A DNA stretch of 46,498 nucleotides, taken from Promethearchaeota archaeon. GTDB lineage: Archaea > Asgardarchaeota > Lokiarchaeia > Sigyniarchaeales > SOKP01. The stretch lies in the NCBI GenBank assembly GCA_030603385.1, contig JAUVXW010000036.1, positions 1-46,498 on the forward strand, read 5' to 3'. Below are positions 1 through 46,498 of this stretch, piece by piece. The first letter of the stretch is position 1. Each line of letters begins with the position of its first letter. The position numbers were made by a program, and so were the translations under genes. The notes beneath the pieces were generated by a model. The model did not search any database. It was given only the letters and a program-made list of their open reading frames with translations, and was not told the origin of the DNA.

Positions 1-273
1 ATAAAAATAAAAATAGTTGAAATCCCTTGGAGATCAAAGGAAGGGAGAGTAAAGGATATGATGATTAGAAAGGCTAAAACAATGGGAGCAAACGCAATTA
101 TAAATTTTATTAATAGGGGACAGGGATTTTGGGCCATAAGAACTACTTATTCAAGGCTCGCGGTTATTGCAGAAGATATCAGAAAATATTGGCAAGGACA
201 AAAATGTAGTTATTGTGGTAAGCGGATAAAGGTTACCGATTATTTCTGTGGATCTTGTGGTTCTAAACAATAA
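1..273 (+). CDS. Partial (5'-truncated) YbjQ/heavy-metal-binding-like protein with C-terminal zinc ribbon
   Basis: Frame is open from base 1. It has a 'KAKTMGANAII' motif (YbjQ-like GANAI) and a C-terminal CSYC...CGSC zinc ribbon. Confidence 0.55.
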   Translation: MKIKIVEIPWRSKEGRVKDMMIRKAKTMGANAIINFINRGQGFWAIRTTYSRLAVIAEDIRKYWQGQKCSYCGKRIKVTDYFCGSCGSKQ

Positions 274-296
274 TTTTTTTTCTTGAATTTTGAAAA

Positions 297-530
297 TTAT
301 CGGTTCCTTTCACATCTGAGTTCACTCAACCCTTTCAATTCAGAAATATTGTTCCCACTTAAATCTAAATACTGAAGGTCTCTAAGCTCTAAGAGCCCCT
401 CAACTTCATCGATGCTATTAATTCCCAGATCTCGAAGTTGTAAATACTTTAATTGAACTCTCTCAGAACCATAACGCTGATAAATTGTAGAAACTTCAAA
501 TTTTTTGCCCTTGTAAATAACACCACTCAT
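297..530 (-). pseudogene. Truncated leucine-rich repeat protein
   Basis: From ATG 530 it reads LQLRDLGINSIDEVEGL / LQYLDLSGNNISELKGL, two LRR units, then stops abruptly (LRCERNR*). Confidence 0.55.
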
Positions 531-652
531 ACATATTATATGGAAAACCACAAATTTAAACTTTTTCACTCTCTAGGTTTATTAATTTGCCCAAACCTTT
601 TTTAATTATAAAATTTTTTCTTTAAATAGATTTGCTTGAATAATTAAAAGAC

Positions 653-1225
653 ATGCCAGTAATCAATAAACTAATATCAAGATTTAAAAAGTTAAAAACT
701 TCAAGAAAAGTCAGCATAGCATTATTCAGCGCCTTCATTATTTTCGCTCAAATTACCTCCATTCTCTGTGCCATTAGTATCCTCAATTTCTCCCAATTAC
801 TTTCCAACATAAAGATCCCCTCTGGATATACATACCTAAATTTAGACATCTATACACCTGAGGATATGGCTGTAGAGGTTCCATATGAAATAAAGAATCC
901 AGGTATCTATGACTTGACTAATATTAAAATTAGCTTAGCTCTTCGACTGAATTATATAAATGCATCTAACCATGCGAATATTACTTCACTAATCTTCTCA
1001 AAAATAAGCTTAATAGGACGTTGTAAGGCTTTCTCTAAATTAATTGACTATTTTAATGGTACGTTTGCTGACTTTATCATTCCACCTCTAATAGATTTCT
1101 TTGATAATGCTGATGAGTTTGAAATGGTAAATTACCTAATAGATATCGAATTTAACGCTGAATACTTTTACGGATTAATAAAGTTTCATTTTGCGGAGTA
1201 TAATCTAAATCTATTTGAAATATAA
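653..1225 (+). CDS. Membrane-anchored hypothetical protein (possible LEA_2/WHy-like beta domain)
   Basis: N-terminal basic region plus one TM helix, then a 'VPYEIKNPGIYDL' beta-rich domain. Confidence 0.6.
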   Translation: MPVINKLISRFKKLKTSRKVSIALFSAFIIFAQITSILCAISILNFSQLLSNIKIPSGYTYLNLDIYTPEDMAVEVPYEIKNPGIYDLTNIKISLALRLNYINASNHANITSLIFSKISLIGRCKAFSKLIDYFNGTFADFIIPPLIDFFDNADEFEMVNYLIDIEFNAEYFYGLIKFHFAEYNLNLFEI

Positions 1226-1745
1226 AAAGGTGGGTGAAATTAAATTAAACTTTAGTAAAAATAATATTATACAAATAGTTCTTACCAGTCTTACCTTCAT
1301 TCTTACAATAATTCTTCCTATATTCGGTTATTTTCAGTTTAATATATCAAATGAAAAATATTTAGAAAATTTTCAAGAAAGATATAATCTCGTGTTTATC
1401 GGAACCATTATAAGCGGAGTCATTCTAACTTTCCTTAGATTTTATATGTATCGTTTTTCTCAATATACAATAAAACGCGGATTTTTAAATCTATTAAACT
1501 CGATTTTTTTCGTCTTATTTTTAAGTATAACCGCCCAACTAGGGAAAATCAATATTAAAATGGAAAACTTTAACCTAGATTTAAACTTAATAGGAGTCTT
1601 TGTATTTCTTATTATTGTATGGTCTCTATTTATAATTAAAAATTTGTATGACCTTTACGACTTCAAAAAAAACCGGATATATTATGAAACTCTCGTTAGA
1701 AGCAAAAAGGTTTTGAGCAAATCAACACCGAAACGCAACCCATAA
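1215..1745 (+). CDS. Four-TM hypothetical membrane protein
   Basis: Four hydrophobic segments. It overlaps the upstream gene by 11 nt, suggesting translational coupling. Confidence 0.7.
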   Translation: MKYKKVGEIKLNFSKNNIIQIVLTSLTFILTIILPIFGYFQFNISNEKYLENFQERYNLVFIGTIISGVILTFLRFYMYRFSQYTIKRGFLNLLNSIFFVLFLSITAQLGKINIKMENFNLDLNLIGVFVFLIIVWSLFIIKNLYDLYDFKKNRIYYETLVRSKKVLSKSTPKRNP

Positions 1746-1825
1746 TATTTTTTTAAAGTCGATCTACGCACATTTTCGATCGATATTTTTGGTAGTAACT
1801 GTTTTTTATCTATTTAATAAAATCA

Positions 1826-1964
1826 ATACACATTAATACACAACTTAATAAACCATACCTAGAAGTGCTCTTCTCACTATCTATACATTTTTAATATCAA
1901 TTTATACACAACAAAAACACAACATTTAAATATGATACACACTAATTGTGTATTAAGAAACACT
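1826..1964 (+). promoter_or_regulatory. Putative promoter (TATA TTTAAATA 1925-1932) with ATACACA repeat array and palindrome ATACACA-ctaat-TGTGTAT (1935-1953)
   Basis: ATACACA occurs at 1826, 1836, 1904 and 1935, AAACACA at 1915 and AAACACT at 1958. An inverted copy lies at 1947-1953, just downstream of the TATA box. Confidence 0.6.
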
Positions 1965-2171
1965 AAAAAAAAAGATGATAAAAAAAAATGAATAAAAAAA
2001 GATTGGACTGGAAGGAGTTAATAATTATCAAAAATATGTACTACGTTCAAAGATTTTAATAACTACAAATTTTTTTCTATTTTTTATTTATATTCACGAT
2101 AATCAAAATTATGGAATTATTACTCACAAAAAACAAAAAACAAAAAATAATAATAAAATTGGAGGTAAAAT

Positions 2172-2276
2172 ATGATGAAAATGAAAATAACGAATGGTTA
2201 TGAAGATTTAGAGTATGTAAAAAGCAAGATATCTTCCCAATTATTATTTAGGGATAGTATTTTATTTTTATATTAA
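2172..2276 (+). CDS. Putative 34-aa upstream mini-ORF (MMKMKITNGYEDLEYVKSKISSQLLFRDSILFLY)
   Basis: A strong GGAGGT SD at 2161-2166 precedes ATG 2172. Stop is TAA 2274-2276. Confidence 0.35.
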   Translation: MMKMKITNGYEDLEYVKSKISSQLLFRDSILFLY

Positions 2277-2325
2277 AAATCAAAACAAGATTTTTTTTTA
2301 TTTAAAAAATAGGAGGCAAAAAATA

Positions 2326-3015
2326 ATGAAAATTTCTGGATCAGGAAGGCTTTCTGAGGGAATAATTAATGATGAATTACGTGTTTCAGGCTCAGCTAGA
2401 ATCGACGGGAATTTTGAATGTAATGGATTTCGGTCTTCTGGTTCTTTAAGGGGTTCGGGAAATTTGACTGTTCATGGAGATGTTAGGAGTTCTGGATCAT
2501 TTAGACTTATTGGATCTCTTTATGGAGATGGTAATGCAAGATCATCTGGCTCAGCGTCAGTAGGAGGGGAGCTTCTAATAAGGGGCGCACTAGTAAGTTC
2601 AGGTTCTTTAAAAGTAGGTAAGAAAGTTGAGGCCCTTGAAGGTATTAGATCATCAGGCTCAGCAAGAATTCAAGGAGATATTTTTTCCCAAAAAAGAATT
2701 GATATTGAGGGTTCGGCTACGATTGATGGAAATATCAAGGGAGATGATATTTTTATCGGAACGAACCTATTACGGGTTAGAAGGTTAATTAAACAGCGAT
2801 TTAAAGTACATGGCAGCCTTTTCGCAACAAGTAAAGTTGATATTACCGGAACATATGTCGCTGGAGATGTGAGAGGACGAGATGTGATAATTGGTCGGGG
2901 AACGGAGATCTTAGGCGCAGTTTATTACATTGACAGTATAGAAGTCCATAGACAAGCTACTTTATCTAATGAACCTATTCAAATTGAGGTAGAAGAAAAA
3001 CAATATAAAGATTAA
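2326..3015 (+). CDS. Bactofilin-like polymer-forming cytoskeletal protein (YhbE/YhbF-type beta-helix)
   Basis: Repeated 'xSSGSxxIxGxL' beta-helix rungs, an MKISGSG start, a C-terminal 'VRGRDVIIGRGTEI' and SD AGGAGG at 2311. Confidence 0.8.
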   Translation: MKISGSGRLSEGIINDELRVSGSARIDGNFECNGFRSSGSLRGSGNLTVHGDVRSSGSFRLIGSLYGDGNARSSGSASVGGELLIRGALVSSGSLKVGKKVEALEGIRSSGSARIQGDIFSQKRIDIEGSATIDGNIKGDDIFIGTNLLRVRRLIKQRFKVHGSLFATSKVDITGTYVAGDVRGRDVIIGRGTEILGAVYYIDSIEVHRQATLSNEPIQIEVEEKQYKD

Positions 3016-3041
3016 TTATAAAATAAGAAGGAGGGATTAAA

Positions 3042-3977
3042 GTGTCAAATGAAAAAGAAAGAAATGAAGAAAATGAAGATTATGAGGGAGACGCTGAGAA
3101 GATAAAATGGGAGTTAAATGAGATCCGAGATGATCTTATGGATGAATTAGATGATTTGCATGACGGATTTCGAGATGAGATTGAAGATTTAATTGATGAA
3201 AGCGAGGAAGTAAAAGATGAATTAAAAGAGGAATTAGAAGAACTTGAGGACGAGAGAGAATCTTTGTTGAACGAAATTGGAGATGTAAGGGAAGGATTAG
3301 AAGATTTAGGAGATAATGCAAAGGAAAGGATTGAAAAAACCAAAGAGAAGCTCGAAAATTTAACAGAAAAGGTTCATAAATATGAAAATAAGTTAAGAGA
3401 AAAAGTAAGAAAAAAGCTCGAAAAAGCAAGAAAAAAAGCAGTTAAGCGAATAAATATTTCTGTCGATCCTGAGATGAGTGACGAATGGAAAGATTGGGCA
3501 GAAGGACTAGGTGCTTCAGTTTCAGAATTGGTTAGAAAATCAATGAAATTTGTTAAGAATAACATTGGTGATATAGCAAAACTAGAGCAGTGGGGGCGTA
3601 AAATGGAAAAAATGGGAGAAAAGATTGAAAAATCAGTAAAAGAATCAGGAATAGAAGAGTTAGGTGAGAAAATTGAAGCTCAATTTGGGAAAGGAAAAAT
3701 TAAACCTAAAATAAAAGTGCACGTTGAACAAACGGCAGATAAAGAGAAAATAAAGAAACGTATTCAGGGATTAATTACGCTTAATCAAAAATCAAAATCA
3801 ATTCCAATTGATAAATTAGCCCAAGCACTAAGAATCTCCAAAGATGAGGCAGAAAATATTATTTATGAATTAGCCGGAGGAGATATTAAGGGTGAATTGG
3901 AAGAAGGAGTGTTTAGATTTACAAATCCTACTGAAGAAGTTATTCAAAAGCTTTTTGAAATGATAGATAATATGTAA
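3042..3977 (+). CDS. Coiled-coil + ribbon-helix-helix + C-terminal winged-helix (PCI-like) DNA-binding protein
   Basis: Acidic heptad N-terminus. RHH 'KRINISVDPEMSDEWKDWAEGLGASVSELVRKSM'. wHTH 'IPIDKLAQALRISKDEAENIIYELAGGDIKGEL'. Confidence 0.7.
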   Translation: MSNEKERNEENEDYEGDAEKIKWELNEIRDDLMDELDDLHDGFRDEIEDLIDESEEVKDELKEELEELEDERESLLNEIGDVREGLEDLGDNAKERIEKTKEKLENLTEKVHKYENKLREKVRKKLEKARKKAVKRINISVDPEMSDEWKDWAEGLGASVSELVRKSMKFVKNNIGDIAKLEQWGRKMEKMGEKIEKSVKESGIEELGEKIEAQFGKGKIKPKIKVHVEQTADKEKIKKRIQGLITLNQKSKSIPIDKLAQALRISKDEAENIIYELAGGDIKGELEEGVFRFTNPTEEVIQKLFEMIDNM

Positions 3978-4006
3978 AAAGTATTTAAAATAAGGAAATT
4001 AGGATA

Positions 4007-5272
4007 TTGATGGAAGAATTCGCAAATAATAAGACGTTTAAATCGTATTTAGTGTTTTGGAGCGGGCAATTATTTTCTTTGCTTGGTTCAATGGTAGTTT
4101 TTTTTGTACTAATGTATTGGATTGCGGATGTTTTTAGAGATCCCATGTTGCTCGCCCTGGCTTCATTTTTATTTATACTGGTGATGACAATTTGTATGCC
4201 AATAGCGGGAGTCTTAGCCGATAGAGTTAATCGAAAAATGCTGATTGTAGTTGTAGATTCATTGCAAGCTTTTGCAACATTTATATTAATCCTAATATTT
4301 CAATTTGGAGTTGTAAATATTTGGATTGTATATATATTTATCAGTCTTCGCAGTATGTTTCAAGCATTTCATACACCAACTGTGAATGCAATTATTCCTT
4401 CGATGGTTCCAAAAGACAAATTATCACGGATCAACGGAGTTAACTTCTTATTTACAGGTGTTGTTCAACTTCTTGCGCCGTTTTTAGGTGCCACATTATT
4501 ATTATTAATGCCAGTATACATGATTCTCTGGGTAGACGTCATCACGTTCTTTATAGCATTGATACCGCTGTTAATGATAAGCATACCTTCAGTTAAAGAT
4601 ATAAGCAAAGCAATGAATCAAAATGAACCCATTGAAAAACGATCATTTATGCTAGATTTTAAACTTGGACTAAAAACATTGAAAATTATACCTGGACTTA
4701 TGATAATAATAATTTTATCGATGCTACTTAACTTCTTATTAAGACCTTTAGATACACTTATGCCATTATTTATCATTGAAGATCATGGAGGAACAGTGGG
4801 ACATTTAGCATTTGTACAAATGACTTTTACAGGTGGCATAATTCTTGGTGCGATAGTGACTTTAGTAAAGAAAAATTGGAATAATAAGATTAGAATTATT
4901 TTTATTACCATAGTCATTGCATTGATGGGATATTTAATCTTCTCGATTGCTCCTAAAGGTTCATTTATCATATTAGGATTAGGCGGTGCTATCTTAGGTT
5001 TCAATTTACCTATAATGAACTCCCTTTATCAAACGTTTGTACAAACTACTGTGCCATACGATAAAATAGGGAAAGTATCTTCTATTGATCATGCGTTGTC
5101 TTCAGCAATATCACCAATCGGCTCATTGATTTCAGGACCGTTAGCCTTGCTATTAGGCATTCCCCTACTACTTTTCCTATGTGCACTGATTGGTATTCTA
5201 TTGACAATTGGTATTTGGAGTTTTACAGGCATTAGGAAAGTAGATATGGATAGTAAGAGCGCATTCGAATAA
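4007..5272 (+). CDS. MFS transporter (MefA/DHA3-like efflux family)
   Basis: 12 TM helices, 'WSGQLFSLLGS', motif A 'AGVLADRVNRK' and 'AFHTPTVNAIIPSMV'. Confidence 0.9.
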   Translation: MMEEFANNKTFKSYLVFWSGQLFSLLGSMVVFFVLMYWIADVFRDPMLLALASFLFILVMTICMPIAGVLADRVNRKMLIVVVDSLQAFATFILILIFQFGVVNIWIVYIFISLRSMFQAFHTPTVNAIIPSMVPKDKLSRINGVNFLFTGVVQLLAPFLGATLLLLMPVYMILWVDVITFFIALIPLLMISIPSVKDISKAMNQNEPIEKRSFMLDFKLGLKTLKIIPGLMIIIILSMLLNFLLRPLDTLMPLFIIEDHGGTVGHLAFVQMTFTGGIILGAIVTLVKKNWNNKIRIIFITIVIALMGYLIFSIAPKGSFIILGLGGAILGFNLPIMNSLYQTFVQTTVPYDKIGKVSSIDHALSSAISPIGSLISGPLALLLGIPLLLFLCALIGILLTIGIWSFTGIRKVDMDSKSAFE

Positions 5273-5304
5273 ATTAATGGTAAAATCGAGAGTATAAGTG
5301 TTCG

Positions 5305-5400
5305 ATTTGGACTCTTACAAATATTAGGAAAGTAGATTTTGATAATGTTACGGAAAATAGAGAAAAAATAAATGAAAAAATAAATAGTACAATTAATTAA
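5305..5400 (+). pseudogene. Remnant 3' end of a paralogous MFS gene
   Basis: Encodes IWTLTNIRKVDFDNVTENREKINEKINSTIN*, matching the upstream gene's IWSFTGIRKVDMDSKSAFE*INGKIESIS. The DNA attaggaaagtagat is shared. Confidence 0.7.
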
Positions 5401-5414
5401 TTCGAATTAAAATT

Positions 5415-6242
5415 TTATTTGTTCTTATAAAAATTCAACCACGTATTTACGGTCATATTTTTGCGCCCTTCATCAGGTTCTCCAAAAACATCTGGAACAG
5501 AAACTTTTGCTGCATCAAGATTGTCATTTATTGCATCTTTTATTATATTCCTTAGATCTTTGTAAAACTTAATATGCCTTTCTAATGAGTCTGCTCCTTT
5601 TAAAATTGGTCCATGCCCAGGAATATAGATGTCTGCCTTAATATTCTTCATTTTTTCTAATGCTTCAATCAGAAGTTCAGGGTTACAGGTAGGATCTCCA
5701 GCGTAAGGAAATGTATTCTCAAATATCAAATCACCTGTAAAAGCAACTTTCTCATGTGGAAAGGAGATGAAGCTGGAACCAGCAGTATGTCCTCCTGTGT
5801 GGAAAATCTCTATATATAAATCGTCATCTTGGATGATTAATTTATCTGTAAATAGAAGAGTAGGAACGATATACTCAATACCTTCGCTAATTGGACCTTC
5901 CTTAGCCAAATCCTTAATAAAAACTTGATAACGAGATTTAGTTTCGCTATTCAACATAATCTTTGAAGTCAATTCACTACTTAAAACACACACGTCTTTA
6001 AAGGGTTTAATTCCAAAAATGTGATCTCCATGATAATGAGTTATCACTAAATATTCAACTGGAATACCAAATTTATTCTCTAGATTCTTGCGTAAGATCT
6101 CTCCAGTTTTTACATACATAGTACTATCTATTGCAATACAGAAATTTCGTAAGGCAATCCCTCCTGCATTACCACGACCCTCTCCTGTAGTATTAGCTAC
6201 TGTATGAGGTGTGATAGATTCTAAATCATATGAAATATTCAT
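5415..6242 (-). CDS. Metallo-beta-lactamase fold hydrolase (cyclase-like)
   Basis: THYHGDH, GGHTAG, FTGDL and PGHG motifs. Confidence 0.9.
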   Translation of the reverse strand: MNISYDLESITPHTVANTTGEGRGNAGGIALRNFCIAIDSTMYVKTGEILRKNLENKFGIPVEYLVITHYHGDHIFGIKPFKDVCVLSSELTSKIMLNSETKSRYQVFIKDLAKEGPISEGIEYIVPTLLFTDKLIIQDDDLYIEIFHTGGHTAGSSFISFPHEKVAFTGDLIFENTFPYAGDPTCNPELLIEALEKMKNIKADIYIPGHGPILKGADSLERHIKFYKDLRNIIKDAINDNLDAAKVSVPDVFGEPDEGRKNMTVNTWLNFYKNK

Positions 6243-6311
6243 AAAATTTCAACTTAGAAGTTTTAAGTTCTAAAAATTATTTAATATTATATATTTTTTC
6301 TATTACTCGTC

Positions 6312-6824
6312 TTATGATGTGGATTTATTATCATTTTTACGAATCCACTTTAAAATAGTTTTAGATTTTTTTGGAAAAATATTTTTTATTACATCTATTG
6401 CGGTTTTTCTCACAATAGGATTGTCATCTGAAAGAATACAACTCTCAAGAGTATTAAAGACAAAATCATTTTTTAGCTCCAATACTTTAAAAGCCTGAAT
6501 GCTAATTCTACGAGTATCAATATCATCGCTGTTTTCTATAAAATAAATTAAAAGTTCTGTTGCTTCCAAATTATTCATTTGTTTAGTAGTGACATAGTCA
6601 TAAATCTTTGCTACTGTCAAATCTTTATTCATAAAATCAAGAGCATCTTGGTAAAGCACATCTAACTTATTTAATGAAACTTCAATTTCAGATGATTTTC
6701 TCAGATCAAAGGGACAATCATGATTTTCAGGTATTCGATGTTTACTACAGAATATCATTCCGCAAAATGTACATCTATATGGTATATCATCTATCTTTTC
6801 ATTACAAAAATAGCAGATTGACAA
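6312..6824 (-). CDS. AN1-type zinc finger + HEAT repeat protein
   Basis: CYFC...CTFCGMIFCSKHRIPENHDC (AN1) and a C-terminal 'SDDNPIVRKTA' HEAT motif. Confidence 0.8.
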   Translation of the reverse strand: MSICYFCNEKIDDIPYRCTFCGMIFCSKHRIPENHDCPFDLRKSSEIEVSLNKLDVLYQDALDFMNKDLTVAKIYDYVTTKQMNNLEATELLIYFIENSDDIDTRRISIQAFKVLELKNDFVFNTLESCILSDDNPIVRKTAIDVIKNIFPKKSKTILKWIRKNDNKSTS

Positions 6825-6897
6825 GGTTAATGAATTATATTTTACTAATTTTACTAGGTATTAATTTGATTTTATTGATTTAAACTCTTCTGATAGT

Positions 6898-9297
6898 TTA
6901 TAAATTATATTCGAGTCTATTAATAATATCATTTTGTATTGGAGTTCCAAGATCTACAAACGTAGCGTTATAACCTCCAACTTTTACTATTAAGTCCAGA
7001 TATTTTTCAGGATGTTGCTGGGCATCTCTAAGGGTTTCAGTAGAAACAACATTAAATTGAAGTTGCATTCCACCTGATTTAAAATAACCCTTTAAGAGGT
7101 AGTATAATTTTTCTAAATTTTCATCTCCTTCAAGATTTTGGGGATGTAATCTTACATTAACCGCAACTCCATTAGTAGCAAGTTCATAATTTAATTTTGC
7201 AATTGAATTTAATGTAGCAGTAAGACCATTTTTCTCAACTCTGTTAACTGGAGAGAGACTGTTTGATAACGGTTGTGTGGCTTTCCTACCATCAGCAGAA
7301 GCTCTCGTAAAAAGTCCTTCAATAACGTGTACTCCCATGGAATAAGCTCCTGGATTATAATGACCATCTCGCATACATTTATGATTCACTACTTCAGAAC
7401 AAAATAAGTTCCATAGATCATTCGCTAATTTATCTATTTCTTCTATATCATTTCCCCATTTATCATATTTGTTTATTAATCTCTGTCTGAGTTCTTCATG
7501 TTTATCGAAATTAGAATTTAAGATTTGAATTAAATCAGGAAGTGATATCAATTTTTCTTCATAGACTGTCATTTTAATATTATATAATGAATCTACAAAA
7601 GTAGCAAAACCATAAGCAGTGATGGAAGAGAAGTTATATTTTGCCCCTCCGGCAGTATAATCCTTACCTTTTTCTATACACCCATCAATTATAGCTGAAA
7701 CAAATGGTTGTGGAAAAAATTTCATTGTCTCTTCATCTCCAATTTGTGCAATTTTAACTGATTTTTCAATGTTAATACGTAATTGACGAGTTAAGGCATT
7801 GTAAAACTCATTATAAGTTGTAAAGTTAATAGGATCTCCTGTTTCCAACCCACTTATACGTTGTGTTAGATTACAATATCCATTATTTAAAGTTAGTTCA
7901 AGAACACCTGGTAAATTGATAAAGATTCGACCTGTAGCTGCGAATGTATTTCCTTGGCTCGAAGGTTCCACACACCCTATTATTGCATAGTCCCGAGCAT
8001 CCTCTATAGTATATCCCGTTTTTATCATTGCAGGAATAATAATATCATCATTATAGAAAGCAATTCCAGAGGTAGATTGAAAAACTTTTAACGCATTCTT
8101 TAAAAATATTTCTGGAGATTTCTTATGAACCCTTATGGAGAGGTCTGTGGTAAATGCTTTAATATTCTTATAAGCTTCAAGAAATAGATATGAAACTTCA
8201 TTTGTAACATCTTTTCCATCTTTATCTACACCTGATATAGTTATTGTCTGTGTATTTTGTCCAAGCGCATTTGCGACTGTAGTATAATCTGTTGGTAATA
8301 ATGTTACATTCCAAGTTAATTTGAGATTTAACTCTTCAATTAGTTCTAAAGCAAAATCTCTTGTTATCTTCTCTTTTTCTAAGTCATTTTTATAATATGG
8401 CCATAGAATTTGATCTAACCTTCCTAAAGCAACAACACTTCTTTGATATATTATATTTATTATATTTTGAGTAAAATGTATAAGCTGAATTGCCTCATAG
8501 AATGACTCAGCGGTTCCCTTAGTAAAATTATCCATCATCTCTCCAATGCTCTCAAGTTCCTTCTTTCTTAATTTGTCCTTTTCAATGGAAGCCATTTTAA
8601 AAGCAAGTTTTGAATATCTCCTTGAAAAGTGAATAGCCGCATTATAGCAAATTTTTACAGCTTCATAGAAATTAAACATGTCTTGATATTCAATGTCGGT
8701 TTTATTTAGTTTTGACTGGTATGATTCAGCCTCTTTAATAATCTCCTTATAACCTAATTTTAAAAGTTTTTCATATCCTACGCAAATATGACCCTCATTA
8801 GTCCCATTTACTATAGCGATATTAGGTGCTGCTGTACCAATTCTGTTCATTCCTGTAATTAATTTTTCATCATAAACTCTTTGAACAATGATATCGGCCA
8901 ATGCTTTACCCTTCCAAAAGGGAATTAATTCTAATAATTCGTCAACTTCATTATCTCCTATAAAGAAAGGTTGTAATTTTCTCTTTCCATATTTTTTAAT
9001 ACTGCTGCGTTTACTGAAGGATCTATCATACGAGTACAAATCAAGGTTAATTTTTTCACCCAAATTTTTGCTTGTTTCATTTCCAATAAATAATTCGTCT
9101 TCCCTAATGGAAATAGTCATATTATCTAGTGTATGAGCTATAGCTTTAGCTCTCTTTATAATTTCAGGATCCTTCGGAAACTTTCTATAGATTTCTGTGA
9201 AATACTTAATGCGTTCAATGCATAATTCGTATTTACTTGTCAGGAGGTTATTTTTTAATCTGGAGGTTCTTCTAAGACTTTTATCTGAAATCAACAT
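6898..9297 (-). CDS. Glycyl radical enzyme (PFL2/eliminase-like family)
   Basis: 799 aa. Cys loop 'IIGCVEP', 'ALGRLDQ', 'ASADGR' and C-terminal 'QFNVVS..LRDAQQHPEKY.DLIVKVGGY'. Confidence 0.9.
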   Translation of the reverse strand: MLISDKSLRRTSRLKNNLLTSKYELCIERIKYFTEIYRKFPKDPEIIKRAKAIAHTLDNMTISIREDELFIGNETSKNLGEKINLDLYSYDRSFSKRSSIKKYGKRKLQPFFIGDNEVDELLELIPFWKGKALADIIVQRVYDEKLITGMNRIGTAAPNIAIVNGTNEGHICVGYEKLLKLGYKEIIKEAESYQSKLNKTDIEYQDMFNFYEAVKICYNAAIHFSRRYSKLAFKMASIEKDKLRKKELESIGEMMDNFTKGTAESFYEAIQLIHFTQNIINIIYQRSVVALGRLDQILWPYYKNDLEKEKITRDFALELIEELNLKLTWNVTLLPTDYTTVANALGQNTQTITISGVDKDGKDVTNEVSYLFLEAYKNIKAFTTDLSIRVHKKSPEIFLKNALKVFQSTSGIAFYNDDIIIPAMIKTGYTIEDARDYAIIGCVEPSSQGNTFAATGRIFINLPGVLELTLNNGYCNLTQRISGLETGDPINFTTYNEFYNALTRQLRINIEKSVKIAQIGDEETMKFFPQPFVSAIIDGCIEKGKDYTAGGAKYNFSSITAYGFATFVDSLYNIKMTVYEEKLISLPDLIQILNSNFDKHEELRQRLINKYDKWGNDIEEIDKLANDLWNLFCSEVVNHKCMRDGHYNPGAYSMGVHVIEGLFTRASADGRKATQPLSNSLSPVNRVEKNGLTATLNSIAKLNYELATNGVAVNVRLHPQNLEGDENLEKLYYLLKGYFKSGGMQLQFNVVSTETLRDAQQHPEKYLDLIVKVGGYNATFVDLGTPIQNDIINRLEYNL

Positions 9298-9340
9298 TTA
9301 TTATCAGGAAAGATTGAATGTTTTTTTTCTGACTGATATA

Positions 9341-11119
9341 TTATATAATTCTAAAAAAGACTCGCATATAAAAGATTACAAATGGTAGCATGATTAGGAG
9401 GTAAAGAGAAAAACTGTTTTTAAAAAATTTAGATAAAAACATAACTAAACTCCTAATATAATATAGCACTACTCCGATTAATAATATAAATAATATATGA
9501 GAAAAAATACCACCTAAAATAGGAAAAGGGGGGATAGGTACAAAGGCTGAGAATATCAAAAAAGATATGGGTCGTATTATCAGTAGAATCATAGCATCAC
9601 GACCCTTAAATTCTCTTAGATATAAATAATCCATCATTCCAGAACCTAATCCAACTACTATATATGGTACAGAAGAGATATCTAAAAATGGAATTGAGAA
9701 GCTCATTGTCAAATCAGCATTTAAATTATAAAGGAGTATAAAATAAATTGTAGGGATTATTATTATTGAAAGTGAATATAAAAAGGGTATCGAATCATTT
9801 CTTATCCAATTTTTCCATTCTTCCTTCCAATTAGAATGCAATTCACTAGGAATGAATAGCATAATAATTCCAGATAAAATTGGGAAAAAAATGAAATATC
9901 CATAAAGGATTGATCTATTCAAGAGTGCAAAAATTATTCCTGAGAGTGTTAACGCTCCCAAATAACTTGACGTGCGGTATATTATCATTTTTTTGTATCT
10001 TACCTTCCCTTCACGAGAATTATCAACATCCTTCTTGATAGGGAGTTGATCCCAAAAGGGTAAGATTCTCAATTTAACTATTAATGAACTTAATCCTAGG
10101 AACAGGATTATTGCTGATGCAATAATTAAATTCTCTGAAACATGATTATTAGGATAATTATAATTAAACAAGCTATATGTTGTAATTTCATTATCTAAAT
10201 TTGTTATATTAATTGTTTGGTTATGATAAAAATGCTCAAACCAAGTAATCGCATATTTTAGAGATGTCATATCTTTTTCATTCCCTACATGGCCTAAACC
10301 AGGTCTTTCTTTCAACTCAATATCTGTTCGATTTATTCCATTTACATGATTATAAAAATCGTTAGTCTCTTTCGGTAAAATGATTTTATCAGATAATCCT
10401 TGTATTAATAATAAGTTTTCAGTATTGGTTTCATTTGCTATATCAAGAGCATCTTGAATATCATCTATGTCTGTGATAGCAGTAGTTGTCCCTATTAAAT
10501 TCTGTATCGGAATCCTGTCAATCAGGCTTTCAAGAGATGCTAATGGATGGTAAAGCACTGTTGCATAAATTCTATTTTCTATTGCTTGCAAAATGGCTCC
10601 AATTCCACCCCCATATGAAAAACCTAATAAACCCATATGAGAAGTATTTGCATATTGATATTTAGCATTGATATAATCAATTACTTCAACCATATCATAA
10701 GGTTCTTTACTGAGAAACCCACTTGGACCTCCAGATTCTCCATGACCTCGTTGCTCTACCGAAACTACAGCATAACCAAATTTAACAAATTGAAATATAA
10801 TATTCAATTTATGCTCTTTTCTGCCATTTATTCCATGAAGGAGTAAGATTGTAGGAATTGAATTAGTATTATTCTCTTTTAAATCTTTATCAACATAAAT
10901 TAATCCTTTAATGTCTATTCCATCTCTCATCTTTACTGAAATAGAGTCAACATCAATATTTTCATCAGCAAAATAATTAAGTTTTTGTTGTCTCAAGGCA
11001 AGAGCGAATGAAATTGAAATTATCGCCAAAACTATACTAGTGCATATAAGAACAATTCCGGCATATTTAAATAATAGATTTTTCGATATTTTGTCTTGTA
11101 ACCTATTTATCAACTTCAT
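9341..11119 (-). CDS. Membrane-bound alpha/beta hydrolase with multi-TM C-terminal domain
   Basis: N-terminal TM, 'LLLHG', 'QRGHGES', nucleophile GFSYGG, Asp (SDKII) and His (GLGH), then about 8 TM helices. Confidence 0.8.
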   Translation of the reverse strand: MKLINRLQDKISKNLLFKYAGIVLICTSIVLAIISISFALALRQQKLNYFADENIDVDSISVKMRDGIDIKGLIYVDKDLKENNTNSIPTILLLHGINGRKEHKLNIIFQFVKFGYAVVSVEQRGHGESGGPSGFLSKEPYDMVEVIDYINAKYQYANTSHMGLLGFSYGGGIGAILQAIENRIYATVLYHPLASLESLIDRIPIQNLIGTTTAITDIDDIQDALDIANETNTENLLLIQGLSDKIILPKETNDFYNHVNGINRTDIELKERPGLGHVGNEKDMTSLKYAITWFEHFYHNQTINITNLDNEITTYSLFNYNYPNNHVSENLIIASAIILFLGLSSLIVKLRILPFWDQLPIKKDVDNSREGKVRYKKMIIYRTSSYLGALTLSGIIFALLNRSILYGYFIFFPILSGIIMLFIPSELHSNWKEEWKNWIRNDSIPFLYSLSIIIIPTIYFILLYNLNADLTMSFSIPFLDISSVPYIVVGLGSGMMDYLYLREFKGRDAMILLIIRPISFLIFSAFVPIPPFPILGGIFSHILFILLIGVVLYYIRSLVMFLSKFFKNSFSLYLLIMLPFVIFYMRVFFRII

Positions 11120-11242
11120 TTATAATATAAACACAGTTGGAGTATTATAAAAACCAAATCCTTATCGACTATTAACCAAGTTTTTATATCCATATGTGAA
11201 TATTTAAAACATAATCTTAGGATGATATAAAAAAATATTATT

Positions 11243-11500
11243 ATGAGTATAGAAACTTGTGCTGAGTGTACTAAAGAAGCAGTCTCTAATTGTGCATTAT
11301 GTGGAAAACCATTATGCCAAGATCATATAACACATGGATTTTCTAGGAGAACAAACACCCCAGCTGCTAATTGTGCGAATTGCCAAAAGAATTTTCCCAG
11401 AAAAGTAAGAAAAAATGTAATTATAATGGCTACAGTACTAATTGTTGCTTCTATCATTTTAATAGTGTATTTAAGCACAATTATCCCATTTGGTATATAA
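11243..11500 (+). CDS. Small zinc-finger (B-box-like) protein with C-terminal TM anchor
   Basis: CAEC..CALC..CQDH..CANC followed by a hydrophobic helix. Confidence 0.7.
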   Translation: MSIETCAECTKEAVSNCALCGKPLCQDHITHGFSRRTNTPAANCANCQKNFPRKVRKNVIIMATVLIVASIILIVYLSTIIPFGI

Positions 11501-11550
11501 TGATTTTTAAAAAATTTCGTTCTTAAAAAGTAAATTTATGTGAATATGTT

Positions 11551-12066
11551 ATGGAAGCTAAAAAAGTATCAGATTCAAAAGTGGAAATTGCCCAAGTTAT
11601 GATGCCCGAACATTCTAATGCTGCTGGGAATGTTCACGGCGGATATATTTTGAAATTAGTAGATCAAGCAGGTGCTATCGTAGCAGCAAGACATACACAT
11701 AGTAACGCAGTGACAGCTTCTTTAGATAGAATGGATTTTATCTCTCCTGTTTACGTTGGAAATTTGGTATTTGCGAAAGCCTCATGCAATTACGTATCAA
11801 GAACATCAATGGAGATCGGGGTACGAGTAGAAGCAGAATGCTTACGGACTGGTACTCATACGCATGTTGGATCAGCGTACTTAACTTTTGTTGCTTTAGG
11901 TGAGGATGACAAACCAACTCAGGTTCCGAAGCTTATCTTAGAAACTGAAGAAGAAAAACATCGTTTCGAAGAGGCTAAGAAAAGAAGAGAATTAAGATTG
12001 CAACAAGTTAAAAAACATAAACATATCCAACAACCATGTATAGTTAGACCCGAAAAACTAGAATAA
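11551..12066 (+). CDS. Acyl-CoA thioesterase (hotdog, YciA family)
   Basis: 'PEHSNAAGNVHGGYILKLVD', 'VTASLD', 'RTSMEIGV' and 'YLTFVAL'. Confidence 0.92.
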   Translation: MEAKKVSDSKVEIAQVMMPEHSNAAGNVHGGYILKLVDQAGAIVAARHTHSNAVTASLDRMDFISPVYVGNLVFAKASCNYVSRTSMEIGVRVEAECLRTGTHTHVGSAYLTFVALGEDDKPTQVPKLILETEEEKHRFEEAKKRRELRLQQVKKHKHIQQPCIVRPEKLE

Positions 12067-12086
12067 GTAAAGATTTACTTTTATGA

Positions 12087-12332
12087 ATAGTAAGTTTAAT
12101 TGCTTTAAGAAAAAAGAAGCCAGACTTAGAAAGGCCGTTTGAATTAAAACCAAGTTACAAAGGAATTCCTATAATTGCCCTATTAGGTTCCATAATCAGT
12201 ATCGCTCTATTATTTACCTTTGATTGGTTTATCATCCTTATTCAAGTGATAATAATCCTCTGTGGAATTGGATTTTTTTATGCTATGAAATCAAAAATAG
12301 AAACAAAAACGCTAAGCAAAAACAAAATTTAA
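12087..12332 (+). pseudogene. Orphan C-terminal fragment of an APC-family amino acid permease
   Basis: No plausible start codon, and an in-frame TGA at 12084. Encodes IVSLIALRKKKPDLERPFELKPSYKGIPIIALLG..., two TM helices and TAA 12330-12332. LRxxxPxxxRPF is the APC C-terminal signature. Confidence 0.75.
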
Positions 12333-12334
12333 TA

Positions 12335-13075
12335 TCATATTTCGTTAATATTACAGTATCCGACAATTTCATCTCTTAAAAATACTTTAAATGGTAATTT
12401 TACGTCTTTATAAGGTTTCAAAAGATTAACTAAAAGATCGTGTTCTGGTTTAGAAAAGATTTTCTTAAATTCTTCCCCTACACCTTCTAAAAATTGATAT
12501 TGTTGAAGCACAAAATTGCCTTTAAATCCAACACTTTCGAGAAAGTTTATAATTTCACTAACATCATCAGAAGTCAATAACCTTTCCACATAGGTTGTAC
12601 GTATTTCAAAATCAATATCCTTTTTAGTGTTTATGAATGCTATAGTATCTTTTATTTTTGCTAAATCTACTTTAATCCCTGTAATTTTCTCGAATTTTTT
12701 TGGTTCTAGCGGCCCTTTTAAATCTAAAGCAACTCTATTTATGTATGGTGCGATTTTCTTTATTACATCTGGATTTGAGCCATTTGTATCAATGCTTAAA
12801 TATTTACCAATTTTTTGAATTTCTATACATAATTCCAACAAATCATTTTGTAGTGTCGGTTCTCCACCAGTAATACTGACGCCACTTACTAGCTCGTTTG
12901 TTTTTATTTGATTTATTAATTCGTTGATCTCATATTGTCTACCAACATCAGGCTGTAAAAGGTATTTATTATGGCAATAATCACATTTGAAATTACATCC
13001 TACCGTAAAAATAACCATGCTTGATCTATGAGGAATATCCTTTGTTGATATATCAATGATTCCTCCTATTTTCAT
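12335..13075 (-). CDS. nrdG: Glycyl-radical activating radical SAM protein (NrdG2-type anaerobic RNR activase family)
   Basis: MKIGGI...VIFTVGCNFKCDYCHN, 'SITGGEPTLQ', 'DTNGSNP' and 'FEIRTT'. Confidence 0.8.
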   Translation of the reverse strand: MKIGGIIDISTKDIPHRSSMVIFTVGCNFKCDYCHNKYLLQPDVGRQYEINELINQIKTNELVSGVSITGGEPTLQNDLLELCIEIQKIGKYLSIDTNGSNPDVIKKIAPYINRVALDLKGPLEPKKFEKITGIKVDLAKIKDTIAFINTKKDIDFEIRTTYVERLLTSDDVSEIINFLESVGFKGNFVLQQYQFLEGVGEEFKKIFSKPEHDLLVNLLKPYKDVKLPFKVFLRDEIVGYCNINEI

Positions 13076-13084
13076 GCTTTATCC

Positions 13085-13978
13085 TCAGTATTGTTCTTTA
13101 ATTGAATTTTCAACTTGATATAATGGCAAATTATAGGGTCCTGGAGTTTCCAACTTAAGAGATGTAAGAGCTGCTGCAAATTTTAATGATTGCTCAGGAT
13201 TTTTTGTGATTCGTGATCCTAAATAACTAATTAATGCAGTATCTCCCCTTCCAGTTCTTCCAATTGAATTTTTGTTCTTCCATGGAAAACTATATGATCC
13301 ATTGGAAGTATAAACAGATATACCTTCCTCATGAGTAATTAAGATTTCTTTAGGGCCAAAAGTAATTAATTCTTTAGCAGCAGTACTAATTTCTTTCTGG
13401 TTAGTCAAAACTTCTGCTTCAGTTTGATCTAATTTTAATACATTAATATTTGAGATGATCTTTTTCTTCTCTTTAAGAGACAATGATTTGTAAAAAACTC
13501 TTGTATCGTCTCTAAATCTGATAAATCCTTGGATATCTAAACATAAATTTAGGGGATATTTACTTTTAAGATGCTCTAATAATTCTAAGTCAACTTCACC
13601 CGCAATAATAGGGGCAATAACAAAGAATTTCGGATTTATATTGTCAACAATTTCTTCCTTTTTAAATAGACCCGCAAATCCAAGTGGTCTATATTCTCTA
13701 AATTCCATATTTTCAGAAGAATATATATTTCTTAAGCCTGAGGTCTCTTCTGATGGATATGCGTAATAATTAATTCCATTCTTTTTGAATATCTCTAGAA
13801 ATGGAAAATCTTCTTCTTTTAATCTTGTAATAATTGATATTTTAAGACCCATATGGCTTCCAGCTATTCCCCCGTAATAAACTGCACCACCTAATGATGT
13901 ATAGCTATTTCCATCAACCTCTATAATATCCTTAGCTAGGTGTCCCAAAATTACTATGTCAGTTGCTATTTTAGTCAT
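13085..13978 (-). CDS. PfkB/ribokinase family carbohydrate kinase
   Basis: 'GHLAKD', 'LGGAVYY', 'LDIQG' and C-terminal 'RTGRGD'. Confidence 0.85.
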   Translation of the reverse strand: MTKIATDIVILGHLAKDIIEVDGNSYTSLGGAVYYGGIAGSHMGLKISIITRLKEEDFPFLEIFKKNGINYYAYPSEETSGLRNIYSSENMEFREYRPLGFAGLFKKEEIVDNINPKFFVIAPIIAGEVDLELLEHLKSKYPLNLCLDIQGFIRFRDDTRVFYKSLSLKEKKKIISNINVLKLDQTEAEVLTNQKEISTAAKELITFGPKEILITHEEGISVYTSNGSYSFPWKNKNSIGRTGRGDTALISYLGSRITKNPEQSLKFAAALTSLKLETPGPYNLPLYQVENSIKEQY

Positions 13979-14072
13979 AAATATAATTATTAAAGCAAAT
14001 AAGGAATTAAGAAATTATTGTAATATTAAATAAAAAAGAGAAAAAGAAAGAGAAAGTTTAATTTAAACTTCT

Positions 14073-14289
14073 TTACAATGACTTTTCAATTTTCCCATAA
14101 ATGAAATTTTCTAATATTCTTTCTTTTATCTTACAGAATTTTAGTTTAGGGATTTCATTGATTTTTTTATCACTTTCTTCAATACTTCTAATTAAAATTG
14201 AGCTTATGTTTAACTTTTGGTGATCACCTCTAATAATTTGTTCACTTAATTCTTTTTTAATCATCATTAAATTATACGTATTGCTCATA
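14073..14289 (-). CDS. Small hypothetical protein (likely ATG start 14289)
   Basis: ORF preceded by a TTTAAAT TATA-like element. No recognisable motif. Confidence 0.4.
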
Positions 14290-14506
14290 TTTAAATATAC
14301 CCATTCTTTTCCCACATCTCAAAAACCTATAATAGATAACTCTAAATCATAATATAATGAATTTTTTAATAGTCACATTAAACATTGTTCAATTATACCT
14401 TAAAATCTAAATAATTCTATAACTCTTTTGATTGAAAAAAGTAAGCAGAACTGAACGAAATTTAGTCTTTATTATTAATAGGGGAGATGAGTTTTCTGGT
14501 GAGTCT

Positions 14507-14533
14507 AAATAACTATAGTCCAGATAGTTATTT
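14507..14533. promoter_or_regulatory. Perfect 10-bp inverted repeat AAATAACTAT-N7-ATAGTTATTT (candidate operator)
   Basis: Seen directly in the divergent intergenic region, about 55 bp upstream of a TATATAAA element preceding the 14622 gene. Confidence 0.45.
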
Positions 14534-14621
14534 CTACAAATTTAGGTGTAAATGATACGTAAGCATAAATAGTTGAATTGTTATTTCATATATAAAATTA
14601 GTAAAAGAGATTTGAGGGGAT

Positions 14622-15386
14622 ATGAATAAAAAAAAGTTTATGGGTGTAATTTTATTAGGGTTTTTAACAATTATTGCAGCAACTCAAATGGTTACAGCGG
14701 TAAATCAATATTCTGTGGAAGTTGGTGCTCATTTCAGAAGGGATGCAACACAATATTTCTTTATGAAAGATGGACCCGAATATACTCATTCTTATTATTT
14801 AGAGTTTAATTTTACAAATTGGGGCGATCCTGGTGGTTTAGATTATCTTAATGGCACGATTAACAATAATGGAACTGTTTTTGATGGTGAAATCAGCCAT
14901 GAGTATTATTATGGGGGACAAACTTATGGACAAGAATGGGTTACAGATATATTAGACTATCAAGGAGAATATCCTGTGCATGTTTATTTAGTTTGTGCCA
15001 CTGAAATTGAACAAACTACAAAACCTGAATTAGAGAACCTTGCTCTCAATTCGTGGCTCACGTTCGGTGAACCTTCAACAAATAATTTTACTCTTACTGG
15101 TACTTACATAGATGGAGATAATACTGCTATTTATACAGGAAAAGTAGAATTCAACTCTGATAAAGTCTTGAAATATGTGTATGATGAATTAATACTAAAA
15201 ACAGACGGAGTTACCCAGATTATAGAGCGATATGTATGGACTCTTACGTATACACCAGGGACACCAACCGGAGGTACTGGTGAAAGTATTCCTGGATATT
15301 CCTTATATTTTGTAATGGGCGCAATTGCGATTAGTTTTCTTCTTTTACTAAGAAGAAAAAACTTATTTAAAATGAGGATAAACTAG
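14622..15386 (+). CDS. Secreted cell-surface protein with PGF/Loki-CTERM-like sorting signal
   Basis: N-terminal signal peptide, T/G-rich linker, then 'IPGY' + TM + RRK tail. Confidence 0.75.
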   Translation: MNKKKFMGVILLGFLTIIAATQMVTAVNQYSVEVGAHFRRDATQYFFMKDGPEYTHSYYLEFNFTNWGDPGGLDYLNGTINNNGTVFDGEISHEYYYGGQTYGQEWVTDILDYQGEYPVHVYLVCATEIEQTTKPELENLALNSWLTFGEPSTNNFTLTGTYIDGDNTAIYTGKVEFNSDKVLKYVYDELILKTDGVTQIIERYVWTLTYTPGTPTGGTGESIPGYSLYFVMGAIAISFLLLLRRKNLFKMRIN

Positions 15387-15541
15387 TCAAATTACTTTTT
15401 TATTTTTTTTTTTATATCGTGATTTAGATAATCCCAAATATAGAAATATTAAGATCAAAGATTTTTTAAGTGGTTTTTAATTTTCAATTACAATTTAGTA
15501 AAATTATTCTAATTAATTAGGTATGGGATATTTGAAGAAAA

Positions 15542-15823
15542 ATGATATTTGAAGATTTAATTGGACTGTTAAAGAAGAAAGGGTTTAAGGATACTTTTTT
15601 TGTGCTCACCAAAAATAATAATAAGTTGGATAAGCACACTTTTTACAATGAATTGAATAAATTTTCGTATTACAATTCGTTTTTTAGAGTGAAAGATGAA
15701 CTAATCAAAAAAGGGCTTATCGAAATAGAGCAGACTAACAAAGTTAAGCATATTAAATTAACTGAAAAGGGTTTAGAAGTATACAACAAATTAAATGAGA
15801 TTAATAATTTAATTAAAAAATAA
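15542..15823 (+). CDS. Small winged-helix DNA-binding protein
   Basis: 'ELIKKGLIEIE...IKLTEKGLEV' wHTH signature. Confidence 0.8.
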   Translation: MIFEDLIGLLKKKGFKDTFFVLTKNNNKLDKHTFYNELNKFSYYNSFFRVKDELIKKGLIEIEQTNKVKHIKLTEKGLEVYNKLNEINNLIKK

Positions 15824-15864
15824 AATCCTTTATTATTTTTAATCCTAAAAAAGAGTAAATTTTT

Positions 15865-16497
15865 TTGATATTAAAAAAACTCGTAGTAGGGCAACTTGGG
15901 ACTAACTCCTACATTTTTGGTTCTTCTACAACTAAAGAAGTAGTAATCATCGATCCTGGTGGAAATCCAGAATCCATTATTAAAGCTGTTGAAGAAGTAG
16001 GAGGTAAGCCAATTGCTGTTTTATTAACGCATGGGCATTTTGATCATACTCTAGCTGTCGCTAAAATAAAACGATATTTCGACATTCCTTTAATGTTTAA
16101 CAAAAAAGAGTGCGATTCTGGAATATATAGTCATAAAAAAGCGGATAAATGGCTGAATGAAGGAGATTCTATCTCCATCGGTGAAATTACATTACACGTA
16201 TTAGAGACTCCTGGACATTCTCCCGGTTCCTTATGCTTCTATACAAAAGATGTGAAGGAATATGAGGGACAGAATATTGATGGAATTATTTTCTCAGGGG
16301 ATTTAATTTTTAGGAGAAGTATTGGAAGATCGGATATTGGCGGAGGTGATTCCAATGTATTATTTTCCTCAATTAAAAATAAAATCATGAATAATCCTGA
16401 TATAACCGATAATTTCCTAATATTTGCTGGTCATATGGGGGACACCTCAGTGGGAGAAGAGAGACAAATGAATATGTTTAAAAATTATTTTCTTTGA
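15865..16497 (+). CDS. Glyoxalase II-like MBL hydrolase (YcbL/GloC-like), copy 1
   Basis: IIDPG, THGHFDH, TPGHSPG, FSGD, GRSD and GH motifs. TTG start. Confidence 0.92.
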   Translation: MILKKLVVGQLGTNSYIFGSSTTKEVVIIDPGGNPESIIKAVEEVGGKPIAVLLTHGHFDHTLAVAKIKRYFDIPLMFNKKECDSGIYSHKKADKWLNEGDSISIGEITLHVLETPGHSPGSLCFYTKDVKEYEGQNIDGIIFSGDLIFRRSIGRSDIGGGDSNVLFSSIKNKIMNNPDITDNFLIFAGHMGDTSVGEERQMNMFKNYFL

Positions 16498-16530
16498 ATT
16501 CTTCTAATTTTTGAAAGGAGTAGATCTAAT

Positions 16531-17166
16531 CTGATTTTAAAAAAACTAGTTGTCGGATCTTATATTGTTAATACGTATATTTTTGGATCATCAAACACAA
16601 AAGAAGTTGTAATTATCGATCCTGGTGCTGAAGCAGAGAAGATAATTAATACCGTTGATAAATTGGAAGTTAATCCAATCGCAGTTCTTGTTACTCATGG
16701 GCATGGGGATCATGTAGGTGCAGCTGCAGTAGTATCTAATTATTATGATATTCCTATTATGTTTCATGAAAACTCCAGAAGATTTAATGGTAGCATAATT
16801 AATAGAAGAGGGTTGAACGAAGGCGATACTATAAATGTCGGGGAATATACATTACATATATTAGAAACCCCTGGTCATGCTCCTGATTCTTTATGCTATT
16901 ATTCAAAAGACCCAAAAGAATTCAATGGTCAAGAGATTGATGGAATCATCTTTACTGGTGATTTAATTTTTTGTCGTGGTATAGGAAGATCGGATTTCGG
17001 AGGAGGAAACTCAAATCAGCTATTTTTATCGATTAAAAATAAAATCATGTATAATCCTGAAATCACAGATAATTTTCTTATATTTTCAGGTCATTCCTAC
17101 TCCGGTGATGTTACCTCTGTGGGAGAAGAGAGGAAACAGAATCCCTATAGAGAATATTTTCTTTGA
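16531..17166 (+). CDS. Glyoxalase II-like MBL hydrolase, tandem copy 2 (probable CTG start)
   Basis: The frame extends upstream of 16663 to CTG ATT TTA AAA AAA CTA GTT GTC GGA, matching the copy-1 N-terminus MILKKLVVG. SD AGGAG at 16516-16520. THGHGDH motif. Confidence 0.88.
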   Translation: MILKKLVVGSYIVNTYIFGSSNTKEVVIIDPGAEAEKIINTVDKLEVNPIAVLVTHGHGDHVGAAAVVSNYYDIPIMFHENSRRFNGSIINRRGLNEGDTINVGEYTLHILETPGHAPDSLCYYSKDPKEFNGQEIDGIIFTGDLIFCRGIGRSDFGGGNSNQLFLSIKNKIMYNPEITDNFLIFSGHSYSGDVTSVGEERKQNPYREYFL

Positions 17167-17356
17167 TGGGAAAAAGAAATCTTTTTTTGTTATTTAATTT
17201 TAGTGAAAATTTTCTGAGGAATTAATTCAATTACTTTATTATAAATTTTTAAGCACCTCTAATATTTATGACAATATAGCATTTGATTATATTTTTCGAA
17301 CAATTTTAAAAGATCCCGTAAATTCAAGTTAAAAAGAAAAAGAAGAAGAGATTATC

Positions 17357-18559
17357 ATGAGCGAAAAAAGAAATATTACCAGGGAGGACATCTTTCTTAA
17401 GGCACGAATCCTTTCAGAAGGTGTTCGGATGAAGGTAAAGAAGCAACCGGAAACAGGGACCGTTTTTCGTCCCTTTGTTTTGGACGGATGTGATCTGGTG
17501 GTTATGCCTTTGCCGAATTCATACTCTCGCTTGGAGACCGTCATTGATGGTGATGATGTGACTATTTCCGATATGGGTAAGGTTCTGGGTTCGGGGAAGC
17601 TGGAGGTACGGCGTTCCTGGCGCGATGAGCTAATGAGTACTGGGAATTCCGCGGAGATCGTCTATTCAAACTCGGCTAGCTCGGCCAGCATTTTCAACAT
17701 TATCATGAACTTTCGCTGTTACAACTACGATTCGGGCCAAGGATGCAGATATTGCGGGCTATTTGCTACTCCTTTGAGTAAATCTCCCTCAACCAATATT
17801 GCTCCTAAAATAACGGCACTTCAAGTAGAAGCAGCTGTAATTGCTGCTCGGAACGGTTGGCGCGGTACTCTTTCCATCACCGGTGGAGCACTACCGCCGT
17901 CACAACGCGGTCAAATGATCGATAGGCTTGAAAGGGTAATGATCCAGTTACGCGAGTCCCTTGACGAAGAGATACTCTCGCAGCTGCATGTCGCTCCCAA
18001 CGTGTATCCCCCCGACGACCTTGGGGAACTTTACAAGTGGAAAGATCTCGGGGTCAATGCTGCTGAGTTCGATCTCGAAGTAATGGATCCTGCTTATTTC
18101 AAGGCAATCTGTCCTGGTAAGAGCAAAGCATGCTCCCATGAACGCTGGAAAGAAGCCCAAGAAGCCGCAGTTGAGGTCTTCGGACGCGGACGTGGAGCTT
18201 TCCAAAGTCTGGTGACAGGAATCGAGCCTATGTCCTCGTTGGTTGAGGGTGTGGAAGAACGGATTTCAAAAGGCGTCTACAGTGCGCCTCTAGTAATTGT
18301 ACCGACCCCAGGTTCTCCTTACGCACAATTTCGTCCACCAACCGCTGAATGGTTCGTGAAAGCCAATGAAAATATAGCTGACATCTATTTCCAATATGCA
18401 GACTCCCTTGATGTTAATCTGCTAACTGACAACCGTCCTGGATTCACGCGTATAGGTTTATCTTACCCCCACATACTCGTCCGTGACGAGATGGCGCGCC
18501 GTCTGCAAGAACAGGGGAAGTTCCCGCCGGGATTGCCCAGCCAGGATTTCATAGAGTAA
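17357..18559 (+). CDS. Radical SAM protein with extended Cx8Cx2C motif, high GC
   Basis: 'CYNYDSGQGCRYC', 'SITGG', 'FDLEVMD...ICPGK'. GC is roughly 50% by eye versus about 30% in the flanks. Confidence 0.8.
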   Translation: MSEKRNITREDIFLKARILSEGVRMKVKKQPETGTVFRPFVLDGCDLVVMPLPNSYSRLETVIDGDDVTISDMGKVLGSGKLEVRRSWRDELMSTGNSAEIVYSNSASSASIFNIIMNFRCYNYDSGQGCRYCGLFATPLSKSPSTNIAPKITALQVEAAVIAARNGWRGTLSITGGALPPSQRGQMIDRLERVMIQLRESLDEEILSQLHVAPNVYPPDDLGELYKWKDLGVNAAEFDLEVMDPAYFKAICPGKSKACSHERWKEAQEAAVEVFGRGRGAFQSLVTGIEPMSSLVEGVEERISKGVYSAPLVIVPTPGSPYAQFRPPTAEWFVKANENIADIYFQYADSLDVNLLTDNRPGFTRIGLSYPHILVRDEMARRLQEQGKFPPGLPSQDFIE

Positions 18560-18714
18560 ACACCTGAAGTCGTTTCATTCAGTAATAAATGAAAATGGCT
18601 TCAAAATTGTAAACAGACTAGAATTTAATTTATAGTTACAGTTAGGATAAATTATTAAAGGTATATTAAGGTTATATTATTATAAAAATTTAGAATATAT
18701 TCCTTAAGGTGTAA

Positions 18715-19005
18715 TTGAAATTGATTAACCGTCAAGAAGTAAAAAATATAATTCGTCGTTTCGAGGAACGTGAAGGTATTCGTGGAGTGATTATCTGTGA
18801 TTCCAGTGGTTTACCAATCGATTCAAATATGGAGATTGAAGTCAGTGAAGAGATTGCTGCTTATGTTACATCACTCATCGGGAAAGGCAAACAGGTGGTT
18901 AAGGCGTTAAATGAAGGAGATCTAAGCTTTATAAGATTGGAGACCTCGAAAGGTGAGACAATGATAGCTTTGGAAGAGAATCTGATTTTAATTATTCTGA
19001 AATAA
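18715..19005 (+). CDS. Roadblock/LC7 domain protein
   Basis: 'GIRGVIICDSSGLPIDS' and 'FIRLETSKGETMI'. Confidence 0.9.
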   Translation: MKLINRQEVKNIIRRFEEREGIRGVIICDSSGLPIDSNMEIEVSEEIAAYVTSLIGKGKQVVKALNEGDLSFIRLETSKGETMIALEENLILIILK

Positions 19006-19160
19006 TTCTTATTAATTGTTATTTTTTCAATTTTCATTTCAAAATAAAATTTCTCTTTTTTAATTAGTTGATAAATTTAAATTGCTAAAACGATATAATT
19101 TCTTAAACCAACTTCAAATTTCAAAATTATTCAAATTATTTTATAAGGATTGACAAAAAA

Positions 19161-19514
19161 ATGGTTGATAAAAAAGTTCTAGAAGGGAAATTGGCAGAAC
19201 TCATGGATATCGTTCCTGAATGTGAGGGTTTGATAGCTGCTGATACAAATGGAAAAGTATTGATTGGTCAAACAATAACCGATATAGATCATGGAAAAAT
19301 AGCTAAGGCATGTGCTGCTATTATTAAGGATTCAAACAATCTTGGTAAAGATATTGGTAAAGGTGGCTTAAAAACAACAACTATTGAATTAGACAATGGA
19401 TTTGTTGTTCTGGTAGGTTCTGCAAAAAACGTTTTAATCGCTTTAGCCGGATCGGATGGGAGGAGTTCCCTTGCGCTTTTGAAAAGAAACTTAATATCAA
19501 TATCTAACTTATAA
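19161..19514 (+). CDS. Roadblock/LAMTOR-like domain protein
   Basis: 'CEGLIAADTNGKVLIG' and 'TTIELDNGFVVLV'. Confidence 0.8.
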   Translation: MVDKKVLEGKLAELMDIVPECEGLIAADTNGKVLIGQTITDIDHGKIAKACAAIIKDSNNLGKDIGKGGLKTTTIELDNGFVVLVGSAKNVLIALAGSDGRSSLALLKRNLISISNL

Positions 19515-19572
19515 TTTAATTTTATTTTCTCCTTTTCAAAAGTAACAAAAAAGAAATTGTTTTAGAAGTCGC

Positions 19573-22500
19573 TTATTTCTTTGGTTTTTTCTTCTTTTCA
19601 GATAAACCTCTTTCTTCTAATAAGGAATCTAAATCTGTCTTTTTCTCTGGTTTAGCTTCTTCTTTCTTTTTAGGTGCTTTTTTAGGTGCTTTTTTAGGTG
19701 GTTCCGGTTTCTTAAGTTCAGAGACCATTACATATTTCCCTTTTCTTGGTCTTCTTTCGATTTCTTCAACAGGTTCTTCGATTCTTTTTCTAACTTTGAG
19801 TGCATAAATTATAGCTAAAATCCAGACCAAAGCAAAGAGAGCTATCATGATAAACATAAATAGTTTGAAAAAATAATCGGACAACGGGGTATCGAATACT
19901 TTAAAAGAGGAGTGTTCCGAAACGGTGATATTTTCACCTGTTAGAATATTCTGAGCTGTAATTGAAAAATTTATTTCAAATCTATCAATTTGAGGAATCT
20001 CAATTTCAATTATGATTTCTGTACTTTCATCTGGCGAAAGCTTATTCAGTTTAATATTATTTATTTCTACGATCGAGTGTTGTAAATCGCCCTCAATATT
20101 AACAGAAATATTAAAAAATCTCAAGTTTGAGTCCCCAAAGTTATTTATCGTAATTTTCAGCGTTGTAAATTTACTTTTATAGATAAATATATCATTTTGC
20201 TTAATCGAAATTGAAAAATTGTTTATCTCTTGGATTAGTTCAATCGTTATATTCTTTGAAACCCCATTTATTATATCACCATCCCAAGATAATCTTAAAA
20301 TTAGGTTTTCTTCTTCATCAAAATCTATAGCTGCCGTATTTATTAAAAATGCAACAGAACCATTAGTATCAGTAAAATCTGAACCAATATTCATCCAAGA
20401 TCTACTAGAATTATAATACTCACAAGTGACATTTTTAGCTGGTAATTCATCACCAAATTCAGTTGTTAAGATTGAACTAACATTAATAATCTCACCAGTC
20501 CTAGGATAATCTGGAGTTATAGTTATATCAGTGAATTTACTATTAAGATTTAATGAAAACTTCTCATCGAACTGTTTATAACTACTAACATAATTTTCAT
20601 CGATTATGTTAACTAAAAATGAAGTATTATCCGGATAGTAAAGACATTCATCTCTTTCAAATTCATATAATAGACTTCTACTCGTCATTTCTTCTGTTAC
20701 TGTTAAACCAAGGATGTAACCTTCATAATTTTCACTCGTTTCGTTGCTTAACAGTGAAAAATCGGCACTTTCAAATACTCCGACTTCAATATCATCGATT
20801 GATAAAGTAACTATTGCTTTCACACCTCCTAACCTGATAGGTGCGTTTATACCTTCCCAAGTATTTGTAACCACATCTAAATTTGGGATTGTAAGGTTAA
20901 CGTCGAATTCATAGGTATTATCAGGAGCTCCTGAAAAATTTAGATTAATAGTTGGTGAAGTATTTTCAGCTATAATCCAATCTTCATTAACATATGAAAC
21001 TAATTTAATATTAACTGTAACGTCAACAGGGATAAAGGGATGTATATTTTGAACGGTGGTTTTAAAGTTAACTATTTCGTTTGGGTTTAAAACATCTTCA
21101 CTTTGTAAAAAAGAGTTCATTAAAATGGATAGTTCTTGTCCTCCTATTTCATAAGAATATACTTGGTTTAAATCTGAATTATTTATAGGATAAAAGTTCG
21201 GTGTAGAAATCCCAGTATCATTTATAGAAGCAATTAATATTGTGTAGTCTTGAAAGACTTTATTATTTAATTCCCCAATAAGAACATTACTATCTAAATT
21301 TGATAAATAAGTACAATTATATAATTCAAGGTCGTACGCATCTATATATATAGTCAATTTTTTACATCCTATAGCAGAACCATTGGACCAAAAGAACCCT
21401 AACTCATATTCCCCAAATTCAGAAAGATCTTTTGTTATATCTAGAATGGTGTTGTTATTGAAATCATAAGATAATACAGATTCATCAACAATTCCAGATG
21501 AAGATAATATATCCGCATTTGGATACCTTGTACCATTTGGATAAAAAAGCGTAGCATTCACATCGCCGCTCAGAGGTGCTTTAAAATTATGATCTTGTAT
21601 TTCTACACTAATAGAAATATTATCTCCATACATGAAACCATTTGTCTCCCACAAAGTTCCATAATAATTAATATAACTATGCATTTCATCAATGAAATTA
21701 TAACTCGTTAAATTAAGTGTATATATTCCTTCAAGATTTGAAAAAGTCTTATTAATTACTAATTTGAATTTGTTTGGGCTATCTGTCACAATTGATTCTT
21801 CCTCTAATAGCCAAAGAAACTCTTCATCATCTGGATTTGTTAAATTATGAGCACTCATAAAATTGGGGTATACGTACCAAAATTCAATATAATCCCAATT
21901 ATCAAAGTTCGGATCTGTTTTATTAAAATCGAAGTTCAATGCCCATTCGGGATTTTCATTATAAGTTGCGTTATAGTATGCTACAGCACCGTCAATCCAA
22001 TAGGCATTTACAGAATAACTAACGTTAAATTTAAACCCTTCTATAATACTTCTATTCCAATTTAAGTAAACTTGGAATTCATCAGAAGGAGTATCTTTAA
22101 TTACGGTTGCAAATATATGATTCCATCTTCCTAAACCCCATGTTAAGTAAGAACTTTCATTAAATGGATATGAACTAATCTCTAAATTATCTATTGTCAT
22201 ATCTTGAATCCTTAATGTATTGTTATCATTGAAAATAAAATCAGATGGCATATAACCCCTAGTAACATTCAGCTTAAAAGAGCTAGCATCTAGATAAAAG
22301 TTCGTATAATCCTGGTAATCTGTTTCTACTACTTTATTAGCAAAATTCCAATTACTACCTTCATCGTCTGTAGTAATTAATTGATGTTCAGATCTCCCAT
22401 AAGCTTCTCCATAATCACGATCAGGCATTGTAACCAAGCTATATACTTGTTTTGGATTAGTTGATTTTATGACAACAAAATAGTTTGAGAGGTTTAAATC

Positions 22501-23685
22501 TTGAGTGTTAGTAATATTAAATTCAAAATAAGATAATTGATCATTAGTATAGCTAACCAGTTGAGTATCGAGCATTTCATTATAGTCTGGACTCAACCTC
22601 ACAGTCTTTAAATTACTATCTGTACGAACCACTGTTGCGTTTGATCTGTATAAAGTAATATTTAACTGGGTGCTTGCTGCTGCAGTTAGATTCAATGTTC
22701 TTATCCAGGCATAGAATCCATTAACAGTTGATTGTGCACCCTTTAAGTCAAATTCTAATGCAACATACTCTTGATCAGTTATAGGGAAATCGAAAGCATA
22801 GGTAGATTGCATATCAAATTCATATAACCTTGTTATAAATGGAGCTTGATCATCTCTTTCAAAAATAAACTGAATATAACAAGTACTTGTTAGATCAATG
22901 AAATTTAAGTTTTCATTGATGAAATGCTCGTTTAGTTCTTGCTTATTTAAACTACTGTTAATAGGGAGATTAGATATCAACTCTTTCCAAGTAGACTGCG
23001 AAAAATCTTTTATTCTTACTGTTAAATTTACGTCGTTATAAACTCTGAGAAGTAAAGATGAAATTAAAGCTAGAATGTTAGACCGATTAAATTCGACATT
23101 ACCATTGATAACACCTACTTCAGTAAATATTGTATCTGTGAAATTAGCCCTAATAGTAAAATTTAGGAGACCTTGTGTAGCATTATATTCAACATAATTA
23201 TCAGTATCTCCATCCATCATATAATTGTCTTGTCCATCACGTCGAGAACCATTAGTGAAAGAAACTCCTGAATTGCCTGTGTCATAATCAAAAGAGATAA
23301 AATTTTCTGCATAAAGCGCATCATCATCTTCAAGAACATATTCCGTGGTAAAGTTATTTTGAAACGTGAAGTTAAAATCTCCATAAGTGAGATACATATC
23401 ATCTGAAGTAATTGATGGTATTTCGAAAAAGCCCTGATTATCGTTGAGATTTTCAGATTCGTTATTCACGTATATTCTTACGTCTTGATCAACACCAAAA
23501 CCCGTGATATAATCATCTATTTCGAGATTAGCACTATTTGGTAATTCTTTTAATTGGTCATTATCAGTTATATTTTCATATAAAGGATTAGAATGATTAA
23601 TAATTTGCACATTACTTAACAAAACTATTGAAATGAAAATTACGACAATAACTACGCTTTTAATTTCTTTTTTTTGTCGAATCAA
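19573..23685 (-). CDS. Large N-glycosylation-rich cell-surface/S-layer-like protein with Ig/CARDB-like domains, C-terminal TM and Lys-rich tail
   Basis: Signal/TM near the likely TTG start at 23685 (the ORF is open to 23778). Many NxS/T sites, 'ITINNFGD', a C-terminal TM and a KKAP-rich tail. Confidence 0.75.
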   Translation of the reverse strand: MIRQKKEIKSVVIVVIFISIVLLSNVQIINHSNPLYENITDNDQLKELPNSANLEIDDYITGFGVDQDVRIYVNNESENLNDNQGFFEIPSITSDDMYLTYGDFNFTFQNNFTTEYVLEDDDALYAENFISFDYDTGNSGVSFTNGSRRDGQDNYMMDGDTDNYVEYNATQGLLNFTIRANFTDTIFTEVGVINGNVEFNRSNILALISSLLLRVYNDVNLTVRIKDFSQSTWKELISNLPINSSLNKQELNEHFINENLNFIDLTSTCYIQFIFERDDQAPFITRLYEFDMQSTYAFDFPITDQEYVALEFDLKGAQSTVNGFYAWIRTLNLTAAASTQLNITLYRSNATVVRTDSNLKTVRLSPDYNEMLDTQLVSYTNDQLSYFEFNITNTQDLNLSNYFVVIKSTNPKQVYSLVTMPDRDYGEAYGRSEHQLITTDDEGSNWNFANKVVETDYQDYTNFYLDASSFKLNVTRGYMPSDFIFNDNNTLRIQDMTIDNLEISSYPFNESSYLTWGLGRWNHIFATVIKDTPSDEFQVYLNWNRSIIEGFKFNVSYSVNAYWIDGAVAYYNATYNENPEWALNFDFNKTDPNFDNWDYIEFWYVYPNFMSAHNLTNPDDEEFLWLLEEESIVTDSPNKFKLVINKTFSNLEGIYTLNLTSYNFIDEMHSYINYYGTLWETNGFMYGDNISISVEIQDHNFKAPLSGDVNATLFYPNGTRYPNADILSSSGIVDESVLSYDFNNNTILDITKDLSEFGEYELGFFWSNGSAIGCKKLTIYIDAYDLELYNCTYLSNLDSNVLIGELNNKVFQDYTILIASINDTGISTPNFYPINNSDLNQVYSYEIGGQELSILMNSFLQSEDVLNPNEIVNFKTTVQNIHPFIPVDVTVNIKLVSYVNEDWIIAENTSPTINLNFSGAPDNTYEFDVNLTIPNLDVVTNTWEGINAPIRLGGVKAIVTLSIDDIEVGVFESADFSLLSNETSENYEGYILGLTVTEEMTSRSLLYEFERDECLYYPDNTSFLVNIIDENYVSSYKQFDEKFSLNLNSKFTDITITPDYPRTGEIINVSSILTTEFGDELPAKNVTCEYYNSSRSWMNIGSDFTDTNGSVAFLINTAAIDFDEEENLILRLSWDGDIINGVSKNITIELIQEINNFSISIKQNDIFIYKSKFTTLKITINNFGDSNLRFFNISVNIEGDLQHSIVEINNIKLNKLSPDESTEIIIEIEIPQIDRFEINFSITAQNILTGENITVSEHSSFKVFDTPLSDYFFKLFMFIMIALFALVWILAIIYALKVRKRIEEPVEEIERRPRKGKYVMVSELKKPEPPKKAPKKAPKKKEEAKPEKKTDLDSLLEERGLSEKKKKPKK
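19667..19700 (-). repeat. 12-bp coding tandem repeat x3 (PKKA)
   Basis: tttttaggtgct repeated on the + strand. Confidence 0.85.
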
Positions 23686-23851
23686 GAAAATAACCGTAAT
23701 ACATAACTTTTGATTATAAAATAATTTCAAAGTATTAAAATTTCCTAAATATTTTAATTTTATCAGATAGATTAACAATATGACAAAATATTTCTATCTA
23801 TCAAATTTTTCATTAATAGAAACAGCAAGAATTAATAGAGAGGGAATGTAA

Positions 23852-25204
23852 TTGAGTGAAGAATTAATACTTTCTGAAATTGAAAATAATAGAGAAGAAT
23901 ATATCGAATTTCTAAAAGAGCTAATTCAAACTGAGTCAGTAAATCCTCCAGGCAATGAAAAAAATGTGGCATTAAAGATTGAGAAATATTTGAAGCATGC
24001 CGAAATTAATTGTGAGGTTTTTCCATTTGGAGATAATCGTGCTAATTTAATGGCAACATTGAATGATAATTTTGATGGTAAGAATCTTTTATATAATGGA
24101 CATATGGATGTTGTTCCTCCAGGATCAGAAGAAGAATGGAAGTATCCGCCTTTTTCAGCAACGGTTAAAAGGAAAAGAATATATGGTAGAGGCGCCACAG
24201 ATATGAAGGGAGGATTAGCGGCTATAGTTATTGCCTTAAAGATATTGAAAAGACTAGATTTAGAATTATCAGGAAATCTGATTTTAAATGCTGTAGCTGA
24301 TGAAGAAACTGGTGGATTTTTAGGAACGAAATGGCTGGTTGAAAACAAATTAACTACAATAAAGTGTGATTTTGTCATAGTAGGAGAGCCAACAGGGCTA
24401 GATCCCCTAGGGAAAGCTTCTATAGTAGGGGAAAAAGCACGAATTGAAATAAAAATAGTTACAAATGGAATTTCCAGTCATGCTGCCATACCTTTTGCTG
24501 GAAAAAATGCCATTTATATGATGAGTGAGATAATCCAAAATCTAGATAAGTTAGGAGAGTTTCTTCCAAAAATTAAGCCCCCAATGTCTTTAAGTGAATT
24601 AAAGGAAAACGTGAGCATTGCTTTTCCAAGTAAAGAAATTTTTGAAAAAATCTTGAGCGAACAACCCCTATTACAAAATATCATTGAAGCTAACACTCAA
24701 TTTGTATCAAGTTTAAATATGATTAAAGGAGGAATAAAACCAAATGTTATACCAGATCTATGCGAAGCGATAATGGATTTTAGGCTATTACCTGGGCAAA
24801 CTACCGAAATGATTCTGGGAGCATTGAGAAAAGTTATAAATAGTTTAGGATATGAAATTAAAAATGAGCCAACAGGAAAACCAGAAGATATTTTTGTCTA
24901 TTTAGAAGTATTTAAAGATGCTAAGGCATCTTATTGGAAAGATTGGAGAAAATCAAAAGAGTTGAAACATTTTAGTAGTATAGTTGAGAAAATTTACAAA
25001 AAAAAGCCCATTCCTTTCTTCTTTCCAGCAGGTGCTGATGCTTCTCATTATCGTAATAGCGGCTATTGCGCCTCAACGATACTATTTGGACCTGGATTAG
25101 CAACTACCTCTCATGCAGTTAATGAATATATAGAAATTCAAGACTATATTAAAGCCATTAAGGTATTTACATTGTTTGCTTATAGTTTTTTAAAAAAACA
25201 TTGA
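23852..25204 (+). CDS. M20 family ArgE/DapE-like deacylase/peptidase
   Basis: 'NGHMDVVP', 'GRGATDMKGG', 'ADEETGG', 'GEPT' and 'SHAVNEY'. Confidence 0.92.
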   Translation: MSEELILSEIENNREEYIEFLKELIQTESVNPPGNEKNVALKIEKYLKHAEINCEVFPFGDNRANLMATLNDNFDGKNLLYNGHMDVVPPGSEEEWKYPPFSATVKRKRIYGRGATDMKGGLAAIVIALKILKRLDLELSGNLILNAVADEETGGFLGTKWLVENKLTTIKCDFVIVGEPTGLDPLGKASIVGEKARIEIKIVTNGISSHAAIPFAGKNAIYMMSEIIQNLDKLGEFLPKIKPPMSLSELKENVSIAFPSKEIFEKILSEQPLLQNIIEANTQFVSSLNMIKGGIKPNVIPDLCEAIMDFRLLPGQTTEMILGALRKVINSLGYEIKNEPTGKPEDIFVYLEVFKDAKASYWKDWRKSKELKHFSSIVEKIYKKKPIPFFFPAGADASHYRNSGYCASTILFGPGLATTSHAVNEYIEIQDYIKAIKVFTLFAYSFLKKH

Positions 25205-25320
25205 ATTATTTTATTCATTAAATCTTCTCATTTTCTTGATTTGTGGAATATAGAAATTTATAAGATTTTACTACTATTATTTTATTAATTTTAGATAAAT
25301 AAAGTCTTTTTAGAGATACT

Positions 25321-26517
25321 TTGCCAGATATAAAAATCGAAGATACAGTGATATTACTTGATTCGTCTAGATCCATGCTAAGAAAGGATTTCAAGCCTAG
25401 TAGATTGGCTGCGGAGCTTCAGACAGTAAGAAATTTCATCTTATCAAAATTATCAATTGATACGAAAGATAGAATTTCAATAATTTCATTTGGAGATATC
25501 ACGAAAAGATTAATTGATTTTGCAATTGACGCTGATAAATTAATTGCATCACTAAAAAAGATTCAGATTTCTGGTAAAGGTATATTACATGAGGGGATAG
25601 CTTTTGCTTTACAAGTTTTAGTTCAGGAGATGCGTATAATTGGAGGAAAAACCTCTCGAATTCTCATAATAACTGATAGTAAATTAGAAATTGACATAAA
25701 TAGGTTAGAAAAAATAATAAATATTGCTAAGGGATTAGGAGTTTATATAGATACTTGTCAATTAGGTGGAATTCAAGATCATGGAAAATTATCTTTGAAA
25801 AGAATTGCTCAACTAACAAGAGGGGAATATGTTCACTTTAATAATTCTAAAGAACTGTTGGATGGTATTAAAGCATTGGCTTCAAAAAAAGAGGTAAGAC
25901 AAACTTCTGATTATTTCTCTCCGGAGAAAAAAGAAAATATGGCACCCTTAGTTAGCGAAATTGCATTACCATTAAGAAAGCCAGCAATCTTAGAATTCAG
26001 GTTAATGATGAGCGGAAAAAACAGAACGCAAGAAAAGTGTCATATTTGTCATTCTGTAAAAGCTCCCGCTACGGGATCTGAATTTTATACCGAAGGTAGA
26101 TATTGTCCTTCATGTGATAGGCCTATGCATTTATCATGTGCTGCAATGTGGAGTACGAGAGACTCTCTCGTACAGAGAGAATATAAGGAAAATGTATTTC
26201 GATGCCCATTTTGCTTCTTTTTATTAGAATTACCAAGAGCAGCATTAAAGTTAGTTAAAGAAAAAGATGAAGAATCTCAAGAAATAAGAATACTAGAAGA
26301 AGAACGAGGAAAAGAGTCAAAAATGTTACTGATCCCTGATAAAGATATTGACCAAATTGATGCTTCATGTTCATATTGTCATAATATTTTCTTAGGGGAT
26401 TATCATGTTTACCAATGCGATAAATGTGGTTCATATTATCATCTGCCATGTCTTGAAAAGATGAAAAATGAAATTAACGCTTGTAGATACTGCGGAGCAA
26501 GAATTGTTGTTGATTAG
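25321..26517 (+). CDS. VWA (Ssl1/p44- or Rpn10-like) domain + two C4HC3 RING-variant/PHD-like fingers
   Basis: 'VILLDSSRSMLRKDFKPSRL'. Finger 1 is CHIC..CPSC..HLSC..W..CPFC and finger 2 is CSYC..CDKC..HLPC..CRYC. Confidence 0.75.
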   Translation: MPDIKIEDTVILLDSSRSMLRKDFKPSRLAAELQTVRNFILSKLSIDTKDRISIISFGDITKRLIDFAIDADKLIASLKKIQISGKGILHEGIAFALQVLVQEMRIIGGKTSRILIITDSKLEIDINRLEKIINIAKGLGVYIDTCQLGGIQDHGKLSLKRIAQLTRGEYVHFNNSKELLDGIKALASKKEVRQTSDYFSPEKKENMAPLVSEIALPLRKPAILEFRLMMSGKNRTQEKCHICHSVKAPATGSEFYTEGRYCPSCDRPMHLSCAAMWSTRDSLVQREYKENVFRCPFCFFLLELPRAALKLVKEKDEESQEIRILEEERGKESKMLLIPDKDIDQIDASCSYCHNIFLGDYHVYQCDKCGSYYHLPCLEKMKNEINACRYCGARIVVD

Positions 26518-26602
26518 TCTGCTATTAATAAGATAAAAATATCTCGTTTAGTTGAAAATATTTAAGCTAATATTCGTTCTATATATAAACGAGTGTAATT
26601 AG

Positions 26603-28660
26603 GTGATTAATTTAGCGAATATTTCAAAAGGTAAATGGATTGTAACTTCTGCATGGCCTTATGTGAATGCTACGCCTCATTTGGGCAATTTAATTGGAAG
26701 TACTCTGTCAGCAGATGTATTTGCAAGATTTCTGAGGATGAAAGGAGAAGAAGTGGTGTTTGTTTCTGGATCGGATTCTCATGGAACTCCCATTTCTGTG
26801 GAAGCGAAAAGATTGAATGTTCCAGCCGAAGAATTAGCTATGAAGTATCATAAAATCATAAAAGGCTTACATGAGAGATGGCAGATATCATTTGATAACT
26901 ATACGATAACTCACAATCCAACACATATCGAATTTGTAAAAAAGATGTATTTGGACATCCAGAAAAATGGGTATGTAATTGAAAAAGAAATAGAATCACT
27001 ATTTTGTGGAAATGATAACTTGTTCTTGCCTGATAGATTTGTAGAAGGGACTTGTCCCCACTGTAAAGATGATGGTGCTAGAGGAGATCAATGTGATAAG
27101 TGTCAAAAAATATTAACACCATTAGAATTGATAAATTCCAGATGTGCAATTTGTGGAGACACTCCAGTCATTAGGAAAACAAAACATTGGTATTTAGATT
27201 TACCTAAATTACAGGATCGATTGAATAAATTAATTGATGAAAATGAAATTATACCCCCAAATGCTCGACAGATGTGCTTAAATAGTATTGCAGAAGGATT
27301 ACCAGAACGAGCAATTACACGAGATCTAGAATGGGGAATTCCCGCACCCTTCAAGGGTGCTGAAAATAAAACTATATATGTATGGTTCGAAGCCGTATTA
27401 GGCTACATCACTGCCGTAAAAGAATGGGCAGATAAGCTGATTAATAGGTCCGACAAATTTGATTACTTTTGGAAGGATCCTAATACAAAAACGGTCTACT
27501 TTATCGCAAAAGATAACATTATATTTCACTTAATTGTATTTCCAGGATTATTAATGGCTTATAATAAGGACAAAAAGGAAAGTGATAAACTTGTATTACC
27601 ATATAATGTCTCATCTACAGAATTCCTGATGCATGAGAATGAAAAGTTTTCTAAATCAAGAGGAATTGGGATATTGATTGATGATGCGTTAAAATTAGCA
27701 CCTCTTGATTATTGGAGATTTAGTTTGATATTTAATCGTCCAGAAACGAGAGATACCTCTTTCCTATGGTCTGAATTTGAAAATAATATAAAAACACTTA
27801 ATGATAACATTGGTAATTTTATCCATCGGACTTTAACATTTATAGAAAAGCAATTTAATAGCAAAGTGCCTGAAAAAATAGAATATGATGATACTGATAA
27901 AAAGTTTATAGAAAAAGTAAATAATATTAGCCTAGATGTAGGAGAAAGTCTACTTAATTTTAAAATAAGAAAAGCAATAAGAGACGTAGTTAATTTTGGA
28001 AAAGAAGGGAACATATTTTTGAATGAAAAAGCCCCATGGCATTTGATTAAAAAAGATAAAAAAGCTGCTGGTCATGTATTTAATATATGTGCTCAAGCAG
28101 TTTATGCTTTAGCAGTTTTATTAGGTCCATTCATACCAGAAACTTCTGAAAAGATCCTTTCTTATTTAAACGCTCCAAAATTAACTGAATCATCATGGGA
28201 TAGTATTAATGAAAATTCGATAAAAGCAGGACAAAGTATTAAGAAACCTAGACCTCTTTTTCAAAAGTTGGAGATTGAGGAAATTAAAAAAGAATATAAA
28301 AAATTAAAAGAAAAAAAACCAAAAGAAGGTGAGAAAGAATTGATTTCTTATGATGATTTTCAAAAATTAGATATACGAATAGCATTAGTTGAAAAAGTTG
28401 AAAAAGTTCCTAAAGCAGATAAACTGTATAAATTAACAGTAAGTTTAGGAACAGAAAAAAGAATAATTGTAGCAGGATTGGCTGAATATTATAAAGCCGA
28501 TGAATTAGCTGGTAAAAAGATTACAATTTTAGCAAACTTAGAACCTAGAAAGTTAAGAGGGATTTTAAGTGAAGGAATGCTCCTAGCAGCAGATTATGAA
28601 GATACTGTGTCTATTTTAGTACCAGATAAAGATATACCCGCCGGTGCTAATATAAAATAA
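26603..28660 (+). CDS. metG: Methionine--tRNA ligase with C-terminal tRNA-binding domain
   Basis: 'TSAWPYVNATPHLGN', zinc knuckles, 'YVWFEA', 'KFSKS' and a C-terminal Trbp111-like domain. Confidence 0.98.
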   Translation: MINLANISKGKWIVTSAWPYVNATPHLGNLIGSTLSADVFARFLRMKGEEVVFVSGSDSHGTPISVEAKRLNVPAEELAMKYHKIIKGLHERWQISFDNYTITHNPTHIEFVKKMYLDIQKNGYVIEKEIESLFCGNDNLFLPDRFVEGTCPHCKDDGARGDQCDKCQKILTPLELINSRCAICGDTPVIRKTKHWYLDLPKLQDRLNKLIDENEIIPPNARQMCLNSIAEGLPERAITRDLEWGIPAPFKGAENKTIYVWFEAVLGYITAVKEWADKLINRSDKFDYFWKDPNTKTVYFIAKDNIIFHLIVFPGLLMAYNKDKKESDKLVLPYNVSSTEFLMHENEKFSKSRGIGILIDDALKLAPLDYWRFSLIFNRPETRDTSFLWSEFENNIKTLNDNIGNFIHRTLTFIEKQFNSKVPEKIEYDDTDKKFIEKVNNISLDVGESLLNFKIRKAIRDVVNFGKEGNIFLNEKAPWHLIKKDKKAAGHVFNICAQAVYALAVLLGPFIPETSEKILSYLNAPKLTESSWDSINENSIKAGQSIKKPRPLFQKLEIEEIKKEYKKLKEKKPKEGEKELISYDDFQKLDIRIALVEKVEKVPKADKLYKLTVSLGTEKRIIVAGLAEYYKADELAGKKITILANLEPRKLRGILSEGMLLAADYEDTVSILVPDKDIPAGANIK

Positions 28661-28661
28661 T

Positions 28662-29906
28662 TTATAATTTAAGTGAGAATAAAGGATTTAAACGAGCGAT
28701 AATATCTCCAAGGTCTAACTGGATTGTTTTCAGTATTATATCTCGTCCTCTATATTCAAATTGCATCTCCCCTGCATTTCTAATTATTTTTAACCTACTT
28801 ATATTTGTTTTTAAAGACGTAACAAAATATCTTTGATGTTTATAGTCTAACACATCTAATACATCTTCGATATCTGGAAGACTATAACCACCTCCATGCG
28901 GAAGAATACATGCATTTGTTAGTAATTCTAGAATTTCAAATTTTTTTGCTCTTTCTAAGAGATTAGAATTCTGTAAAGTTGTAATAGAAAGGTTGCGTTT
29001 ACCTTTAAACAAATAAGCGGCAATATCAGCCCTAAGTGTCGTTGGAAAAATATCTGAATTAATAATATCACTATTAATATCTGTACAATTACTCCCCAAA
29101 TACATATTATTATAATCCTTAAGAAATTGATGTGGCTGATTACATATAATCTTGTACCCATAATCAAAAAGATTGTTAGCAATTAATTCTCTTTTCGAAT
29201 TAGAGAATTCCAAGGCTTTTTCATGAAGTCGGAGATAAGATTTAGCATCAGAATCTAGTAGGATATTTTGTGTTCCAAATTTAGTTTTCTCTTCAATTGC
29301 TAACTCTTTCAACACTTTTGATTTGTCTATATAAAGACCAATATCATTTTTAACATCTCTATACTCAGGAGCGCTCCCATGGATTAGAAAAACATAGGGT
29401 GGGAGGTCTAGATCAGATAGATTTTTAGTTTCAAGACAATTGATGAAGTGGTTAGATATTCCATAATCCCAGTTTATTAAAATATCATTGTAATATAACT
29501 CACTAGATTTGATATGATCTATTTTTTTAATTAAATCATAAGGATCGGGTAATTCCTCTAAACCTCCCACCAGAATTCCACAACAGTTTGGCTTTGTATT
29601 TAAAAAAATTATTTTTTCTTTACCATTTCCCCAATTCAATCGACCGCCATAACCTAGTCCGGAATTCCACCTAAATTTATTCCTTGAAATAGTTTCATCA
29701 GGTGCACTAATGAATGTTGCCTTCGGTTCAAATCCATATTTTTCTTGTATAAGATGAAATTGTGAAAGACCATACTGCATATTTGCTTTACATAATTTAG
29801 ATGCTCCATCATTTAGACCAGTAGAAAAAATAAATTGACTCGCTCTCTCTAATAACTCTGACTTTGTTAACTCTGAAACTTTCTGGTATAGAGCTGAGGA
29901 ACGCAT
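28662..29906 (-). CDS. Highly divergent RtcB-fold protein (putative RNA ligase/guanylyltransferase)
   Basis: RtcB-like motifs in the expected order: PD, GLGYGG, PNCCG, SNHF, IHGS, PHQ, PHGGG and terminal ARLNPLFSLK. Confidence 0.6.
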   Translation of the reverse strand: MRSSALYQKVSELTKSELLERASQFIFSTGLNDGASKLCKANMQYGLSQFHLIQEKYGFEPKATFISAPDETISRNKFRWNSGLGYGGRLNWGNGKEKIIFLNTKPNCCGILVGGLEELPDPYDLIKKIDHIKSSELYYNDILINWDYGISNHFINCLETKNLSDLDLPPYVFLIHGSAPEYRDVKNDIGLYIDKSKVLKELAIEEKTKFGTQNILLDSDAKSYLRLHEKALEFSNSKRELIANNLFDYGYKIICNQPHQFLKDYNNMYLGSNCTDINSDIINSDIFPTTLRADIAAYLFKGKRNLSITTLQNSNLLERAKKFEILELLTNACILPHGGGYSLPDIEDVLDVLDYKHQRYFVTSLKTNISRLKIIRNAGEMQFEYRGRDIILKTIQLDLGDIIARLNPLFSLKL

Positions 29907-30042
29907 TTTAATGAGAATTATTGGTTTATTTGAGATATTCTTATCAAAACATATATAGGAAATATTTTTATATAAGATTAATGATATACATGGAAAAGCT
30001 CATAAAATATGTCCTAATAAAATTGAAGGTTAACCAACTAAA

Positions 30043-30669
30043 ATGAATAAATTAACTGATTTTGTCCTATACGATTCATTAAACAATAAGATATCAGACG
30101 GAAAATTTACTGGATCAATCATTTCCAAATGTAAGGATAAAATTATCTTTTCTGACAATATTACTATCTCAAATTCTAATGAAATCTCAATTTCCCAGGG
30201 ATTGATTGTTGGATTTGAAGAAAAAAACGAAAAAATCACTGCTTTTTCAAAAAAATCTGACTTTATATGGAAAAATTTAGAAGAAACGCCATTAGAATAC
30301 TCTGTTTTAATACCTGAGAACATCGTGGAGCAATATAACCAAGAACAATTTACAGATGACTTCCCTTTCACAATAAATTTACTACATACAGCAGGATTGT
30401 ATTTAAACGATTCAGTATCACACATTGATCATCTTTATTTCTTTAAAGAGGAGATTCTTAAAAATCCTGTTTCTCTAATTGAAAATGGAATTATTATGGC
30501 AGATCGTGTGGTAATTAATGAAATGGAAGATCCTGTTTTTTATGATAGTATTATTGTAGGAAGAGACGATAATAATGAGATTAAAGTGAGCTACGAAACA
30601 TTTGTTAATGTAGATGATAAAAATGTTTTATACATAATTATTTTGGGAATTGAAGAATTGAAAGTATGA
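30043..30669 (+). CDS. Hypothetical protein
   Basis: 208-aa ORF co-oriented with the downstream ATPase. No confident motif. Confidence 0.6.
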   Translation: MNKLTDFVLYDSLNNKISDGKFTGSIISKCKDKIIFSDNITISNSNEISISQGLIVGFEEKNEKITAFSKKSDFIWKNLEETPLEYSVLIPENIVEQYNQEQFTDDFPFTINLLHTAGLYLNDSVSHIDHLYFFKEEILKNPVSLIENGIIMADRVVINEMEDPVFYDSIIVGRDDNNEIKVSYETFVNVDDKNVLYIIILGIEELKV

Positions 30670-30687
30670 ACGGCTTGAATTATAAAA

Positions 30688-31935
30688 ATGCTTCTATTTG
30701 AAAATAAAGAACAAAAACTAATCAACACATTGAAATTTATTGGGTCCCCCTTCAAAAAATTTGTGTCTACAGGAGAGATCAAGGAAGACGTTGGATTAGT
30801 TCACTCTAGACAAGATTTTTTACAGAATATAGCTAATATCATTGAACGAAATGAGAATTTCATTTTACCAATAATAGGAGAAGTAGGGCAAGGGAAAACC
30901 CACTTATATTGGGCACTAAAGCATGAATTATACAAATATAACATTGTATATATCTCACTTGAAACTGTCTATAAAAAATTTTATTATAATACTTACGCTG
31001 AATTTATTGAAAATCTGGGGGAAAAATCTGAGGAACGAGTGGAACCTTTAAGAAATATGACGAAACGATTATGCCATGAATGGGATGCCGGGGAGAGAAA
31101 ATTTGGTTTTTTTCAAATAGCAGATATAGAGAAAGTAAAAAATCAAGCTTATAAAAAATGGTCGCGAAAATTTGAAGATAAGGGTGCCTTGATGGATGTG
31201 ATAACAGCAATAACAGCCCATCAATGTGATCCTTATAAGAAAATTGAAGCGGAGAGATGGCTAATTGGAGATCTAATGGATGTTAGAGACCTTTCAAGAT
31301 TAAATCTGAAGCATGATTTAAGAAAAAGGAATATTGCATTTACGATGTTAAAGGTCCTAATTGAGAATTTAAAAAAAGAAAGTGTGTTATTTATTGATGA
31401 TTTTGAAAGGATCATTTCAATTAGGAATCCTGTTTATGATACAACCGAAGAAATTGAAGAAATTGAAGAAGTTTTTGACCCAAGGTGGTTTGGAAATAAA
31501 CAGACTCCCGAGAATTACTCTTCAGAGAAAGTACTAGACAAGATCCTTGAGTTGCATAAAATAAGAGGTTTAAGAATAATTATAACCCTTAAATCAATCG
31601 ATTACTTGGAAGATTTTAAAAGAAAGATTGAGAACAAAAATAGAAAGCTTTTGCTCATGATGAAAAAACCTCTAATCATGTCAGATTTTGTTGAAGAAGA
31701 TATGTTTCAATTCTATAAGAATTATTTAGACCTCTTTTTCGCAAGTGTTAAATATAAAGATTATTCTAAACATTTTTCAACTTCTTTTTTTCCTTTAAAT
31801 ATGGATGTTTTAAAGTATATTTTTAAAGAAGCAAAAGGTAATCCAAGAGAGGTAATAAAATATTTCATTAAAATATTCAATGAAATTATTACTTCAAATG
31901 AAGAATTAGAAGTTATTCTCGCAAAATACCAATGA
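30688..31935 (+). CDS. P-loop AAA-type ATPase (DUF2791/BrxD-like features)
   Basis: Walker A GEVGQGKT, Walker B VLFIDDFE, 'AERWLIGD' and C-terminal 'GNPREV'. Confidence 0.75.
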   Translation: MLLFENKEQKLINTLKFIGSPFKKFVSTGEIKEDVGLVHSRQDFLQNIANIIERNENFILPIIGEVGQGKTHLYWALKHELYKYNIVYISLETVYKKFYYNTYAEFIENLGEKSEERVEPLRNMTKRLCHEWDAGERKFGFFQIADIEKVKNQAYKKWSRKFEDKGALMDVITAITAHQCDPYKKIEAERWLIGDLMDVRDLSRLNLKHDLRKRNIAFTMLKVLIENLKKESVLFIDDFERIISIRNPVYDTTEEIEEIEEVFDPRWFGNKQTPENYSSEKVLDKILELHKIRGLRIIITLKSIDYLEDFKRKIENKNRKLLLMMKKPLIMSDFVEEDMFQFYKNYLDLFFASVKYKDYSKHFSTSFFPLNMDVLKYIFKEAKGNPREVIKYFIKIFNEIITSNEELEVILAKYQ

Positions 31936-31945
31936 TTATAAAATT

Positions 31946-32683
31946 TCATAAATTCTTCATAAGAATTCTTTCAAAAGTAATAATCTCTTTTATAAAATTC
32001 TCTTTATTTGTCTTATCCCAATTAGAGTTTAATATCATTTCTCTAAATGACTCTGCATTAACTATGGATTTATATTGTATTAAAAGAAGCGATCTTATTC
32101 CTCTTTGCTTTAAAATTTTATAATTATCAGACCTATTCAATAAATTAAATATTCTATCTGGTTGTTGAGGAATTCTTTTTAAGATTCTTCTACAACCCTC
32201 TAATATCTCTGAATCCTTCGAATTCATGAGTCGAATAAGATTTTTTAAAATCTTATCTGGAAGGTTCTTGAAATTTGATAATAATTTCAAGGTGCTAATT
32301 TTAATTACGGAATATTCATCATTTAATGCGTTACTGATTAATTCAACAGATTTTTCATTCAATTCTGTATTTTTAGAGATCTTATCAATCGCTTGAATTA
32401 TCTCATTTCTCACCCATCTATCAGATATATAATATGTGTTGTAAAAAAGTTCCAAAAAATCATTAGATAGTGGAGTTAAATTACCAATTTCACCTATAAC
32501 ATATATAAGGTTTAATTTGATATTCTCATAGAGTTGCTTTTCCAAATCATTCATAAAAAAATCTAAAAAGCTGAGATAATCTTTATTTGGATTCTTGCTT
32601 AATTCAATTAAAAAATTATTGATTATTTCAGGATCTCTAGATTCTTTAGCTTCTTTATAATGAGCCTCAATTAAATCCTTCAT
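31946..32683 (-). CDS. HEAT/ARM repeat protein
   Basis: 'SDRWVRNEIIQAI' and 'LNDEYSVIKISTL' HEAT-like units. Confidence 0.75.
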   Translation of the reverse strand: MKDLIEAHYKEAKESRDPEIINNFLIELSKNPNKDYLSFLDFFMNDLEKQLYENIKLNLIYVIGEIGNLTPLSNDFLELFYNTYYISDRWVRNEIIQAIDKISKNTELNEKSVELISNALNDEYSVIKISTLKLLSNFKNLPDKILKNLIRLMNSKDSEILEGCRRILKRIPQQPDRIFNLLNRSDNYKILKQRGIRSLLLIQYKSIVNAESFREMILNSNWDKTNKENFIKEIITFERILMKNL

Positions 32684-32735
32684 GATTAAAGTTAAATTTA
32701 ACCCTCACAAAATAAAATAAAAAAGAGATTTATTC

Positions 32736-34136
32736 TTACTTATCTGGATTTTCGACAATATTCTTTAAAGGTTTAACCATTTCTGTTTTTATATTAGCAT
32801 AAAACTGTTTTCTAAATTCTTCATTGTTTTCAATTAAGGGTATAAGCATATCATTCATTTTTTTTGCGTTTTTATCATTTTGAGGAAACGTGTCATATAA
32901 ACCATGTTGCTCGTAGTACTTATCATCTGCCCTAAAAATAAATTTAAGTCGGCTAAAAACAGCATCTCTGAAAAGCAATTCAGCGCCTTTACTAAGATAA
33001 GTATGAGTTTGAACATAATTGGAGTTTGAAAATCTAATTGATTGGGTTGCAAAATTTTGTAAGAGTGAGTCGATCTCCTCTGAAGTTCCATATTCATCAG
33101 TAATAAAATCAATAACATTAGATCCCTGGGATTCAGAGTACGCTGAAAAAATTTGTTTAAGATTAGGAATTTGACTTAGGGGTCCAGATATAATGAATCC
33201 AATCTGCTTATCCATCAATGTTGGCACATGATTATTAAAAAAACTCCTATCAAAAACCATTTTCCATCTTGATGATAAATACCTGTCTCTTATATTTCCC
33301 GCAAACACTATAATATCTGATTTTCTTACTTTTTCATCCCAAACTTCCATAAAATCATCTTTCTCCTTGTAGACACATTGATTATCATAACCGCACTGAA
33401 TACAACCTAAACATCCTCCCTTGATATCAATATCATTAATATTAATAACATCCGTTTTCCCAGAAAATGCTATACGAAATCTCTTAATCATCTTGCCTAG
33501 GTTTGTTTCTTCATCCAGGGAATCCGTAAGGATAAGAATTTTTTTACCTTCTGTGTCAATTTTGTTTTCATCACTTACTTTCCCTTTTGGTAAATAATTA
33601 AATTCACGAGGGTTTAAGTTTCGAAAATGCTTTGAAGTTGGAACATTGTTTTCAATAACATAGAAAAAATTTTCCGCGAATGATATTAATCTGTCTCTCT
33701 CTTCAGGTATCATCAAATCACTTGAATCAGCAGAAAAACTGTTAATATATTTCATTTCAAGATCTTCTGATATTGCTCGTAAATAATTATGGGAGGTATG
33801 ATCAAAGTAATGAATTGATGTCGTAAGAGACACAACATATTTATCTTTGAAAGCGCTTTCAACATTTCTTTCTTTGATAAGCTCAATAAACCGCTTATAT
33901 TGAGAAGGAACAAGGCAATAATATACAGGAGTCCCCCAAATTATTCCATCAGATGCTTGAACTTCATTTATAATATCTTGAAATTTTTCTTGGTTTTTTT
34001 CAATCTTCTTAATTTGTTGAGATATATTTATGATTTTAAGTGTGTGCTGAGGGAATTTTTTTTGGATATATAACACATATTGCATTGTAGTACTTTCCTC
34101 ACCCTTAGGACTTCCATTTAAAACTACAATTTGCAT
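32736..34136 (-). CDS. Tandem flavodoxin-fold iron-sulfur flavoprotein / NADPH-dependent FMN reductase
   Basis: 'LNGSPKG' and 'GTPVY' in the first domain. The second domain carries the 'GCLGCIQC....CVY..DD' ISF motif. Confidence 0.85.
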   Translation of the reverse strand: MQIVVLNGSPKGEESTTMQYVLYIQKKFPQHTLKIINISQQIKKIEKNQEKFQDIINEVQASDGIIWGTPVYYCLVPSQYKRFIELIKERNVESAFKDKYVVSLTTSIHYFDHTSHNYLRAISEDLEMKYINSFSADSSDLMIPEERDRLISFAENFFYVIENNVPTSKHFRNLNPREFNYLPKGKVSDENKIDTEGKKILILTDSLDEETNLGKMIKRFRIAFSGKTDVININDIDIKGGCLGCIQCGYDNQCVYKEKDDFMEVWDEKVRKSDIIVFAGNIRDRYLSSRWKMVFDRSFFNNHVPTLMDKQIGFIISGPLSQIPNLKQIFSAYSESQGSNVIDFITDEYGTSEEIDSLLQNFATQSIRFSNSNYVQTHTYLSKGAELLFRDAVFSRLKFIFRADDKYYEQHGLYDTFPQNDKNAKKMNDMLIPLIENNEEFRKQFYANIKTEMVKPLKNIVENPDK

Positions 34137-34325
34137 TTGAATCTCTCTTATTTTATTTAATTGTCAGTAAATATAGATAGGATAATAGAATTAATAATAG
34201 TTTTCTCTTGGAATTTTAAGCTTTTAGCATGAAAACAATTAAGGCTCACAAAATGCCCCTTAAAAAAATGAAGGAAATAGAAAAAAAGAAAGTATAAAAA
34301 AAATTTAATTTTAAAGTATGAACAC

Positions 34326-34562
34326 TTATTTTACTGCTTCAAAATAGATATACCACTGCTCATCATCTTCAATGAACTCTGTTCCTAAATGTTTATGCTT
34401 AGTTTTAGCTAAATCACGTGGAACAGATTCGCTTGCTGGTTTGTAGTCTGTTATTACTTTTAACACTGTACCAGGTCTCATTTTCATGAGTTGCTTTTTC
34501 GTCTTTAAAGCTGGTATAGGGCAAACAGAGCCACAAACATTTAATTCCATATTAAATTTCAT
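34326..34562 (-). CDS. tusA: Sulfur carrier protein TusA (distal copy)
   Basis: 'LNVCGSVCPIP..KTKK' and 'LKVITD'. Confidence 0.9.
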   Translation of the reverse strand: MKFNMELNVCGSVCPIPALKTKKQLMKMRPGTVLKVITDYKPASESVPRDLAKTKHKHLGTEFIEDDEQWYIYFEAVK

Positions 34563-34595
34563 AATTTTTTACCTCTTGGTAAATATTTAGTTTTT

Positions 34596-37067
34596 TTATT
34601 CGCAAATTAAAGTAAAAATTGGTTCTTGCATTCCTGGATCAACCTTCATCTCGACTTGCATTAATTGGGTTAATCGAAGGGCTTCATATCGTACTTTTTT
34701 AGGTTCTAGCTTTAAATTTTGTGCCATATCGCTAATTGTTGTTGGTCCTTGAAGTGTAATATAATCTAAAATCTGTTGCCTTGGAGTTTTTTCAAAAGTT
34801 AAGAGCTCTCGTTTTGATTTAAGATTAATTGCTTTATTTAATTCTTCCTCGTTTACTTCCCCTTCTTCAAATAAACCATTTTTAATAGCAGTCTCTACAA
34901 TCTCCTTCCCTTTATCAGTCCATACTACCACAGTTGTGTACCCTTTTTGAGATCCAACTTCACCCGCCGTTAAATCAGAATAAATAGCAGGAAAATCTTG
35001 ACAGTGAGAACAGAAATGATTACAACTCAAACACCTGCGTGCCTCTTGTATAGCCATTTCTTCATCAAACATTTGATCGATTTCTTCAAAACTCCAAGCA
35101 ATTTCTTCAGTGGCATCTTCTAGTGTTTCTGGTTTTGGTGAATAATCTTTTGGTGGTTTCTTAAGACCTCTAAAAAACATTTTATCTTGTTTAAACCTCC
35201 CTTCAATTAAACTATCACCTTTAAGATATCTGTCAATTGAAATTGCGGCTTCTTTTCCATGTGCAATTGCCGCGATTGCCACTGCTTTCGAGTTATTAAT
35301 TATATCACCTCCAGCAAATACTCCTGGAATGTTCGTTTCAAATGTGACTTCATTTACTCTAATCTTGTTGCGTTCTTTTTCCAATTTATTGTTAGTAGCA
35401 ATATCAATTTGATCAAAATCTACAGCTTGTCCAACCGCAATTACTATAGAATCAATCGGAATTTCATAATCTGAACCTTTAACTTTATTTAATGGTTTTC
35501 TTCCAGTTTCGTCAGGAGATCCCCATTCAATTTTATAACAATTTAACACTAATTTTTCATCATCACTCTGAGTAATTTTAGATGTTGAAGTAGTGAAGTG
35601 ATATTCCATAAATTCAATTTCATTTTCAGGGATTTCTTTTATTACTAATTCAAGCTGTTCTTCAGACATAATATCAACAAAGTGAACTTTACTAGCACCT
35701 AATCTGAGAGCTGTTTGGGCAACATCGACTGCAACCGGACCCCCACCAATTATCCCTAACGTTTTTCCTTTGAATTCTTCTTTATTTTCCCAGTACCGGT
35801 ATTTTCTATCCATAAGAAACTTAATTGCAACATGTACATTAGGAAGATCTTCTCCTTCTAGGTGTAATGTTCGAGGTTTATATTGACCAGTAGCTATGAA
35901 AATTGCTTCAAATCCATCGTTTTTTAAGTCGTCAATAGTCATATCTGGTCCTAATGGTGTGTTAAGAACAATTTCGACCCCAGAGTTTTTTATCATATTT
36001 ACATCATAATCTAATACATAGTTTGGTAATCTAAATTGTGGAACTCCGAATCTTAGCATTCCTCCTGTTTGATCTGATTTTTCAAAAATAGTTGGTGCAT
36101 AACCCATTCTTTTCAAAAAGTATCCTGCTGTCAATCCAGCTGGTCCGGACCCAATAATTGCGACCTTTTTTGCATTCTTTTTAGTTTTACTCTTAGATTT
36201 TGAATCAATCTTTTTCGATTGTTCAATTTCCCATTCGGTAACAAATTTCTTTAATTCCCGAATTGCTACAGGATGATCATCTCCAATTAGTGTACATGCA
36301 TGCTCGCATTCATTTGTACAAATTCTCCCACAAATGGAAGGAAGTGGATTGTTTTCTCGAATTAATTCTACTGCCTCTTGATATTGTCCCTGTCTTATTA
36401 GAGAAATATAACCTTGGGCGTTTACACCTGAGGGACAACCACTACAACAAGGAGAACATACTAAGCCCCGATCAGTTTGCTCGGTTCGCATATGAGAGTT
36501 ACAAAATAAGCCAATTTTTAGTATATCTCGATTCATTTCATCTTCCAATTCAGCGGCACCTCGCATCTCACATGGAACACCTACAATCCCCACTGGTTCG
36601 AAAGTTTCTCCGACTAAATCTACTAATTTTTCTAGAACTCCTGAGCGACCATAGACAACCCCTGCTTTTTGTATAACATCATCAGGATCAGAAACAATAT
36701 TTGCTTGAGGTTTTTCCTCAACATCTTGGACCAATACAATTTCGGCAAGTGATTGGGTCTCTAATAAATTCTTTGCTAATGTGGTGACAACACCACCGTT
36801 TGCCGCTTTTGCTAATATTTCAGGATTTTTGCTTCTTAATGAATAAATAGCTTTTGGTTGCTTTTGCTCAAATTTTTTCTGAATAACCTGCGGGCAACCC
36901 TGGTAGCATTTACCACAATCTTGTCCGTCTCTTTCAAGAATACAATAATCTTTTATTGTTGGGCGTAGAATATCCATTTCTATGTGCTTACACGATCCAA
37001 CACATAGTCCACATCCTTGACACAATCCAGCATTAATAATCTCTTTCCTCAATAATTCAAAACTCAT
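34596..37067 (-). CDS. FrhB/FdhB-family F420-binding subunit with nested GltD/SudA-like NAD(P)H oxidoreductase module and C-terminal wHTH
   Basis: In order: 2x[4Fe-4S]; FrhB motifs 'NGGVVT', 'VGVPC' and 'IGLFC'; then 'CPSGVN...ICGRICTNECE', GSGPAG, GGGPVA and 'EARRCLSC'; then the FrhB tail 'CSHCQDF...DLTAGEVGS..GYTTVVV.TDKG'; then an HTH. Confidence 0.85.
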   Translation of the reverse strand: MSFELLRKEIINAGLCQGCGLCVGSCKHIEMDILRPTIKDYCILERDGQDCGKCYQGCPQVIQKKFEQKQPKAIYSLRSKNPEILAKAANGGVVTTLAKNLLETQSLAEIVLVQDVEEKPQANIVSDPDDVIQKAGVVYGRSGVLEKLVDLVGETFEPVGIVGVPCEMRGAAELEDEMNRDILKIGLFCNSHMRTEQTDRGLVCSPCCSGCPSGVNAQGYISLIRQGQYQEAVELIRENNPLPSICGRICTNECEHACTLIGDDHPVAIRELKKFVTEWEIEQSKKIDSKSKSKTKKNAKKVAIIGSGPAGLTAGYFLKRMGYAPTIFEKSDQTGGMLRFGVPQFRLPNYVLDYDVNMIKNSGVEIVLNTPLGPDMTIDDLKNDGFEAIFIATGQYKPRTLHLEGEDLPNVHVAIKFLMDRKYRYWENKEEFKGKTLGIIGGGPVAVDVAQTALRLGASKVHFVDIMSEEQLELVIKEIPENEIEFMEYHFTTSTSKITQSDDEKLVLNCYKIEWGSPDETGRKPLNKVKGSDYEIPIDSIVIAVGQAVDFDQIDIATNNKLEKERNKIRVNEVTFETNIPGVFAGGDIINNSKAVAIAAIAHGKEAAISIDRYLKGDSLIEGRFKQDKMFFRGLKKPPKDYSPKPETLEDATEEIAWSFEEIDQMFDEEMAIQEARRCLSCNHFCSHCQDFPAIYSDLTAGEVGSQKGYTTVVVWTDKGKEIVETAIKNGLFEEGEVNEEELNKAINLKSKRELLTFEKTPRQQILDYITLQGPTTISDMAQNLKLEPKKVRYEALRLTQLMQVEMKVDPGMQEPIFTLICE

Positions 37068-37069
37068 GT

Positions 37070-38305
37070 TTATCCCTCTCTAATTTTTATTTCTTTAATA
37101 ATTCCTTCAGAATCTATGCTGTATTCTACTGAACCGTTTTTATAGGTTCCTTCAACCACTTCAAAAATTTGGGTTTTATATTCCTCAAAATTATCCTCTT
37201 CATTTATTTTTGATTTGAACCCACCAAAAAATACGTTTGACAAATTCATATTTCCCGCAATCTGACGAATTTCTTCAGTGATTTCCTTATATTGTTTCGC
37301 GTCTTCTTTTTCAATTGCTTCGTGCAATTTTTCTTCTAATTTTAGCAAATCTTCTCGATATTTCCTTGTTTGTTCACTAATCTCGATTTGATTAGCTTTT
37401 TCATATGATTCAATTATTTTAAGAGTGAATGAAATTGATTTATCGCCTCCTAAAAGGCCTGTAATTAATGGTAATTCTTCAATTAATCTTCCAGTAAATA
37501 AATCTTCTAATAAAGTACCTGAAGATGGAATTCTTCCTTTAGGTAAACCAGAGGTAGTTAATGTAAATCTAAAGAAATTTCCAATAATATCTGGTAAACT
37601 TCTTGTTACATCATCATCTTCGTCAGCTAACTTATCTGTTGCTCCTTTAACAGAGTGTTCTGTAGCAACTTCAATGTTTCCCATGAGTGTTCCAAACATG
37701 CCAAGCATACGGATTCCTGGTCTTTCAACTAATTGCTTACAACCTCTACATGGTGTATTATAGTCAATACATCGTTCTTTGCATTCTCGAGAGACAAACC
37801 CATTGCACAGAAACCCTAAGTCATTAAAACAAGTTTCCTCATCTTCAAGTTCAATTTGACGATGTACCTTATCTAAGTATTCACATGTTGCCCTTCGAGT
37901 ACATAAATCACATAGCTTTTTTGGCTTCATTAACTCTTCTCCATTAATCACTGATTTTAATTCATTAACTTCTCCTAAACAACCTTCAATTTCAATTATA
38001 TCGTCAATTAAACCCTTTAGAGGCGTTATTTCATGTCCATGCTGGTTTGCTAAAGCAAAAACTCCACCAGAAACAGTGCAACTACCATAAGCGATAACTT
38101 TATTTGCCTTAGATCTTATCTTACTGAGCAATTCTTTATCAGTTGGGAGTACATAGCCTGTTATTACAGCTGTTTCTATTTTTTCTTCTTTCCACTTTTT
38201 AGGTTCTGAGATGAATTCAACATTATACTCTGAATCTAACTTTAACAATAATGATTCATTAAAACATTTATTACAACCATTAAATTGAAAAATTTTAACA
38301 TCCAT
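37070..38305 (-). CDS. MvhG/FrhG-like [NiFe]-hydrogenase small-subunit homologue with ~200-aa C-terminal extension
   Basis: 'GCNKC', 'AYGSC..GG', 'EGC' and distal 'CDLC..CF..GFLC.G...C...C..PCRGC'. Confidence 0.8.
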   Translation of the reverse strand: MDVKIFQFNGCNKCFNESLLLKLDSEYNVEFISEPKKWKEEKIETAVITGYVLPTDKELLSKIRSKANKVIAYGSCTVSGGVFALANQHGHEITPLKGLIDDIIEIEGCLGEVNELKSVINGEELMKPKKLCDLCTRRATCEYLDKVHRQIELEDEETCFNDLGFLCNGFVSRECKERCIDYNTPCRGCKQLVERPGIRMLGMFGTLMGNIEVATEHSVKGATDKLADEDDDVTRSLPDIIGNFFRFTLTTSGLPKGRIPSSGTLLEDLFTGRLIEELPLITGLLGGDKSISFTLKIIESYEKANQIEISEQTRKYREDLLKLEEKLHEAIEKEDAKQYKEITEEIRQIAGNMNLSNVFFGGFKSKINEEDNFEEYKTQIFEVVEGTYKNGSVEYSIDSEGIIKEIKIREG

Positions 38306-38747
38306 CTTTTATCGTACCCTCTTCTTTAATTGCTGTTGATAACCTATCTACTATATCTTCAAAATCTCCTACTGCCGTTTCACCTTCAGCAGCCCTAGAA
38401 GTGTATTGATTGACAAATTGATCACTATATCCCAATTCTTTAAACAATTTTTTCATCAATTTTATTCTGTGCATTGATAAAACATTTCCATTAAAAAAAT
38501 GACAAGCACCTAAACAGCATCCAACACATGCAACAGCATCAGCACCATTATTTAATGCATCCATAATTTGTATAGGACCAATTTGACCCGTACATTGAAC
38601 TCGTATAATTCTAATTGCGGGATCATAACCCATTCGAGCAACACCTGCAGTATTAGCAGAACCTTGACCACATTCGTTACACATGAAAACTACTAGATTT
38701 TGAATTTTATCTTGAATGTTTTCATCTATAGTTTCATAATCGCTCAT
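38295..38747 (-). CDS. mvhD: MvhD [2Fe-2S] subunit
   Basis: 'FMCNEC', 'IRVQCTG' and 'GCCLGACHF.NGN'. ATG 38747 overlaps the hdrA stop (ATGA). Confidence 0.93.
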   Translation of the reverse strand: MSDYETIDENIQDKIQNLVVFMCNECGQGSANTAGVARMGYDPAIRIIRVQCTGQIGPIQIMDALNNGADAVACVGCCLGACHFFNGNVLSMHRIKLMKKLFKELGYSDQFVNQYTSRAAEGETAVGDFEDIVDRLSTAIKEEGTIKDGC

Positions 38748-40774
38748 TCGCAAACAGCACCTCCGCCAGAAACGGCGACTATTTCATCTAGTAATTGATC
38801 ATCACTAAAATTTATTAATTGAATTGCCCCTGTAGGACAAACGGGCATACACATTCCACAAGATTTACACGCAATCTCATTTACAGTAGGTATTCCATTT
38901 TTATCAATATCAATCGCTGCCGGGGCACAAACAGTTTTACAAAGACCACAATTTACACATAAATCATAATCTATGGAAGGAACTAACATTTCTTTTTCAA
39001 TATATCCTTTCACTAAAGGAGCAGCTGCTAAAGCGGCAGCACTTCCAGCATGAGCAACCGTCTCAGAGATGTCTTTAGGTCCTTGAATTGTGCCGGCTAG
39101 GAAAATACCTCCCTTACTACTTAAAGTAGGATTCATTTTTATATGAAATTCTTTTAAAAAGCCCTCCTGTGATCTCAGAACATGAAGTTTAGAGCCAAGT
39201 GGACCAATTCCTTCAGGGGGGACCATAGCAGCAGAAAGTACAACCATATCAGCTTTTAATTGTAAGGGGGTCTGACTTAATGTGTCTTCAACAATTACTC
39301 TTAACTCTCCCGAAATGGGGTCTCTAACAATTTCAGATGGCCTTCCTCGAATAAATCTAACTCCAATTTCCTGAGCAGATTTGTATAATTCTTCAAAGTT
39401 TAATCCTGGAGTTCTTATATCAATATAACATATTGTTACATCAGTATCAGGATACATTTCTTTAATAATTCTGGCATTTTTGATAGCAAACTTACAACAT
39501 ACTCCAGTACAATATTTATTGCCCACTTGGTCGTTTCTACTTCCTACACATTGGATTATAACAACACTTTCTGGAATTTTTCCATCAGAGGGTCTTAGTA
39601 CTTGACTATTAGTAAGTGAAGTAGGAGATAACATTCTCTCTAGTTTCAATTGAGTAATTACATCTTCATATCCTTCTTGTCCATAATGATAAGGTTCAAT
39701 CTCAGAAGGATTATACTCCTTATATCCCGCAGCAACAATTATTGAGCCAACCTTTACGGTCTTGGTCTCAGATTCCATAGAGAAATCAATTGCTTGAACT
39801 GGGCATATATTTATACAAGTATTGCATTCTATACAAGTCTTTTTATCTCTCACATATGTAGCGGGTATTGCTTGAGGATAGGCTTTGTAAATAGCATTCC
39901 TCATTGACATCCCCATATCCCATTCACTTGGTACTTCCACAGGACAGTGTTCCGCACATTCACCACAAGAAGTACAATTATCTTTAACATACCTTGGTTT
40001 TATTTCAATTTCAACCTCGAAATTACCTAATGAACCTTCAACGCTTTTAACTTGAGCGTTAGTATAAAGCTCTATTAATGGATGGTTAGCAACACCATTC
40101 GTAAGTGGAGAAATTGAACACTGTGGACATTCTAAAGTTGGGAATGTTTTGTTTAAGCGTGTCATATGACCTCCTATAGTAGATTCCTTTTCCACTAGAA
40201 ATACTGGGATTCCCAATTCCGCCATATCATAAGCTGATCGAAGGCCAGCGATTCCAGCACCAATAACTAATGCTGCCTTAGTCGTTGGGATTCTTCTTGT
40301 TTCGACATCTTCTAATTTCCTTGATCGATTTACTCCTGCTTCAACAAGTCTCATAGCTTTTTGAGTTGCTTTCTCTTTGTCTTTTTGATGAACCCAACTA
40401 TCGTACTCTCTCACATTAACCTGCTGATGACGATGTCTGTTCAATCTCATTTCTTCAATTGCTTTTGCAAAAGTTTTCCCATGTTGGTTTTTAGAGCATG
40501 AAGCAACTACAGTCCTATTGACTCCAAGTTCCTCGATAGAATCTTTAATCATTTGAACTCCTGGCTTAGAACACATAAACATATAGTGTTCTGCTTTTAC
40601 TACATTTGGTAATGTTGATGCATATTCCGCAACTTTAGCAACGTCCACAGTTCCGGCAATGTTGTGTCCACAGTGACACACGAATACACCTATTCGTGGT
40701 TCTTCGCTTTCCTCAGTTTCAACCTTTTCCCCTAAACCTTCGGTCTCTTTAACTTTTCCTTCTTTTACAGTCAA
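38744..40774 (-). CDS. hdrA: Heterodisulfide reductase subunit A (flavin-based bifurcating)
   Basis: 'IGVFVCHCGHNIA', GAGIAG, 'KTFPTLECPQC', 'QCVGSR...YCTGVCC', 'GPKDI' and ferredoxin motifs. Confidence 0.97.
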   Translation of the reverse strand: MTVKEGKVKETEGLGEKVETEESEEPRIGVFVCHCGHNIAGTVDVAKVAEYASTLPNVVKAEHYMFMCSKPGVQMIKDSIEELGVNRTVVASCSKNQHGKTFAKAIEEMRLNRHRHQQVNVREYDSWVHQKDKEKATQKAMRLVEAGVNRSRKLEDVETRRIPTTKAALVIGAGIAGLRSAYDMAELGIPVFLVEKESTIGGHMTRLNKTFPTLECPQCSISPLTNGVANHPLIELYTNAQVKSVEGSLGNFEVEIEIKPRYVKDNCTSCGECAEHCPVEVPSEWDMGMSMRNAIYKAYPQAIPATYVRDKKTCIECNTCINICPVQAIDFSMESETKTVKVGSIIVAAGYKEYNPSEIEPYHYGQEGYEDVITQLKLERMLSPTSLTNSQVLRPSDGKIPESVVIIQCVGSRNDQVGNKYCTGVCCKFAIKNARIIKEMYPDTDVTICYIDIRTPGLNFEELYKSAQEIGVRFIRGRPSEIVRDPISGELRVIVEDTLSQTPLQLKADMVVLSAAMVPPEGIGPLGSKLHVLRSQEGFLKEFHIKMNPTLSSKGGIFLAGTIQGPKDISETVAHAGSAAALAAAPLVKGYIEKEMLVPSIDYDLCVNCGLCKTVCAPAAIDIDKNGIPTVNEIACKSCGMCMPVCPTGAIQLINFSDDQLLDEIVAVSGGGAVCE

Positions 40775-40775
40775 G

Positions 40776-41693
40776 TTAAATTACCTCCTCTTCTTTTTCT
40801 AATTCTTCTCCCCCAAAAATATACTCTCTACCCATTAATTGATATTGAAGACCAATAAAATCTTGATCCATACCCATACAATAGGCAGTAAGTTGGGAAA
40901 GATGAATAACTGGATAATCATAATTACAACTTTTATTTTTGTTTAGATAATCTTGACCTGTCTCATATTGTAGATGACAAAATGGACAAATATCAAGTAT
41001 AAAATCTGGTTTCACTTCATCAATATTCTTCATTTTTTCAGCAAATATTGCCATACTTGCGTTTCCATCATATGCTTTAACCCCGCCTCCAGCTCCACAG
41101 CAAGTAAGTTGTTCTTTAAATTTAACTGATTCTATTCCTAATACTTCAATAAATTCCTCTACAATTGTTGGTCCTTCTGAACTTTCAATCTCTCTAATTC
41201 TAGTTGGTTTTAGGAAATGACAGCCATAATGAATTGCTGCTCTAGCATTTACTTTTCGAACGATATGATCTTCAATTCCCCATGGTCCGATTTCATAACC
41301 TAAGACTTCAGCTATATGTCTCACATCAATCGTTCCCTTAAACTCGTAATCGCCAATAAGTTTCAATTTTTCATTTACCATAACTCGATGTTCCTCGTTT
41401 GCTTTCAAATGTTTATTGACTTCTTGAAGTGTGCCAAAACATCCATTACATACAGTCAAAATATCGGCATCTAACTTTTCCGCTATGCACAAATTTCTTG
41501 CTGCTGCTACCATCCAATCAACCTTATTAAAAGATCGAAATACTCCTGGAGCTGGGCAACATGTTGCTCTCTCCATATCTAAGAGTTCGTATCCCAATTT
41601 TTCCATTACAAATTTTGTTGATTTTTCAATAGCAGGATATCGATTTGGCATCAAACACCCTAAAAAGAAAGCAAATGTGTTTTCTTTAACCAT
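40776..41693 (-). CDS. hdrB: Heterodisulfide reductase subunit B
   Basis: Two CCG domains: FLGC..CCPAPG..CNGC and HYGCH..CCGAGG..CPFCHLQ. Confidence 0.97.
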   Translation of the reverse strand: MVKENTFAFFLGCLMPNRYPAIEKSTKFVMEKLGYELLDMERATCCPAPGVFRSFNKVDWMVAAARNLCIAEKLDADILTVCNGCFGTLQEVNKHLKANEEHRVMVNEKLKLIGDYEFKGTIDVRHIAEVLGYEIGPWGIEDHIVRKVNARAAIHYGCHFLKPTRIREIESSEGPTIVEEFIEVLGIESVKFKEQLTCCGAGGGVKAYDGNASMAIFAEKMKNIDEVKPDFILDICPFCHLQYETGQDYLNKNKSCNYDYPVIHLSQLTAYCMGMDQDFIGLQYQLMGREYIFGGEELEKEEEVI

Positions 41694-41696
41694 TTT

Positions 41697-42254
41697 TTAC
41701 GCCTCCTCCTCTTCCTTTTTTTCCTCCTTAACTGGAGGTAAATCAAACATATGTTCCTCAAAATTTTTTAAATCTTTATCATCCCCCTCCTGTTTAAATT
41801 TAAACGCAGTAGGAGGCAATTCTTCTAATCCTAATTCGACTCTTCGTTTTTTTACCTCATCATTTATAGGTACCGCATGTCCAAAATTCTTCAAATAACC
41901 TACTACAGCCCTATGATTAGGAGAGATGTTTCCTAATTTAGTCGCATAATTTCGCAACTCCATAATTACATCTGTAGGTCTTACATCACGAGGACATCGT
42001 TCATAACATTGATAACATGTTGTACAGAGCCAAATGTCTGGATCTTTTAATACCGATAAATCTCCCAAGACAACTTTTCTAATAATAGATCGAGTTTTTA
42101 AAGCAGTCCATCTACCACTCTCACAACTTGCTGTACACGTACCGCATTGGATGCACTGCCAAATATTTGATTTTCTTTCAATATTTTTAAAAAATTCTTT
42201 ATCAAAATCTTCGTCTGTTTTATATTCCCTTGCTTGTTCTTCTACATCAGACGT
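41697..42254 (-). CDS. hdrC: Heterodisulfide reductase subunit C (probable ACG start)
   Basis: The frame extends upstream of 42068 through CIQCGTCTASC to ACG at 42254, which directly follows an in-frame TAA. SD GGTGA at 42265-42261. The second cluster is CTTCYQCYERCP. Confidence 0.92.
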   Translation of the reverse strand, partial: TSDVEEQAREYKTDEDFDKEFFKNIERKSNIWQCIQCGTCTASCESGRWTALKTRSIIRKVVLGDLSVLKDPDIWLCTTCYQCYERCPRDVRPTDVIMELRNYATKLGNISPNHRAVVGYLKNFGHAVPINDEVKKRRVELGLEELPPTAFKFKQEGDDKDLKNFEEHMFDLPPVKEEKKEEEEA

Positions 42255-42308
42255 TTATCATCACCTTTTTTGAAATTTAAAATAAAAAAAAAAAAAATTT
42301 GTTTTAAT

Positions 42309-42740
42309 TTATAATGAAACTATTCTGCCACCGTTACTCATTTCTAAAAATGCAGCAGCACCAACAGGATCTTCAACCCAATCAAGTAAATCTTCTCTTT
42401 TTATCCTCATTAAATCCATGGTCATTTGACATGGATATAATTTCATATTTCCGTTTTCGACAGCATCCTTAATCATTGCCCATGGATCTTCAATACCGAA
42501 TTTTTTCATTCTTTTTAAAAATATTTTTGCACCCATCCCTTTCATTGGAAAAGGCATACCTGCAACTTTTGGTTTAAACTTCTTAGTTAGAAGATTTAAA
42601 CCCCAAAAAGTAAAGAAAAAATTCATTTTAGTATCCATAGCGTCACCTGTTGTTCCAAGGAGCATCATCATTGCGAACTTTTCGAATGATTTGTCCTTTA
42701 CAATAAAATTTATTGTTTCTGTTTCAGCCACATATACCAC
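42309..42740 (-). CDS. DsrE2/DrsE_2-family sulfurtransferase
   Basis: 'FFTFWGL', 'YPCQMTMDLM' and 'VGAAAFL'. The true start may be GTG 42731. Confidence 0.88.
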   Translation of the reverse strand: MVYVAETETINFIVKDKSFEKFAMMMLLGTTGDAMDTKMNFFFTFWGLNLLTKKFKPKVAGMPFPMKGMGAKIFLKRMKKFGIEDPWAMIKDAVENGNMKLYPCQMTMDLMRIKREDLLDWVEDPVGAAAFLEMSNGGRIVSL

Positions 42741-42846
42741 CTTCTATTTTTTTTTGTTATTCTTTTTTTTGTTTAATACTAACTTTTTCCTGGTATTAAC
42801 CAGATTTTTTCAAAAATCTTTTTATATTAATTTTTTTTCCTTCAAA

Positions 42847-43188
42847 CTACATCCAAGAAATAACCTTTGGAGTAGCATCTATAAAATCTATAAGATCATC
42901 GTATTCTATAGATTTAATTTTATTATGAACTAATTCTGGAGCTATTCCACGAGCCTTTATATCTGACTTCATCGCAAATACAGCAATATCTAAATCGAGG
43001 AGTTCTTCCATTTGTTTTGGTATTTTTCCCTTTGTTGAGATACCTATTACACCATCTTGAATTAAAACTAATCCAAGCTTAGTGTTCTTTTTGATTTGAC
43101 TTTTTAAAAGGGGTAGTAATCTTCTTAAATGATTCCCTGTCAATCCACTAAATCCAAACAAATATATCATATCAAGATTTTCTGTCAT
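42847..43188 (-). CDS. dsrH: DsrH/TusB-like subunit
   Basis: 'LIQDGV', 'DIKARG' and terminal 'VISW'. Confidence 0.88.
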   Translation of the reverse strand: MTENLDMIYLFGFSGLTGNHLRRLLPLLKSQIKKNTKLGLVLIQDGVIGISTKGKIPKQMEELLDLDIAVFAMKSDIKARGIAPELVHNKIKSIEYDDLIDFIDATPKVISWM

Positions 43189-43204
43189 TATTTTCTACCC
43201 TCCA

Positions 43205-43573
43205 TTAAAATCTAAAGCTTGTATCGGCATTGGCAATTAACTCTGTTAAATCGTCATAATTGATGATTTTCAAGTTTTCATACTCAACTAAGTCTTCTTT
43301 TGTTATTCCCGCCTCATTTAAAGCAGATTCAATTAGATATACTTCTAAATCAGATAAATCTGCCATTTCTAATACCTCTGTCAAAGGATCCATTCCAACT
43401 GCTTCCGGATTGCAATACTTATTAAACAAATAAACAGCATCACCCGTTAATACAACTTTACAGTCAATAATTTCTCCTAGAGCTGTGAATCCTGAGCCAA
43501 TCCTTATTGCCTCAATTGCTGAATTTCTCCCTATAGGTGATTGGTCACTTATTACTACTACTGATTCTATCAT
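43205..43573 (-). CDS. dsrF: DsrF/TusC-like subunit
   Basis: 'SPIG...EAIR', 'GDAVY' and terminal 'ADTSFRF'. It lies between dsrE and dsrH. Confidence 0.85.
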   Translation of the reverse strand: MIESVVVISDQSPIGRNSAIEAIRIGSGFTALGEIIDCKVVLTGDAVYLFNKYCNPEAVGMDPLTEVLEMADLSDLEVYLIESALNEAGITKEDLVEYENLKIINYDDLTELIANADTSFRF

Positions 43574-43576
43574 GAT

Positions 43577-43945
43577 TTAACCTCCAGTTCCAAATACTAA
43601 TAATTTATCCGCTTCTATTGCCCAATTTGAAAAATCTCCTAATCCCTCTTCAGTCGCACCTTCAATGAATTCTGACTCTTTTAACCCAGTTATGCTAACC
43701 CATGTACTACAGCCAGCAACTGGAATGCTATTATCCTTGCTAAATTGTTCGATTTTCTCTGGGATGTTGCGAATAGACGTTCCACAGCTTATATCCTTTT
43801 TAAGATTATATACTCCTGTACCAAAGAAAAATATGCCCCTAATTTCATGCCCCTTTCTAATCGCAGCTTTACCTATTTCGATCAGCGAATCAACTGCTTG
43901 ATATTTGTAAGGTTCTGTGCTAATAAAGAAAACATATTTGGACAT
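43577..43945 (-). CDS. dsrE: DsrE/TusD-like sulfurtransferase subunit
   Basis: 'PY', 'GHEIRGIFFFGTGV', catalytic-position Cys in 'AGCSTW' and 'GLG....AIEADKLLVF'. Confidence 0.88.
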   Translation of the reverse strand: MSKYVFFISTEPYKYQAVDSLIEIGKAAIRKGHEIRGIFFFGTGVYNLKKDISCGTSIRNIPEKIEQFSKDNSIPVAGCSTWVSITGLKESEFIEGATEEGLGDFSNWAIEADKLLVFGTGG

Positions 43946-43973
43946 AGTATCTCCAAACTCCGTTTTATAGGTT

Positions 43974-44207
43974 TTAACCCTTCTTAATGATAAAAATTAA
44001 ATTTCCATTGTCTTCCTTGAGTTCGACTAATTCATCACCGATCTTATTTAAAAGAGCGGGAATATCCTTTTTTGCTCCAACATCGTCAACAATTACCTCA
44101 ATGACTTGACCAGAACTTAAGTTTTTTAATTCCTTCTTAGTTTTCAATACTGGCATAGGACACTTCAATCCAGTATAATCAAAGGTTTTATCAGCCATTT
44201 TTTTCAA
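43974..44207 (-). CDS. tusA: Sulfur carrier protein TusA (proximal copy; ATG at 44198)
   Basis: 'DYTGLKCPMPVLKTKK' and 'VDDVGAKKDIP'. Confidence 0.95.
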   Translation of the reverse strand: MKKMADKTFDYTGLKCPMPVLKTKKELKNLSSGQVIEVIVDDVGAKKDIPALLNKIGDELVELKEDNGNLIFIIKKG

Positions 44208-44249
44208 CTTTTTTAGTTTTTTTGTATGTTTTTTATTTACATTTTATAA

Positions 44250-44369
44250 GTGATTTATTCTTAAATATCACAAATACAAAGTCTTATTTAAAGTTAAAGT
44301 ACATAATATAAAAATACTTCGAGAAAAAAACACATATCATAATAGACCCTTTTAAATAAATATCACAAA
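44250..44369. promoter_or_regulatory. Divergent promoter region with 13-bp direct repeat TAAATATCACAAA (44262, 44357)
   Basis: The exact repeat is seen directly. The first copy is part of a GTGAT-N12-ATCAC inverted repeat. It lies between tusA and the Lrp gene. Confidence 0.5.
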
Positions 44370-44456
44370 CAAAAAGTTTAAATTAACTTTTACATATAAA
44401 TAGATAGGAGTCAAAAAAACTCTAAATAACGAAACATATATTTCATAAATATTGCT

Positions 44457-44921
44457 ATGACAGAAATTGTAGAACTTGACCAAAAAGATAAGCAGATACT
44501 AACAATCTTACAATCGAATGCTAAAGCATCATTACGTGACATAGAAAGTGTTACTGATTTAAGTACAACTTCGATCCGTATGCGAATTAATAGATTAAAA
44601 GAAAAAAAAATAATAAAACAATATCTTACATTAATTGATTGTCGTTATTTGGGCTATCGTGAAATGGTTATGGCGTCATTGAGAGTTAATTCTTCATATC
44701 CTATGGAAGATGTTAAGAGAAAGATTGAGGATATGGATAAAATTAAATACGCTTACGTAATTACGGGGGAATACCCTTTATTCATTATGGCAAAATGTTT
44801 AAATCATCAAGATTCTATGAGTCTTATTGAAAATTTAAGAAACCTTCCAGGAATAAAGGAAGTGAAGACGCAAATAGTCTTAGATAGAATTAAAGAAGAT
44901 CCCACTATAATCATTCCTTGA
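44457..44921 (+). CDS. Lrp/AsnC family transcriptional regulator
   Basis: 'LDQKDKQILTILQSNAKASLRDI...RINRL' HTH plus a RAM domain 'ITGEY'. Confidence 0.93.
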   Translation: MTEIVELDQKDKQILTILQSNAKASLRDIESVTDLSTTSIRMRINRLKEKKIIKQYLTLIDCRYLGYREMVMASLRVNSSYPMEDVKRKIEDMDKIKYAYVITGEYPLFIMAKCLNHQDSMSLIENLRNLPGIKEVKTQIVLDRIKEDPTIIIP

Positions 44922-45078
44922 TTTAAATTTTTGTTTGAATCTTCATCGTTTTATTTATATTTAAACAAAAAATTTCATGAAAGGTAAAATCAGCGTAAAC
45001 ACGTACAACAAAAAAAGCGATCATTAAAATGAGATCCATGATTACTTGAGAAACTACAGCAGCGGAGGGCGTAAAAAT

Positions 45079-45633
45079 TTATGATTCTAAAGATAATGGT
45101 TTATATTTTGAATATAATTTATCAATGATAGCATTGAAAGCATTACGAACTCCTTGTCCCGTTTTTGCTGATGTTAAGTAATATCCGAGAAAATTTCGTT
45201 TTTTAACAAGTTCTTCAATTTTCGTTTTATCAAAACTGTTTTCCTTAATTAAATCTACCTTATTGGCAAATAAAACAATAGGAATATCGCTACAATACTT
45301 TTTTAACTCATTATCCCAATTATCTATATGTTCAAAACTTTCTTTACCTAAATCATTATCTTCAAGGCTATAAACAATTATGCAACCTTTACTTTCTCTA
45401 TAAAATAATGGATGTAAAAAATTAAAATCATCTTGACCTGCAATATCCCAGAAATTTAAACTTATTAAGTCTCCCTTAATTTCTTTATCATATTTTGAAA
45501 ATTGGGCACCTATGGTTTTGATATAATCTTTTTCAAAAGTTCCCTTTGTGAATTTTTTTACTAAAGATGTTTTTCCGACCCCTCCATCTCCTATTATGCA
45601 TATCTTAAATCCAAATTCTTGAGAATTAGTCAT
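45079..45633 (-). CDS. Rab/Ras-like small GTPase
   Basis: G1 GDGGVGKTS, G2 TIG, G3 WDIAGQ, G4 NKVD and G5 TSAKTG. No prenylation motif. Confidence 0.95.
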   Translation of the reverse strand: MTNSQEFGFKICIIGDGGVGKTSLVKKFTKGTFEKDYIKTIGAQFSKYDKEIKGDLISLNFWDIAGQDDFNFLHPLFYRESKGCIIVYSLEDNDLGKESFEHIDNWDNELKKYCSDIPIVLFANKVDLIKENSFDKTKIEELVKKRNFLGYYLTSAKTGQGVRNAFNAIIDKLYSKYKPLSLES

Positions 45634-45722
45634 TTATCGGTTAAGAATTTCGCAATAATATTATACTTTAATGTTAACTTAGGTGTTTTTTAATATAAAA
45701 CTTTGGCTCACTGTATTATTAG

Positions 45723-46498
45723 TCAATGTTCACTAATTACCACACTTTTTTTGATGAAAATATCTGTAATTAAAGTTTCTAGTAAGGGGATATCTTTCAA
45801 ACGAATAATCTGGTTTACTTGAAAAGATTTAAGTAAATTTTGCCAGATCTTCTCTTCCTTTTGGATGTGATCTATAAATTTTTTTGTTTTTTGAAGGGCG
45901 TAGTAGGAATCACCTTTAAATATATAGGATATAAAAAAAGGCGGAATTGATTTCATTAGAAGAGTATATTCACCGAAGACTGCTCTGTCCAATCCCTCAG
46001 AAAACATTTCTCTAATAAAATAATCGATTGTGGTTAAAAAACCGCCAAAGATTTGGGAATCAATAGATGTTTCCTCTACAAATGAGTGAGAGAATAAAAG
46101 TCTACCACCCTCCGAAACAATAAGAAGTAGAATAGGTTTCTCATCTAAAAGTTCTGGTATCTCAACAGCTCGTCTTCTCACCATTTTCTCCATTTGATCC
46201 ATCACTCCAGCGAACTTCCAACGTTCAGATAAAGAGGATCTTGATTCTTTTAACTTCTCCCATAAGTCTAATTGTTTAAGTATTTGATCATGTTCAAAGG
46301 AAATTTTCATTGCTAAGCGTTTCATGCTATAGGACTCTGCAATCTTCTGTGCTTGAGTCAAAAACAGTCGGGCTGATTTTATATCAAAATTTAATAAAGC
46401 TAATTTAGCCTGAAGTATGAAAGATTCACAAAAAACAAAATATGAATGTTGTTTCTCCGCGATAGTTGATAATTTAGTGATGTAATTATTTAATTCGG
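45723..46498 (-). CDS. Partial TPR/helical repeat protein with C-terminal longin-like domain
   Basis: The frame is open to the window end (ELNNYITKL...QAKLALLNFDIKSARLFLTQAQKIAE). The C-terminal part has 'LLIVSEGGRLLFSHSF...IFGGFLTTIDYFIREMF'. Confidence 0.75.
   Translation of the reverse strand, partial: ELNNYITKLSTIAEKQHSYFVFCESFILQAKLALLNFDIKSARLFLTQAQKIAESYSMKRLAMKISFEHDQILKQLDLWEKLKESRSSLSERWKFAGVMDQMEKMVRRRAVEIPELLDEKPILLLIVSEGGRLLFSHSFVEETSIDSQIFGGFLTTIDYFIREMFSEGLDRAVFGEYTLLMKSIPPFFISYIFKGDSYYALQKTKKFIDHIQKEEKIWQNLLKSFQVNQIIRLKDIPLLETLITDIFIKKSVVISEH

Follow-up and report, generated by a model that had tools for sequence, protein, structure and literature searches.

A methanogen-type Hdr gene cluster with a vestigial hydrogenase is linked to sulfur-carrier genes in Asgard archaea

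TusA and TusBCD are classical tRNA-thiolation proteins, and HdrA2B2C2 of Methanosarcina acetivorans is an F420H2-dependent, bifurcating complex. Another F420H2-dependent Hdr is found in Methanothermobacter under nickel limitation (Elp-Hdr), where HdrABC is supplied by a truncated, cofactor-less catalytic scaffold together with an MvhD homologue and a flavoprotein of the FrhB/FdhB type that oxidises F420H2 (PMC12350162). In the sulfur-oxidising sHdr-LbpA systems, protein-bound sulfur is delivered by TusA, DsrE3 and DsrE2 (PMC11094781, PMC4175335). For another Asgard archaeon, Nerearchaeum marumarumayae, a model in the accessible part of a 2025 preprint draws an Hdr that reduces TusA/DsrE-bound persulfides with electrons from a group 3c [NiFe] hydrogenase (bioRxiv 10.1101/2025.07.22.663070).

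The window analysed here, a stretch of 46,498 nucleotides from a Promethearchaeota archaeon, was shown to contain 12 co-oriented genes (34326–44207, minus strand) in the order tusA1-dsrE-dsrF-dsrH-dsrE2-hdrC-hdrB-hdrA-mvhD-X-Y-tusA2, with a divergent lrp (Table 1). X is an MvhG-like/MvhA-remnant fusion gene and Y an FrhB/NfnB-GltD flavoprotein gene. Identities and coordinates were checked with Pfam and NCBIfam profile searches, by which all 13 genes of the first-pass annotation were recovered. As it had noted, the window contained no MvhA, DsrAB, DsrC or Mcr gene; a GcvH-like gene was not found there either. The genes from hdrC to Y are separated by gaps of 1–3 nt or overlap by 10–11 nt, and most carrier genes are spaced 3–33 nt apart, with a gap of 106 nt before dsrE2. 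The genes had been taken for one operon; the co-orientation and mostly tight spacing held, but the T14 run in the dsrE2-hdrC spacer suggests that there are two transcription units, with this spacer as their probable boundary. In Lokiarchaeum ossiferum and two other genomes lrp sits at this junction, and since T14 run and lrp insertions split the carriers from the hdr genes, the two halves may be transcribed separately. Natural deletions take out the region from the spacer through mid-tusA2, and an RNA-library contig from a relative spans the spacer. The lrp gene was present with the cluster in all complete relatives and divergent in the closest family.

Table 1. Features of the Hdr and sulfur-carrier gene cluster, listed by position in the window.
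Feature	Coordinates	Strand	Evidence
tusA2, CP(I/V)P and K-T-K-H-K-x-L insertion	34326..34562	-	Pfam TusA, E 1e-18
Y, frhB interrupted by NfnB/GltD module, C-terminal winged helix	34596..37067	-	Pfam FrhB_N, Fer4_20, Pyr_redox_2, FrhB_C
X, fusion of mvhG and vestigial mvhA	37070..38305	-	Pfam Oxidored_q6; phmmer to MvhG, E 6e-17
mvhD, [2Fe-2S] connector, 10-nt overlap with hdrA	38295..38753	-	Pfam FlpD, E 3e-31
hdrA, full-length bifurcating flavoprotein	38744..40774	-	Collinear with 5ODC chain A, residues 24-665, E 2e-191
hdrB, catalytic subunit, two CCG domains	40776..41693	-	Pfam CCG, two stretches
hdrC, 2x[4Fe-4S]	41697..42254	-	TIGR03290 CoB-CoM HdrC, 176 bits (cut-off 160)
dsrE2-hdrC spacer, 54 nt, T14 run, GGTGA ahead of hdrC frame	42255..42308	-	Sequence read
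dsrE2-like single-domain carrier, conserved P-C-x-M-T-M cysteine	42309..42740	-	Pfam DrsE_2, E 1.7e-21
dsrH (TusB-like), without cysteine	42847..43188	-	Pfam DsrH
dsrF (TusC-like)	43205..43573	-	Pfam DsrE family
dsrE (TusD-like), active-site Cys in G-C-S/T-T-W	43577..43945	-	Pfam DsrE
tusA1, sulfur carrier, CPxP cysteine	43974..44207	-	Pfam TusA, E 4e-24
lrp, Lrp/AsnC-family regulator, divergent from tusA1	44457..44921	+	Pfam HTH_AsnC-type and AsnC_trans_reg

Judged from sequence, HdrA, HdrB and HdrC are of the methanogen type, as had been claimed. HdrB matched solved methanogen HdrB with E-values of 1e-88 to 1e-90, scored 300–307 bits against methanogen HdrB, whereas no other representative gave more than 250 bits, and exceeded the cut-off of TIGR03288 (363.5 bits, cut-off 345), as HdrC did that of TIGR03290. 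The short sHdrA structure 6TJR covered only residues 339–587 of the full-length HdrA, in agreement with the earlier view that it is not of the sHdr type. The best NCBIfam match of both HdrA and MvhD was HdrA2, the F420H2-dependent form (732 and 100 bits); together they aligned end to end with fused HdrA2 (NF040770), and MvhD matched VhuD and the MvhD-like tail of HdrA2. Unlike in HdrA2B2C2, HdrA and MvhD are encoded by separate genes, additional wire and flavoprotein subunits are present, and the host is a non-methanogen. The 15 cluster HdrB sequences and an unlabelled library representative (P0149) fell into a single clade (SH-aLRT 99) that excludes the paralogues of the genome. In HdrB of M. 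thermolithotrophicus, three arginines bind coenzyme B, two of them holding its phosphate (PMC13261682). This site is altered in the cluster HdrB: one of the two phosphate-holding arginines, Arg240, was Thr or Gly in 15/15 sequences, and Arg201 was Lys in 12 of the 15. Arg14 was retained, as were the glycines holding the CoM sulfonate; since HdrB keeps Arg14 and passes the CoB-CoM equivalog model, a small anionic disulfide may still be accepted.

Gene X had been described as mvhG-like; the homology to MvhG was confirmed, with 5ODC chain E as the top Foldseek match, but the gene proved to be fused to a dead MvhA remnant. Its small-subunit part contains 12 invariant cysteines (three Fe-S clusters), and its C-terminal part of ~150 aa is a cysteine-free [NiFe] large-subunit remnant in which the R-x-C-G-x-C nickel motif is replaced. 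This part aligned to residues 56–115 of a [NiFe] large subunit encoded in this genome (hhalign 91%, E 9e-7), and almost all of the top 15 matches to its model (pLDDT 91) were [NiFe] large subunits or complex I homologues (TM up to 0.58). A check of the genome for mvhA revealed two real [NiFe] large subunits elsewhere, each adjoining its own small subunit. Thus, with invariant Fe-S cysteines, a remnant without the nickel CxxC and real MvhA located elsewhere, the cluster hydrogenase is dead, more firmly than first claimed, and X would be an Fe-S wire fed by flavoprotein Y.

Y, previously proposed as an frhB/gltD fusion acting as the input subunit, was identified as an FrhB/NfnB-GltD flavoprotein by Pfam and structure matches. 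Residues 3–175 and 686–749 matched Fsr-N/FrhB, and residues about 180–685 matched NfnA/NfnB/GltD structures (E 6e-90), the inserted module being of the NAD(P)H-FAD-2x[4Fe-4S], NfnB/GltD type. An unsplit 356-aa FrhB-like orthologue aligned to Y residues 1–194 and 686–811, which defines a single insertion point. The check for F420 biosynthesis was positive, with CofH (454 bits, cut-off 374) and CofE in the genome. The donor would be F420H2 and/or NAD(P)H and not H2, with a putative F420 site in the FrhB part.

The closest sequence match of all was HdrABC-MvhAGD of hydrogenotrophic methanogens (PDB 5ODC, 8RVU, 9SFI), which has full-length HdrA, HdrB, HdrC, MvhD and an MvhG-type three-cluster subunit in common with the cluster. 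In the cluster, however, MvhA is a stub without metal ligands, a flavoprotein would be the donor, sulfur-carrier genes are attached and Arg240 is lost, and Mcr and ComA were not detected in the genome search. With Elp-Hdr the cluster has a common design, a truncated catalytic subunit and an FrhB-type donor without hydrogenase, but the scaffold is derived from MvhG and MvhA instead of FdhA, the FrhB is interrupted by a nested NfnB/GltD module and also bears a winged helix, and the acceptor is presumably not CoM-S-S-CoB. Genetic linkage of an Hdr-like complex to TusA and DsrE-family sulfurtransferases is shared with sHdr-LbpA, whereas only sHdr has lipoate-binding proteins, an oxidative mode, a short HdrA that lacks ferredoxin domains and the gene layout hdrC1B1A-hyp-hdrC2B2. 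The arrangement had been regarded as undescribed, but the Hdr/TusA/DsrE idea is not wholly so, a related sketch being given for N. marumarumayae; in the accessible part of that preprint, the model does not mention this gene cluster, nor a fusion with a dead hydrogenase or an FrhB::NfnB subunit. The first-pass interpretation stood in part: for the complex type, the lost hydrogenase and the input module, with its one operon possibly being two units.

The CPxP TusA, the DsrE/F/H triplet and the Cys78 equivalent of DsrE are shared with the TusA-TusBCD-TusE-MnmA and TusA-DsrEFH-DsrC-DsrAB relays; unlike in these, DsrH is without cysteine, and TusE/DsrC, MnmA and DsrAB were not found in the genome search. 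The CP(M)P motif of TusA1 was invariant among relatives, the cysteine at the DsrE/TusD Cys78 position was retained in 10/10 aligned relatives, and DsrF (near residue 38) and the DsrE2-like protein each had a single invariant cysteine. No conserved cysteine was present in 11 DsrH sequences; of all cluster genes, dsrH was the least conserved (28–39% identity in distant relatives). TusA1 scored below the NCBIfam TusA equivalog cut-off, DsrE reached 49.8 bits against TIGR03012 (cut-off 89), DsrF remained below the TIGR03010 cut-off and the DsrE2-like protein reached 50 bits against NF047629 DsrE2 (cut-off 210). Overall, TusD and TusC scores were far below their equivalog cut-offs, and TusB barely reached its own. 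TusA2 was highly conserved (53–96% identity over 16 loci), and its gene was located directly 3′ of the input-module gene in every complete variant except for one locus (L024). Its best NCBIfam match was the selenium-metabolism protein YedF (36 bits, below cut-off).

Roughly 30 Asgard loci showed the Hdr-carrier linkage, among them that of cultured L. ossiferum. The full gene order was present in 13 species-level Asgard MAGs and also in L. ossiferum and further members of its order, a recurrence showing that the arrangement is not due to chance. In most genomes of the home family with both genes, dsrE2 and X share a strand and lie 4.4–5.3 kb apart. A distant family showed the rearranged order hdrCBA-mvhD-X-frhB-tusA2-dsrEFH...tusA1 with 33–40% identity in gene X; carrier-hdr synteny in relatives had been set beforehand as a test of the proposal, and linkage was thus kept even after rearrangement. 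Within the genus, the cluster was present in 31 of 53 species and missing from 22, several 99%-complete genomes being without it; this patchy distribution fits an accessory metabolic trait. Some genomes retain the carrier genes after clean deletion of the hdr block, and genes for a cysteine desulfurase and a ThiF-type E1 lie between the carrier genes in the GCA_021498095 version of the cluster. Cluster-bearing genomes came from sulfidic sediments and cold seeps.

Genome completeness is 94%, and absences are search results within that limit. The checks proposed earlier for CoM/CoB, dsrC/tusE and mnmA, together with a search for Mcr, revealed no McrA or ComA, no more than a sub-threshold fragment for ComB, no DsrC/TusE and no true MnmA (weak PP-loop matches only); NIR_SIR sulfite reductase was likewise not detected, so the usual acceptor was not found. 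Two further tusA-yeeE-dsrEFH sets, one of which, on contig C31, precedes an AIRS-family SelD-like gene, and three GcvH-like genes are located elsewhere. The nearest Hdr paralogue (40–44% identity) belongs to a co-oriented run on contig C36, thiF-tusA-ThiI/PP-loop(+NFACT-R)-hdrC-X-hdrB-hdrA. This paralogue and the desulfurase/ThiF variant lean toward biosynthetic sulfur transfer.

We give about an even chance to the reading that the cluster encodes a bifurcating enzyme that uses F420H2 and/or NAD(P)H to reduce sulfane sulfur bound to carriers, for which the Hdr-carrier linkage, the conserved carrier cysteines and the altered HdrB site count. Synteny and the loss of one CoB-anchoring arginine suggest that HdrB may act on protein-bound persulfide. 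We infer substrate, direction, donor and physiological role as follows. HdrABC-MvhD, the MvhG::dead-MvhA wire and the FrhB::NfnB flavoprotein would form a soluble flavin-based electron-bifurcating complex. Hydride would enter at the FrhB or NfnB-type flavin, and electrons would pass via the three MvhG clusters and the MvhD [2Fe-2S] to the HdrA FAD, where they would be split, one reducing ferredoxin; the high-potential acceptor would be sulfane sulfur, or a disulfide, on the co-encoded TusA/DsrEFH/DsrE2. Sulfur from polysulfide, S0, thiosulfate (there are two YeeE-TusA loci elsewhere in the genome) or cysteine would be loaded on TusA1, transferred to DsrE Cys78 and DsrE2 and then to HdrB, possibly presented by TusA2. 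For an archaeon living by fermentation and syntrophy, this could serve disposal of reducing equivalents and regeneration of reduced ferredoxin. The cluster would thereby point to carrier-bound sulfur as the long-unknown substrate of Hdr in these non-methanogens.

A biosynthetic or assimilatory role seems rather unlikely. The carriers would then supply sulfur for thiolation of tRNA and thiocarboxylate carriers and for Fe-S assembly, with Hdr as a reducing step (sulfide release, persulfide or acyl-disulfide resolution) and not an energy-linked sink. The classical function of TusA and TusBCD, the GCA_021498095 variant and the paralogue on contig C36 agree with this, but absence from 22 congeneric species and clean deletions are unexpected for housekeeping thiolation, TusE/DsrC and true MnmA were not found in the genome search, TusD and TusC fall below their equivalog cut-offs (TusB only just reaches its own), and a bifurcating complex of ~3,000 residues would be costly for a trace sulfur flux. 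Quite unlikely is an ordinary small-molecule heterodisulfide, disulfide or polysulfide reductase to which a separate Tus/Dsr operon is merely adjacent: none of the cluster HdrB retains Arg240, McrA and ComA were not found in the genome search, the hdr half nearly always ends with tusA2, and mere adjacency does not predict that the tusA2/dsrEFH linkage outlasts rearrangement in the distant family. This is set against HdrB and HdrC scores above the CoB-CoM equivalog cut-offs, the retained Arg14 and CoM-sulfonate glycines, the T14 run between the halves and the tolerance of methanogen Hdr for altered substrates (PMC13261682).

By analogy, the complex might operate in an oxidative, confurcating direction, in which sulfide or carrier persulfide and reduced ferredoxin would reduce NADP+ or F420, or sulfane sulfur from sulfide would be loaded onto the carriers as in sulfur-oxidising sHdr. 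Hdr-type bifurcation is reversible in principle, the habitats are sulfidic, and sHdr systems are likewise tied to TusA and DsrE proteins (PMC11094781). We nevertheless consider this very unlikely: the single hdrCBA set with full-length HdrA, matched only in part by 6TJR, is not sHdr, a lipoate-binding protein is missing from the cluster, the genome search revealed no sulfite-forming or sulfite-handling enzyme, and the host is a fermentative anaerobe without an evident high-potential acceptor. Reduction of carrier-bound selenium for selenophosphate synthesis, to which the YedF-like TusA2 and the SelD-like gene on contig C31 could point, is extremely improbable, as all scores are far below cut-offs, SelD was neither in nor adjoining the cluster at any locus examined, and the complex is too large for a trace-element pathway.

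A canonical start codon gives only a truncated hdrC ORF, with the first Cys motif upstream of the first ATG/GTG/TTG; the frame opens at ACG 42254, and the homologous codon is ACG in five genomes and ATG at locus L010. In the GCA_021498095 variant of the cluster, a 142-aa ferredoxin/winged-helix stub takes the place of the flavoprotein.

The twelve co-oriented genes proposed in the first-pass annotation were all shown by Pfam and NCBIfam matches to be real, on the minus strand and at the positions given, and an Lrp/AsnC gene was likewise found divergent from tusA1. The window is contig C57 in its entirety, from an assembly of 3.89 Mb in 58 contigs (94% complete, 7% contaminated, ~31% G+C), referred to here as the home genome; Ras-family GTPase genes and nearest relatives named Promethearchaeota or Lokiarchaeota put it among the Asgard archaea. 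From hdrC to gene Y the genes are separated by 1–3 nt or overlap by 10–11 nt, and the widest gaps in the cluster were found upstream of dsrE2 (106 nt) and between dsrE2 and hdrC (54 nt), the latter containing a T14 run on the coding strand. Parts of the cluster are covered by RNA-library contigs from one study (90–95% alike). One of these, 1,893 nt long, links hdrC, beyond the T-run, with dsrE2, dsrH, dsrF and part of dsrE; such a contig proves neither a single transcript nor its level and hints only weakly at read-through in a relative, and gaps in the coverage carry no meaning. The first ferredoxin/Cys motif of hdrC lies upstream of any ATG, GTG or TTG, and the frame opens with an ACG (TAA-ACG, preceded by GGTGA). 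ACG was found at the same codon in four other species (L004, L007, L008 and L013) and ATG at the equivalent codon in locus L010, and a four-codon ATG mini-ORF overlaps the start region in another frame. Translation would then begin non-canonically at ACG or depend on coupling of some kind. No RNA family match was obtained with Rfam over the window. Following tusA2 on the same strand after 189 nt is the gene of a 466-aa protein; its first ~140 residues correspond to an NADPH-dependent FMN reductase, the other ~320 residues have no family match, and it is 92% conserved in L007 with a shift of 3.7 kb.

Features of the cluster and of related loci, with their positions
Feature	Location	Position	Strand	Description
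Whole cluster	window		−	order tusA1, dsrE, dsrF, dsrH, dsrE2, hdrC, hdrB, hdrA, mvhD, X, Y, tusA2
lrp	window	44457–44921	+	Lrp/AsnC regulator gene
tusA1	window	43974–44207	−	start of the carrier half
hdrC frame opening	window	42254	−	ACG
Gene X	window	37070–38305	−	411-aa Oxidored_q6 protein
Gene Y	window	34596–37067	−	823-aa FrhB/GltD protein
tusA2	window	34326–34562	−	downstream of gene Y
466-aa protein gene	window	32736–34136	−	FMN reductase domain at N-terminus
L034	home genome, C36	3082–12875	−	second TusA-Hdr neighbourhood
L035	home genome, C31	5937–9446	+	tusA-yeeE-dsrE-dsrF-dsrH set
L036	home genome, C10	6928–9291	−	tusA-yeeE-dsrE-dsrF-dsrH set
L. ossiferum cluster	CP104013.1	about 2.416–2.427 Mb		cluster in a cultured archaeon
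L019	GCA_021498095, JAIZWK010000001.1	3461–15830		variant cluster
L011	one MAG	14041–15139		second dsrE-dsrF-dsrH triplet
L037	G189, C1			hdrC-to-Y block deleted
L041	G240, C156			hdrC-to-Y block deleted
Gene X copy	G073, C137	4539–5771		genome assigned to a different family

The description of the core as a methanogen-type HdrABC was borne out by the equivalog scores of HdrB and HdrC and by the collinearity of HdrA with a methanogen structure. HdrB contains two CCG domains (Pfam, two stretches) and scored 363.5 bits against TIGR03288 (cut-off 345.15), and both HdrB and HdrC were above the NCBI CoB-CoM equivalog cut-offs. Solved methanogen HdrB chains were matched by HdrB at E 1e-88 to 1e-90 (300–307 bits; 1e-90 for 9SFI chain C), compared with 250 bits for the highest-scoring of the other full-length representatives in a set of 1.8 billion proteins, and a hand count gave an approximate identity of ~47% (131/277) to HdrB of M. 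thermolithotrophicus. Residues 24–665 of HdrA (676 aa) are collinear with residues 2–646 of 5ODC chain A (E 2e-191), and the protein is full-length, with the N-terminal Fe-S part, the FAD domain and the inserted and C-terminal ferredoxin domains; HdrA and MvhD together match the fused HdrA2 model over its full length. The layout was also confirmed to differ from that of the sHdr system (hdrC1B1A-hyp-hdrC2B2 with LbpA), since only one hdrC, one hdrB and one hdrA are present, the three GcvH-like genes of the genome lie on other contigs, and the short sHdrA structure 6TJR matches only residues 339–587 of HdrA.

The list of HdrB homologues was occupied by Asgard sequences down to 63% identity, and identity to the paralogues in the home genome was at most 40%. 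A quick maximum-likelihood tree placed all 15 cluster-linked HdrB sequences and the library representative P0149, which groups with a distant family, in one clade (SH-aLRT 99), outside which the five HdrB paralogues of the home genome fell. Two HdrB contexts outside the clade were examined, a TPR fusion on a short contig and an hdrACB-mvhDGA cluster of the classical type, in which the large subunit is real. The latter, in the order hdrA-hdrC-hdrB-mvhD-mvhG-mvhA, was the nearest of the two and is plausible as the ancestor of the present arrangement. Hdr parts are also greatly expanded in the home genome: HdrA-like paralogues (about ten of full length, and more that are split) and 14 or more MvhD-like genes lie on contigs C6, C10, C18, C20, C25, C26, C36, C46, C47 and C55, with a tandem array of them on C26 alone.

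The first ~255 residues of the gene X product match MvhG best (sequence E 6e-17; top Foldseek hit 5ODC chain E), and 12 Cys are invariant in 16 sequences, which is enough for the three Fe-S clusters of a small subunit. A profile of the C-terminal ~155 residues aligned to residues 56–115 of a [NiFe] large subunit from the home genome (hhalign 91%, E 9e-7), with a Cys-free replacement at the position of the R-x-C-G-x-C nickel motif. The N- and C-terminal CxxC nickel-iron ligands are absent, and only a remnant of ~150 aa is left, with homology to large-subunit residues 56–115 and beyond and a fold that matches large subunits in part. A domain model of the tail alone (pLDDT 91) retrieved nearly only [NiFe] large subunits and complex I homologues among the Foldseek top 15, with TM up to 0.58 over about 140 columns at weak E-values of 0.06–0.2. 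Pfam NiFeSe_Hases was not detected in the C-terminal part of the 16 members at E up to 1, and the remnant is visible only by profile-profile and fold comparison. The product of gene X is a dead hydrogenase, MvhG::dead-MvhA. The home genome encodes two real large subunits, on C20 and C31, and each has its own small subunit next to it.

Gene Y was found to encode FrhB_N and FrhB_C (Pfam) in two stretches: residues 3–175 and 686–749 match FrhB and the FrhB-like part of F420-dependent sulfite reductase, and residues about 180–685 match structures of NfnA, NfnB, GltD and their relatives (best E 6e-90). In a distant family the FrhB-like protein is a single unsplit chain of 356 aa that shares the ferredoxin motif at the N-terminus and the winged helix at the C-terminus; it aligns to residues 1–194 and 686–811 of the gene Y product, on either side of the NAD(P)H module, showing that this module was inserted at a single point of FrhB. 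In the variant cluster of GCA_021498095 gene Y is replaced by a 142-aa stub that retains the N-terminal ferredoxin part and the winged helix alone. The donor module thus varies, with gene X, MvhD and HdrABC constant. CofH (454 bits, cut-off 374) and CofE were found in the home genome when it was checked for F420 biosynthesis, as had been suggested, so that F420 is plausibly made; F420H2 oxidation by the flavoprotein remains a putative assignment. Among described systems the input arm most resembles Elp-Hdr, in which Hdr is supplied from F420H2 through a truncated FdhA, an FrhB-type subunit and an MvhD homologue (PMC12350162). As in that complex, an FrhB/FdhB-type flavoprotein and an MvhD homologue (FlpD/MvhD) adjoin HdrABC in tightly coupled genes, whereas the scaffold ElpA is a truncated FdhA and here MvhG::dead-MvhA takes its place. 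The cluster records the stepwise remodelling of a bifurcating complex: the hydrogenase decayed to a fused wire, after which the FrhB donor either acquired a nested NAD(P)H module or was stripped of its flavin core, in parallel with the recently found Elp-Hdr of methanogens.

In a 2026 study of Hdr from M. thermolithotrophicus (PMC13261682), the backbone of Gly46 and Gly198 was reported to hold the coenzyme M sulfonate, Arg201 the coenzyme B carboxylate, and Arg14 and Arg240 its phosphate; these were taken as HdrB residues because the numbers match Arg or Gly of 5ODC chain B in our alignment. Arg14 and both glycines are kept in all 15 cluster HdrB sequences. Arg201 is replaced by Lys in 12 and Leu in one, with Arg in the other two, and Arg240 is Thr or Gly in every case, so the site that anchors coenzyme B is consistently altered. 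Even so, the substrate may be a small anionic molecule. A predicted complex of HdrB and HdrC with TusA2 scored 0.01 against a mark of 0.32, a result that counts neither for nor against their interaction.

Among the carriers, the CPxP Cys is kept in both TusA proteins, the Cys78 equivalent of DsrE (G-C-S/T-T-W) in 10/10 aligned sequences, and one Cys each in DsrF and DsrE2, with none in DsrH. Except for a marginal TusB match (49.4, cut-off 49.2), they were below the TusBCD, DsrE2 and TusA equivalog cut-offs (TusD 49.8 vs 89; TusC 33 vs 94). Searches of the home genome (94% complete) gave no DsrC/TusE (DsrC-family search) and no NIR_SIR sulfite reductase, and the MnmA search only weak PP-loop matches (21–26 bits). 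In a search that covered Mcr and the ComA and ComB steps of coenzyme M synthesis, McrA and ComA were not found in it either, and ComB gave a sub-threshold fragment of 24 bits that contains a stop codon.

With gene X as query, 13 species-level Asgard MAGs were recovered, and all sufficiently long contigs among them showed the same order, including the divergent lrp. Hdr, MvhD and tusA2 showed 75–96% identity across these MAGs, and DsrEFH went down to 31–60%; the conservation of tusA2 equals that of the Hdr subunits. In all complete variants but one tusA2 closes the hdr half; the exception is L024, in which it is found on the opposite strand, upstream of hdrC. Two complete genome records contain the cluster with identical HdrB, one of them that of the cultured Lokiarchaeum ossiferum, and a further closed genome of its order (G143) contains it too; in these genomes lrp lies between dsrE2 and hdrC on the same strand. 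Gene X was present in 79/400 species genomes of the phylum, in 63/134 of the home family and in 31/53 of the home genus, several 99%-complete genomes of which lack it, and its Atlas cluster is entirely archaeal, mostly Promethearchaeota. In most home-family genomes having both, dsrE2 lies 4.4–5.3 kb from gene X on the same strand, the exceptions being mostly at contig ends. Seven genomes of the distant family carry gene X at 33–40% identity, and the order in that family is hdrC-hdrB-hdrA-mvhD-X-frhB-tusA2-dsrE-dsrF-dsrH...tusA1, with an extra DsrE-family gene upstream of hdrC. Both halves are thus kept in a changed order, so the Hdr-carrier linkage outlived rearrangement and the synteny check proposed in the first-pass annotation came out in its favor. 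The hdrC-to-Y block is cleanly deleted in two genomes: in one, dsrE2 is cut at residue 122 and terminates the carrier operon, and in the other dsrE2 is joined directly to the final 38 codons of tusA2. These deletions fit the patchy distribution and a build from two modules. Near-identical DNA was found in marine-sediment, cold-seep and subsurface metagenomes from at least 10 studies.

There is good support for the make-up of the complex and for its independence from H2, and comparative evidence for functional coupling of Hdr to the carriers is strong. The best explanation is a bifurcating Hdr that would be driven by F420H2/NAD(P)H and would pass electrons to sulfur on the co-encoded carriers; we infer that HdrB may reduce persulfide directly, with F420H2/NAD(P)H as probable donor and a dissimilatory role. 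The persulfide/sulfide couple, near −200 to −270 mV, could be the high-potential branch of bifurcation from NADPH/F420H2 to ferredoxin. The main rival is that the cluster mobilizes sulfur for biosynthesis, as might be expected from the variant L019, in which a cysteine desulfurase and a ThiF gene are embedded among the carriers on the opposite strand (besides an extra tusA, and an extra dsrE after tusA2), and from a thiF-tusA-thiI-like-hdrCBA run on C36 of the home genome. The patchy distribution inside one genus, the clean deletions and the size of the machinery argue against such a role.

What Hdr acts on in organisms without coenzymes M and B is a long-standing question for Asgard archaea and many other anaerobes, to which the cluster offers a definite answer that can be tested, since its enzyme is firmly linked in the genome to a set of sulfur carriers. 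That Lokiarchaeia and related Asgard archaea have in this cluster their missing physiological 'heterodisulfide' system, an electron-bifurcating reductase driven by F420H2/NADPH and acting on protein persulfide via a dedicated TusA/DsrEFH/DsrE2 relay, is a tentative proposal that we regard as possible and somewhat doubtful. If true, it would be a new cytoplasmic, quinone-free sulfur/polysulfide reduction that regenerates reduced ferredoxin, and would link Asgard fermentation directly to the sulfur cycle of the hydrogen-sulfur syntrophy models of eukaryogenesis. If sulfur reduction is the right reading, many Asgard archaea of marine sediments and cold seeps have an unrecognized path by which fermentation leads to sulfide. 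As the cluster occurs in the cultured L. ossiferum, its expression and enzymology are open to experiment. No published description of the cluster was found in the full-text literature; what comes closest is the legend of a figure in a 2025 preprint (bioRxiv 10.1101/2025.07.22.663070), where Hdr of the Asgard archaeon Nerearchaeum is drawn reducing persulfides bound to TusA/DsrE, with a hydrogenase as donor. The modules are all of known kinds; their combination and the remodelled input arm are not known ones and are regarded as new.

Besides the cluster, two tusA-yeeE-dsrE-dsrF-dsrH sets were found in the home genome, on C31 and C10. These are divergent and were detected by Pfam, tblastn having indicated only one set. 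An AIRS-family, SelD-like gene follows the set on C31. Both sets resemble the DsrEFH type linked to YeeE/TusA that has been reported from sulfate reducers, and may take up thiosulfate, similar compounds or selenium. The locus on C36 contains, co-oriented, thiF, tusA, a ThiI/PP-loop gene with an RNA-binding NFACT-R domain, a small ORF, hdrC, a gene for a 774-aa protein of no family, hdrB and hdrA, and its Hdr is the closest paralogue of that in the cluster (40–44% identity). In one MAG, an inverted second dsrE-dsrF-dsrH triplet (36–51% identical to the first) directly follows tusA2. The gene X copy in a genome assigned to a different family (86% identity) suggests a mis-binned contig or a recent transfer.

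Follow-up and report, generated by a model that had tools for sequence, protein, structure and literature searches.

In a 46,498-nucleotide stretch of Promethearchaeota archaeon DNA (analysed as a whole and called the window here), a single open frame, 34596..37067 on the minus strand, encodes an 823-aa protein in which an FrhB fold is interrupted by an NfnB/GltD-like module of ~490 aa and followed by a C-terminal winged helix (ORF, Pfam, PDB sequence search and AlphaFold). The module is a true nested insertion. With moderate confidence, we propose that this protein is the NAD(H)-linked electron-input arm (output arm, if the flow is reversed) of a hydrogenase-independent HdrABC-MvhD complex. 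Because the gene is a fixed member of an hdr operon free of hydrogenase, it probably gives a hydrogenase-free heterodisulfide-reductase complex a direct NADH port. The coordinates given below are all on the minus strand.

The protein begins with a ferredoxin-like domain (aa 1-70; 36858..37067) whose eight Cys (16, 19, 22, 26, 42, 51, 54, 58) are 99-100% kept in 121 orthologues and are predicted to bind two [4Fe-4S] clusters. The first part of FrhB follows (aa 71-192; 36492..36857), with the motifs NGGVVT, AGVVY, GVPC166 and GLFC189; Pfam FrhB_FdhB_N matched aa 75-146 with 48.2 bits (cut-off 22). The inserted module occupies aa 193-685 (35013..36491), in which Fer4_20 matched aa 190-283 (91.7 bits) and Pyr_redox_2 matched aa 300-604 (91.4 bits). 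FrhB then resumes at aa 686-757 (34797..35012; C686-x2-C689-QDF, SDLTAGEVGS, YTTVVVWT). Pfam FrhB_FdhB_C was found in two stretches (69.5 bits, cut-off 23.3); in a whole-genome profile scan its positions 3-49 matched aa 158-200 and its positions 78-149 matched aa 665-740, and positions 50-77 were unmatched in the 823-aa protein. Searches of PDB sequences gave the same partition: aa 5-175/190 aligned to Fsr, FrhB and the F420-reducing CODH/Fwd subunits, aa 200-685 to NfnA, StnC and NfnB, and aa 685-749 to FrhB residues 192-253.

In the AlphaFold2 model of the 823-aa protein, which is a predicted and not a solved structure (pLDDT 84.7, pTM 0.74), the two FrhB halves reassemble across the insertion, with Z values of 24-29 against solved FrhB-type chains. 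The model superposed on 8riu_E with Z 28.6 (rmsd 3.4, 281 aa, model 1..758), on FrhB 9r51_B with Z 25.2 (223 of 282 aa, model 65..759) and on 7np8_A with Z 24.4 (255 aa, spanning the insertion). A preliminary description, made from the letters of the window, had proposed an insertion rather than an end-to-end fusion, and Pfam, the PDB alignments and these superpositions all bear this out. Its motifs were correctly placed (IGLFC at 185-189, GGGPVAVD at 441-448, HFVDIM at 462-467), the interval that it gave for the module (36470-35020) corresponds to aa 200-683, the split FrhB fold does reassemble in the model, and the region that it assigned to the FrhB C-terminus (aa ~685-755) does align there. 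In the literature searched, largely without subscription journals, no FrhB with a nested NfnB/GltD module was found.

The nested architecture is not an assembly artefact, since more than 120 clusters of 817-825 aa, 73-92% identical, were obtained from independent assemblies; the search for the same architecture elsewhere that the preliminary description had called for was thus positive. All full-length copies but one belong to one Asgard order.

The best matches of the insert, in sequence as well as in structure, were 9n5u/9n5v, 9bov and 8oh5. It aligned with 9n5u_A at E 3.9e-90, and the modelled insert superposed on NfnA 9n5v_A with Z 40.1 over 453 aa (model 188..686). The module had been called a complete GltD/SudA/NfnB-like unit. 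It is complete in content, judging from these alignments, but is circularly permuted relative to canonical GltD/NfnB, as in the StnC/NfnA type: the first CxxC of its distal cluster, with the preceding helix, sits at the C-terminal end of the module. This tail (aa 650-685; 35013..35120; FEEIDQMFDEEMAIQEARRC679LSC682) aligns through aa 650-683 with the N-terminus of NfnL (4ylf_B 10-42; 5jca_L 7-45), and also with StnC/NfnA residues ~540-594. Its C679-C682 motif, invariant in 121/121 orthologues, is by homology the CxxC that closes the distal cluster of the insert.

The two ends of the insert meet at this distal [4Fe-4S] cluster, close in sequence to the FrhB cluster ligands: C682 and C686 are only 3 residues apart. 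The FrhB [4Fe-4S] ligands are C104, C134, C192 and C195 (PMC3591093); they align here with C166, C189, C686 and C689, which are all present in 121/121 orthologues. The Fe-S domain of the insert (aa 204-285; 36213..36458; Pfam Fer4_20) carries the motifs C204-x2-C207-C208-x2-C211-P and C246-x3-C250-x3-C254-x3-C258, all Cys being 96-100% kept; this range also describes the 14 Cys assigned to the three junction clusters. K273, which is nearly invariant, stands opposite E117 of T. maritima NfnB in the alignment, a Glu cluster-ligand position (PMC7596348), and probably serves as fourth ligand to the proximal cluster of the insert; Lys has been reported as a cluster ligand in NfnABC and Stn (PMC12018979). 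Adjacency in the sequence and homology together argue for a cluster-to-cluster graft.

The FAD and NAD(H) domains of the insert (aa 299-620; 35208..36173) were delimited by Pfam Pyr_redox_2 and by alignments with NfnA, StnC and NfnB. They contain the glycine motifs GSGPAG at 306-311 (within IIGSGPAG, 304-311) and GGGPVA at 441-446. The second dinucleotide fold (aa 441-467; 35667..35747) reads GGGPVAVD ... HFVDIM. Asp465 stands where YRR has its first Arg; the preliminary description had noticed an Asp here. At this position, where YRR is retained in 29/39 unrelated NfnB-like representatives, the orthologues have VDI(M), with Asp in 119 and Glu in 2 of the 121. For DsrL, the presence of YRR went with measured use of NADP(H) and its absence with use of NAD(H) (PMC7596348). 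With VDI in place of YRR, and an acidic residue at this position in all 121 sequences, the site would favour NAD(H), although it could bind another nucleotide or none.

The resemblance of the insert to T. maritima NfnL (33% identity over 411 aligned residues, same cofactor set), together with the two flavins predicted on one chain, could suggest a self-contained Nfn-like bifurcation, in which the insert FAD would bifurcate as in NfnSL, the FrhB flavin would act as NfnS and the ferredoxin domain would be the low-potential exit. NADH is a thermodynamically poor donor for this type of bifurcation. The gene is strictly linked to hdrA, which has a bifurcating flavin of its own, and no [2Fe-2S] NfnS-like element lies beside the flavin. 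Furthermore, NfnSL-type features are lacking in the insert, which has the permuted StnC/NfnA topology and Lys273 in place of the Glu ligand; the FAD of this type is reported to be non-bifurcating, and in NfnABC the module is a plain NADPH-to-cluster entry (PMC12018979). We regard Nfn-like bifurcation as very unlikely.

The 823-aa gene is the last enzyme gene of its operon. Upstream of it, Pfam and NCBIfam identified an mvhG-like gene (37070-38305), mvhD (38295-38753), hdrA (38744-40774), hdrB (40776-41693) and hdrC (41697 to about 42254). Sulfur-carrier genes of the DsrE2, dsrH, dsrE/F and dsrE types (42309..43945; Pfam, synteny) form the head of the operon, and a 78-aa tusA (34326..34562; Pfam TusA, E 1.2e-18) lies directly downstream of the gene. 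The order dsrE-dsrE-dsrH-dsrE2-hdrC-hdrB-hdrA-mvhD-mvhG-like-X-tusA, where X is the 823-aa gene, was identical in 8/8 long-form loci whose flanks are complete, the orthologues being 54-86% identical; tusA also follows the gene in locus L022 and in the short-form locus L023 (see below). The operon contains no [NiFe] large subunit, some of which are carried elsewhere in the genome. An input into HdrA had been suggested in the preliminary description, and this strict synteny with hdrCBA-mvhD fits it. A 364-nt contig from an RNA library was observed to lie on the mvhG-like gene; it may be due to DNA carry-over.

The analysis shows the order of the domains, the reassembly of the fold in a model, the conserved ligands, the non-NADP motif and the linkage within the operon; which cofactors are bound, the preference for NADH, the direction in which electrons flow, the assembly of a complex and the sulfur substrate are inferred as follows. 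The protein would fill the place that MvhAG, FdhAB or ElpAB have in methanogen Hdr complexes, in which ElpB and FdhB pass electrons to Hdr via MvhD-type subunits (PMC12350162). Its scaffold would be an FrhB-type module with a ferredoxin domain of two [4Fe-4S] clusters, one further [4Fe-4S] cluster and an FAD site; an NfnB-like cassette (FAD, NAD(H) site, two [4Fe-4S] clusters) would have been grafted into it, separating the second Cys ligand of the FrhB cluster from the third. The long form would hold 2 FAD and about 20 Fe. Electrons would pass from NADH to the FAD of the insert, then through the proximal cluster (C211, C250, C254, K273) and the distal cluster (C207, C258, C679, C682) to the FrhB cluster (C166, C189, C686, C689). 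The final acceptors would be ferredoxin, at HdrA, and, at HdrB, a disulfide or persulfide on the co-encoded TusA/DsrE-type proteins.

The preliminary description had proposed two flavin entry ports, for F420H2 and NADH. In such a two-port enzyme the FrhB flavin would oxidise F420H2 and the insert flavin would handle NADH, making the protein a dual-donor input for HdrA, an Fe-S-wired F420H2:NAD+ transhydrogenase, or both. In its favour, the core motifs of FrhB are conserved, as are the four cluster ligands, in a fold that reassembles in the model, and characterised FrhB-family modules on Fe-S enzymes react with F420 (PMC10229431, PMC11493965, PMC12350162). F420 should also be made in this organism, as the genome encodes CofH (above cut-off) and CofE; a profile search of the genome gave no match above cut-off for Mer (TIGR03555). 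However, the insert stands in place of FrhB_C profile positions 50-77, i.e. about FrhB residues 143-170. In the Frh structure, residues 148-172 form a three-stranded sheet, whose conserved turn 163-IGKGK adjoins the F420 ring and is a proposed binding site for the phosphate of F420 (PMC3591093). This segment is missing in the alignment of the 823-aa protein with six canonical paralogues from the same genome, which retain KMDIxKGKF-like motifs. Other family positions are changed as well: S209, beside the F420 ring, is Glu703; Lys75 of the Lys75-Tyr76 loop, near FAD, is Val or Ile; DGG is (S/N)GG and PCQ is PCE. Moreover, the FrhB fold is shared by HCAR (5dqr, an entry annotated as chlorophyll reductase; Z 20.8 with the model), which is not known to use F420.

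The F420 port as first stated is thus doubtful, because the F420-flanking sheet with its IGKGK turn is replaced by the insert, and with the other altered positions the reactivity of the FrhB flavin site becomes uncertain; the chances that this site still reacts with F420 are about even or a little lower. The two-port reading as a whole we hold to be possible but rather unlikely.

One group of orthologues bears on this point. A clade of proteins of ~380 aa (one is encoded at L023:6890-8029) occupies the same operon slot; they are devoid of the flavin (FAD/NAD) domains and of the IGKGK sheet, and they retain remnants of the insert derived from NfnB, RCGCTL[LI]GE..P..I..LK and EGKRCxSC. These short forms were considered as the uninserted ancestor and rejected, because of the remnants and because they form one clade nested among the long forms (in a tree rooted on P0332, the root lying on a long branch). 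By this comparison, in which the polarity comes mainly from the remnants, the clade has lost its flavin domains. A divergent 379-aa FrhB_C protein of the same genome (G000:C25) was rejected as a short form on checking. Since the FAD/NAD domains are absent from the short-form clade, the NAD port is dispensable in some lineages, and therefore another electron entry must exist there. It could be the FrhB flavin: a working FrhB-flavin port is the easiest explanation for the persistence of short forms in the operon, and it would favour the two-port enzyme, although the short forms, too, are without the IGKGK sheet.

The C-terminal 66 residues (aa 758-823; 34599..34796) were assigned from secondary structure, structural matches and conservation. 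Their modelled secondary structure, H-b-H-H-b-b, is that of the winged-helix fold (H1-b1-H2-H3-b2-b3), and when the tail was modelled alone (pLDDT 80.8) all of its top 50 structural matches were winged-helix domains, the best being the Z-alpha domain 4kmf_A (Z 10.3, rmsd 1.8 A, 61 aa). The winged helix announced in the preliminary description is therefore real. Pfam on the tail alone gave only winged-helix families below cut-off (HVO_A0114, TFIIE_alpha). The tail has an invariant recognition helix, KKxRYEALRL, and a Cys within the last four residues.

Such a confident fold with a basic recognition helix might indicate a redox-sensing regulator, the winged helix binding DNA and the Fe-S/flavin body signalling the redox state to transcription. 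Winged helices often serve in protein docking as well, and the matches of the tail include SelB, ESCRT-II and RNA polymerase III subunits. An enzyme of 823 aa, with five clusters and two flavins, whose gene is a constant subunit gene in an hdr operon, is unlikely to be a sensor, and a dedicated Lrp/AsnC regulator is already encoded divergently at the operon head. A regulatory role is thus highly improbable. A further possibility, to which we give little probability, is that the FrhB cluster is a three-way Fe-S junction between the NADH flavin, a remodelled FrhB flavin that still accepts F420H2 or takes some new substrate, and HdrA's bifurcating flavin, coupling NADH, F420H2, ferredoxin and a protein-bound persulfide; in addition, the winged helix, with the conserved Cys of its terminal region, would be a DsrC/TusE-like sulfur-carrier arm that TusA/DsrEFH load and HdrB reduces. 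The genome, which is 94% complete, yielded no gene for DsrC/TusE.

If the NAD(H) arm is the correct reading, the operon encodes a conserved, hydrogenase-free NADH feed into an Hdr-type bifurcating complex tied to sulfur carriers. For other Hdr systems, such as bacterial Flx-Hdr, an NADH feed of this kind has only been proposed. The protein would be a clean natural case of modular Fe-S flavoenzyme engineering, in which a permuted cassette, its two ends brought together at a single cluster, has been set among the ligands of a second cluster. One operon slot holds long orthologues in some loci and short ones in others, which offers biochemistry a ready comparison.

Several known systems share parts of this design. 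DsrL is likewise an NfnB-like iron-sulfur flavoprotein alongside sulfur-metabolism proteins (PMC7596348); however, it is free-standing, with terminal ferredoxin domains and DsrAB as partner, and has neither an FrhB host nor an Hdr context. Type III HdrA (HdrA9-11) of ANME-1 and Bathyarchaeia likewise carries, within an Fe-S domain of a protein of the Hdr system, a nested GltD/NfnB-like module of ~500 aa, through which NAD(P)H has been proposed to enter the complex (PMC9012536, PMC12054007); in this system, too, the NADH feed is a proposal (PMC12054007). That module sits in the inserted ferredoxin domain of HdrA itself, whereas here the host is an FrhB-type donor subunit in another lineage, and the two insertion events appear independent.

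The closest match to the insert is StnC of Sporomusa ovata StnABC (8OH5) and NfnA of Bfu-type NfnABC (9BOV, 9N5U/9N5V), which share the circular permutation, the tail with the first CxxC, the Lys at the proximal-cluster ligand position and the embedding of the module in a larger Fe-S protein as pyridine-nucleotide entry (PMC12018979, PMC10482914). In contrast with the VDI found here, they retain YRR and use NADPH, and their host is a Bfu/FdhA-like subunit with a BfuBC core as partner, in place of FrhB and Hdr. On the host side, FrhB, the N-terminal half of Fsr and the F420-reducing CODH and Fwd subunits (4OMF, 9R51, 7NP8, 8RIU, 8RJA) have the same fold and four cluster ligands, and Fsr and 8RIU/8RJA also have the N-terminal ferredoxin domain with two [4Fe-4S] clusters; unlike them, the protein described here is without sheet 148-172 and has altered family positions at the flavin/F420 site (PMC3591093). 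Finally, ElpB and FdhB (Elp-Hdr of M. marburgensis, 8RVU; Fdh-Hdr) are FrhB-family subunits encoded, as here, with hdrABC and an MvhD-type connector; the model superposed on 8rvu_E with Z 22.9, and a catalytically empty relative of a catalytic partner serves as scaffold in both systems, ElpA there and, putatively, the MvhG-like protein here. Their F420 site is intact and they have no NAD module, whereas here an NAD(H) flavoprotein replaces the F420-flanking sheet, the operon carries sulfur-carrier genes and the protein has gained a winged helix.

The X gene (34596-37067, minus strand) is a single open frame encoding an 823-residue protein. Pfam placed FrhB_FdhB_N at residues 75-146, Fer4_20 at 190-283 and Pyr_redox_2 at 300-604, and split the FrhB_FdhB_C match into two stretches, which the whole-genome scan located at residues 158-200 (profile positions 3-49) and 665-740 (profile positions 78-149). 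In sequence searches of solved structures, residues 5-190 aligned with the F420H2-oxidase half of Fsr, with FrhB and with the F420-reducing subunits of Ethanoperedens CODH and Fwd, residues 200-685 with NfnA of NfnABC, StnC and NfnB, and residues 685-749 with FrhB residues 192-253. The motif strings quoted in the preliminary description were each found in place, and the domain order, including an FrhB C-terminal part that resumes after the insert, was as described there. No NCBIfam model matched X at its cut-off, and its NCBI product name is only 'FAD-dependent oxidoreductase'.

An AlphaFold2 model of X, built from a 98-sequence alignment, was confident (pLDDT 84.7, pTM 0.74) and weak solely at both junctions (192-194 and 637-657). 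It was compared with 48,161 chains using a sequence-order-independent aligner. The insert matched NfnA (9n5v_A, Z 40.1, 453 residues, model 188..686), and FrhB-type chains superposed across the insertion: the modules 8riu_E (Z 28.6, 281 residues, model 1..758) and 8rja_K (Z 27.8), FrhB (9r51_B, Z 25.2, 223 of 282 residues), Fsr (Z 24.4) and ElpB of the Elp-Hdr complex (8rvu_E, Z 22.9). The split FrhB is thus predicted to reassemble, a point that had been left to structure prediction. Pfam matches on the last 66 residues were all below their cut-offs; when this tail was modelled separately (pLDDT 80.8), all 50 top structural matches were winged-helix domains, the best being a Z-alpha domain (Z 10.3, rmsd 1.8 Å, 61 residues), which supports the fold originally proposed. 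That X is a redox-sensing regulator acting via this winged helix is very unlikely, and is the least probable of the readings weighed here. The domain ends in ...LICE (34599-34610), and one of the four terminal residues is a cysteine in 116 of 121 long forms (full-length orthologues of X) and in 18/20 short forms (orthologues devoid of flavin domains); it is missing from the two most divergent long forms. This cysteine recalls the penultimate cysteine of DsrC. DsrC/TusE (PF04358) was not found in the 94%-complete genome, in which DsrE/F/H-like and TusA genes flank the operon.

The insert had been taken for a complete GltD/NfnB-like unit; its nesting in FrhB was confirmed, but not its canonical form. 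Its tail (residues 650-683, ...FDEEMAIQEARRCLSC) aligned with NfnL at its N-terminal helix and first CxxC (4ylf_B 10-42), and with StnC and NfnA at their corresponding C-terminal tails, indicating a circularly permuted form as in Bfu-type NfnABC/Stn enzymes. Ligands were mapped from those published for T. maritima NfnB (distal C39, C42, C47, C100; proximal C51, C90, C96, E117; PMC7596348). The distal cluster maps to C679, C682, C207 and C258, and the proximal one to C211, C250, C254 and K273. Distal ligands occur at the start and in the tail of the cassette, therefore both its ends lie at one cluster. The FrhB ligands C104, C134, C192 and C195 (PMC3591093) correspond to C166, C189, C686 and C689 of X, C682 and C686 being 3 residues apart; the cassette appears to be spliced between the second and third ligands of the host cluster. 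The mapped cluster cysteines are 96-100% conserved in 121 orthologues, and X is predicted to hold five [4Fe-4S] clusters and two FAD. A lysine at the K273 position is the reported hallmark of NfnA/StnC, whose FAD is a plain entry point and not a bifurcating flavin (PMC12018979), which makes it very unlikely that X is an Nfn-like self-bifurcating enzyme.

The five closest solved relatives of the insert all read GGGNTAMD...V(Y)RR where X reads GGGPVAVD...FVDIM. Position 465, where an aspartate in place of YRR was noted previously, is acidic in all 121 orthologues (119 Asp, 2 Glu); in a set of 39 unrelated NfnB-like representatives, YRR is present in 29, a (C/S)LE type in nine and another motif in one. 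In NfnB, YRR holds the 2'-phosphate, and among DsrL enzymes NADP(H) is used by those with YRR and NAD(H) by those without (PMC7596348). By this rule, NAD(H) is the likely ligand of the insert.

The FrhB flavin had been proposed as an entry port for F420H2. The FrhB_C profile positions that X does not match (50-77) are equivalent to FrhB residues ~143-170. In the structure of Frh, residues 148-172 form a three-stranded sheet; the one conserved element of this sheet, 163-IGKGK, makes a turn beside the F420 ring, and a role in binding the F420 phosphate was suggested for it (PMC3591093). KMDIxKGKF-like motifs are kept at this sheet, displaced in X, by six canonical FrhB paralogues of the same genome; X has none. 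Furthermore, S209, beside the F420 ring, is Glu703 in X, Lys75 of the FAD-proximal Lys-Tyr loop is Val/Ile, and the family motifs DGG and PCQ are (S/N)GG and PCE. These changes render the F420 port doubtful and argue against X being a true two-port enzyme for F420 and NADH, a reading that we consider possible but rather unlikely. The organism can make F420: CofH (above cut-off) and CofE are present.

The two-port reading gains from the short forms (P0132 and P0288-P0316, ~380 residues), a family of 366-399-residue proteins, 66-75% identical to the N-terminal part of X, that no longer have the insert's FAD/NAD domains. One of them (L023:6890-8029, minus strand, genome G065) occupies exactly the operon slot of X. 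They keep the insert pieces RCGCTL[LI]GE..P..I..LK and EGKRCxSC; with four insert-derived cysteines (C-G-C and CxxC) and a helix preserved, the distal cluster may be retained. In a tree rooted on a Thor-type relative, the short forms make up a single clade (SH-aLRT 99) that branches from within the long forms. Because a long branch carries this root, polarity is better argued from the remnants, and the short forms are read as deletion derivatives of long forms. They demonstrate that some lineages can do without the NAD module; this is the strongest reason for thinking that the FrhB flavin retains a function.

The closest relative of the insert (57% identity over residues 205-696) belongs to a 928-residue protein of the same genome (L024:1843-4626, contig C25, minus strand), composed of an HdrC-like dicluster, an NfnB-like module with LVDIL in place of YRR, as in X, and two HdrB-type CCG domains. 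This protein could be a one-protein NADH:disulfide reductase, and its kinship with the insert implies that the cassette has passed between Hdr-related proteins in these archaea. A second hdrA-like gene (L001:8951-10639, contig C25, minus strand), adjoining an aldehyde:ferredoxin oxidoreductase gene, is split into 112- and 448-residue ORFs by one in-frame TGA (...FPTDDCSI-TGA-ILGPK), in agreement with a report of selenocysteine-containing HdrA in Lokiarchaeia (PMC11227280).

The minus-strand order in the window is dsrE, dsrE/F, dsrH, a DsrE2-type gene, hdrC, hdrB, hdrA, mvhD, a 411-codon MvhG-like gene, X and tusA, with a divergent Lrp/AsnC gene at the operon head. There is no [NiFe] large subunit gene in this cluster; such genes lie elsewhere in the genome. 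Gene order was identical in all eight long-form loci of other genomes with full flanks (54-86% orthologue identity) and, over their extent, in two truncated loci; in one distant locus (44% identity), the gene directly upstream is a tusA homologue. Full-length copies of X were found in at least 32 genomes of a 301-genome sample of the phylum, all but one in two families of one order, and only two further full-length representatives (57% and 46% identity) were found among 1.84 billion proteins clustered at 50%. Every close match in a named record comes from a Promethearchaeota-type MAG, and DNA of the locus occurs in metagenomes from marine sediment, cold seep, subsurface and vent (13 studies). 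A 91% identical copy (G295:C137:2056-4533, locus L004), on a short contig of a genome assigned to another family (f24), is either a recent transfer or a mis-binned contig. The ESM Atlas holds a second Promethearchaeota cluster (911-residue proteins, 67 members) also combining FrhB_N, FrhB_C and Pyr_redox_2; therefore a longer variant may exist.

The MvhG-like gene (37070-38305, minus strand; Oxidored_q6 and VhuG-like matches) is kept beside X in all loci. It encodes a hydrogenase small-subunit homologue extended by ~200 residues at its C-terminal end; no large subunit is encoded close by, and the protein probably serves as an Fe-S adaptor, akin to ElpA, which is catalytically empty. The hdrC frame opens with ACG right behind a TAA, and its first ferredoxin motif, CIQCGTCTASC, is upstream of any ATG, GTG or TTG (42069-42254, minus strand), so translation must rely on a non-canonical start or on some other mechanism. 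Downstream of tusA, a gene (32736-34136, minus strand) encodes a 466-residue protein whose two halves are FMN_red/flavodoxin-like and which carries a CxxCxxC-like motif; among the other loci compared, just L014 has a homologue behind the operon. A Ras-family small GTPase gene (45079-45633, minus strand; Pfam Ras, E 4e-43), two genes past the operon head, fits the Asgard origin of the window.

A literature search found no paper describing an FrhB with a nested NfnB/GltD module; all parts of X and its design principle are already known. Fdh-Hdr and Elp-Hdr are characterised analogues, and GltD/NfnB modules are nested in HdrA itself in ANME-1 and Bathyarchaeia, where NAD(P)H entry was proposed (PMC9012536, PMC12054007). 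By analogy with these systems, we favour, with some reserve, a role for X as donor arm in an Hdr complex that lacks a hydrogenase: NADH would give hydride to X, one acceptor would be ferredoxin, and the other a disulfide or persulfide borne by TusA/DsrE. Independently, an Asgard preprint (10.1101/2025.07.22.663070) proposes a scheme in which TusA/DsrE persulfides undergo Hdr-linked reduction and a hydrogenase acts as donor.
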